Source: a virus
Taxonomy: Duplodnaviria > Caudoviricetes
Reading direction: 5' to 3' (one strand)
IMG/VR virus record: IMGVR_UViG_3300005805_000149
Span: 1-44,563 of that record
Length of the DNA: 44,563 nucleotides
Position 1 is the stretch's first letter. The number at the start of each line of letters is the position of its first letter. Made by a program: the position numbers and the translations under genes. Below, piece by piece: positions 1 to 44,563 of this stretch. The notes under the pieces were generated by a model. That model searched no databases, was not told the DNA's origin, and worked only from the letters and a program-made list of their open reading frames with translations.

Positions 1-176
1 TGTTGCATATCATAGATAGCAAATGAAGCCGGGAATTGCTCAGTAACCGTAGCCTTCGCAAATATGTTCTTATTAGTACTAATCGTACTTAGCACACTTC
101 CCGGCTTCACCAACAGATTAGGATTGATCGAAGCAAAGTTCTTCAAGACCTGTAAGGTCTGACTTGAAATTTTCAT
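1..176 (-). CDS. gp45: Sliding clamp, T4 gp45-like (runs off the window; not in the ORF track)
   Basis: Manual translation from ATG at 176: MKISSQTLQVLKNFASINPNLLVKPGSVLSTISTNKNIFAKATVTEQFPASFAIYDMQ, typical of the gp45 N-terminus (LKNF.SIN ... F.IYD). Confidence 0.9.
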   Translation of the reverse strand, partial: MKISSQTLQVLKNFASINPNLLVKPGSVLSTISTNKNIFAKATVTEQFPASFAIYDMQ

Positions 177-194
177 AATATAAATTGTCCTTTA

Positions 195-476
195 TCATTC
201 TCGGTGGCGGCGCTCGAGGTCAACCATTGGCACATTGCCACTACCTACAATATTCTCATACATTGTAGTAAATTCTTCAATGGAAGACAACTCTTGAGCG
301 TAGTTATTCTTGTGGAATACCTTTGCCATTTTTGTTAGAGTCTTCTTAGGAATTTCGTGAATCTTGGATGCTGCATCAACAGCATCCTTAATGAATTCCT
401 TTTCCGCATCAATGCGGGTCATTGAATTAGAGATTTCAACAAGGACTGCTTTCACCTTTTGCTTATCAAATGCCAT
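195..476 (-). CDS. dsbA: dsDNA-binding protein, T4 DsbA-like
   Basis: 93 aa helical protein; EFIKD...KMAKVFHKNNY...E..TMYE resembles T4 DsbA; T4-like context. Confidence 0.7.
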   Translation of the reverse strand: MAFDKQKVKAVLVEISNSMTRIDAEKEFIKDAVDAASKIHEIPKKTLTKMAKVFHKNNYAQELSSIEEFTTMYENIVGSGNVPMVDLERRHRE

Positions 477-492
477 AATATAATTACCTCAA

Positions 493-1455
493 TTATTTTT
501 TGATCTTAGAGATGTCAGCTGTAGCAGCAGCACCAACAGATGCTAGAGCAGCAAGGCTACCACCAAACGTATAAGATCCAGTATGATTCAACTGCATCCA
601 AGGACACAACCAAACCTTTAAGCCCATGTTACGAACCCACTGACAGAACATATAGTCTTCAGAGAGATATCTCTTAGAGTACTGTCGTAGGATAGTATTG
701 TTAGGGTCATCAACAAACTTAACAATATCATCAGGTGTTGCATTTGGATTAGCTTCCAAATATGCCTTTAGCTCGGCACCCATGTACATTCTTTTACCAT
801 CGATTGGTGTATCAAAGAAAGCGAAGATTTCTCTTGAACCATCAAAGTGAGCTGTACGGACATGGTCAGGCTTATATGACTGGTATGGGAATGTTTCCTC
901 AAACTTCTTAAATGTATTCTTTCGAATCATCATGAAGCCAGTACCAATCTCTAGTACCTCGGCTGGCTCACTTAGCTTAATCTGAGTTGGACCATCCTTA
1001 GCGATAACTGGATTGAAGACATAATCGCCAACAAACTGATCAAGAGCATTTGGATTTTCATCTGCTACACCCTTATCAACAGCCTGCTTAACCTTTTCCC
1101 ACGAGATACACTTCTTAGGATATGGACCACCAATAATATCAAACGGTGACTCATCAGACTGAAGGGCCAACAATGTAATAACATCGTTAGGGTCAAATCC
1201 AATATCCGAGTCAATAAACATCATGTGGGTGAAGTCGCTTCTCATAAACTCATCTGCACAATAGTTACGAGCGCGGGTAATGAGGGACTCATTAAACAAA
1301 TAATAGACCTTCATGTTAATGCCATACTTCACACAAAGTGCAGTTAGATCACACATTGATCTTGTATAGTTGCCATGGCATTGGCCACCATACATTGGAG
1401 TTGCTACAAAGAGCGATCTCTTTCGCAACTCTTCGATTTCAATTTTAATTTCCAT
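493..1455 (-). CDS. GT-A fold glycosyltransferase-like protein
   Basis: FVATPMYGG, ESLITRARN, FIDSDIGF (DxD), IGTGFMMI and YLSEDYMFC motifs. Confidence 0.75.
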   Translation of the reverse strand: MEIKIEIEELRKRSLFVATPMYGGQCHGNYTRSMCDLTALCVKYGINMKVYYLFNESLITRARNYCADEFMRSDFTHMMFIDSDIGFDPNDVITLLALQSDESPFDIIGGPYPKKCISWEKVKQAVDKGVADENPNALDQFVGDYVFNPVIAKDGPTQIKLSEPAEVLEIGTGFMMIRKNTFKKFEETFPYQSYKPDHVRTAHFDGSREIFAFFDTPIDGKRMYMGAELKAYLEANPNATPDDIVKFVDDPNNTILRQYSKRYLSEDYMFCQWVRNMGLKVWLCPWMQLNHTGSYTFGGSLAALASVGAAATADISKIKK

Positions 1456-1461
1456 TGTCTA

Positions 1462-1767
1462 TTACTCCACTGCTCGGAGAAGACTCTTCTTTCCACCTGC
1501 AGCTTGTGGGGGTGTTAGGATCTGGCTTGTAGCCATCTGGTAGTCGTTGACTAGCGAATCAACTGGATCTGTCACAAACAGAACGCTAGTTGGTAGTAAT
1601 TCAAATCCTTCCATTGCAGTTGTATACTGCATGAATGGTACAAACACCAAACGATTTTCTTGGAAGGCAAGAAGCAATGGCTTGTTAACCTTCAACTTTG
1701 TCTTTGTTTCTTGAAGATCACAAATGATCTCGTCACCGTTTGTTAATTTAATAATCTTAATATTCAT
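1462..1767 (-). CDS. Conserved T4-like phage hypothetical protein (possible Sm-like fold)
   Basis: IKIIKLTNGDEIIC...KP...PF pattern common in T4-like phages; tightly packed in the operon. Confidence 0.55.
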   Translation of the reverse strand: MNIKIIKLTNGDEIICDLQETKTKLKVNKPLLLAFQENRLVFVPFMQYTTAMEGFELLPTSVLFVTDPVDSLVNDYQMATSQILTPPQAAGGKKSLLRAVE

Positions 1768-1772
1768 TATAA

Positions 1773-2282
1773 TTACCTCTGTTGGTTTTTCAAATAACGT
1801 GTATACTTTTTCAACTGTCTTAGAGCTTTTTCTTTATGCACTGGATGCATTCTTCTAAGAAAGTTAACTCCCTGTAAATGATCATACTCGTGCAAAAATA
1901 TTCTGGCTGTCATGCCAGTAAACTTTCTTGTCATTGTATTTCCGTTAGGTGCCGTAAATCGAACGCGAATGTGTGCTGATCTTTTAACTGGAACAGCAAC
2001 ACCTGGATATGATAGGCATCCTTCCATCAAAGATACAATCTCTTCTGAGACGTCTACAATTTTTGGATTGAAGCAAGCGAAAGCAGGTTCTCCTTCCATA
2101 ATAAACACTCTATATGGAAGACCTACCTGGTTTGCTGATAGTCCAATACCCTTATGATGCCTCATTGTGTCGAGAAGATTTCTCGCCAGCTCTTCAGGGT
2201 CAGTAGGAGGGTTATCAAAATTAAATAGTGGCAACTCTTGTTCTAGAATTGCACTATCATGTTCAATCAAATCATACACCAT
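1773..2282 (-). CDS. def: Peptide deformylase
   Basis: All three motifs present: GIGLSANQVG, EGCLS, HEYDHLQG. Confidence 0.97.
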   Translation of the reverse strand: MVYDLIEHDSAILEQELPLFNFDNPPTDPEELARNLLDTMRHHKGIGLSANQVGLPYRVFIMEGEPAFACFNPKIVDVSEEIVSLMEGCLSYPGVAVPVKRSAHIRVRFTAPNGNTMTRKFTGMTARIFLHEYDHLQGVNFLRRMHPVHKEKALRQLKKYTRYLKNQQR

Positions 2283-2766
2283 ACTTTTTATCGTGCTCTT
2301 TATTTAAGCCATAACTACCATCATATTTATGTAAACTCTCAGCCTTGAATAAAAGAAATTGACCCACTCTAGTTCCCTTCTGAATACTAAATGGTCCACA
2401 ATGAACATGCATTGCGCCTGCCATCACACCATGATAACCAGAATCATAAAGACCAGAAGTTAGGAAGACGCCATTACGGTTTAGAGTTGAACGAGTAATA
2501 ACCCATCCGGCTTCGCCTTCTCCAACTTCAATAATGTTCTCCATTACAACTTCATAGGTGCCTGGCTCAAGATGCCAGAAGCCTAATTGATCTGGTTGTA
2601 ACTCAACAGAGCCTCTATGTCCCTTCTGGGATTCAGATAGAGTACAAGTGTTAGATAGAATTCTAAAAACTTTACCAAGTCTTAGATCGACAGCATTAGG
2701 CTGAACATCACCTTGCTGAACATTTGTGAGCTTTGATCCATGCTCACCCATAATATGAATCATCAT
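2272..2766 (-). CDS. dcd: dCTP deaminase / trimeric dUTPase family
   Basis: QPNAVDLRL, RSTLNRNG, GLYDSGYHG, GTRVGQ motifs. Confidence 0.8.
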   Translation of the reverse strand: MMIHIMGEHGSKLTNVQQGDVQPNAVDLRLGKVFRILSNTCTLSESQKGHRGSVELQPDQLGFWHLEPGTYEVVMENIIEVGEGEAGWVITRSTLNRNGVFLTSGLYDSGYHGVMAGAMHVHCGPFSIQKGTRVGQFLLFKAESLHKYDGSYGLNKEHDKKYGV

Positions 2767-3122
2767 ACCTTATCTTCCTGTGGCTGCGTAAAGTGATATA
2801 GAAGGACAATATAATGGATAGCCTTGAGCAAGTCTTTCTTATTGTGACCATCTTTCTTACCATATCTCATCAAGTACTTGATAGCAGTATCTCTAGAAGT
2901 AGTATCAACACTACCAAGAGAATCCCAAACATCAATAGTCTGGATCTCTTCCTTACCAACATAATGCTGCTGATAGGTCTTGCTTACATACTCAAGCACT
3001 TCTTTGAGGATCTTATCCTCTCTAAATCTATAATTGATACCACCTTGAGAAGGTGTACCAATACTAATGTCACCATTAGGTGCAGTCTTAATTTCAACCA
3101 TATCAATACCCCGGATCATCAT
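2763..3122 (-). CDS. DUF3310 family protein (T7 gp1.7-like nucleotide kinase domain)
   Basis: HY...IQTID...AIKYLMRYGKKDG..KKDLLKAIHY signature. Confidence 0.8.
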   Translation of the reverse strand: MMIRGIDMVEIKTAPNGDISIGTPSQGGINYRFREDKILKEVLEYVSKTYQQHYVGKEEIQTIDVWDSLGSVDTTSRDTAIKYLMRYGKKDGHNKKDLLKAIHYIVLLYHFTQPQEDKV

Positions 3123-3963
3123 TTAAATATTTGGTTACAATGCTATCAATATAATCCATATTATACTTTGCTAGCCTGTAATTGTCAAGCACAACATCAG
3201 TTTGTTTGAGATCAAAGTTGACCTCCTTCTCATACTTACCATCATAGATACCAGTTGGACTAGAGTCAAATGATCCACCATTTAACCCCAACCAAATAGC
3301 AGCGCTACTATCCCAAGTGTCAATATAATCTCTATATGGTTCCATTAACTTGATTTCGTTTGGACCATCAACCATACCCAAGAAGTGAATCTTCTTCTTG
3401 TTTCTTCGAATGCGATAGAGAATGCCACGATCCTCTAGCTCTTGCATGAACATAAAACGAGCAACAAAACGCTGAAGCTTATTGCCCTTCTCTACACTAT
3501 ATGCATTAGGTACACCAAGAATAGATACACCAATGTAATCCACATGCTTAGATGTAGATGCCCAATCGAATGCATTGATCAAGTCTTCCTTATCACCAAT
3601 CTTTGATTGTGGTACAAAAAATGTACCAAACCCTTGCGTTCTAAAGAGAGGTGCTAGGTCAATTGCTGCTTGGATTGTCTTAGAAGAATGCTCACCTGGA
3701 TAGTCAGACATAACAACATAATTGGCTCTGATAATACTTGCCATCTCCAAAACCTTCATTGGAGTTAGCATTGGCTTACCTTGCTTATACATCTCAAAGG
3801 CACTATTATCCATAATGTTAACACAAGTTTGGCTCCTATAGAACTCAGTATATTCATTGCTTGTGTCAACAAGATGTGCTAAAGTTAAGTGGTAACTTCT
3901 ACCCTTAATGAGGTCAAGAAAGTCTGTAGGAGCAATGTGGCAAAATTCTGTCATATTATTCAT
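3103..3963 (-). CDS. dpdA: TGT-fold DpdA-like 7-deazaguanine transglycosylase
   Basis: IMDNSAFE, MSD, KIHFLG and WDSS motifs match TGT/DpdA catalytic motifs; lies in a folE2/queD/queE cluster. Confidence 0.7.
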   Translation of the reverse strand: MNNMTEFCHIAPTDFLDLIKGRSYHLTLAHLVDTSNEYTEFYRSQTCVNIMDNSAFEMYKQGKPMLTPMKVLEMASIIRANYVVMSDYPGEHSSKTIQAAIDLAPLFRTQGFGTFFVPQSKIGDKEDLINAFDWASTSKHVDYIGVSILGVPNAYSVEKGNKLQRFVARFMFMQELEDRGILYRIRRNKKKIHFLGMVDGPNEIKLMEPYRDYIDTWDSSAAIWLGLNGGSFDSSPTGIYDGKYEKEVNFDLKQTDVVLDNYRLAKYNMDYIDSIVTKYLNDDPGY

Positions 3964-4345
3964 CCTTCATTGATTGAACAGGAATGTACCGCTCATACAC
4001 AAGCTCACATCCATTCTCATTATCTTCACTTACAATGATCGTAGCATCTCTTCCCGAATACTGGTTCTTCAAATACGCAAGAAGTTCTTCTGCAATCATT
4101 TCACATGACATATAGTCAAGCTTCAATGTACCATTACCATATAGACCTTCAAGCTCTCTCTTCAAGAGAATAAACTCGACGTCACGGTCGTCATGGAACA
4201 CTTCAAGATAGACCTTAAAGTGAAACATATGTCTATGAGGATGACCAAGGAAGGCAACATCCTTCAGCTTAGGGTCAGTCGCAGCTGCTGGATAGCAATG
4301 GATACCTTCCTTCTGGAATGTAATCCAAATCTTTTTCTTAATCAT
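3956..4345 (-). CDS. dpdL: QueD-paralogous T-fold protein, probable CDG decarboxylase (DpdL-like)
   Basis: EGIH, LGHPHRHMF (LxxxHRHxF in place of the QueD CxxxHG motif), SCEMIA, VSEDNENG; a separate canonical QueD exists at 5662. Confidence 0.7.
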   Translation of the reverse strand: MIKKKIWITFQKEGIHCYPAAATDPKLKDVAFLGHPHRHMFHFKVYLEVFHDDRDVEFILLKRELEGLYGNGTLKLDYMSCEMIAEELLAYLKNQYSGRDATIIVSEDNENGCELVYERYIPVQSMKDE

Positions 4346-4724
4346 TCAAATACTCCAACTCTTCACCATACAACTCAAGAACATCTGTATATCTTTCGTA
4401 GTAGATTGAGGACTTATAAGGTGCCTTATCAACATTGTGTTTAGGATTCAATGCTTGAATCAACGTCTGTTCTTGAAATTCAATATGTGGCTGCTGACAG
4501 TTATGTGGTTTAATCAACCACACAAACTTCCACGATTGGTGTTCTTCAAGAAGGGTTCTGAAGTTAGTCATATCATAACCCTTCTCTCTTGCCTTCCTAT
4601 GATTCTCTTCAAGGTTCTTTAGACCTAAAGATGTTGAACCAACATACATTAGTTCTCCAGCATCATTGTAGACGCCATATACACCTCTGAATCGATAAGC
4701 GAGAGCATCTTTTACACGAGACAT
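4338..4724 (-). CDS. Small stand-alone GIY-YIG nuclease
   Basis: GVYGVY-x7-YVGST, later H, E (EQTLI) and N (PKHN) residues of the GIY-YIG fold; no C-terminal DNA-binding extension. Confidence 0.75.
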   Translation of the reverse strand: MSRVKDALAYRFRGVYGVYNDAGELMYVGSTSLGLKNLEENHRKAREKGYDMTNFRTLLEEHQSWKFVWLIKPHNCQQPHIEFQEQTLIQALNPKHNVDKAPYKSSIYYERYTDVLELYGEELEYLND

Positions 4725-5665
4725 CCAGGAACCTCACTAGGATTGAACTTAGAAGTAACGGCGATAGCATTCCAAGGATGTAGACTTTCTTCATGCGATA
4801 CTGCTAAAGAGAAGTCCCTAATACGACCCTTGTCATACCATTCGTCCAACGCAGCGTACATGATACGGCAAACGTCTTCAGAGAACAACAGGTTGGCACC
4901 ATTTAATTCAGCAAACGCTTGTTCATCTCGTCTCTTAACAACGATCTGAACTTCAGTTGGAATATGCTTTCTGCAAAGTTCTACAACATCCTCAAACCAA
5001 ATGATCTTTGTAGGGTCAAACTCAACCTTGACCTTTAGAATAGATCTCTGGCTATGAGCATTAGCAGCAGCATCCCTATGCTTACGAGCATCATAGGCTA
5101 ACTCAAACGAACAAGGACAGGTTGAACTATACACATAGTCAACCGTTAGGAAGAACTTATACTCTCCACTACGATACTGACCTTCTAGTTCAACCTTATA
5201 GGCAATATGACCACGAAGCTTTTCTTCTGGATTCTCGTCTCTACGAGAACGAAGAGCATCTTGTGTCCAAGGATACTTGAAGCGAAGCTTACAGTAGGCA
5301 TTCTTACTATTTTGCTTCTCGGCAAGCTCCTTTAGTGCTCCTTGGATGCCATCAATCGAAAGGTGGTCTTTGATCTTATTATGCATAATGAGGTAGAGTC
5401 TCGAGAGATTCAATCCTTTAGCATTAGGGTCATCCAAAGAGCAATAAAGGCTGGCTTCTGCCTGCAACTGTTGTGTGTGGCCATCACGGCGCTTGACCAT
5501 AATAGGAAGGTCAACTGGAGCAATACCTACCTTACGAAGGGGTACTCTTGCACCAGGTAGAACTGGATTAACTTGAGGGTCAGGCAACTCCTCACAATAG
5601 AAATTATTATCATAATTAAATACAAGATCTGGCATCTTGCTAGAGTAATCAATACCCATCTTCAC
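4712..5665 (-). CDS. folE2: GTP cyclohydrolase type IB
   Basis: KGLNLSR, STCPCS, AHSQRS, VKRRDE, FSED and EESLH motifs. Confidence 0.93.
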   Translation of the reverse strand: MKMGIDYSSKMPDLVFNYDNNFYCEELPDPQVNPVLPGARVPLRKVGIAPVDLPIMVKRRDGHTQQLQAEASLYCSLDDPNAKGLNLSRLYLIMHNKIKDHLSIDGIQGALKELAEKQNSKNAYCKLRFKYPWTQDALRSRRDENPEEKLRGHIAYKVELEGQYRSGEYKFFLTVDYVYSSTCPCSFELAYDARKHRDAAANAHSQRSILKVKVEFDPTKIIWFEDVVELCRKHIPTEVQIVVKRRDEQAFAELNGANLLFSEDVCRIMYAALDEWYDKGRIRDFSLAVSHEESLHPWNAIAVTSKFNPSEVPGCLV

Positions 5666-6126
5666 ACCTCGGGGTTAACATAAAAAGCAGAGTTAAACTC
5701 ATGCTCGTAGATCTCTATAGTATCAATCCAAACGCGGTTGTTAGTCAACTCTTTTATCTTAGGATTAACATTATCAAATACAAACTTACATGATGCTTCA
5801 ATACCAGGGCCATGACCTTTAGTGACATCCATTACATTAAGATTGATACCATCTACTGCATGGAGTCTCTCCCACTCTGGAAGCAAAGGGTCATCGGATG
5901 CAATAAGCATTCTATGGTCCCACTGGTCTTCTAACCACTTCTTGACCCACTTTAGATCACCAAAGTCCATACACCACATCTTATCATCTAGTGTCTCACA
6001 AGCAAAGGTAAACTTAACATAGCGACCATAACCATGTGCCCATCTGCAGTGACCTTGATCTCTCCACTGACGGTGGCCAGTGGAAATGGGACCAATCCTT
6101 TTTGTAGAATAAAACTTATTAGCCAT
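5662..6126 (-). CDS. queD: 6-carboxy-tetrahydropterin synthase
   Basis: GHRQ...HCRWAHGY, MDFGDLK, WDH, IYEH; start moved to ATG 6126, which has a GGGAGG RBS. Confidence 0.88.
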   Translation of the reverse strand: MANKFYSTKRIGPISTGHRQWRDQGHCRWAHGYGRYVKFTFACETLDDKMWCMDFGDLKWVKKWLEDQWDHRMLIASDDPLLPEWERLHAVDGINLNVMDVTKGHGPGIEASCKFVFDNVNPKIKELTNNRVWIDTIEIYEHEFNSAFYVNPEV

Positions 6127-6127
6127 C

Positions 6128-6592
6128 TCACACCTCCCACCAGAACTCAAACCATTCTGGAACTTTCTTTCTTGAAATCTTGTTTGCATAAAACTTGGGT
6201 ACTATACTCTGATCCTTGTTATAAATCAAGGTTGCTACGTGGATATTTTCCACCATCAACTGATTGTGGATAGAGCTGTTCCAATCTTCGAATAATGATT
6301 TTAGGGCTTCGCCACTATCGACAATATCATCAACAACGAGAACCTTATGGCCATTGTTAATGTCCTCAGGCACCCAGCAATTGCTTTCTTTCTCTCCACC
6401 ATCTCTTGTAGACCAGGTGACAGGAACCAACTTCAGACCTAGCCTATGCGAAAGAATGACACCTGGAATCAGCCCGCCTCTTGATAGTGCTACAATGTAG
6501 CTATACTTAACTTTTGACTTTTTGATCTTTCTTACGAGAGTCTCAATGTCTTTGTCAAACTGCTTCTTTTTGTACTTGATTACTTTTGCCAT
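6128..6592 (-). CDS. Purine phosphoribosyltransferase (Gpt/HPRT-like, type I PRTase)
   Basis: VALSRGGLIPG, PRPP-binding loop VLVVDDIVDSGE, C-terminal WFEFWWE. Confidence 0.88.
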   Translation of the reverse strand: MAKVIKYKKKQFDKDIETLVRKIKKSKVKYSYIVALSRGGLIPGVILSHRLGLKLVPVTWSTRDGGEKESNCWVPEDINNGHKVLVVDDIVDSGEALKSLFEDWNSSIHNQLMVENIHVATLIYNKDQSIVPKFYANKISRKKVPEWFEFWWEV

Positions 6593-7065
6593 GTGTCCTT
6601 CCTAAACCATGTTATTAATACTTTTCTTGAACCTTGAGTAACTTTAGATACGCCATGAACAACAGCAGTATCATAATAAATTGTTTCGCCTACTGATTGT
6701 GGAATTATTTTTCTTTCCTTATCACTACCAACGGTAATAATATCTCCACCCTCGAGATCATCCGACTTCTCTAGCAACGTTATTGCAGTACCATCAACTG
6801 TCTTTGGATTATCCAGATGCATTTTAGCATAAGATCCAACGACATACTGCAGAAAGTAATTTGTTACAGCACTCTTTCTTCCATGAAAGTCAAAAAGCTT
6901 TTGTTGTATCAAATCCCAATGCTTGTCAACAACCCTGCTAATGTTTGTTTTATGAATGTAAAATAAGTTCACATCTTGATCGTGAAATGTACTGGGCAAT
7001 CGATCGTATAATGATTTTAGGTATTCAATCTCATCAAGAGTGAATAATTTCTTGCCCTTAATCAT
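6580..7065 (-). CDS. 2OG-Fe(II) oxygenase (prolyl-4-hydroxylase-like)
   Basis: HLD, GGD, HGVSKVTQGSRKVLITW; probable ATG at 7065 overlaps the queE stop (TAATG). Confidence 0.85.
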   Translation of the reverse strand: MIKGKKLFTLDEIEYLKSLYDRLPSTFHDQDVNLFYIHKTNISRVVDKHWDLIQQKLFDFHGRKSAVTNYFLQYVVGSYAKMHLDNPKTVDGTAITLLEKSDDLEGGDIITVGSDKERKIIPQSVGETIYYDTAVVHGVSKVTQGSRKVLITWFRKDTWQK

Positions 7066-7985
7066 TATACACCTATTGTATTGCCCCATAAGTACACATG
7101 GACCCGAGCTGATACATTGAAGCCTCTCTTAAATGCTTCTTCAGCAATAGCACCAGCACTCATATAACCTTCTAGCTCACCAGTCTGACCTTCTTCCGTA
7201 GCACCAACTGGCATAATCCAAACAGGGAATGTTACTCCTGCCTTTCTGAATTCATTAGTTACATGGTCAACTTCTTCCCATGTCTCCTTCTTACCGTTAA
7301 CAACATACTTGATTTGTCCGTGGCCTCTAGAAAGAGAATGGTACTCAGCTAAGACCTCAGGAACGATAGCATCCTTATTTGTTTCACCAGAAGTAGTCCA
7401 GAGCTTAGGAGAAGATGAAATAAAGATCTCTCTGCCCATCTCTCTCCAGTTAGTCATAAAGTTACTAAACTCTGGCTTCAGAGCTTGAGTAGCATTAGTC
7501 TCAAATGTAATGAACCTAGGACTATTCTTGATCTTATCAAAGTAATCAAGAATACCAACTGTACAGTCTTGAGCATGCTTCATTAAAGGCTCACCCCCAG
7601 TGAAGCACATATGGATAGGCTGGCCTGCTGGATGATCAAACTTTGACTCTAGATTATGGAGAGATCTAATGTGTCCAAGAATCTGGTTAGCAATATACTC
7701 AGGTGTACCCTTATGCATTAGGTGCTTGAACTTCTTAGCCCAAGAATAAGAAGAGTCACAACCATATTTCCACACAGGTAGGTCTTCAACTCGCTTAATA
7801 AAGTCGACAGGCATATCTTTATAGGGAAGCTTATATGTCTTAGGGTCAGTTGGATCTTTCTGACCAAAGCCATCACACTGGAGATTACATAGGAAGTATC
7901 TCAACCAGGCAGTTGGTATACCAGTGTATCGACCTTCACCCTGAATAGAATAGAAGATCTCAGAATAGTTATATTCTTTTTGCAT
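7065..7985 (-). CDS. queE: 7-carboxy-7-deazaguanine synthase (radical SAM)
   Basis: SEIFYSIQGEG, CNLQC...GCDS, FTGGEP, ETN, SPKL and RVHVYLWG motifs. Confidence 0.92.
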   Translation of the reverse strand: MQKEYNYSEIFYSIQGEGRYTGIPTAWLRYFLCNLQCDGFGQKDPTDPKTYKLPYKDMPVDFIKRVEDLPVWKYGCDSSYSWAKKFKHLMHKGTPEYIANQILGHIRSLHNLESKFDHPAGQPIHMCFTGGEPLMKHAQDCTVGILDYFDKIKNSPRFITFETNATQALKPEFSNFMTNWREMGREIFISSSPKLWTTSGETNKDAIVPEVLAEYHSLSRGHGQIKYVVNGKKETWEEVDHVTNEFRKAGVTFPVWIMPVGATEEGQTGELEGYMSAGAIAEEAFKRGFNVSARVHVYLWGNTIGV

Positions 7986-8008
7986 TACAAAAGCCTCAAA
8001 TTAAACAT

Positions 8009-8016
8009 TATTTATA
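8009..8016 (-). promoter_or_regulatory. T4-type late promoter upstream of queE
   Basis: Exact TATAAATA on the minus strand, 24 nt upstream of the queE ATG. Confidence 0.7.
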
Positions 8017-8051
8017 ACGACCACTATACAACAACTCATCGTTATTTTCAA

Positions 8052-8606
8052 CTATCTCCAATGTGGACCCAAAGCCCACATCACTAAAGTTTTTCTCACA
8101 CCCCGTTGAACCTTCTCAACACTGTGAAATGATGTTGGCTTAAAGATAACAATATCACCTCTATCAAGATTAACATTCTCGTCATTGATAATAAGTTCCC
8201 CACCACTATACTCGCTTTTGTCTGATAACATTAAAACTAAACTAATTTTTCTGTGCCGTGGTGTATTATTATTAAAGATTGTATCAATATGTTTTGCATG
8301 GTGATCGTTTTCAAAATATGTAGAGTGTTGTATTTCCAGCACTCTATAGAGTTGAACATCAAATGCATACTGATAGAAGTCAATAAATGGATAAATGTTA
8401 TTAACAATATCTAGATAAAATTTTCTGTGGTGGTTAAAAGTTACAAACCGAGTCTCGCAAGACCTTACATCATAATTATTAGATATGCCTGATGACGAAC
8501 TTTTATCAACAGTCTGACCTTGACGGCTTGGTATACGTTCTATTACTGAACTCCAACTATCAATTAGATCTTTTGGAACAGCTGACTTAATAGTTATAAT
8601 GGACAT
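8052..8606 (-). CDS. 2OG-Fe(II) oxygenase (PKHD/P4H-like)
   Basis: HID, RKISLVLMLS..EYSGGEL, HSVEKVQRGVRKTLVMW. Confidence 0.9.
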   Translation of the reverse strand: MSIITIKSAVPKDLIDSWSSVIERIPSRQGQTVDKSSSSGISNNYDVRSCETRFVTFNHHRKFYLDIVNNIYPFIDFYQYAFDVQLYRVLEIQHSTYFENDHHAKHIDTIFNNNTPRHRKISLVLMLSDKSEYSGGELIINDENVNLDRGDIVIFKPTSFHSVEKVQRGVRKTLVMWALGPHWR

Positions 8607-8607
8607 G

Positions 8608-9177
8608 TTATTTCCAAGTTGGACCAGTAATAAAAATAAACAAAATGTTTCTTACACCAGAAGTTATCTGCTCTACCTTATGCTGAGTGTATGATGTGAA
8701 TAGAGCAACAGTACCTTTACCTTCCACTTTAGCAGGAAGTGGGTAGCCAGGCTCAAAAACAAAATCTCCACCTTCATACTCTGTTGGATCAGATAACATT
8801 ACAGTCAAAGAAAGCTTTCTGTCGGTTTTAAGATTGTTGTACTTAGGGTTGTTTAGAGCCATTTTATATCTCATTGTATCATCATGCCAACCCACACCAT
8901 GGCCTGGTAGGTATGTAATATGCTGGATTGCTCCATCAATCTGATAATCAACATCAACACCTAATTTGTTAATATTACTTTTTGTATAGTCAATTAACGA
9001 CTTAAAGACACCTTCGTATGGCTTCATGTTAGCCGATAAGAATCTAACATCACATCTTCTTACACCTGTCTTACCAAACGATGGGTCTATGGGTACATTG
9101 TTGATCATCCAGGCGTTAACATTATTACACCATGTTGATGGAAAGTAATTTGGTGTTACTACAATCTTTGGAATCAT
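8608..9177 (-). CDS. 2OG-Fe(II) oxygenase (PKHD/P4H-like)
   Basis: WHDD, RKLSLTVMLSDPTEYEGGD, HKVEQITSGVR; start moved to ATG 9177. Confidence 0.9.
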   Translation of the reverse strand: MIPKIVVTPNYFPSTWCNNVNAWMINNVPIDPSFGKTGVRRCDVRFLSANMKPYEGVFKSLIDYTKSNINKLGVDVDYQIDGAIQHITYLPGHGVGWHDDTMRYKMALNNPKYNNLKTDRKLSLTVMLSDPTEYEGGDFVFEPGYPLPAKVEGKGTVALFTSYTQHKVEQITSGVRNILFIFITGPTWK

Positions 9178-9178
9178 A

Positions 9179-9727
9179 TTAAACCCACCTCGGACCCTTA
9201 AACCAAGCAACTAATGTATTTCTTGTTCCACTTGTTACTGGCGTTACTTTATGTAGCATAATTGATGGGAACACTATTGCTTGGCCAGCAGTTAGCTTGA
9301 TAGTTTTATTTTTTTTACCACCGGCGAGAACTAAATCACCGCCCTGATAATTATTACTATCTGTCAAACCAACAATCACTGTAAGCTTGTGCACGACAGG
9401 TTTAACTACCCACACTGAATCACTATGCCAGTCGTATTCCATTTGCTGTTCTGATTTATATGTTGTATATTGGAATGCACCAATATCATACCAAATGTTA
9501 AAACCAAACATTCGTTCGTTTGCGGCCATTGCAATATCCTTTAATGCATCTACTATTTGGGGTTCCTTCTTAGAGGAAATAATTTTCATTAAGTAGTTTT
9601 CCGGTATCACACCATTACCGTTTGCTGACAAAGTATATGAATCACCAGCTGCATCTGGATACTTTTCACATGCTTTGTGGATACCCTCAGCCCACTTACT
9701 ATTAAAGTATTGCTTTGTCCAGATCAT
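9179..9727 (-). CDS. 2OG-Fe(II) oxygenase (PKHD/P4H-like)
   Basis: YDWHSD, KLTV, YQGGDL, FPS..HKVTPVTSGTRNTLVAW. Confidence 0.9.
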   Translation of the reverse strand: MIWTKQYFNSKWAEGIHKACEKYPDAAGDSYTLSANGNGVIPENYLMKIISSKKEPQIVDALKDIAMAANERMFGFNIWYDIGAFQYTTYKSEQQMEYDWHSDSVWVVKPVVHKLTVIVGLTDSNNYQGGDLVLAGGKKNKTIKLTAGQAIVFPSIMLHKVTPVTSGTRNTLVAWFKGPRWV

Positions 9728-11439
9728 ACAATCCTAGAAAAGTTCTTTGTCTTCTCGAACTTAATAACATTATGAAACTTATCAAACAACTGATCTGTCT
9801 TATGGCTAATAATAAACGTATTAGTATCAGCAGTGAGAGTCTGAATAATCTTCAAGAACTCATCTGTACCAGAACTATCAAGAGAACTATCAAACACCTC
9901 ATCCATAATCAAAAGATTGGTAGCAGCACTATTTCTCATTTTAGCAATTGCTCTCCATGTAAAGAGCACTGCTAAGTTGATTCTCATCTTCTCACCTTCT
10001 GAGAATGAATTGTAACTAAACTCATCTCTGAATCTTGATCTGATGGTTTCATTAAACTGTTCATCAATCTCAAACTGAACAAAGAAGTCCATGGCAGCCA
10101 AGTACTTATTGATCAACTTATTAATAATTGGCATATACTGACGAAGGATTCTGGTCTTGATACCACCATCCTTTAAGAGAGCAGAAGCTGCCTGTAGTAT
10201 TTCGTACTCCTCTAGCAGCTTCTGCTTCTTTTCCTCAGCTTCTGTCTTTTGCTTTTGTAGTTCTTTTAGTTTTTGTTTTTCTGCATCAACGTTTGCCGTG
10301 TTTGTTTCCAATCCATTAATCTCAGTTTGCAGGTAATCAATAAACTTCTTCTTAGAAGTTATCTCTGTCTGCAGTTTAGTAATCTCTTGCTGGATTGTTT
10401 GAATCTCTTTTTGGATTTTATTAATTCTTGTAATTTCTGTAACAGTATTATTATAGTCACCATCAAGAAGCTTTAGGTTCTCTTGTATTTCAGTTACTCG
10501 CGTTTGCTTTGTAGCAATAGACTCAGACTTGAACTCGTGAGGAATTCCTTGCTTACAAGTTGGACAGTCATCATTGTCGTGGAAGAACTTAATCTCTTTA
10601 TCCAACTTGGATAGTTTATCAATAGTCTTTTCCTTTAGGATAACAGACTTCTCCATTCTCTTGGTTAACTTATCCAGGTTAGTAGTTTGCTGAATCTTTT
10701 CCTCTATTGTGTTACCCTTCATTGTAAGGTCAATATTACACATATCAATCTCAGCTTCAGTCTGCTCAATCTTTACATTATTTTCATCAACCTTATTCTG
10801 CACATCTTTCTTCAAAGAATCAATGTAGCTATTCTGAATGTTAATCTTCTCATCAACAAGATCACTATCATACTTTGCTTGCTTCAAGTCATCTTGATTA
10901 GTGGAGACCTTACCCTTTAGTAGCGTATTCATTGTAGTGAATACCTGAATGTCAAGTAGGTCCTCAATCACTTCTCTTCGCTGAGCTGCAGGAAGTTGCA
11001 TGAATGGAACATAGGTAGAGGAACCAAGAACAACTACTTGAGAGAATGTTCTATGGTTCATCTTAACGATCTGCTTCTCAATTACCTCTTGATAGTCTTT
11101 ACTATCAGCATCTTGGTTGAGTAGTTGATCATTCTTATGGATCTCAAACTTAGTAGGCTTGATACCTCTAACGATCTTATAGTTAGCATTACCAACTACA
11201 AACTCAAGCTCAACACATAGATCTTTACCATTGATAGAGTTAACAAGCTGAGGCTTATTAATCTTTCTGAATGGCTTATTGTAGAGAGCAAATGAAATAG
11301 CATCGAGAATGGTTGACTTACCAGAACCATTCGTACCTACAATCAGAGTTGACTTATGCTTAGTAAGATCTATCTCTGTAAATATGTTGCCAGTGGATAA
11401 AAAATTCTTCCACTTCACTTTCTTAAAAAGAATACTCAT
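9724..11439 (-). CDS. gp46: Recombination exonuclease ATPase subunit (Rad50/SbcC-like)
   Basis: Walker A GTNGSGKST, zinc hook CPTC, FSEGEK signature, LIMDEVFD, coiled coil. Confidence 0.97.
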   Translation of the reverse strand: MSILFKKVKWKNFLSTGNIFTEIDLTKHKSTLIVGTNGSGKSTILDAISFALYNKPFRKINKPQLVNSINGKDLCVELEFVVGNANYKIVRGIKPTKFEIHKNDQLLNQDADSKDYQEVIEKQIVKMNHRTFSQVVVLGSSTYVPFMQLPAAQRREVIEDLLDIQVFTTMNTLLKGKVSTNQDDLKQAKYDSDLVDEKINIQNSYIDSLKKDVQNKVDENNVKIEQTEAEIDMCNIDLTMKGNTIEEKIQQTTNLDKLTKRMEKSVILKEKTIDKLSKLDKEIKFFHDNDDCPTCKQGIPHEFKSESIATKQTRVTEIQENLKLLDGDYNNTVTEITRINKIQKEIQTIQQEITKLQTEITSKKKFIDYLQTEINGLETNTANVDAEKQKLKELQKQKTEAEEKKQKLLEEYEILQAASALLKDGGIKTRILRQYMPIINKLINKYLAAMDFFVQFEIDEQFNETIRSRFRDEFSYNSFSEGEKMRINLAVLFTWRAIAKMRNSAATNLLIMDEVFDSSLDSSGTDEFLKIIQTLTADTNTFIISHKTDQLFDKFHNVIKFEKTKNFSRIV

Positions 11440-12515
11440 TGCTTAGTTTGTATTTCCATTGCTTCAACATACAAGTCGCCGAGAAGCTTGTTCAGCCTAG
11501 GTACATTGTCTTTATTACTAATGTATTGATCAGAGAACTTTCTAATGATTGTTAGAGTATCCTCAGCGTCAGATATTATACTTGAATCTTCTTCTAAGTC
11601 AAGATGTAAATGATCCTCAACTACCTGAAGGTCTGCAACACCTGCCCTCTCAATTCTATCGATGACACTATCAAACCAATATGGGTTAGTTTTATTCTTG
11701 ACTATAACCTTTACAAACTTTCCGCTGAGGAAAGAGTAGTCATCAAGAACTACATCATCACGTTCCTTATCAAGGTCATCATAGTGGTACTTTTCAAATA
11801 AGGTCAAGTCATGCTTAATAAATTCAATTTCTCTTGTTTCTGTATCAAAGACATGGAACCCTTTAGGGTCATCATAATCAGACCACACAATCTCATAAGG
11901 ACAACCAAGATAGGTCACATTACCCTTTGTTGATCTATGGTGATAGTGACCGGAGAGTACAACATCAAACTTCTTAAAGATCTTAGCATCATAGCCATGA
12001 TCAATCACTGTACCCTTTTGCATCTCAAAGCCTGCAAGCTCTAGATGGCCAAAGCATACTTGTGCATCAGTGTCAGCAATCTTTTCAATTACTGAATCAA
12101 AGTTATCACTACACATCCATGGTACAAACAGAATATTTGTACTACCAAACTTAACTTCTGTTGCTCCTGTATACCAATTAATGTTGTCTGGTCTATTGGT
12201 ACCAAACAACTCTGTCATACAATTGACTTCGTTTGTATTCTTATAGAATGTATCATGGTTACCAATAATAACATGCAAGTTAAAATTAGCATGAATAACA
12301 CGATTGATGAATTGGTCTCTAAACTTTCTTAATGAGAGATAGCTGATATACTTTCTTCTATCTACAATATCACCAAGATGGATAATTGTATCAATATCAT
12401 TTGCCTTGAGATAAGGAAAGAATACCTCACTATAGAATCTTCCAATGAAGTCTGAGAATATAGGACTATCGCCACGGCCACCAAAGTGCGTGTCAGTTAT
12501 CAAAGCGATCTTCAT
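11436..12515 (-). CDS. gp47: Recombination nuclease subunit (Mre11/SbcD-like)
   Basis: TDTHFG, HLGD, GNHD, GHLE and SGHYH metallophosphoesterase motifs. Confidence 0.97.
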   Translation of the reverse strand: MKIALITDTHFGGRGDSPIFSDFIGRFYSEVFFPYLKANDIDTIIHLGDIVDRRKYISYLSLRKFRDQFINRVIHANFNLHVIIGNHDTFYKNTNEVNCMTELFGTNRPDNINWYTGATEVKFGSTNILFVPWMCSDNFDSVIEKIADTDAQVCFGHLELAGFEMQKGTVIDHGYDAKIFKKFDVVLSGHYHHRSTKGNVTYLGCPYEIVWSDYDDPKGFHVFDTETREIEFIKHDLTLFEKYHYDDLDKERDDVVLDDYSFLSGKFVKVIVKNKTNPYWFDSVIDRIERAGVADLQVVEDHLHLDLEEDSSIISDAEDTLTIIRKFSDQYISNKDNVPRLNKLLGDLYVEAMEIQTKQ

Positions 12516-12518
12516 AAT

Positions 12519-13088
12519 TTAGTCTTCCTTAATTAACTTCTCAAGGCCTTTCTTAGCTTGCCTTTCGGTCTTCTTCTTCAGAGCGCTTGCTTCAAATTGC
12601 TCAATGAACGTATCCATATAGTCATTGGATGTATAGTCAGTGATCTCGATATCAAACTCACCAAGCTCATCTAACTCCTGAAGGTTCATCAACTCATGGT
12701 TGATCATCTTCTGCTGGGTAACCTTATGCTTAACATACATATACTTCTTCTCCTTCTGAATACGGCGAAGGAAAGCGAAGTAAATAATTTGTGTAAAGTA
12801 TGAAAAAGGGTTAGTAGACTTATCAGGGTCAAAGTTATGGAAATAGTTAATACAGTTTTCCAAACCATCCGCAATCATTTCATCGCGGAATGTATAGTTG
12901 ATAAAGTTAGGGCTATAGGAAAGCTTATTAGCGATCTTGATCAAACAATCGCCAATGTAATGTGGAATCACAGGTTTTGATAGACCTTGTGCCTCTGCGG
13001 CAAGGACCTTCTTTTTAAATTCCACTATAGCCTTATAGAACTCATCATTACTAACGTAGTGATTAGCTTTGTCTTTAATATCGGTCAT
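12519..13088 (-). CDS. gp55: Late-transcription sigma factor
   Basis: HYVSN, NFINYTFRDEMIADG.ENC, NPFSYFTQIIYFAFLRRI. Confidence 0.96.
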   Translation of the reverse strand: MTDIKDKANHYVSNDEFYKAIVEFKKKVLAAEAQGLSKPVIPHYIGDCLIKIANKLSYSPNFINYTFRDEMIADGLENCINYFHNFDPDKSTNPFSYFTQIIYFAFLRRIQKEKKYMYVKHKVTQQKMINHELMNLQELDELGEFDIEITDYTSNDYMDTFIEQFEASALKKKTERQAKKGLEKLIKED

Positions 13089-13113
13089 TACAAATCCTTT
13101 TCAACATTTTGTT

Positions 13114-13142
13114 ATTATAATACATTCAATAAGTTAGTTCAA
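13114..13142 (-). promoter_or_regulatory. Sigma70-type early promoter for gp55-gp47-gp46
   Basis: TTGAAC-17 bp-TATAAT on the minus strand. Confidence 0.75.
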
Positions 13143-13146
13143 CCCG

Positions 13147-13175
13147 TTGACTTTTTGCACTCTGTTTAGTATAAT
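13147..13175 (+). promoter_or_regulatory. Sigma70-type promoter pointing antisense into the uvsW operon
   Basis: TTGACT-17 bp-TATAAT on the plus strand; no credible plus-strand CDS downstream. Confidence 0.65.
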
Positions 13176-13202
13176 CACCTTTGTGGGGGTCAGATATATT
13201 AA

Positions 13203-13616
13203 TTAGTGCAAAATAGGGGTAGAAGAGGATACAACAACAACCCCATCTAGCTCCTCATCATCTATTTCTACACCAAGTGGACTATCGCTATATTCATCTT
13301 GAAGACCACAGATGTCCTTTTCTAGATCTTCATCTAGTATCCGTTGGAACCTTTCCATAAACGTTAGATAGTACTTAATGATTCGTTCATTGGGTTTAGA
13401 GAATGCAATGATAGATGTCTTCTTAAGAGCAACTATATTGTTCTCTGAGAAAGGCATTAGTTTAGAAGTTGTAACATTTGTTGTCTGGTTAATAGTAGTC
13501 TTTAACCTAATTACAACAGGATACTTCATCACAACATCATCTTCTGATTCGTTGTGAAGTTCTCCAATAATGAATGAGTCATCATCGCTCAGTTTGACAA
13601 GAATGAATGCTGCCAT
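13203..13616 (-). CDS. Conserved hypothetical protein downstream of uvsW
   Basis: ILVKL...IIG...P...MPFS pattern with an acidic tail; usual position in T4-like phages. Confidence 0.6.
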   Translation of the reverse strand: MAAFILVKLSDDDSFIIGELHNESEDDVVMKYPVVIRLKTTINQTTNVTTSKLMPFSENNIVALKKTSIIAFSKPNERIIKYYLTFMERFQRILDEDLEKDICGLQDEYSDSPLGVEIDDEELDGVVVVSSSTPILH

Positions 13617-13619
13617 AAC

Positions 13620-15080
13620 TTACCTCAATTGATAGCTCGTGATTTTGTATTCGAACTTCTCACTAGTATAAATTCCCACTCGCTCAATAAAATGCTTTAG
13701 GGTATGATTCTTAGCTTTTTTCCAAGAAAGGTCATCAGCTATATCATACAATGTTGCCTGCTCTTTATTGTCACCTCTTCTTAACGCTCTACCTATTGAC
13801 TGTAGAGATCTAATTCTAGACTTTGTAGGTGAAGCAAACACAACATTGTGTAGGTTTCTAATATTTATACCAGTTGAAAACGTACCATATGAGGCTACGA
13901 TGATGGCATTGTCCTCCTGCTCTGTAATCTTTCTAACTAGTTCTCTATCCTCTACTTCAACTTCTCCAGATACAAAGAAGATGTGTCTATCCTCTTTATT
14001 TTGTTCTGTAAGTATTGCATGGAGTGGTTTTCCATGCTTCTCTACAAACTGATAGAGGATAAGAGTGTTACCCTTCAGGTGTAGAGACAACTGAGATATA
14101 AAATTGTTCCTTGCTTCATTACGAACAAGGAAATCTATCTCATCATGGTATTCTGTTCTACTATATTCTTTCTTGTTGGCATCTGTATGCTTGAGCACAA
14201 TGGCCTGAATTTTAAAATCAGCAAGATGCTTTTGTTCAATAAGTTCAGCAGTAGTAGTCACTTTCTTTACTACTCCAAACAAACCTTCAAGTACCAACTT
14301 ATGTGTTTGTGTACCATCGAGAGTTCCAGTAAAGCCTAATCTGATAGGACACTTGGTCATCTTCTCAAGAATGGATGTTAGTGACTTGGCCTTATACTGA
14401 TGAGCTTCGTCCCCAATCACAACATCAAACTGTTCATACCATTGCCTTGGCATCTTATAGATTGACTGCCAGGTAGATATAACAATTGGCTTATCTGAAT
14501 TCTTCTCTCTACCAGACATAATGGTGTGAATATCATTCTCATCACCACCATATGATACAAAGTCACCCTTCATTTGTTCAACAAGGGAGATAGTTGGAAC
14601 AATGATGAGAGTTTTAAAATCTATTTGCTGCCACCACTTTGTAATCATATAAATGATTAGCGACTTACCAGAAGCAGTGGGAGATACAAGTAATGATCTT
14701 TTTGTTCTTATGCCATGAATGAAGGCTTCTAGCTGATAGCCTCTTGGTTTGAATGGAAGATTGAGGTTAGTAATGAAGTCAATGACAGATTGTTCATCAA
14801 TGCTAGCAAAGCCATCTACGCTATCATGGAATTGTAATTTATAGTTTCGTGATTCACAAAACTTTTGTATATAAGGAATCAATCCAAAGTAGATTCTTCT
14901 GCTCATTGGATTGAATAAATGGATGTCACCAGACCATACCTTATTGCGGTAGGCAGGCATAAAGCGATAACCTGGAACCTTGAAAGTAAAGTAGTCCTTC
15001 AGCTCCATCGCAACACTAGCGTCACAATCAACTGTCACATATACATCATTAAATTTTGAGACAACTAGTGTTTCTGTCAT
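13620..15080 (-). CDS. uvsW: SF2 DNA helicase
   Basis: SPTASGKS, DEAH, GFTGT, FSTGINI, QSIGR. Confidence 0.96.
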   Translation of the reverse strand: MTETLVVSKFNDVYVTVDCDASVAMELKDYFTFKVPGYRFMPAYRNKVWSGDIHLFNPMSRRIYFGLIPYIQKFCESRNYKLQFHDSVDGFASIDEQSVIDFITNLNLPFKPRGYQLEAFIHGIRTKRSLLVSPTASGKSLIIYMITKWWQQIDFKTLIIVPTISLVEQMKGDFVSYGGDENDIHTIMSGREKNSDKPIVISTWQSIYKMPRQWYEQFDVVIGDEAHQYKAKSLTSILEKMTKCPIRLGFTGTLDGTQTHKLVLEGLFGVVKKVTTTAELIEQKHLADFKIQAIVLKHTDANKKEYSRTEYHDEIDFLVRNEARNNFISQLSLHLKGNTLILYQFVEKHGKPLHAILTEQNKEDRHIFFVSGEVEVEDRELVRKITEQEDNAIIVASYGTFSTGINIRNLHNVVFASPTKSRIRSLQSIGRALRRGDNKEQATLYDIADDLSWKKAKNHTLKHFIERVGIYTSEKFEYKITSYQLR

Positions 15081-15511
15081 TGTCCTGTCTTAAACTTTTC
15101 CCAATCAATGGCACTCTTAACCTGGAACCCTAAGTTCATTACTGACTTAATAATTGATTCCAATGCATCAATCTTTTCTTGCTGAACAGCTATTCTAAGG
15201 TTAAGAGTAATAATATCTGAATCACTATCAATATATGTAGGGACATCTTGTTTCAAGATTTTTTGTAGGAACGGTTCCCACTTCATCTCCTCAAGAGTCT
15301 CTTGGTCAAGAACACCTGTATAGTATTCCCACTTCAGCTTCTTTAGCTTCTTCATGTCCTGCTCAAGCTTTCTAAGCAGTAGACGTTCGTGGGAGAATAG
15401 TTTAAAGTACTTGTGGTGAAGTTTAGGTATGTTCAATGCAACGTCACCGAGCTCTGTTCGGTCAACTTTGCTATCCTTCTCCCATTCACCAAATATTTCT
15501 TCAAGCTTCAT
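15077..15511 (-). CDS. uvsY: Recombination mediator
   Basis: IPKLHHKY, KWEYYTG, FQVKSAIDW; adjacent to uvsW. Confidence 0.92.
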   Translation of the reverse strand: MKLEEIFGEWEKDSKVDRTELGDVALNIPKLHHKYFKLFSHERLLLRKLEQDMKKLKKLKWEYYTGVLDQETLEEMKWEPFLQKILKQDVPTYIDSDSDIITLNLRIAVQQEKIDALESIIKSVMNLGFQVKSAIDWEKFKTGQ

Positions 15512-15539
15512 AATATAGTTCCTACCCTACGGTAGGTAT

Positions 15540-15569
15540 ATTATATACTAAACAGTGTGAAGGGTAAAC
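15540..15569 (-). promoter_or_regulatory. Early promoter for uvsY-uvsW
   Basis: GTTTACC (T4-early-like -35), 17 bp spacer, TATAAT; overlaps the 3' end of gp3. Confidence 0.55.
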
Positions 15570-16048
15570 AGCAAGCATCTAAAGGTCACTGTGGCATCAA
15601 TATAATTTATATCAGATTCTTGAGAATTGAATTCAAGGTCACTCAAAACAACTGGGAACAAATCTCTGAATCTAACCTCAATGTTATTTTTATTAGCTGA
15701 GTTTAAAATTAACAATGTACCATCTGAGGCATATGTACTATAGATATCATTTGGGTATAGAGCATTTGTATTTGGAGCACTAAACTGTTCTGGTCTACCA
15801 ATTAAATGCATCCAGTCAAAAATTTCTCTATAGTTTGCCAGATCCTCATCTACCTTGAACCTTACAACAAAATCATTGTACACAACCTTTTCAGGATAAC
15901 GAATGACCTTGAAAGGGGTTTGTAGCTCAGCATCCTCGACTGTTATACCAGGTAAGTTGGCTGATGTTACATTAAGGATAGTATTAGGAATCTTTTGAAT
16001 TGCTAACTGATAACCTAGTGGTGATAAGAAACTTTTTTGAATGGCCAT
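15548..16048 (-). CDS. gp3: Tail completion / tube terminator protein
   Basis: FLSPLG, ANLPGI, FKVDEDL.NY.EI.DW, SDGTL.IL, FPV.LS. Confidence 0.88.
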   Translation of the reverse strand: MAIQKSFLSPLGYQLAIQKIPNTILNVTSANLPGITVEDAELQTPFKVIRYPEKVVYNDFVVRFKVDEDLANYREIFDWMHLIGRPEQFSAPNTNALYPNDIYSTYASDGTLLILNSANKNNIEVRFRDLFPVVLSDLEFNSQESDINYIDATVTFRCLLFTLHTV

Positions 16049-16073
16049 TGTTAATTACCTTTATTAATACTAA

Positions 16074-16081
16074 TATTTATA
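16074..16081 (-). promoter_or_regulatory. Late promoter (gp3)
   Basis: Exact TATAAATA. Confidence 0.8.
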
Positions 16082-16101
16082 TTGTGTTTCCAACCGCGGT
16101 C

Positions 16102-17124
16102 TCATATACCCTTCTTCAATCCTTCATCAAACCTTCTTCCAAGTCTTGCTAAAGGAATCACATGTTCTTTGTATGCTTTTGTTTGTCTAAACTTTTCAAT
16201 GACTTTACCTACCTGGGTTGTTGCTCCCTGTATGTCATCACACATTGCACAAGGTAGAATTTGAGTTCTATCTTTATTAATTAGTCGCCATCTTATTCTA
16301 TTAATTTTTTCATCATTCACAAACATATCCATTAGTGATCTTTCATGGACATTGCCAATTTTTATTTGACTAGACCAATCATTACAGCACATCTGATAGT
16401 TACCATCAAAATCAATAAAGATCTGTCTCATTGGATGCCAACAAGGTGAGTCGCTAATTTTAACACTTTGCCCATTTGGCATTTTAACTACGTTTGTGTA
16501 ATCAAGAATATCATTTCTTCTGTCTTGATTTTTAAAATATCCAGCTCTATTATTGAAAGCATGCTTCCAGCTTTTGCCATCTTCTTTGTAGCTGGGCATG
16601 CTGTTAATTTGATCAATAGTAAATCCATCTTGTTTATAATAATGATAAACTTTACCACCACTTGGTAGGGTTACATACTTTTGCTGCCTCTCCTCGTATT
16701 CTTCTTTAGACTCATAACTATTTAAAATTAATTCATCTAACTTTTGACCAACAGGAGAGTTCCACCACTCATCAAGCTTATAACCATTTGTGGTTAGTCT
16801 CACCTTCCATTTTCTTGGTGCAGCAGTTAGCATATCAACTATAGTATCAAATTTTTTATGGAGTGTACTCTCGCCTCTTCCAGCAAGCTCGACCCAGCCT
16901 TTGAAATCTATCGAGAGTAATTCTTTGATTACTATCTCAACTGTTTCAAGAGACATTTGTTTGTTGATATTGGGATATAGTGGGACAGCATCTAAGCTTC
17001 TAGGACAGAATGAACACTGCCTATTACAGAGTCCTGTTAGGTCAAAATCTAATCTTACTATATGGGCAAACAGCGGATGATTTTTAATACCATTCTCATT
17101 TACTGCTATTGGGATTAAATCCAT
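16102..17124 (-). CDS. Radical SAM protein with SPASM/twitch domain
   Basis: CNRQCSFC (CxxxCxxC), GRGE, TTNG; C-terminal PCWHP...DG...CCND..IGN...CAMC. Confidence 0.9.
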   Translation of the reverse strand: MDLIPIAVNENGIKNHPLFAHIVRLDFDLTGLCNRQCSFCPRSLDAVPLYPNINKQMSLETVEIVIKELLSIDFKGWVELAGRGESTLHKKFDTIVDMLTAAPRKWKVRLTTNGYKLDEWWNSPVGQKLDELILNSYESKEEYEERQQKYVTLPSGGKVYHYYKQDGFTIDQINSMPSYKEDGKSWKHAFNNRAGYFKNQDRRNDILDYTNVVKMPNGQSVKISDSPCWHPMRQIFIDFDGNYQMCCNDWSSQIKIGNVHERSLMDMFVNDEKINRIRWRLINKDRTQILPCAMCDDIQGATTQVGKVIEKFRQTKAYKEHVIPLARLGRRFDEGLKKGI

Positions 17125-17324
17125 GGATCAATGATTCCTTCTACCCAATTTTCACATGTGTCAACAATATAATAGATAGATTTACCTTTAATGACTCTAT
17201 CTTCTTTAATGACTCTATTGTGAATCATTCTCACAACGTAACCTGATCTATCTTCAAGCTCAAACAGCTCTGCTGTTCTGTTGTCTCTTATATATTTTGT
17301 TAGAAACCGAGCATTTTCAACCAT
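17115..17324 (-). CDS. Hypothetical protein
   Basis: 69 aa ORF with a GAGGTG RBS, coupled to the radical SAM gene. Confidence 0.6.
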   Translation of the reverse strand: MVENARFLTKYIRDNRTAELFELEDRSGYVVRMIHNRVIKEDRVIKGKSIYYIVDTCENWVEGIIDPWI

Positions 17325-17332
17325 ATATCACC

Positions 17333-17935
17333 TCAATATTTTGTTACAGAACCTGACGGTCCTACATGCCATGCTTGGAATGTTATTTGTGGATATTCTT
17401 TCTGTAATGATTTAAAACTTGTTAAGTTGTTTGTATCATCATCAAAAAATCTGATTCTTTTATATAGACCACTTCTTAGATACTTGCGGAATATAGCCTT
17501 CTTGTTTTTAGCACTTGACCCCAACTTTAAGTTACCAGCTCTTTCAACGTGTATCTTACTTGTATCTATACCATGAGCATCTAGTGCTCTCAAGAAAATT
17601 TCTTTATTATCAAAGTCTGCTCTGGCTGTTGATATAATAACTTTGGATCCTTTGGCAAATGCATTATTAATAATTGCCTTTGCTTTACCTATCATCTTGG
17701 CTACTGGTGTAGAGGTCTTCTCAAATACCTCAGCACTTCTAAACTCACCATAATCAAAAGATTCACCAGCCTTTAACTTATAATGATTATACTGTTGATT
17801 ATCTAATGTATGGACTACCTTACCACCATTCATTACCTTAATCTTAGCTTTTGTATGGAACAGAGTTTCGTCAAGGTCAAACACAGTTAGACCAAGTTCT
17901 GCTTGTTCATTTAGATATGTTTTGAATGAATGCAT
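17333..17935 (-). CDS. HAD-superfamily hydrolase with a capsid-targeting-like N-terminus
   Basis: FDLDETLF (DxDxT), STAR, K and FFDD motifs; probable start MHSFKTYLNE at 17935. Confidence 0.8.
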   Translation of the reverse strand: MHSFKTYLNEQAELGLTVFDLDETLFHTKAKIKVMNGGKVVHTLDNQQYNHYKLKAGESFDYGEFRSAEVFEKTSTPVAKMIGKAKAIINNAFAKGSKVIISTARADFDNKEIFLRALDAHGIDTSKIHVERAGNLKLGSSAKNKKAIFRKYLRSGLYKRIRFFDDDTNNLTSFKSLQKEYPQITFQAWHVGPSGSVTKY

Positions 17936-17946
17936 TTCCATACCAA

Positions 17947-17954
17947 TATTTATC
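17947..17954 (-). promoter_or_regulatory. Late promoter variant
   Basis: GATAAATA just downstream of the gp23 terminator. Confidence 0.55.
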
Positions 17955-17958
17955 AAGC

Positions 17959-17985
17959 AAAAAAAAGGGCCGCTTTCGCGGCCCT
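17959..17985 (-). terminator. Rho-independent terminator after gp23
   Basis: AGGGCCGC-GAAA-GCGGCCC followed by T8 on the minus strand. Confidence 0.92.
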
Positions 17986-18009
17986 CTCTTTCTATTATCC
18001 GGTTAAGGA

Positions 18010-19332
18010 TTATAGTAGGTTGCTTACGATGACGCGTCTGTAGTATACGTTTGCGTCCTTTGTCATAGCACCAGCACCATATGCAGCACCTTCTGCGAAT
18101 GGATTTGCTACCATGCCGTAGCGAGTCTTGAAGCCAATCTTTGGCTGGAAGTTATCTTCGCCAACTGCACGAACCATTTGTAGAGGAACGTATGGGCAGT
18201 AGAAGATACCAGCATCGAATGCGCTTGCGCCCTTATAGCCAACTGTCATATAGTTGTCTGTTACGTATGGGTCGATGTAGACCTTAATACGACCGTTTAG
18301 AACACCAGCAAATGTGTTGCCTGTGTCATCAACGTTTAGAGCGTTGCTATTTAGAGCAGGAGCATAATCTAGAACACCAGCCATTTGCAATGCAGATGCA
18401 ACATCTGAAGAGCAAAGGATGATGTTACCCTTGCCACGACGTGTATCCTTGGCAATTTGGTTAGCTTCACGCTCAATCTGGAACAATAGACCCTTGAACT
18501 TCTCAACTGACCAACGACCGTTGGCATCGACGTCTAGGTCGAATGTACCAGCTGATGTTGTTGTGTTGGCACCGCGCTTAGCAACTACGTTGATTGTGCG
18601 GATAACTTCACGGTTGATTTCTACAAGAATTTCTGATTGTAGAATGTTTGACAACTCTGACTCAGCATCTAGACCATGAATTGCCTTCAAGTCTTGTGCC
18701 AATTCCATTGTGTACTCTGCCTTCAATGCACGGCTCTTTGCTTCAACAGAAACCTTCTCAATTGAGAAAGCCATGTTTGCAAATGAGTTGTTTGATTCAG
18801 CAGTAGATGTTGTCATACCACCAACAAAGTTGTAAGTATTTGACTCAGCATTATTTGCTGTGCCTGGTACTGTACCAACGTGGCGCTGACCTGGTAGGTT
18901 AACTGTTGAGTTACCTAGAGCTACTGATGAGAAGGCTGTGTTTGCTTCGTTGTAGAATGCTTCTGTTGCTGAGTTTGATTGGTCAACATACTTGCTTCTC
19001 ATAGCAAAGATCAAGCCTGTTGGACCTGTCATTGGCTGAACGCCGCAGACGTCATAAGCAACTAGGTTTGGCATTGAACGGCGAACCAAGCTGATTAGAA
19101 CTGGATCGTAGTTTGCAACGCCATCGCCGAAACCAGCTGTGCCAGTGTCGTTTGTTACTGAGTAAGCCTCAAGAAGAGCACGTGGCATACCGCCCTGTTC
19201 CTTCATTGAACGCTCTGTATTTTCTAGTAGCTGAGCTGTTACTGACTTACGTAGATTGTCCTTAATTGATGGAAGATCTGCGTGCTCAAGAATTGGCTGC
19301 CACTTCTTTAGAAGTTGTTCGTTAGAAAACAT
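18010..19332 (-). CDS. gp23: Major capsid protein
   Basis: KW.PILE, DPVLISLVRR, GVQPMTGPTGLIFAMR, SRALKAEY..ELAQDLKAIHGLDAE, FQPKIGFKTRYG. Confidence 0.99.
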   Translation of the reverse strand: MFSNEQLLKKWQPILEHADLPSIKDNLRKSVTAQLLENTERSMKEQGGMPRALLEAYSVTNDTGTAGFGDGVANYDPVLISLVRRSMPNLVAYDVCGVQPMTGPTGLIFAMRSKYVDQSNSATEAFYNEANTAFSSVALGNSTVNLPGQRHVGTVPGTANNAESNTYNFVGGMTTSTAESNNSFANMAFSIEKVSVEAKSRALKAEYTMELAQDLKAIHGLDAESELSNILQSEILVEINREVIRTINVVAKRGANTTTSAGTFDLDVDANGRWSVEKFKGLLFQIEREANQIAKDTRRGKGNIILCSSDVASALQMAGVLDYAPALNSNALNVDDTGNTFAGVLNGRIKVYIDPYVTDNYMTVGYKGASAFDAGIFYCPYVPLQMVRAVGEDNFQPKIGFKTRYGMVANPFAEGAAYGAGAMTKDANVYYRRVIVSNLL

Positions 19333-19360
19333 CTTTATTTCTCCTTTGGGGGTTATCTAA

Positions 19361-19368
19361 TATTTATA
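19361..19368 (-). promoter_or_regulatory. Late promoter (gp23)
   Basis: Exact TATAAATA, followed by an AAGGAG RBS. Confidence 0.85.
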
Positions 19369-19374
19369 AATTGG

Positions 19375-20241
19375 TTACTTTTGGACCGAACGAGAGATTG
19401 CTGCAGCGTACTTGTTCATGACTGGATCAACTGCCTTCTCTGCTGGAGCAGGAGCGACTTCCTCATTTAGTTGTTGCTGAGCATTTGACTCTACCTTCTT
19501 AGCAGCAAAATATGATTCCTTGATCATACCTAGCTTCTTCTTATATGAAGAAACGTCGGCATACTCTAGGCCTTCTGCTAATGTGCGAAACTTCTCTACT
19601 TGAGTTGCAGCTAGGCCTTCTGATACTTCAGTAAATGCCTTCTCTGCTTCTGCTGTTTCTAGCTTCTTAGATAGTTCAATATTTTCATTGATTGATGCAG
19701 ATAGCTTAGCTTTTAGTTCTTCAACTTCAGCAGCTGTCTGGGCTAGTACATCTAGCTTCTCTTCTGGAGCATCAACATAATGTTCTGTGAAAAGACCCTT
19801 TAGGCCTTCCATAAAGCTCTCAACTACTTCGGCCTTAATACCGCTTTCAATTGCTAGCTTGTTCTCTTCTACCCATTGCTCTACTACGTAGTCTAGGTAG
19901 CTGTCAATCTTCTCTACTAGGGCTTCTTCAATTGCACCAACTTCTTCAGTTAGGCGTGCTTCGTATTGCTCTTCTAGAGATGCTACAACGCCAGAAACCT
20001 TCTCGTTGATAGCAGCTTCAAAAATGACCGTTGCTTTTTCTCTGAAATCCTCTGATAGTTCTGAACCATCAAATAGAGCAGCTAGGTCCTCTTGTACGGC
20101 CTTTAGCTTTTCCATTGGCATGCCAGTATCTTTCTTGGCTGCCTTTGATGAATCCTTACCACCAGCTGGGTCTACAGGACCGGCAACAGATGCATTAACA
20201 CCTGGTACCTTAAAATCTTCTTCGTGAAGTACTTCTGACAT
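19375..20241 (-). CDS. gp22: Prohead scaffold protein
   Basis: LSEDF..KA..IFEAA, DSYLDYVVEQW, IKESYF; lies between gp21 and gp23; start at ATG 20241. Confidence 0.95.
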   Translation of the reverse strand: MSEVLHEEDFKVPGVNASVAGPVDPAGGKDSSKAAKKDTGMPMEKLKAVQEDLAALFDGSELSEDFREKATVIFEAAINEKVSGVVASLEEQYEARLTEEVGAIEEALVEKIDSYLDYVVEQWVEENKLAIESGIKAEVVESFMEGLKGLFTEHYVDAPEEKLDVLAQTAAEVEELKAKLSASINENIELSKKLETAEAEKAFTEVSEGLAATQVEKFRTLAEGLEYADVSSYKKKLGMIKESYFAAKKVESNAQQQLNEEVAPAPAEKAVDPVMNKYAAAISRSVQK

Positions 20242-20281
20242 TGTATTTTCTCCCAAATAATTTACGTAAATTGGTTAATAT

Positions 20282-20289
20282 TATTTATA
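20282..20289 (-). promoter_or_regulatory. Late promoter (gp22)
   Basis: Exact TATAAATA. Confidence 0.8.
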
Positions 20290-20292
20290 AAA

Positions 20293-20952
20293 TTAAAGTT
20301 TTGACAGGAAGTCAGACCAGGTTCTTAACATTGTTTCTTCCAAAACACGCTTGTTTGGCTTGGCAGCTGCCTTCTCAATCTCTTCTTTATACAGTTCAAT
20401 CTGCTGAGCCTTCAGCAAACCATTATCCCAAACCCACTCTACACCTTCCATAATACCGTTGACAAATGCACCTGGTGCTGAAGGGTCAGCTACAATATCA
20501 GCAGCTGTGGCAAGAGTAAAGTCATCTTGGACTTCCATAATGCCATTTTTATCTTTTAGTGAACCCATACCACGAGATGAAACACCTAGAGCACCGCCAC
20601 CTTGAATAATGTTCTTGGCAATGTTACCCATTGGTGTTTCAAGAATCTTAGCACGACCAACAATGTTTGATCCATCTCTTTTTAGTTCCGTAATCATGTG
20701 TGAAATACGGTCAAGATTAATTTGTGGGCCTTCTGGGTGGCCTAGCTCACCAAAAGCTCTCTTTGTATCTACGTATTCTTTGACGTAGCGGTTAACTTCC
20801 TTTTCCATTACAGGCATAGGATAGATACGGCCATTTCTATTCTTTAGGTCAGCCTGCATGAAGACACCTTCAATATAGAAGTCCTTCTTGCCATCTTCCT
20901 TTTCTTCTGTAATTAGTTGTACTTCTTCTAGTACTTCGCAGATTAGTTTCAT
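20293..20952 (-). CDS. gp21: Prohead protease
   Basis: KNRNGRIYP, GELGHP, GVSSRGMGS, DIVADPSAP. Confidence 0.97.
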   Translation of the reverse strand: MKLICEVLEEVQLITEEKEDGKKDFYIEGVFMQADLKNRNGRIYPMPVMEKEVNRYVKEYVDTKRAFGELGHPEGPQINLDRISHMITELKRDGSNIVGRAKILETPMGNIAKNIIQGGGALGVSSRGMGSLKDKNGIMEVQDDFTLATAADIVADPSAPGAFVNGIMEGVEWVWDNGLLKAQQIELYKEEIEKAAAKPNKRVLEETMLRTWSDFLSKL

Positions 20953-20964
20953 TGTTGTTCTCTC

Positions 20965-21231
20965 TTATTTGTATGCAACTGATGCAGCTTTAACAGTACC
21001 ATTTGTTGCTGCTAATGTATCTGTTGGTTCCTTGACAAGATACATTTCACTACCGTCGGTGCCAGCAAAATTAAGAGTAAATGTAGCAATTGTACCGCTA
21101 CTATTGGCAATAGTAATTGTTGAAGCAGTTGTTGTATTTGAATTGAGCAATCTAACAACACTAGCTAAATTTACATTGTTTGCTGTTGTTAGAGCAATTT
21201 CTGAAGCTTTAAATTTTACGTAATCTGGCAT
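20965..21231 (-). CDS. Small beta-rich hypothetical virion protein
   Basis: 88 aa, A/T/N-rich, K.P.D.L C-terminal pattern; in the head operon. Confidence 0.55.
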   Translation of the reverse strand: MPDYVKFKASEIALTTANNVNLASVVRLLNSNTTTASTITIANSSGTIATFTLNFAGTDGSEMYLVKEPTDTLAATNGTVKAASVAYK

Positions 21232-21233
21232 TG

Positions 21234-21515
21234 TTATACACCCATGTGTGGTATTTTCATTTGTCTGATGTGAGTTTTTAATATTGGTCTTACATCAGCT
21301 TCTGGATACTTTTCTTTTGCGTTTCTTAACTCTGTAGCAAGCTTAGGATGGTTACTATACTTACTAATTAACCTTTCTGCATGCCCCGCCGGAATTTTAT
21401 TACGCATTTCTGCTCTAAGCTCTCCAGCAGCCTTTCTAACTTTCATTGGATTCTTGCTATGCAAGGCTCCTTGTAGTTCACTTTCTTCATTAAGATAATC
21501 TATAAAACCTTTCAT
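21234..21515 (-). CDS. Probable internal head protein
   Basis: N-terminal MKGFIDYLNE resembles the T4 capsid-targeting sequence; basic protein in the head operon. Confidence 0.55.
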   Translation of the reverse strand: MKGFIDYLNEESELQGALHSKNPMKVRKAAGELRAEMRNKIPAGHAERLISKYSNHPKLATELRNAKEKYPEADVRPILKTHIRQMKIPHMGV

Positions 21516-22363
21516 GAACCCACATTATCATGTTTATTAACTGATTGCAGCATATCCTTCATTTTTTTGAATGTGTCTGCTTTATGAACAAGTCTTGGTG
21601 TAGCCATTATATGTCGACGAACTTCATTATTAGCATCCCTTCTATCTTCTTCCATTAGCTTTGGTGTACCAGCTTGTCTATTATCGTTGCGTTGCTTTTT
21701 ACGGTCTTCCATTTCCTTTTTTAGAAGGTCACGAGCAATTTGTTTTTGCTTTGGAAGCAATGGTAAATTTTCATCAACCTGCTCTGCTTCTTCACCCATC
21801 TGTGCTTTCTTACCAACTAACTTATAACCCATCTTCTCATAATCCTTTCTGCCACGCTCGGCATCTTGAACTGAGAAGTGTGTAACCTTGAAAGGCTTCT
21901 TTGTTGCATGCTTGTAGTGCATCTCTACACCAACAACTTGCTTTTTAGCTTCTTTCACTTCCTTCTTATTTTCATCATCCTCATCCTCATCATCTTCGTC
22001 TTCATCCTCATCATCATCTTCATCTTCGTCTTTGCCATTCTCATAGCTAGGGCCCATCATACCCATCATTTCTGATAGCTTGGCAATCTTAGCATCTCTT
22101 GACTCAGGAATATTGTATGCAGCTTCTGATTCACCTGGTGCATCATGCCCATGGTCGTCATTTGCTCTTTCACCTTGACCTGGACCTTTGATATAGTCAA
22201 CATTCTTTCTGATTAAGTCGGATGGACTTTCAGTAGAAATGGAATCCTTACCTTGGAAGTCCATAACCTTCATACCATGCTTAGCCACAAATTCCTGCTC
22301 ATCACCAGGAACAGGCTTTGCAACCTCTACTAGTTTCTTTAATGACTCGCGCATTGTGGCCAT
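21512..22363 (-). CDS. Charged prohead core / internal protein
   Basis: Poly-D/E tract and several hydrophobic-x-E putative gp21 sites; lies between the gp67-like gene and gp21. Confidence 0.55.
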   Translation of the reverse strand: MATMRESLKKLVEVAKPVPGDEQEFVAKHGMKVMDFQGKDSISTESPSDLIRKNVDYIKGPGQGERANDDHGHDAPGESEAAYNIPESRDAKIAKLSEMMGMMGPSYENGKDEDEDDDEDEDEDDEDEDDENKKEVKEAKKQVVGVEMHYKHATKKPFKVTHFSVQDAERGRKDYEKMGYKLVGKKAQMGEEAEQVDENLPLLPKQKQIARDLLKKEMEDRKKQRNDNRQAGTPKLMEEDRRDANNEVRRHIMATPRLVHKADTFKKMKDMLQSVNKHDNVGS

Positions 22364-22373
22364 GGATATCCCC

Positions 22374-22577
22374 TTATTGTTCTACTGGTGCTTCAGCTGG
22401 AGCCTCAATTGCTGGGGCTTCGGCTTGTGGATTCATTACTGCATGGGCAACTTCTGGATACATTGCATCCAACCTAGCTGCTACCTTTGTGTTGATTGCA
22501 GTTTCAAACTTATCAAGGAATGTTGCTGCATCCTGGTTGATAACTGCACCAATCATGTCTCTTACTTGTTCTGTCAT
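22374..22577 (-). CDS. Small prohead core protein (gp67-like)
   Basis: Short helical acidic ORF directly after the portal gene; GGAG RBS before ATG 22577. Confidence 0.65.
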   Translation of the reverse strand: MTEQVRDMIGAVINQDAATFLDKFETAINTKVAARLDAMYPEVAHAVMNPQAEAPAIEAPAEAPVEQ

Positions 22578-22598
22578 ATAATACTCCAATATTCTAAT

Positions 22599-22606
22599 TA
22601 TTTATC
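22599..22606 (-). promoter_or_regulatory. Late promoter variant
   Basis: GATAAATA in the gp20/gp67 intergenic gap. Confidence 0.55.
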
Positions 22607-22617
22607 AATTTGTTCAA

Positions 22618-24174
22618 TTAAACCTGTTCAGTATCAGCTCTACGCTGCTGCAACTGGGCTTGTTGCTGCTGCATATCGGCATTTGCATCTTGCTGCTCAG
22701 CCTGCTGCTGAAGGATTGGGTCTTTGCTATTCTCTTCTTCCATTTGTTCAATATCATCGTCTGACAGACGTAGAACCTTCTTACGAACAAAGTTACGAGA
22801 GTAGTAAACACCAATCATGTCTTCCATATTCTTGACAGTGTTGACTCTATTAGTGATAATCTCAGCTTCTTTCAACTCTGTGAAGTAACCATCTTGGACA
22901 TAGTCAAACTTAACCTTTGACATAATATCTAATAGTTCTTCTTGGGCAACAATACCTTTTAGAACTAGTTGCTTACCAAGAGCATCCTTAAACAATACAG
23001 AAAATTTCATTCTTAGACGGTCAATAAATTTAGAGAATCTTAGTTCTTCTCTAGTAATCTCAGATGATCTGCCTAGGCTGAATCCTTGCTCGGAGTTTAA
23101 TCTTGTTACAGGAACATGCAAGGATTGATACAATCTCTTCTGAAAGTATACAACATCATCCATTTGACCCAAGTTTGCGCCTGCTGGAAGTGTTGTAATT
23201 TCTGTGCCCTTGCCACCTTCGCGGCGAGGAATCCAAAAGTCCTCTGTCATCGTCATAAACTTTCTATCGTCTCTGACTTCACCAGTTGTAGCATCATATA
23301 CCAATCTATTCTTATGACGCTGCATCATATCAGCAAGATATTGCTCTGCCTTCATCTTTGGAAGGTTGCCAACATCAATATAGTATACTCTTCTTTCTGG
23401 TGCTCTTGTTAATCTATAGATAACAGAAGCATCCTCTAGCATACGTAATTGGTTCATTGGCTTAATAGCCTTATGAAGGTATGATAGAACGTATGAGTTG
23501 TTTTCGTCTAGTAGGCCTGATGATACTAGAACAATTGAATCTCTAGCAATTCTCAAACCATTTGTAGAAGATGTAACTTCCTTAGATTGGAAGCCTTTAT
23601 CATTATACATGTAGTATTCATTTTGGACAGTAATTGTTGTATTTTTTTGCTTCTTGATCTCTCTAATCTTTCTAATCTTTCTAGGATCAATGTAACGAAG
23701 CTCTTTAATACCATCTTGTGGATTAGTTGTATCAATGATTACGTGGTAGTATAATCTACCATCTACATACCATCTTCTAATAATATCAAAGCCAGATGAT
23801 GAAAAATCAAGTAGTTTCTTTACTTCATCAAACTCATCTGTAATTTTATCTTTGAGTTGCTTTGAGAATTCTAGATCGTCAAGATTGATATTGACCTGCT
23901 CTTGGTTTGAATCATAGGAGATCATCTCACCTACAATTTCTTCTACAGCAGTTTCAATTTCTGGTTGGAGAGATAGTTGACGATATCTTGTGATTAGCTC
24001 AGCTTCAGTTCTTGCAGTACCTTCTAAGTCAACATAGGTACCAACAACGCCGCCACCTGATACGATAACAGCGCCATCATCATTTACAGGAGGAACGAAG
24101 GAAGGCTGAGTGACAGCCATTATTTGTGGCTGTTCCTCTTCCTTTCGTTTAATTTCAAATCCAAATAACTGCAT
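22618..24174 (-). CDS. gp20: Portal vertex protein
   Basis: LFGF, WYVDGR, YIDPRKI, RAPERRVYYIDVGNLPK.KAEQY, EDFWIPRREGGKGTEITTLP. Confidence 0.98.
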   Translation of the reverse strand: MQLFGFEIKRKEEEQPQIMAVTQPSFVPPVNDDGAVIVSGGGVVGTYVDLEGTARTEAELITRYRQLSLQPEIETAVEEIVGEMISYDSNQEQVNINLDDLEFSKQLKDKITDEFDEVKKLLDFSSSGFDIIRRWYVDGRLYYHVIIDTTNPQDGIKELRYIDPRKIRKIREIKKQKNTTITVQNEYYMYNDKGFQSKEVTSSTNGLRIARDSIVLVSSGLLDENNSYVLSYLHKAIKPMNQLRMLEDASVIYRLTRAPERRVYYIDVGNLPKMKAEQYLADMMQRHKNRLVYDATTGEVRDDRKFMTMTEDFWIPRREGGKGTEITTLPAGANLGQMDDVVYFQKRLYQSLHVPVTRLNSEQGFSLGRSSEITREELRFSKFIDRLRMKFSVLFKDALGKQLVLKGIVAQEELLDIMSKVKFDYVQDGYFTELKEAEIITNRVNTVKNMEDMIGVYYSRNFVRKKVLRLSDDDIEQMEEENSKDPILQQQAEQQDANADMQQQQAQLQQRRADTEQV

Positions 24175-24200
24175 ATTATATAACCTCTAGTCAAGAGTAG

Positions 24201-24227
24201 GAGGGCCGCTTATATTTAGCGGCCCTC
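24201..24227. promoter_or_regulatory. Perfect 10-bp inverted repeat between gp19 and gp20, overlapping a TAAATA motif
   Basis: GAGGGCCGCT-tatattt-AGCGGCCCTC; the minus strand reads CTAAATA across the loop; no U-tract. Confidence 0.6.
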
Positions 24228-24238
24228 TCTATCCATTA

Positions 24239-24775
24239 TTATTCTTGACCGTCGGCTGGGACTGCCCAGTAATCTAGAGCAAACTCGCATTGGAATTCTT
24301 CAATAGCGTTACCATTTTCCCATGATAGTTCAATTGGACCAATTGAAAGTGGGAATATACCTTCGAAGACATATGTGCGTAGTTCTTCACCTGTCTTGCT
24401 GAACTGAATAACTTCAGCTCTTGACTTATACTCGGATGGTGCAGATGTTGCAAATTCACGAATGTTACCAGAGTATGAGTTAATATTATATGACCAAGTT
24501 TCCAGCGCCTTTCTAACCTTAAAGTCTTCATCATTAATAACTGTTACTGTCCAGTTATCAAAGATTCTTTGGCCAGCCAACTTGATTGGACGACCAAAAT
24601 AGAAGACTTCAATTGGCGAGACTGTTGAAGCTGGAATCTGTGATGCCTTTACCATGAATGGTACAACCGAATCTGCTTCTGACGTTGCTGGGTTGCTTAG
24701 TCTAACTTGGAAAAGAGATGGGCGAGCACCACCAAGTGCTAGCTGACTCTTAATTTCGTTAATATCGAATGCCAT
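24239..24775 (-). CDS. gp19: Tail tube protein
   Basis: GGARPSLF, GR.IKLAG.R.F..WTVTVINDEDF, FP..IG.IELSW. Confidence 0.96.
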   Translation of the reverse strand: MAFDINEIKSQLALGGARPSLFQVRLSNPATSEADSVVPFMVKASQIPASTVSPIEVFYFGRPIKLAGQRIFDNWTVTVINDEDFKVRKALETWSYNINSYSGNIREFATSAPSEYKSRAEVIQFSKTGEELRTYVFEGIFPLSIGPIELSWENGNAIEEFQCEFALDYWAVPADGQE

Positions 24776-24794
24776 GTACGTCTCTCCTTATCTA

Positions 24795-27107
24795 TTAAAA
24801 TTGGCCAACGACTTCGCTGAACTCGACACCAGTGCGTACTGCTACGAAGTTTAGCTGGATGAAGTTGATTGAGCGAGCAGGCTTGATGTAAATGTCACCA
24901 ACAAACTGATTGCTATCAATTACTTCAGGCGTGTTGTTTGTTGTATCACAGACTACCTTAAAGTCATAGATACCACGACGGCCTTGGATCTCACGTAGAA
25001 ATGGCTCTACCAAGTTGCGGAACTGGGCTCTTGTGAAATCATCATTGAACTCAAATAGCGTAAACTTAGCAGCTGTAGCAATTGCCTTCTCAAGGACAAT
25101 AAACAATCTGCGTACGTTAATTCTATCAAACGCTGATGGCTTAGCAAGTAGAGTCTTATCACCAAACAACAATGTACCTTGACCAGGGAATGTTACCACT
25201 GGGTTGACACCAGCCTTATATAGAGTGTCTCTATCTGGCTTGTCTGGATTATATGCTAGCTTAACAATGTTCTTGATCTGACCTCTGTTGAAGCCTGCTG
25301 GTGAGAACCATGGATCACGAATGTTGTCTGTTCTTACACATAGACCAGCTGTATCACCATTTAGTGGTACAAAGCGGTATACGTCGTTATAACGATCATA
25401 TGTATACTTGTAGCCAGAATCTAGAACACCATAAGATGTTGATCTTAGAGCATTTCTAAATTCTACAATGTTATCAGCCTGTACGCCAGATTGGACACCA
25501 ACAACGTCACCCCTTTCTGGTGAGGCAAACACTACACAGTCCTTACGAACCTCTGCAATATTGTCGACTAGATAGTTGGCTAGTTGTTCACCATATGTGC
25601 CGCCTCTTGCCTTACCTGTTAGAAGTAGTGACACATCAACTTCTTCTGCTGATGCAAACTTATCATAAGCAGCAGCAAGATATGAGAAGGCAATGTTAGC
25701 TTCACCACCACCATCTGCACCACCGGCAAATGATTTTGTTGTTGGCTTAGCGTTGACGTCTGATGAAGACATGTTTACAGCTGTATTTGATGCAGCTGAA
25801 CCATTGTCCTTGAACCACCAAAGATATTCTGAACCGTTATTGATAACGTCTCTATAGTAAATTGCGGCGCCTTCTTTTTTAGCATCTGTGGCACGAGATA
25901 GTCTTTCAAACTTCTCTAGAACTGTACCTTTGACACCTGAGAACAAGCCATCCTCATCAGCAACAATTACGTGTAGCTCATCTGATGAACCACCACGCTC
26001 TTGAACAAATGCTGATGTACCTGGAGCTGAATCTACTTCATTGAAGAATTCCCAGAAGCGTGTTACTGCATTAGCTGATGTTGAGTTTGTTGACTTAGAA
26101 ACTGCAGCTGAACCTGTGTATAGGTCTTCAAAGTTAATTGTTGATCTTACAACACCATTTGAAACACCTGATGTAGCACCAACTGCTGTAATCTTCAAGT
26201 ACTGCGAACCAACCTTTAGTCTGTCACCCACTGTTAGAAGATCTAGCTGTGTGTTTAGTTCTGTATTTGCTAGTGAGTTAGCAGCAGCTGTTGAGCCAAG
26301 TGTAACTGTAAATGCAGCACTTGAACCAGCTGATGTGTTACCATTTGTCGAGTTGGCACCAGCTGTTGAGTTAGCAACCTGTACGACAATTACCGATGTG
26401 TTTGGGAACTGGCCGCCACCAACAACTGTTACTGATGTAATACCACCAGTTGAGTTTGTTACGATTGTGCAGTTACCTGTGTTTGAAGCACCGTTTGATA
26501 GAACAATAACGTCTGCGTTATTGTAACCAGAACCACCAGCAGAAACTGTAATTGTTACTACGTTTTGTGATGCTTGAGTTGCAGTCAATGTACCTGTATT
26601 TGCACCAACACTTACTGCAAAGGACAGTGTGTTGTTTGCATTGTTTACAGATGACATTACATTTGATTGGTAAGCATTTGCAGAGTCACAAATGGAAACC
26701 TTTAATGAGTTACCAATTGAACCAGGATACTTGGCACGGTAAATTGCACCCTGTGCAGCACCTGTGGTTTTTGTTAGGTAATCATCCAAATTCTGAACCT
26801 GTAGGTCAGTGGCAGCTGTTGTGTTTGCATATGCATTAAATGCATTTGCGTCAGCAGCACGGACAACATATAGCTGGTTGCCATATGCTAGGAATGAAGA
26901 TGCGACATGGAAAGTTTCGAAGTTGTCATCACTTGGCTTACCAAATGTTTTGACTAGTTCAACTTCTGAAGAAATATTTACGCGTTCATTTACTGGACCA
27001 AAGCGGAATGTACCTGCAATACCACCTTCTGTGGTAGAAACAGCAGGAACCACTGTCGTCAAGTCGATTTCGCTTACATTTACGCCTGGGCTAACTTGAA
27101 ATGCCAT
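24795..27107 (-). CDS. gp18: Tail sheath protein
   Basis: FQVSPGV...EIDLT, PWFSPAG.NRG, FDRINVRRLF, IKPARSINFI.LNF; start at 27107 with a GAGGAG RBS. Confidence 0.97.
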   Translation of the reverse strand: MAFQVSPGVNVSEIDLTTVVPAVSTTEGGIAGTFRFGPVNERVNISSEVELVKTFGKPSDDNFETFHVASSFLAYGNQLYVVRAADANAFNAYANTTAATDLQVQNLDDYLTKTTGAAQGAIYRAKYPGSIGNSLKVSICDSANAYQSNVMSSVNNANNTLSFAVSVGANTGTLTATQASQNVVTITVSAGGSGYNNADVIVLSNGASNTGNCTIVTNSTGGITSVTVVGGGQFPNTSVIVVQVANSTAGANSTNGNTSAGSSAAFTVTLGSTAAANSLANTELNTQLDLLTVGDRLKVGSQYLKITAVGATSGVSNGVVRSTINFEDLYTGSAAVSKSTNSTSANAVTRFWEFFNEVDSAPGTSAFVQERGGSSDELHVIVADEDGLFSGVKGTVLEKFERLSRATDAKKEGAAIYYRDVINNGSEYLWWFKDNGSAASNTAVNMSSSDVNAKPTTKSFAGGADGGGEANIAFSYLAAAYDKFASAEEVDVSLLLTGKARGGTYGEQLANYLVDNIAEVRKDCVVFASPERGDVVGVQSGVQADNIVEFRNALRSTSYGVLDSGYKYTYDRYNDVYRFVPLNGDTAGLCVRTDNIRDPWFSPAGFNRGQIKNIVKLAYNPDKPDRDTLYKAGVNPVVTFPGQGTLLFGDKTLLAKPSAFDRINVRRLFIVLEKAIATAAKFTLFEFNDDFTRAQFRNLVEPFLREIQGRRGIYDFKVVCDTTNNTPEVIDSNQFVGDIYIKPARSINFIQLNFVAVRTGVEFSEVVGQF

Positions 27108-27153
27108 CGTGATTCTCCTCGTAGACAAATCTATTGAATAAAGCTACTGAAAT

Positions 27154-27161
27154 TATTTATA
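27154..27161 (-). promoter_or_regulatory. Late promoter (gp18)
   Basis: Exact TATAAATA. Confidence 0.85.
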
Positions 27162-27181
27162 AATTCCCTAGGTTCATGTTT

Positions 27182-29256
<2,075 letters not shown>

Positions 29257-29273
<17 letters not shown>

Positions 29274-30402
29274 TTATTGGGTCATCTACTGGAAAATTGG
29301 GGTTTGTATTTGTTGTAATGATAAAGTCCCAATTATCGTTAGCAGCAATACTATTAGCGGTAATTGATATTTCAGCGTTTGTGGTTGGATCACCATTAGC
29401 ATCCAATCCAGGTGTTACGGTAACAGTTGTGTAGAATAGCTCAGAGCCAAGCGTTACATCAAATACTGCACCAGTACCTGCTGAAGTGTTACCATTTGTT
29501 GCATTAGATGTAGTTGTAGTATTAGCAACTTGAGTTCTGATAATAGATGAATTTGCAAAGCTACCACCAGTTAGTATTACTAGGCTGGTAATAGAGCCAG
29601 TAGCATTTGTTGTAATCTTAGCAGTACTGTTGCTTGTGCCATTAGAGAATGTAATAATCTGATTATTGACATATCCACTACCAGCATTTGTTACCCCAAC
29701 CCTAATCACTGCATTTGGTCCACTATTGGCTGTCTCAACATCAGCCTCAAAACCAGGAGCAACGAATGTTCTTGTTAGAGCAGTGTTGATAATATTCTTA
29801 TCCTTAACAGGACCAAATACATAGCCCTTCATTGTAAAGTTTAATGTATGGATAATAGTTCTTCTATTTTCATATGAATCTTCATAGGTATCCTCTGTTG
29901 TGATTGTATTCAATACCAATGGAACATCCATACGAAGATCTAGATCATCAACTAGCTTAATAGTGTTTGTCCACTCTGGGGTAAAGTACGGCAGTATCTG
30001 CTCAATTAACATTGTACCATCTTCAGCATTTAGGACATAGATTGACAATTCAAAATCAATATTATATGGTACAGGATTATAGACAGAGGAGTTTTTCATA
30101 TCCTGGTCAGCTGGTGTTTTAATCTGGCCCACAGTTGTTAACTTCCTTGTTCCATCATAATTATACCCAGCTATCTGAAAGCTCATTCTTGGAAGACTAA
30201 TAGCATCAGGCTTTGTAAGATTTGGGTCTTGCTGAATTCTTGATAAGAACTTTGCTCTTGGACCATAGGCAATAGGTACCTTGATACGTTTGATGATTGT
30301 ACCAGCGTTGTTTCTTCTATGAACAACCATGTCATTGAACATTGTGCCAAACACAATGACATAGCGTCTGATTGTTTCGTGATAAAACTCGTTACCAAAC
30401 AT
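29257..30402 (-). CDS. gp15: Tail sheath terminator with an inserted ~90-aa domain
   Basis: FYHETIRR..I.FG..FN, VPIAYGP, LPRMSF, PVPYN, EQILPYF.P. Confidence 0.93.
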
Positions 30403-31070
30403 TAGTAGGTATTAGCCTCTGAAAATGGGTTGATTTCAGTAAAGTCAAGAATATTGTCACCTCTTGTTTCAAACTCTTCGTTCTGAGCTTGCTTATCAAT
30501 TGTTGATATATTGAATTGAGTGACAACCTGAGTATTATTAGCCATTGCAAAGCTGAGGTCATTGTATGTGTCGTCAATGGCTGGAATGCCTGTTGCAAAT
30601 GTTTCTTGATTAAACTCAAATAGTTCACAAACAATATCAAATGTTTGTAGTGAACCCATTTGATAAAAGATAGCCTCATGCTCAACAAATCTAACAACAT
30701 ACCCTTTGTTTGTTAGAGGGAAGAATATCATATCCCCTTCTCTTGGTCTTTGTAGGCCAACTACATTTTCAGAGAATGATCTTCTGGCTATTGTGAAAGT
30801 AATTCTGTCTCTAATTTGTAGACCAAATTTGGATAGGAAATCACCCTCACCTTCAAACCCTTCAACATTCTTAATGTATACTTCAACAGAATATGCGTTA
30901 TTAAATCTTGCAACTTCATCTTCTTTAAAAATACTATCTTCTACCGATACTGTTCTTGGGCAGTAAAATATTTCAAGACCATATATTCTAATTGATTCTA
31001 AAACTAAATCTTCAATTAAGTTCTGCTCTTGACTATTATCAAAGTTGTTAAAATAAAAATTTGTAGGCAT
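30402..31070 (-). CDS. gp14: Neck protein
   Basis: EQNLIEDL..ESI..YG, SKFG, RPREGD.I.FP, FYQ.G, NPF. Confidence 0.94.
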   Translation of the reverse strand: MPTNFYFNNFDNSQEQNLIEDLVLESIRIYGLEIFYCPRTVSVEDSIFKEDEVARFNNAYSVEVYIKNVEGFEGEGDFLSKFGLQIRDRITFTIARRSFSENVVGLQRPREGDMIFFPLTNKGYVVRFVEHEAIFYQMGSLQTFDIVCELFEFNQETFATGIPAIDDTYNDLSFAMANNTQVVTQFNISTIDKQAQNEEFETRGDNILDFTEINPFSEANTY

Positions 31071-31073
31071 TTT

Positions 31074-31814
31074 TTATCCTACCATGTGGTAAGCTGGTAA
31101 TGTATATGAAGTTTGCATTTCTTGTTCTAGAGCTTCAATTTCTCCCTTTGCATCATCTTGAATCTTTTCGCCATTGAACTGAACACCACCTGGGAGAACC
31201 ATACCAGTGAACTTTGTTAGGTTTGAGCCCCACTGATATTTAATCTGGGCTGTTGCATAAAGAGCTAACCAACGGTCCGACCAAACATCTGTAAATGTGT
31301 CTGGGTCAACAATCTGATAGGCCTCGACAACAAAAAACTCACCCTCGACCGCTTGGGTCCAATCCATATCAATAAACAATCTATCCTTATGTCTACTATA
31401 GCGTATAGGCTTTTGGCCAACGAGAATCTCTTCAAGAAACTGAATATGCTGCATTGCCATGACATATGGCACCATTGACTGTGTAGTCAACGTATAAAGA
31501 TCGTTTAGTGCAATTTGGTAACGAATGTTGAACAGGTTCATTGTGTTTAAGCTTTGGCCAACAGGAAATAGCTTAACAACACCAATAATATTTTCTGGCA
31601 GAGTAATGTACTTGTTGGCAATATCTGTTGACGTGATTTGGTGCTTATAATACAATTTTTCAGACCCATCAAAATGATAGTCCCAATAGTACTTTAGTGA
31701 CTCGTCAATACGGTCTTCAACCTGGTCATCATCCACGTTAATTTCAATAACTGGCTTACCTAATTTACGAAGGCAAAACTCTTTGAATTCAGATCTGGAT
31801 GTTGGAACTGCCAT
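31074..31814 (-). CDS. gp13: Neck protein
   Basis: CLRKLG.PVIEINV..DQ, QWG.NL.KF.G..LPGGV. Confidence 0.95.
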   Translation of the reverse strand: MAVPTSRSEFKEFCLRKLGKPVIEINVDDDQVEDRIDESLKYYWDYHFDGSEKLYYKHQITSTDIANKYITLPENIIGVVKLFPVGQSLNTMNLFNIRYQIALNDLYTLTTQSMVPYVMAMQHIQFLEEILVGQKPIRYSRHKDRLFIDMDWTQAVEGEFFVVEAYQIVDPDTFTDVWSDRWLALYATAQIKYQWGSNLTKFTGMVLPGGVQFNGEKIQDDAKGEIEALEQEMQTSYTLPAYHMVG

Positions 31815-31846
31815 GGGATTGACCCTCTAAAAATACTCTGTAAATG

Positions 31847-31854
31847 TATTTATA
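31847..31854 (-). promoter_or_regulatory. Late promoter (gp13)
   Basis: Exact TATAAATA overlapping the upstream stop codon. Confidence 0.8.
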
Positions 31855-32743
31855 GATCAATTATATCCAGACATTGGTAGAGACCACTGGTTAATTTTTC
31901 TGTTTCCTTTCCATTAATCCTGATTTTATTCAACGTTGTCGCTGGTAAAAAGCTATCTAAGTTATTAGTAAATTGGCTATACAAGTTAAATGGATAACCA
32001 TAAACCTCTTCTGACCTTAGAGAATCATTTGATTTAATTGACTTGTTCCATAGATTTACAATGAAACCTGACTGAATTTTGAGATTGTGACCTATGGTTT
32101 GCCGAGCTGAAATAGCAGTGCCAATAAGAGGATCATCTTTACCATTGAATTCTCTACCAAGTACCATAATGTTTTTCTTTTTGACTGCATCTGATAGAAG
32201 CTGGGTATCTGTTTTTTCAAGATCTAGAGCTTGCACCTTAGTAACATCAACAACAAAAAAATTCAAATCAAACGATAAATCGCGCTGCGGTAACCCAATC
32301 ATATGATACATTGATAATTGATTATCATTGTTATACACTCTTGAATAACATAACCCACATGGTTTAAATCCTAGGGCATCTTTTACATGATTTGTATAAT
32401 CATTATTGACAATTGCTCCACTTAGAATACAAGCAACTATTTCATTATATCCCAAATCCATAATAACTCTAATAGTAGAAATTAAAGAATTTCTAATATC
32501 AAAATCATCTACAACATAGGCTTTATAATCTAAATTGTTTGTTTTAATATAAGATAATATAAGCTTATCGTAATCTTTAAATGCCTGGTAATCAGCCTTG
32601 GATGCATTCTCACTATACATTCTGTTATATTTTTCAACCTGGCTACCAGGTATAATAATAGTCACATCTTTAATACCCCTATCCTTGAGAGAGTTAAGGG
32701 TTAAGAATGTACCATGGTGTTGAGCAATTACAATTGTTTTCAT
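31850..32743 (-). CDS. Hypothetical protein, possibly a degenerate GT-A (GT8-like) fold
   Basis: N-terminal strand-helix with LTLNSL, and FDLNFFVVD resembling the GT8 FNsGvlv.d motif; no DxD; translationally coupled to the upstream gene. Confidence 0.35.
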   Translation of the reverse strand: MKTIVIAQHHGTFLTLNSLKDRGIKDVTIIIPGSQVEKYNRMYSENASKADYQAFKDYDKLILSYIKTNNLDYKAYVVDDFDIRNSLISTIRVIMDLGYNEIVACILSGAIVNNDYTNHVKDALGFKPCGLCYSRVYNNDNQLSMYHMIGLPQRDLSFDLNFFVVDVTKVQALDLEKTDTQLLSDAVKKKNIMVLGREFNGKDDPLIGTAISARQTIGHNLKIQSGFIVNLWNKSIKSNDSLRSEEVYGYPFNLYSQFTNNLDSFLPATTLNKIRINGKETEKLTSGLYQCLDIIDL

Positions 32744-33726
32744 GGCTGCTTCATCCCACCTTGTTCTTTCAATTCTTTTTCAATAACATCATCACCCACC
32801 TCGCCAGGCTTCTTAGAAAGTGTAATGTGCTTATGCTTCTTCATATTGTCAAAGAATCTTTGAACACATTCTTCTTTGTTCTCATGATGAACACTAATTA
32901 GTCCTGACTCTGGATATGACATGAGGGCGGCAAATTTGTTAACAAGTTTATCCTTAACACCGCATCTATCCAATGAAGTATATACTGCCTCAAAGGTTTT
33001 ACCAACCTTACCTTCCTTATTGTCAATAAGACCAATACCCTTTCCAAGAATAACAGCAGCACAACCTGTTTCAGAGGACAGTGTGAAGTATACTTTCTTT
33101 GCTCGTTTGAGAATTGGATACATTGAAGCATCGTTCTTGACCACTCTACCCTTAAATCTCTGCTCTAGCATTGTTTGCCAAACTTTAGCAGTGATGGGAT
33201 GAAGTTTGACCCAGGCTCCATTATTATAAAGCTCTTCAACTTTTTTAAAATCAACTGCATCTTTTGTAATTAAGTTAGTACCTGGGAGGAGCACTAATTC
33301 ATTTACGTCACCATATTCTAGATCTAGGTCTTCATCTAAAAGATACTTGTCAGTAAGGTTGGCTCTTAGAGCTTCTACAATTCTATGGCCTTCTGGGGTG
33401 GCTCCCTTTCTAATACACTCAACCATATTTTGAGTTGCAATTTTTGTATTGCATGGTGCAAGATAGAGAATTTGTGTCAATAGATCAGTGAACTTATACC
33501 CAGCTATTGTGCCACTGGGGCTACCGTAATTGATATCATATTCAATTTTGGAACCATTTGGGTTCTTTGGAATATGCTTAGCAATTTCTGTTAATCTTGC
33601 ATTTGCTGGCGAACGCAGCATATTACCGGATTTCATAAAATGGGTCACATCATCATTGACCCACTCGTTAGAAGACATGGTAAAGAACTTAGTCTTTCCA
33701 CCTTTTGCTGGAACTTCGGCTACCAT
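32740..33726 (-). CDS. KpsS/KpsC-like (capsule biosynthesis, GT-B-like) glycosyltransferase
   Basis: WVKLHP, then ILKRAKKVY...SSETGCAAVILGK, matching the KxHP ... S..G..A...GK pattern of CMP-sugar transferases. Confidence 0.6.
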   Translation of the reverse strand: MVAEVPAKGGKTKFFTMSSNEWVNDDVTHFMKSGNMLRSPANARLTEIAKHIPKNPNGSKIEYDINYGSPSGTIAGYKFTDLLTQILYLAPCNTKIATQNMVECIRKGATPEGHRIVEALRANLTDKYLLDEDLDLEYGDVNELVLLPGTNLITKDAVDFKKVEELYNNGAWVKLHPITAKVWQTMLEQRFKGRVVKNDASMYPILKRAKKVYFTLSSETGCAAVILGKGIGLIDNKEGKVGKTFEAVYTSLDRCGVKDKLVNKFAALMSYPESGLISVHHENKEECVQRFFDNMKKHKHITLSKKPGEVGDDVIEKELKEQGGMKQP

Positions 33727-33740
33727 AATATAATTCCTTT

Positions 33741-33932
33741 TTAGACGCCAATACGCTCATCAACATCATCTGACTGCTGAAGCGATTGAAGTTTCTTTTC
33801 AGTTTCGTGAACTTTCTTTTTTAGGGTTTTGATTTCCTGATGGAGATCAATCATCTTTTGGAGGACAACTTCCACAAAAGACTCTAACTTTTTATCAAGC
33901 TGCTCATTACTAACTCTTTGTTCATCACTCAT
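33741..33932 (-). CDS. Small coiled-coil protein
   Basis: Heptad pattern (LHQEIKTLKKKVHETEKKLQSL); GAGGTG RBS before ATG 33932. Confidence 0.65.
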   Translation of the reverse strand: MSDEQRVSNEQLDKKLESFVEVVLQKMIDLHQEIKTLKKKVHETEKKLQSLQQSDDVDERIGV

Positions 33933-33960
33933 ATTATTCACCTCAATTGGGACATGTTTA

Positions 33961-33968
33961 TATTTATA
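33961..33968 (-). promoter_or_regulatory. Late promoter for the coiled-coil and GT-like genes
   Basis: Exact TATAAATA. Confidence 0.8.
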
Positions 33969-33971
33969 TCG

Positions 33972-36900
33972 TTATGAAATCTTGGATGTAGATGTTACCT
34001 TGCTTGTTCCAGTTGATTTACTGGTACCAGTAGATTTACTTGTTGACACCATTGTACCAGCTCCAGAATCTGTATCAAATGTAGTTGTTGTATCAAATGT
34101 AGTAGTTGTATTGTATGTAGTTGTTGTATCAAACACTGTCAAATAAGAAGTTTCAACAGCTGTGTTAAATACTGTATTTTGTGAAGTATTATAGGCTGTG
34201 TTACGGCTTGTTGCATAAGCCGTATCGTATGTGCTGCTTGTTGTCTTACTTGTGACAACCTGGGTATCAATCAATGTATCAAAGGCTGTTGTTGTATCAA
34301 ATACAGATACTGTATCAAATACAGTTACAATTTCTGTATCAAATGTTGAAGTTGTATTTCTTGATGTTGATGTTAGAATATTTGTATCATAAGTTGTTTC
34401 AAAAGCTGTTACTGTATTAAATATAGATGTTGTTGATCTATTTGTAGAAGTGTTTCTATTTGTAGCATAGGCTGTTTCAAATGTAGTTGATGTATTGAAG
34501 ACAGATATTGTTGCTATGTTTGTATCATATGCTGTTTCAAATAGAGTTGTTGTAGATCTTGATGTGGCAGTAGCCCTAGATGTCTCTGTGGACCTAGATG
34601 TGTCAATTGTTGTATCTGTGGTTCTAGATGTATCAGTTGTTCTATTTGTATTGTAAGCAGTTTCAAATGTGGTTGATGTATCAAACACAGATGTTGTTGA
34701 TCTATTTGTAGAGGTAGCTATGTTTGTAGCATATGCTGTTTCAAACGCAGTTGATGTATCAAACACAGATGTTGTTGATCTATTTGTAGAGGTAGCTATG
34801 TTTGTAGCATAAGCTGTTTCAAAGGTAGTTGAAGTATCAAATGTTGAGGTTGTATTTTTGTTTGTTACAACAAGTGTATTAAATGCAGTAGATGTATCAA
34901 AGTTTGTTGACTTAACATCAGATGTTTGATATGCAGTAGCAAATGTTGTTGTTGTATCAAAGACAGATGTTGTAGATTTACTTGTATCAATTACAGTGTC
35001 AAACGTAGTAGTCGTATCAAATGTAGTAGTTGTTATATATGCTGTAGTAAATGTTGTAGTTGTATTAAACGTAGTTGTCGTACCATACGCTGTTGTAAAT
35101 GTTGTAGTTGTATTAAATGCAGTAGTTGTACTTCTAGAAGTAGCTGTGGCCCTAGATGTGCTAACTGTTGTATCTGTTACTCTGGAAGTAGATGTAGTTC
35201 TAGATGTGCTAACAGTTGTGTCTGTTACTCTAGATGTTGATGTTGCTCTAGATGTATCTGTTGATCTAGATGTATCAAAGGATGATGTGGTACTTCTGGA
35301 TGTAGCAGTTGCTATAGACGTGGCAGTAACTAGTGATGTATTAAAGGATGATGTGGTACTTCTGGATGTAGCAGTTGCTATAGACGTGGCAGTAGCTAGT
35401 GATGTATTGAATAATGATGTTGTACTTCTAGATGTAGCAGTTACTATAGACGTGGCAGTAACTAGTGATGTATTGAATAATGATGTTGTCTGTACAGATG
35501 TAATGAACGTTGATGTTGTAATGACAGATGTATTGAATAATGATGTTGTCTGTACAGATGTAATGAACGTTGATGTTGTAATCACAGATGTATTGAATAA
35601 TGATGTTGTCTGTACAGATGTAATGAACGTTGTTGCAGTAACGAGAGTTGTAATGAACGTTGTTGCAGTAATGAGAGTTGTAATGAACGTTGTTGCAGTA
35701 ATGACAGATGTAATGAACGTTGATGTTGTAATGACAGATGTATTAAATGAGGAAGTCGTATTTTTTGATGTGTTAAAGTAGAATGTTGTGTTAAAGTAGA
35801 ATGTTGTATTGAAAGATGTGTTACCACCAGCACTTGTGCCAGTAGCAAAGAAGAATGTGGTTCCTTTAGTTGTACTTTTTGAAGTAGCAGTATAGGCGTA
35901 GTATGGTAAAGGGATACCTTTATAATAGCTAAAGCCCACAATAGTAAATGTTTGAAATGATGTATTAAATGTAGTATTACCACCAGCACTTGTGGTTGTG
36001 TTAAAGTAGAATGTTGTGGCACGAGATGTACCAGCAACAGCTGTTGTACCAGCAATGGCTGTAGTAATAAATGTTGTTGCAGTAATGACAGATGTAATGA
36101 ACGTTGATGTTGTAATGACAGATGTATTAAATGATGAAGTTGTCTGTCTTGCTGTGTTAAAGTAGGAAGTTGTCTGTCTTGCTGTGTTAAAGTAGGAAGT
36201 TGTCTGTCTTGCTGTGTTAAATAATGAAGTTGTAATTACAGATGTAATGAACGTTGATGTTGTAATTACAGATGTATTAAATGATGAAGTTGTAATGACA
36301 GATGTAATAAATGTTGATGTTGTAATGACAGATGTATTAAATGATGAAGTTGTAATGACAGATGTAATGAACGTTGTTGTTGTATTGAATACAGAAGTTG
36401 TTGCAAATACAGTTGTTGTAATAAGAGATGTAATAAACGTTGTTGTTGTATTGAATACGGAAGTTGTTGCAAATACAGTTGTTGTAATAAGTGAGGTAAT
36501 AAACGTTGTTGTTGTATTGAATACAGAAGTTGTATTAAATACAGTTGTTGTAATAAGTGAGGTAATAAACGTTGTTGTTGTTGCAAATACAGTAGTTGTA
36601 TCAAATGTTGTTGTAGTACCATAGGCAGTATTGAATGTTGTCGTGGTATCAAACGTTGTTGTAGTACCATAGGCAGTATTAAATGTTGTTGTAGTATCAA
36701 ATGTTGAGGTTGTTGATCTAGATGTTTCAGTTGCTCTACTTGTATCAATTATAGTATCGGTAGTTCTAGATGTTGCAGTTGCTCTAGATGTATCAATTAT
36801 TGTATCTGTTCCTCTAGATGTTGCAGTAGCCTTTGTTGTGTTATAGGCAGTTGCAAACACCGTAGACGTTGCACGACTTGTAGATGTTGCTTTACTTGTA

Positions 36901-37835
36901 TCAATAACTGTGTCCTTAATTGTACCAGTATTAAAGACAGTATTTGTTATTCTAGATGTATCATAGCCAGTATCAAATACTGTACTTGTTGATCTAGTGG
37001 TTGCTGTATTACGAGCAGTGTTGATTGTTGTATCAAATACTGATGTTGTATCAAATACTGTAGTCGTGGCTCTACTTGTAGATGTTACTCTATTTGTGCC
37101 AATGGTTGTATCAAATACTGATACTGTATCAAAAATTGTTGTTGTGGCTCTAGAGGTTGCTGTGTTGCGGGCAGTGTCAATTGTTGTATCAAATATTGTC
37201 GTTGTGCCAAATACTGTAGTAGTAGCATAGGCAGTTTCAAATGCAGTTGTAGTTTGAAATGCAGTTGTAGTATTAAATACAGATGTTGTGCTTCTGCTAG
37301 TGCCAATAACTGTATCAAATACAGACGTTGTTAGAACTTCTGTTGCTGTGTTTCTTGCTGTATTGATTGTTGTATCAAATATAGTGTTTGTGTCAAATAC
37401 TGTAGTTGTTGCTCTACTTGTAGATGTTACTCTATTTGTACCAATTGTTGTTTCAAATACAGTTAATGTATCAAATACAGTGGCAGTTGTTCTAGTTGTA
37501 GCATAGGCAGTGGATCTATTTGTAGATGTATTTTTACTAGTAGCTGTTTGCTTACTTGTACCAAATGCTGACTCATAAAACGTAACATATGCTGTGGTTG
37601 TATTTTTGTTTGTGCTTACAGCCGTATCAAATGTTGTAACAATGACAGTGTCAAATGTAGTTGTTCTGGATGTTTCGTAAATAGTTTCTCTAGTAGCGGA
37701 GAAAATTTGTCTTAGTGTACCATTATCATTAACAAAGGCATCCCTAACAGTACGGAGAATACCGCCGTCATTAACTTTTAGAATTTCGGCTTCTCTTAGA
37801 GTACCGTTGTCATTGAAGAACAGCTTATTTGGCAT
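33972..37835 (-). CDS. 1287-aa Thr-rich repeat protein with self-complementary halves; putative giant beta-hairpin virion fibre
   Basis: Uninterrupted ORF; N-terminal (V/F)ND(N/G)G.LR x3; body built from T-x-[F/Y/R/K/I/V/L]-x and T-x-T-x-[same]-x units; unique IVGFSYYKGIPLPYYAY at the midpoint. Confidence 0.85.
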   Translation of the reverse strand: MPNKLFFNDNGTLREAEILKVNDGGILRTVRDAFVNDNGTLRQIFSATRETIYETSRTTTFDTVIVTTFDTAVSTNKNTTTAYVTFYESAFGTSKQTATSKNTSTNRSTAYATTRTTATVFDTLTVFETTIGTNRVTSTSRATTTVFDTNTIFDTTINTARNTATEVLTTSVFDTVIGTSRSTTSVFNTTTAFQTTTAFETAYATTTVFGTTTIFDTTIDTARNTATSRATTTIFDTVSVFDTTIGTNRVTSTSRATTTVFDTTSVFDTTINTARNTATTRSTSTVFDTGYDTSRITNTVFNTGTIKDTVIDTSKATSTSRATSTVFATAYNTTKATATSRGTDTIIDTSRATATSRTTDTIIDTSRATETSRSTTSTFDTTTTFNTAYGTTTTFDTTTTFNTAYGTTTTFDTTTVFATTTTFITSLITTTVFNTTSVFNTTTTFITSLITTTVFATTSVFNTTTTFITSLITTTVFATTSVFNTTTTFITSVITTSSFNTSVITTSTFITSVITTSSFNTSVITTSTFITSVITTSLFNTARQTTSYFNTARQTTSYFNTARQTTSSFNTSVITTSTFITSVITATTFITTAIAGTTAVAGTSRATTFYFNTTTSAGGNTTFNTSFQTFTIVGFSYYKGIPLPYYAYTATSKSTTKGTTFFFATGTSAGGNTSFNTTFYFNTTFYFNTSKNTTSSFNTSVITTSTFITSVITATTFITTLITATTFITTLVTATTFITSVQTTSLFNTSVITTSTFITSVQTTSLFNTSVITTSTFITSVQTTSLFNTSLVTATSIVTATSRSTTSLFNTSLATATSIATATSRSTTSSFNTSLVTATSIATATSRSTTSSFDTSRSTDTSRATSTSRVTDTTVSTSRTTSTSRVTDTTVSTSRATATSRSTTTAFNTTTTFTTAYGTTTTFNTTTTFTTAYITTTTFDTTTTFDTVIDTSKSTTSVFDTTTTFATAYQTSDVKSTNFDTSTAFNTLVVTNKNTTSTFDTSTTFETAYATNIATSTNRSTTSVFDTSTAFETAYATNIATSTNRSTTSVFDTSTTFETAYNTNRTTDTSRTTDTTIDTSRSTETSRATATSRSTTTLFETAYDTNIATISVFNTSTTFETAYATNRNTSTNRSTTSIFNTVTAFETTYDTNILTSTSRNTTSTFDTEIVTVFDTVSVFDTTTAFDTLIDTQVVTSKTTSSTYDTAYATSRNTAYNTSQNTVFNTAVETSYLTVFDTTTTYNTTTTFDTTTTFDTDSGAGTMVSTSKSTGTSKSTGTSKVTSTSKIS
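34660..36800. repeat. Nested coding tandem repeats (30-, 48-, 60-, 66- and 78-bp units) inside the Thr-rich gene
   Basis: e.g. gttgtctgtcttgctgtgttaaagtaggaa x3 near 36140-36220; 66-bp units near 35290-35490 and 36370-36580; 78-bp units near 34670-34830. Confidence 0.9.
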
Positions 37836-37847
37836 TATAAAGACCTA

Positions 37848-38036
37848 TTACTGGTACACTAGCCAAATATGACCATTTGATGTTGCACCGACATTGACTG
37901 GGGCTGTACCTGTAATTGTTATTCTTGATTCCGTATAATGTTGATTGGCTGGTGTACCGCCAAGATTATTAGCATTATTGGCAGTTACTGGATATACAGC
38001 TTCTTCGACGTTAGATGGTTTAATTTTGGTTGTCAT
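37848..38036 (-). CDS. Small fibre anchor/adaptor-like protein
   Basis: 62 aa; ANNLGG linker and C-terminal TAP...GHIWLVY, a motif seen at phage fibre junctions. Confidence 0.55.
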   Translation of the reverse strand: MTTKIKPSNVEEAVYPVTANNANNLGGTPANQHYTESRITITGTAPVNVGATSNGHIWLVYQ

Positions 38037-38075
38037 ACCGTCTAATCCTAACTAAAATGGTTGAAGGGTCTTGTT

Positions 38076-38083
38076 TATTTATG
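38076..38083 (-). promoter_or_regulatory. Late promoter variant for the anchor and Thr-rich genes
   Basis: CATAAATA in the intergenic gap. Confidence 0.55.
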
Positions 38084-38093
38084 TTATTTCAAA

Positions 38094-39197
38094 CTATGGC
38101 CAAGTAGCTATTGCAACACGTTTCCATGTATTAGTTGCAACACAAACATATATGTAATTTGAATCCCAGGTGATTGTTCCTGCCTCACCAGAAGAACTAG
38201 CATTTGCTGGAGGGTTTGAAGCTGTAATTTTAAAGTTACTAACAGCTGCCGTATTGGCAACAGTTAGAGTGTTAGATGATTCGTTAAATACAAGACCCAT
38301 TGTTCCTTTAAGTAATCCAGAACTATTAAACTGGATTGTTGTATTAGGTCCTGTCGCACTTGGTTCCTCATATAGGCTTCTTACCTGGACCACATCATTT
38401 ATAGATGCATTAGCGGATAACACGAGGTTATTGCCACTAACATAGTAGTCAATTGATGGGGCTTGGGCAACACCATTAATAAATACCACAGCTTTTGTTG
38501 TTACTGTTGGTGTAGATAAAACAAAGTTATTATTAACAGTGCTATTTGCAGTAAATGAATCTGATGTATAGTCGCCAATTGCACTTATTGTTATTGCCCT
38601 TATTTGGTCAAGATTTGCTGGTGCTGTTGTAAACGTGAGAGTTGTGTTACTTACAGAGTAATCAGTAACCGGTACTTGGGCTACACCGTTCAAATAAACA
38701 AATGTTGATGTATTTGATCCTAAAGCTGTTGCTAGAGTGAATATAGTATTAGACCCATTACCCGTGAAGCTGCTTAGAGTAATATCAACACCATTAATAT
38801 CAGATATATCAAGTGTCCTAACTTCAATTTCATTATTAACTGCAGGTGCTACTGTAAAAGATAAAGTTGTGCCAGTTATAGAATAATCAGTAACTGGTAC
38901 TTGAGCAACGCCATTTAAGAATACAAAGGTCTCTAAATTTGTGGTAGATTTGGTTAGAATAAAATTAGTAGCAGAACCATTACCCGTAAATGTTTGAGAA
39001 GTAATTGTTAAATCAGCAAGGGCTCCACCTGTACCACTAATTACAAAATATTCTGTACCATTTGAGGAGTATAGTAATTGATCAGTGACATTGATAAACA
39101 ATGCCCCTGGTTCAATATACGATGTGTTTGATGGGTCAGTGACATTTGGGACTGCGCCCGGGATGTCTGTTCGTTCTATTTTACCTGTTGTTGCCAT
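38094..39197 (-). CDS. Virion structural protein with three beta-sandwich repeats
   Basis: 3x FT(G/A)N....F.L......(F/V)(V/F).NGVAQ.P..DY; C-terminal G.AGTITWDSNYIYVCVATNTWKR module. Confidence 0.75.
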   Translation of the reverse strand: MATTGKIERTDIPGAVPNVTDPSNTSYIEPGALFINVTDQLLYSSNGTEYFVISGTGGALADLTITSQTFTGNGSATNFILTKSTTNLETFVFLNGVAQVPVTDYSITGTTLSFTVAPAVNNEIEVRTLDISDINGVDITLSSFTGNGSNTIFTLATALGSNTSTFVYLNGVAQVPVTDYSVSNTTLTFTTAPANLDQIRAITISAIGDYTSDSFTANSTVNNNFVLSTPTVTTKAVVFINGVAQAPSIDYYVSGNNLVLSANASINDVVQVRSLYEEPSATGPNTTIQFNSSGLLKGTMGLVFNESSNTLTVANTAAVSNFKITASNPPANASSSGEAGTITWDSNYIYVCVATNTWKRVAIATWP

Positions 39198-39201
39198 TTA
39201 A

Positions 39202-39336
39202 TTACCATTTACCCTCTGGACATTTTGTTCCAGGCATTCTTGTTTTCACAGGCATAAAACATTTGCAAACATTACATATCTTTAGCTTGTTATCAAATTT
39301 TTGACATTGTTTACAAATTAAATACTTTTCGTTCAT
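39202..39336 (-). CDS. 44-aa Cys-rich protein (DUF6171-like), missing from the ORF track
   Basis: Manual translation: MNEKYLICKQCQKFDNKLKICNVCKCFMPVKTRMPGTKCPEGKW; ATG overlaps the upstream stop (ATGA). Confidence 0.8.
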   Translation of the reverse strand: MNEKYLICKQCQKFDNKLKICNVCKCFMPVKTRMPGTKCPEGKW

Positions 39337-39716
39337 TCTACGCCTGGCTCAGGAGATGGCATTCCTGTACCATCAGGGCAACATTGGCCCTTCCATGGCA
39401 TTCCAAATGATGTTATTTGATCTAATTTTGGCGAGCGAATGTCATCCAATTCTTGTTTGACTTTTTGTTCCATTGCTTCTTTCCCAACAACATCCCAAAC
39501 CCATTGAAGAACTTGTTCATTAGATAACTCAAGATAGTCAGCAAATTCTTGTGGGTTGGGAGGATTTAATTTTGTCTCGGTACGAATATAGTGAACTGAA
39601 TGATCGTTAGTATCACGAACTTCTAACTCCCAACCAACGTTGTGAACCACTTGTTGTAATCCACTTACTTCTGGGTAACCTTCTACCTTTTCAATTGTCC
39701 ATCGATATAGATACAT
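39333..39716 (-). CDS. Conserved fibre-associated phage protein
   Basis: Y.W.I...E..P....L..VV..V.W ... F..Y..L...QV..WV pattern, often seen beside fibre genes. Confidence 0.6.
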   Translation of the reverse strand: MYLYRWTIEKVEGYPEVSGLQQVVHNVGWELEVRDTNDHSVHYIRTETKLNPPNPQEFADYLELSNEQVLQWVWDVVGKEAMEQKVKQELDDIRSPKLDQITSFGMPWKGQCCPDGTGMPSPEPGVE

Positions 39717-39728
39717 CTTATTTTCTCC

Positions 39729-40280
39729 TTACCAATATTGAGTCTGACTGTCTGAATGAAATGTTCCCCAGCTATGATCTGCTCTTTTTCCTGCATTGGT
39801 CCACCAACGAACCCAAATATATCCTGTACAACAACAAGATATTTTTCTAACTGAAAAACACAATCTTTTTTTTCCACCATACGTGGAGGCAGATTCGTAG
39901 ATGTATGGACTAGATGCAGGAGTCATTGCGCCACCTGCGCCGCTGCGATTAATTCTCACTGCACTGCCATAAAAACTATCATCATATCCGTTTGTATTTA
40001 CAATTGCTTTAAAATCATGAAAGCACTCTGCAGAATATGTATGATAGCCAACAACCTCAATAATATAAGGATTCCACCCCATACCATCTGCAATTTTAGT
40101 TGGTAATGGTGTTCGTACATGGAGCCAAGGATGCCCAGTACCCAAACAATCTGAGATTGATGAACCATCACAAATACAATGGGATAGTATATACCACTCA
40201 GACATATCTGTTGAGTTATCAAGAATGTAATTTGCGCCTGTTAAATTACCTGAGATTGTAGATGATTGTAAAGATGCCAT
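39729..40280 (-). CDS. Cys/Trp-rich fibre-associated module, paralogue 3
   Basis: MASLQSST N-terminus; HVRTPLP, YHTYS, STYGG.KRLCFSV, CCC, WVRWW. Confidence 0.65.
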   Translation of the reverse strand: MASLQSSTISGNLTGANYILDNSTDMSEWYILSHCICDGSSISDCLGTGHPWLHVRTPLPTKIADGMGWNPYIIEVVGYHTYSAECFHDFKAIVNTNGYDDSFYGSAVRINRSGAGGAMTPASSPYIYESASTYGGKKRLCFSVRKISCCCTGYIWVRWWTNAGKRADHSWGTFHSDSQTQYW

Positions 40281-40777
40281 TAATATGCTCCTGTGGTATC
40301 AGCAGCAGTGGTATATGCCCATGCAAAACTATTCCATGCGCCATAATTATTCCACCAACGAATGAACAAATGCCCTGGTTCACCATTTTGATCTTGGCGA
40401 ACTGAGAAACAAACTCGAGTAACACCACCATAAGTGCTTGAAGAACGATAAACTGTTGGCGAAGATTGATATCCATCATTCATTGGAATCTGTGATCCAT
40501 ACCAGCTATTATCATATCCATTCACATTTAATAGTGCCTTGAAATCGTGAACTTTGTCACCACTATATCCATTAAATCCATAAACTTCTAAAATTGAAGG
40601 ATTCCATCCAAGATAACTTGTATCTGCTGGTAGTGGAGTGCGAACATGAATATACGCAGTAGTTGATCCGGTATATGATATTTTATACCATGGAGTTTGA
40701 TTTGAGTTGCTACCACCAAGCATCTGCCCAGATATTGTAACACTTCCATTAATTGTTGTAGTAACTAAATTTGCCAT
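40280..40777 (-). CDS. Fibre-associated module, paralogue 2
   Basis: MANLVTTT N-terminus; HVRTPLP, HDFKA, SSSTYGG..RVCFSV, IRWW. Confidence 0.65.
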   Translation of the reverse strand: MANLVTTTINGSVTISGQMLGGSNSNQTPWYKISYTGSTTAYIHVRTPLPADTSYLGWNPSILEVYGFNGYSGDKVHDFKALLNVNGYDNSWYGSQIPMNDGYQSSPTVYRSSSTYGGVTRVCFSVRQDQNGEPGHLFIRWWNNYGAWNSFAWAYTTAADTTGAY

Positions 40778-40786
40778 ATGACACTC

Positions 40787-41341
40787 TTAAAAATACGGCC
40801 ACACATTTGTTCTTTGAGCAGCCCCTGTTTGGCCCCATGAATAATGATTCCATAGATTTGTTACAGCAGCATCCCCCCACCATCTCATCCAGATCCAACC
40901 AACACAGCAGCACCCAATTTTTTGAACACTAAAACATAATCTTTTATACCCACCATAAGTGCTTGAAGATTTATAAAAATATGGTTCATAACTTAACCCA
41001 TATGACCCTGCGTTTACCCTGGCACTAGATTCTAAATTATCACTACCATCAATGTTAATAACAAATTTAAAATCACTAGTATATTCTCCACTGTATGTGT
41101 GGAATGCTGTTATCTCAAACATAAAAGGCACATTTCTAATTGTACTATAGCTTTCACAAGGAATTGGTGTTCTAATATGTAAATAGCCACCAGAGTATGT
41201 TGGATTACAATCAGAGGTTGAAGGACAGTCGCCACAGTGATATAATCTTGTCCATGGAGTGCACCCACCACCTTGCTGAAATATTCCACCTGTCACATTT
41301 AAAGGATTTCCACCAAGTGCTATTGATTGCAAAGTTGCCAT
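40787..41341 (-). CDS. Cys/Trp-rich fibre-associated module, paralogue 1
   Basis: MATLQS N-terminus; HIRTPIP, FHTYSGE, SSSTYGG.KRLCFSV, CCC, WMRWW. Confidence 0.65.
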   Translation of the reverse strand: MATLQSIALGGNPLNVTGGIFQQGGGCTPWTRLYHCGDCPSTSDCNPTYSGGYLHIRTPIPCESYSTIRNVPFMFEITAFHTYSGEYTSDFKFVINIDGSDNLESSARVNAGSYGLSYEPYFYKSSSTYGGYKRLCFSVQKIGCCCVGWIWMRWWGDAAVTNLWNHYSWGQTGAAQRTNVWPYF

Positions 41342-41342
41342 T

Positions 41343-44300
41343 TTATTTACTCTTCAGCAAATCAATTTCAGCTTTAAGTTCCTTAATTGATTCGACAAGA
41401 TATGCAATTAGGTTAGTGTATTGAATACCAGTTGGATTACCATCATTATCTTTTTGTACAACATTTGGTAGCACATGTTCAACTTCCTCAGCAATCAAGC
41501 CGGCCCTATTTTTAGCAGATCCATCCTTACGGTCATATGTTACACCAACAAGTTTGGATATTGAATCAAGAGCATTAAAAATTGGATCCACATTTTCTTT
41601 TAATGTTATACTTGAAGCTTCTGTTAGTGTACCAGAAACATACTGGTCTCCGGAAACAGAAAGTCTATATGAGCCTGGCGTTGAGGTACCTATACCAACA
41701 TTACCGTTGGCGATAATTCTCATAGCTTCGGTGCTACTACCAAGCCCAAATCTTATGAATCCACCTGAATAATTCCAATGCTCAACGTTTGTGCTACTAA
41801 CTTCAATTAAGTATCCAAGCGATACGCTATTGTCATTTCGCATCTGAATTCTTGTTGTTGAAGGATCATAAATAGTTAACTTATATCCAGGATTCGTCGT
41901 TCCAATACCTACTCTTCCATTACCATGGTCAAATGTAATCCAACTAGCAGCAAGAGCATCAGAATACCACGTCATCTTGCTGTCACTGCCAATGCCCATT
42001 TCAGCTCTCTTGGTGCCTGCATTATCCCAGTAATGGACTGCTGCTCCATTTGTATCAGAACTACGAACTCTAATGAAGCCCAACTTATGCACTGCAAAGA
42101 ATGTCTTGCCGCTTGATCCAGTTGTTTCTAGATTGAATCCATCTGCATCTGATGAACCTGTAACAATATGAAGTTTTGAATTTGGTGAACTTGTACCAAT
42201 ACCAACATAACCAGGACCTGAATCTTGAATTAATACTTTACCGCTGTTTGCGTGGGCAGATCTAATATACCAGTCCCCATTGGTGCCATGATGAATATGG
42301 GACACACTTGCGCCCTTTGAGGAGGATATCCACGCTGACCCATTAGCGTTACTGTCGCCAGCGATGTGTATTGTAGCATAGGGGCTTGTGGCTCCAATAC
42401 CAAGATACCCTTCATGGTTAAGAGCCATCTTAGCTGTATCCCAGTTGGTTGAACCACTTTTACTTGTATGCCAATAATGTGAGTGGTTTTCTGATGCTGT
42501 AGCACCAGCAGTTCTCCAGTGTCCAGCATAATAACGGATATCATTACCATAGCTAGTAATCATACCATCATATCCACCAGTAATGCCCAACTCAAGGGAT
42601 GCGTAATTATCTGTACCACCAATTCTTAATCCTGGAATACCGTTTGCTCCTCCTGCACCAACTAAAATATTAACTTTAGCAGCAGGAGTTGATGTGCCAA
42701 TACCAACATTACCATTAGCAACAACATAGGCGGCCGTGCCAAATGTAGCTGTGTTAGTTGATACATTAATCAAGCCAGTAATGGTAGTATTACCGGCAGC
42801 CAGGGTCGTTAATGTTCCTACAGATGTCAGTGATGATCCAGTGATACCAGTTCCCAATGATGTTGAGTTGACAACAACGGTACCATTAATTTCATAGCCT
42901 TTACCTGAGACTAAATTGAAGTCCTCAGACGATGTCCAGGCATCAGTTGAATCCACCCACGTTAATGTTTTATCAGTTGTACCTTTGAGTGTAATACCGC
43001 CACCATCGGCAGTAATATCTGTAGGGGTGGCAACATCACCAACTATAATATTTTTATCTTCTACGACAAGATTGGTTGAGTTGACGTTGGTTGTTGTGCC
43101 ATTAAAGAATACGTTACCAGATACAACAAGGTCGCCAGTTACAGTAGTGTTGCCAGTAGCTAAAGGACCATTAACTTGAACACCAGCTGAATTGGCTCTG
43201 AGTCTTTCTAATCCACTTGTTTGAAGAATAATTTGTCCCGTTGTAGACCCAGCATTTAAGGTATGTGTGTCGCCGTCATTAACAGATGTCGATGTTGCAA
43301 ATGTCAGACGTCTTGCAAGGTTTGATGATCCACCAGCAAAATAAGTACCAACACTTGTCAGGTAAGCATTAACAGTATTTGTTACATTTAGCGTTCCATT
43401 AATAGTGGTATTACCAAGGGATGCAGATGTACTATTGACAACAGAATTGACAGTAGAGTTGCCAACTGTAATGGCACCAGTTAATGTGCCGCCAGCTAAT
43501 GGTAGGAAAGTATTATTGGCATAAGTTACTGCATTAGAGTATGCGGCGTTGGCTAAAGTATTAGCAGCAGTATTGGCAGCCGTTAAGATATTGGCAACTG
43601 TATTCCCTTCCAGTGCAGCAGCATTAACACTATGTAAGCCAGCACCATTACCAGTGAAGCCTGTTGTATGAATGACAGTGTTGACAGTAGAGTTGCCAAG
43701 ATGTATAGTACTTGTGTTGACAAAAACATTAGAACCAACATTCAGTGTTATGGTAGATACAGATGTTGAGTTAATGGTAGTATTGACAGTAGAGTTGCCG
43801 TATGATATACCATCTACAGCTGTAATTGAATTATTGATAACAGGCACACCATCAGTTGTATCCACAGCTTGAATACCACCACGCGGCGACACTACAACAG
43901 CCTTAGGATTTGGTATATCTGCTGTAGCCTTAGGAACAAAAGCAATAGCGCCAGTATCGGTGTCTGTCTTAATAGTGGCACCACCGAGATTAATTGTGGT
44001 GCCAGACAACCACAAATCTCTCCAACGCATAGCTGAGTTACCAATGTCGTAGGTAACATTAGCAGATGGCATTAAGTGGCCACTAAATGTGGCACCGTTT
44101 GCTCTGATAACTGAATTGACAGTACTATTACCAACAGTAAGCTGCTCGCCTGTCAGTACAACATTGCCAACTGTTAGCTGGGTACCTTGCAGATGGACAT
44201 TACCAGCAGTGATTGTGGTATTAACAGAACTATTACCAATAAAGATTGTACTAGTATTAACTGTTACATTGCTACCAATGGCAAGGGTGTTACTTAGGGC

Positions 44301-44563
44301 AACAGTGTTGGTAGATTCATTGAAAGTAAATGCTGCAGAACCATTAAAAGTGTTGCTGTCATTATACTGAATGTGTGTATTAGATCCACCTGGTGATCCA
44401 CCAGCTCCATCTGTTGTAATTGGAACTTTCTTCCAAGTATTTGTACCAGTAGCAACATAGAAAAAGCTACTATCCCATGCAAATGTACCTGTTGTACCTG
44501 TTGAGGTTGAGTTGGCTGGTGGGTTAGAGGCATTGAGAATAAAATTTGGTACTGTTAATGTAT
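41343..44563 (-). CDS. Long tail fibre with C-terminal intramolecular chaperone (peptidase S74); 5' end lies outside the window
   Basis: G(N/Y/R)VGIGT repeats; SS..LKEN, GLIAEEV, Y..L.A.LVESIKEL; I read the frame from 44072 to the window end and found no stop, so the gene is longer than the 909-aa track ORF. Confidence 0.9.
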   Translation of the reverse strand, partial: TLTVPNFILNASNPPANSTSTGTTGTFAWDSSFFYVATGTNTWKKVPITTDGAGGSPGGSNTHIQYNDSNTFNGSAAFTFNESTNTVALSNTLAIGSNVTVNTSTIFIGNSSVNTTITAGNVHLQGTQLTVGNVVLTGEQLTVGNSTVNSVIRANGATFSGHLMPSANVTYDIGNSAMRWRDLWLSGTTINLGGATIKTDTDTGAIAFVPKATADIPNPKAVVVSPRGGIQAVDTTDGVPVINNSITAVDGISYGNSTVNTTINSTSVSTITLNVGSNVFVNTSTIHLGNSTVNTVIHTTGFTGNGAGLHSVNAAALEGNTVANILTAANTAANTLANAAYSNAVTYANNTFLPLAGGTLTGAITVGNSTVNSVVNSTSASLGNTTINGTLNVTNTVNAYLTSVGTYFAGGSSNLARRLTFATSTSVNDGDTHTLNAGSTTGQIILQTSGLERLRANSAGVQVNGPLATGNTTVTGDLVVSGNVFFNGTTTNVNSTNLVVEDKNIIVGDVATPTDITADGGGITLKGTTDKTLTWVDSTDAWTSSEDFNLVSGKGYEINGTVVVNSTSLGTGITGSSLTSVGTLTTLAAGNTTITGLINVSTNTATFGTAAYVVANGNVGIGTSTPAAKVNILVGAGGANGIPGLRIGGTDNYASLELGITGGYDGMITSYGNDIRYYAGHWRTAGATASENHSHYWHTSKSGSTNWDTAKMALNHEGYLGIGATSPYATIHIAGDSNANGSAWISSSKGASVSHIHHGTNGDWYIRSAHANSGKVLIQDSGPGYVGIGTSSPNSKLHIVTGSSDADGFNLETTGSSGKTFFAVHKLGFIRVRSSDTNGAAVHYWDNAGTKRAEMGIGSDSKMTWYSDALAASWITFDHGNGRVGIGTTNPGYKLTIYDPSTTRIQMRNDNSVSLGYLIEVSSTNVEHWNYSGGFIRFGLGSSTEAMRIIANGNVGIGTSTPGSYRLSVSGDQYVSGTLTEASSITLKENVDPIFNALDSISKLVGVTYDRKDGSAKNRAGLIAEEVEHVLPNVVQKDNDGNPTGIQYTNLIAYLVESIKELKAEIDLLKSK

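Follow-up and report, generated by a model that had tools for sequence, protein, structure and literature searches.

Which fold could a phage protein adopt if its two halves complement each other residue by residue? The question is raised by an open reading frame encoding a Thr-rich hairpin protein of 1287 aa (36% Thr; 33972..37835, minus strand) from a lake-water phage. It lies on the window, which is the whole stretch of DNA analysed here (44,563 nucleotides, IMG/VR record IMGVR_UViG_3300005805_000149). We propose that the protein forms one very long, single-chain, two-stranded antiparallel beta-hairpin, acting as a thin virion fibre, and give this reading a probability of roughly 0.8.

Gene and sequence searches

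Substitutions relative to homologues were biased to the third position. By PHROGs, the gene sits between tail-fibre genes and gp13 of a T4-like gp13, gp14 and gp15 set (29257..31814, minus strand), beyond which are terminase, sheath, tube, portal and major head genes.

The protein had no family match in Pfam, PHROG or NCBIfam, tail-fibre profiles included, although its low complexity limits such searches. Regions 1-70 and 480-800, used as protein queries, gave zero matches at E<=0.001. With the low-complexity filter on, tblastn of the whole protein against 50,697 cultured-phage records gave no match, and tblastn of its N-terminal cap against cultured phages reached only E=0.3. PDB sequence searches with the cap returned nothing useful. 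The first Atlas matches (0.85-0.89) were to unnamed viral clusters and are leads only, and a VIA search with a low-confidence apex model was uninformative (best Z 2.4). A GTDB scan with one pattern gave seven matches, none in an ORF of at least 200 aa with more than 13% Thr; cellular forms may exist. The RNA runs X19 and X20 held scattered pieces of relatives only.

One antiparallel register and its code

A first-pass annotation had described two arms pairing in antiparallel register like an RNA stem-loop, and this was borne out. Residues i and 1280-i pair gaplessly across 581 pairs, bringing together an N arm (residues 49-629; 35949..37691) and a C arm (residues 651-1231; 34143..35885). Between them is an aromatic-rich apex, variable among homologues (residues 630-650, centre G640; 35886..35948; all on the minus strand). 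A scan of all anti-diagonals with more than 200 pairs showed the single sharp peak that had been predicted, at S=1280, where 116 of 137 aromatic-containing pairs (0.85) faced R/K/I/V/L. The other anti-diagonals averaged 0.20 (sd 0.06), with a runner-up of 0.46. Shuffling, 2000 times each, reached maxima of 0.41 for the full sequence, 0.48 for C-arm repeat units and 0.54 for 40-residue blocks. A pair matrix, with four other homologues as its training set, scored 575 at S=1280 over residues 49-629/651-1231, and 91 at the next register. Under the same aromatic rule only, the best parallel pairing (i, i+D) reached 0.40, against 0.85 for the antiparallel one, which argues against a beta-solenoid register.

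One face holds 291 pairs, of which 172 are Thr/Ser:Thr/Ser, in line with the Thr-to-Thr alignment seen at first, and 116 are aromatic:non-aromatic. The partners in the 117 aromatic key pairs were R/K (57), I/V/L (50), A/G/Q (9) and F (1). The annotated rule that an aromatic always faces a non-aromatic holds for nearly all pairs, the exceptions being F:F at 301:979 in the stem and F:Y beside the turn. The cation-pi code proposed with it fits the 57 R/K partners, but aliphatic partners and Thr:Thr pairs carry an equal share. Successive key pairs were 6 (58), 4 (53), 2 (4) or 10 (1) residues apart, mostly the 4/6 spacing reported before. The two arms supplied the aromatic equally often, 58 times each. 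Face parity was strict: across residues 47-630 and 650-1233, 59/59 R/K were at odd and 112/113 D/N at even positions. Where an N-arm aromatic was followed by a C-arm aromatic, the spacing was 4 in 226/233 cases in 11 proteins, and in 557/705 in 39 distant relatives. Such a direction-dependent rule is expected for a twisted ribbon.

In the packing that we propose, every second residue would lie on one face, with Thr:Thr alternating with an aromatic against Arg, Lys, Ile, Val or Leu. Opposite F-Y-F, which takes up more space, the partner would be Gly or Ala. Irregular 4/6 spacing, together with the side-switching aromatic, would serve as an address, favouring one register far above slipped ones. 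We consider this face packing and address-like code very probable.

The code recurs in a C-terminal mini-hairpin (residues 1235-1256/1264-1285, S=2520; 33981..34133, minus strand), which was identical in its rules, shared with homologue L001 and missing from nine other complete close homologues.

At the DNA level, the arms are no inverted repeat, as had been noted: reverse-complement identity at the register was 0.28 (mean 0.26), and inverted repeats were short and scattered. Mirror (reverse) identity was 0.42, barely above other in-frame offsets (0.40). An inverted or mirror DNA origin of the arms was rejected on these near-background identities.

Homologues and distant relatives

Comparison of homologues showed separate registers and indels mostly matched across the arms. 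Eight close homologues (662-1319 aa) each had their own single register (S=1292, 1216, 1368, 710, 1335, 1204, 1140 and 1200), each exceeding all 2000 unit shuffles. Between L029 and L030, N-arm differences of +22/+12/-4 lay opposite C-arm differences of +22/+12/-4. For five of six long C-arm tandem arrays, the mirror position, derived by hand, held an N-arm array with the same period (78, 48, 48, 66 and 60 nt). In the base region (112 positions per face), four divergent homologues showed 0-3 class changes on the key face vs 11-23 on the other.

The single register was broken in two homologues. L023 is nearly identical to L025 apart from 22 residues that it lacks on one arm, and L011 has 36 residues in excess; these unmatched indels are assembly errors or tolerated bulges. 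Offsets from independent arm alignments agreed at only 41-97% of positions (8 pairs).

The unique peak, the strict face parity, the separate homologue registers and the matched indels together make a strong case that the arms pair antiparallel and in register. A disordered mucin-like or beta-solenoid repeat protein, with the mirror pattern a relic of inverted duplication or an assembly artefact, would agree with the low complexity, the low AlphaFold2 confidence reported below and the glycosyltransferase-like neighbours. We nevertheless find this reading hardly credible. The DNA identities are near background and F stands opposite R, not F, while register upkeep through matched indels and class conservation requires ongoing selection. 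As to an artefact, contigs of two runs covered 30/30 bins with at most one differing letter among the pieces listed, no contig spanning the gene, and the pattern recurs in many independent assemblies.

Pattern scans revealed 39 more complete relatives (250-2084 aa; not dereplicated), which retain the register over 52-929 pairs. In about ten of them, only the basal part matches the trained code. In a register test for non-hydrogen-bonded sites in 12 relatives, Cys did not pair with Cys across the register. Adhesin-like domains occur at the apices of some relatives, of which only the stalk L046 carries a glycine-rich PF21722 domain there. One phage contig holds two such proteins of differing length, L002 and L046. 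The code was also found in the Stenotrophomonas phage DLP6 (KU682439.2), in a C-terminal extension of the baseplate protein gp7 (AMQ65900.1; 46/63 at S=1949; 232 pairs).

Length that varies freely while the register is kept could also suit a ruler role, or a long tube with the hairpins as beta-barrel subunits, used in assembly or DNA delivery with no outward fibre; long hairpins make barrels in pore proteins. This we rate as very improbable, given the tight linkage to a fibre-tip motif (below), the adhesin-like apices and the two unequal proteins of one phage. A hydrophobic membrane-spanning segment was not seen.

Structure prediction and assembly state

The single exact antiparallel register means that the chain likely folds into a very long two-stranded beta-hairpin. 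At 0.33 nm per residue, 581 pairs would measure ~190 nm if fully extended; the ribbon of about 200 nm first envisaged is thus close in length, and its in-register pairing is strongly supported. AlphaFold2 gave a mean pLDDT of 31 for full-length L004. A 113-residue apex fragment, whose alignment window was picked for agreement with the register, gave a mean of 41, with 10 residues at or above 70. Prediction of central fragments, proposed with the original claim, thus yielded the turn, placed within a single chain at the predicted centre K639-G640 (block pLDDT 76), but no confident stalk. AlphaFold2 support is limited to this turn, and we infer the stalk fold.

With the register kept, hairpins might assemble further, three of them as a T4 gp37-like needle of six strands, or two chains by a head-to-tail swap. 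Ribbons would then pack together over the aromatic face and bury it. Intra- and inter-chain pairing look the same in sequence, one face is strongly aromatic, and rungs that never bear two aromatics would fit tight packing in a core. For the stem of the gp37 needle, the available text describes Gly packing on Phe of another subunit (PMC6957217). Against this, Arg/Lys make up 57 of the 117 key partners and would be difficult to bury on a trimer axis, and there is neither Cys nor His for metal sites (zero His in residues 49-1231 or elsewhere). The three internal repeats of the cap suit a single chain on a trimer, the DLP6 stalk is fused to gp7, and AlphaFold2 closes the turn inside one chain. We therefore regard higher assembly as unlikely, and infer from sequence a monomeric two-stranded ribbon that would be located on the virion.

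Possible docking, neighbouring genes and proposed function

The conserved N-terminal cap (residues 1-47; 37695..37835, minus strand) has three repeats of an N[DQ]xGxLR hairpin motif and is likely a docking domain. Its short strands had pLDDT 50-60 in the model of L004. All 39 distant relatives have the cap by selection, as its presence defined the set. The first-pass annotation was silent on the cap, the mini-hairpin and the conserved neighbouring genes.

Immediately upstream, a 62-aa ORF (37848..38036, minus strand) ends in a G-H-I-W-L-V-Y motif. Motifs of this type end the upstream ORF in 17/17 close and 38/39 distant loci, and also terminate annotated tail fibres. Two of seven upstream proteins tested matched tail-fibre PHROGs strongly, and a third at its N-terminus. 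The 62-aa ORF is likely a fibre-tip adaptor. Together with the gene position before gp13 and the gp7 fusion in DLP6, this motif makes a virion fibre highly probable.

A downstream trio (all minus strand) begins with a coiled-coil-like ORF of 66 aa (33741..33941), syntenic in several close loci and DLP6. A conserved 328-aa partner follows (phrog_26179; 32740..33726), with homologues downstream of the hairpin gene in 38/39 distant loci. It weakly resembles beta-Kdo transferases: its profile matched KpsC (E=0.05) and 5fa0 (E=1.1), and HP and NS-x-G motifs (GT107/GT99) align in the KpsC match. PF05159 appeared below cut-off in 2/28 of its homologues. Matches to designed helical repeats were judged compositional. 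The 297-aa third protein (31850..32743), covered by an alignment of 16 syntenic proteins at 14-55% identity, is possibly glycosyltransferase-like. Its nearest named Atlas cluster was GT2 (score 0.91, 131 shared features); it and its family had no Pfam match and nothing useful in PDB sequence searches, and by eye no DxD motif was seen.

The fibre base would hold both chain ends and its distal end the variable turn; we lean towards contact of this apex with the host or a host appendage. The three-repeat cap would dock as a single chain on the upstream protein's three-fold tip, in the manner of gp38 on gp37; we slightly favour such binding. Left unshielded, a two-stranded ribbon 190 nm long would be expected to aggregate through its free edges. 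The two downstream proteins may act on the stalk by glycosylation or as chaperones and protect its edges, a role to which we give even odds; glycosylation itself seems somewhat less probable.

A broader proposal is held tentatively, as rather doubtful. The four or five genes might be a portable phage module building monomeric beta-hairpin antennae of programmable length (~17-300 nm). Its register code would evolve like an RNA stem: duplications would be matched, bulges and side stems would arise, and loop domains could be exchanged. The pseudo-three-fold cap would clip onto any trimeric fibre tip, and the module's own enzymes would glycosylate the hairpin.

Comparison with known systems

The first-pass annotation knew of no such phage fibre, and we found none in the literature (chiefly open-access main texts), family libraries or solved structures searched. 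To our knowledge, long protein fibres are built as coiled coils, collagen helices, solenoids or trimeric beta-spirals. If true, a two-stranded beta ribbon zipped up from one chain, with hundreds of pairs and no gap, would add a new class of fibre. Its code, simple and readable, would supply natural data on beta-strand register specificity and could serve as a template for protein nanowires of programmable length.

T4 fibritin (wac), an alpha-helical parallel trimer, is likewise encoded just before gp13. A fibritin-type heptad coiled coil with foldon does not match the 36% Thr, the two-residue parity or the lack of a profile match. In SMC and Rad50 fold-back coiled coils, too, long antiparallel arms of one chain bring its two ends together, but these arms are alpha-helical.

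The T4 gp37 needle (D10-D11) is also an out-and-back chain with a distal tip. According to the available text, residues 811-881 and 1010-1026 make up D10 and flank the receptor-binding tip, and Gly packs against Phe (PMC6957217); the S=1280 chain is likewise predicted to turn back, at K639-G640. That needle spans ~130 residues out and back and is an obligate trimer with seven His-held iron sites (PMC6957217). The hairpin protein, in contrast, has 581 pairs, no His, a Thr-rich two-letter pairing code and no sequence match in the profile searches above, which its low complexity limits.

According to the available text, the gp38 of T2, T6 and S16 is monomeric; its gene adjoins that of the trimeric fibre tip, to which the protein attaches by an N-terminal domain (PMC12032242). 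Gene linkage suggests a similar arrangement here, and the L046 apex carries a glycine-rich domain. Unlike the hairpin protein, gp38 is compact, with a beta-helix, a C-terminal polyglycine sandwich and no long stalk (PMC12032242); our protein has 29 Gly in its 1287 residues and no glycine-rich C-terminal polyglycine II sandwich domain.

The flagellotropic phage 7-7-1 bears long, thin, flexible capsid fibres of 88-114 nm, whose protein is given as unknown in the available text (PMC12796354). They resemble the proposed fibre in shape, with no sequence link in the tblastn search (50,697 phage records, low-complexity filter on). The hairpin family offers candidate genes for thin phage fibres of this kind.

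DLP6 has the same pairing code and the same downstream gene trio. Its extension differs in being fused to a baseplate wedge protein, shorter and without cap. The available text of the DLP6 paper has no description of the extension, fibre measurement or proteomics. As DLP6 is a cultured phage, the design is testable now.

Genomic setting of the hairpin gene

The window is part of a T4-like phage genome. As revealed by PHROGs, genes for gp13, gp14, gp15, terminase, sheath, tube, portal and major head protein lie downstream of the hairpin ORF, and genes resembling tail fibres lie upstream. The nearest cultured phage was Stenotrophomonas phage DLP6 (69% identity in the major capsid protein), and the best four matching sequencing runs, possibly its source, were lake-water metagenomes from a single study. 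Thr accounts for 462 of the 1287 residues encoded by the hairpin ORF (33972-37835, minus strand), for which no match was found in Pfam, PHROG or NCBIfam. An upstream 62-aa ORF (37848-38036, minus strand) shares the frame of the hairpin ORF; the gap between them (37836-37850) amounts to two stop codons plus three other codons, and no evidence of readthrough across it was found. Three paralogous Cys/Trp-rich ORFs (39729-41341, 165-184 aa), without family match, sit downstream of a tail fibre that carries a Peptidase_S74 domain.

Pairing register

The first-pass annotation had predicted a single anti-diagonal peak near S ~1280, with residue i paired to S-i. The sole sharp peak was found at S=1280, where R/K/I/V/L was faced in 116 of 137 aromatic-containing pairs (average 0.20), above all shuffle maxima (0.41 full, 0.48 unit, 0.54 block; 2000 each); under the same aromatic rule, the best parallel register reached 0.40. 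With a trained pair matrix, the true register scored 575 and the next 91. The stem joins residues 49-629 with 651-1231, without gaps. Its 291 odd-position pairs comprised 172 T/S:T/S, 116 aromatic:non-aromatic, one F:F and two others; Thr does face Thr as proposed, and the rule that an aromatic always faces a non-aromatic held in 116 pairs and failed in the F:F pair. Even positions hold nearly all D, N, A, G, E and Q, and this alternation every two residues is the pattern expected from a beta strand. Near the apex, F-Y-F triplets lie opposite triplets of G-G-A or A-V-A type, also as noted earlier. The DNA is indeed no inverted repeat (reverse-complement identity of the arms 0.28 vs 0.26). The mirrored pairing pattern is real.

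The pairing is locally defective between residues 301-309 and 971-979 (approximately 36990-37010 and 34895-34915), where F:F is succeeded by I-K-D opposite V-D-S-T-Q. This defect recurs in the related loci L001, L003, L023 and L025, and is possibly a kink or binding site. Weaker complementary registers occur inside the N arm (residues 84-176 with 226-318, S=402, score 67 vs 575), possibly as duplication relics or folding traps.

Conservation of the register

Eight of the 10 complete close homologues (662-1319 residues) had their own gapless single register, each exceeding every one of 2000 unit shuffles. In nine of the 10, the C-terminus was level with the end of the 47-residue N-terminal cap. 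The window protein and L001 share an extra 22-pair mini-hairpin. Between L029 and L030, +22, +12 and -4 residues occurred on either arm at mirrored sites; the remaining homologue pairs were less clean (offset agreement 41-86%), because repeats blur the alignment. Five of six long C-arm tandem arrays lay opposite an N-arm array with the same period (mirror positions set by hand). Compared with the homologues, substitutions were biased to third codon positions, and class changes were rare on the key face, that is, the odd positions. The register is kept by evolution, although L023, 22 residues short on one arm, and L011, with 36 surplus residues, count against this.

Aromatic spacing was handed. 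Toward the apex, an N-arm aromatic followed by a C-arm aromatic had spacing 4 in 226 of 233 cases (11 proteins), and the opposite order was split between spacings 4 and 6 (114 to 132). In the distant relatives described below, the same two orders gave spacing 4 in 557/705 and spacing 6 in 578/690. Such a rule would be needed for packing along a twisted ribbon, not for a flat sequence mirror.

Distant relatives and the gene module

Two degenerate patterns retrieved 140 viral loci carrying 126 Thr-rich ORFs, with the cap present in 41 complete ORFs. Once the two ORFs that duplicated L001 and L011 and an ORF with a broken frame were taken out, and L071 was put in by eye, 39 distant relatives were left, a set that was not dereplicated and was selected by the cap. 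They had 250-2084 residues and 52-929 pairs, some with apex inserts of 85-165 residues; in about 10, the trained code fitted the basal part only.

The upstream ORF ended in G-[HFY]-[VIM]-[WF]-[YFL]-[VI] in 38/39 distant and 17/17 close loci. Among seven such proteins tested, two matched PHROG tail fibres and another matched fibre N-termini. A homologue of the 328-aa gene (32740-33726, minus strand) lay within 2 kb downstream of the hairpin gene in 38/39 distant loci; after it, the inspected loci carry a gene aligning weakly with the 297-aa gene (31850-32743, minus strand). Both conserved partners are weakly glycosyltransferase-like (KpsC, E=0.05, for the 328-aa protein; a GT2 cluster, 0.91, for the 297-aa protein). 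At one module locus the major head protein was non-T4, and the module therefore crosses phage lineages.

In one subfamily (L089, L076, L098, L123, L060), the distal stalk turns to Cys/His motifs with apparently 9-residue periods, possibly metal sites or regular bulges; Cys:Cys pairing across the register was not found there. Five loci (L074, L095, L112, L087, L194) carry pairs of adjoining capless Thr-rich ORFs with short internal stems only; here the two arms may be split between genes and pair in trans.

A second hairpin form adjoins or is fused to baseplate gp7, in DLP6 (232 pairs) and L046. The L046 protein (2275 aa, L046:2421-9248, after gp7, on a contig shared with L002) has a PF21722 glycine-rich domain at its apex and a second stem (residues 1329-1449/1456-1576). 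It also repeats D-S-G-A-G-T motifs resembling the turn of the window mini-hairpin; the second stem and these motifs suggest a branched, cloverleaf-like chain. For DLP6, 229-bp "direct terminal repeats" are reported in a region said, in the available text of PMC5349666, to be devoid of ORFs. They fall within an unannotated frame (L039:40894-43488 and L038:3-1655, the ends of KU682439.2) that runs off either end of the record, where the text overlaps, and finishes in what by eye resembles a Hint domain; the repeats may thus reflect circular permutation with an assembly overlap. This frame shares the hairpin gene's place, ahead of the gene trio and gp13.

Structural model and comparison with known fibres

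AlphaFold2 failed on full-length L004 (pLDDT 31). For window residues 584-696, strands 621-638 and 641-655 flanked K639-G640, the predicted centre, with just 10 residues at pLDDT 70 or more and an alignment window picked for agreement with the register; the central-fragment prediction thus favours the turn and little more.

Most likely, the chain would nucleate at the turn and zip baseward, giving a twisted ribbon of two strands, up to ~190 nm long. Between the Thr:Thr rungs, Arg, Lys or aliphatic partners would cover the aromatic rings, and slippage would be penalised by the irregularity of the pattern. The leading alternative is that several hairpins bundle together, resembling the gp37 needle in the available text of PMC6957217. 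In the single-ribbon model, the three-repeat cap would dock as a single chain onto a trimer formed by the 62-aa protein, the variable, aromatic-rich apex would reach the host, and the conserved partners may coat or chaperone the stalk. The cap arrangement, proposed here from gene linkage, is likened to gp38, which is monomeric and binds gp37 according to the available text of PMC12032242.

The hairpin protein is very likely a new fibre architecture, its function being read from context. Within the literature available to our search, no description of such a design was found. The closest solved design known to us is the gp37 needle, a trimeric, iron-bound structure several times shorter than the one proposed here; its His sites are absent from the window protein.
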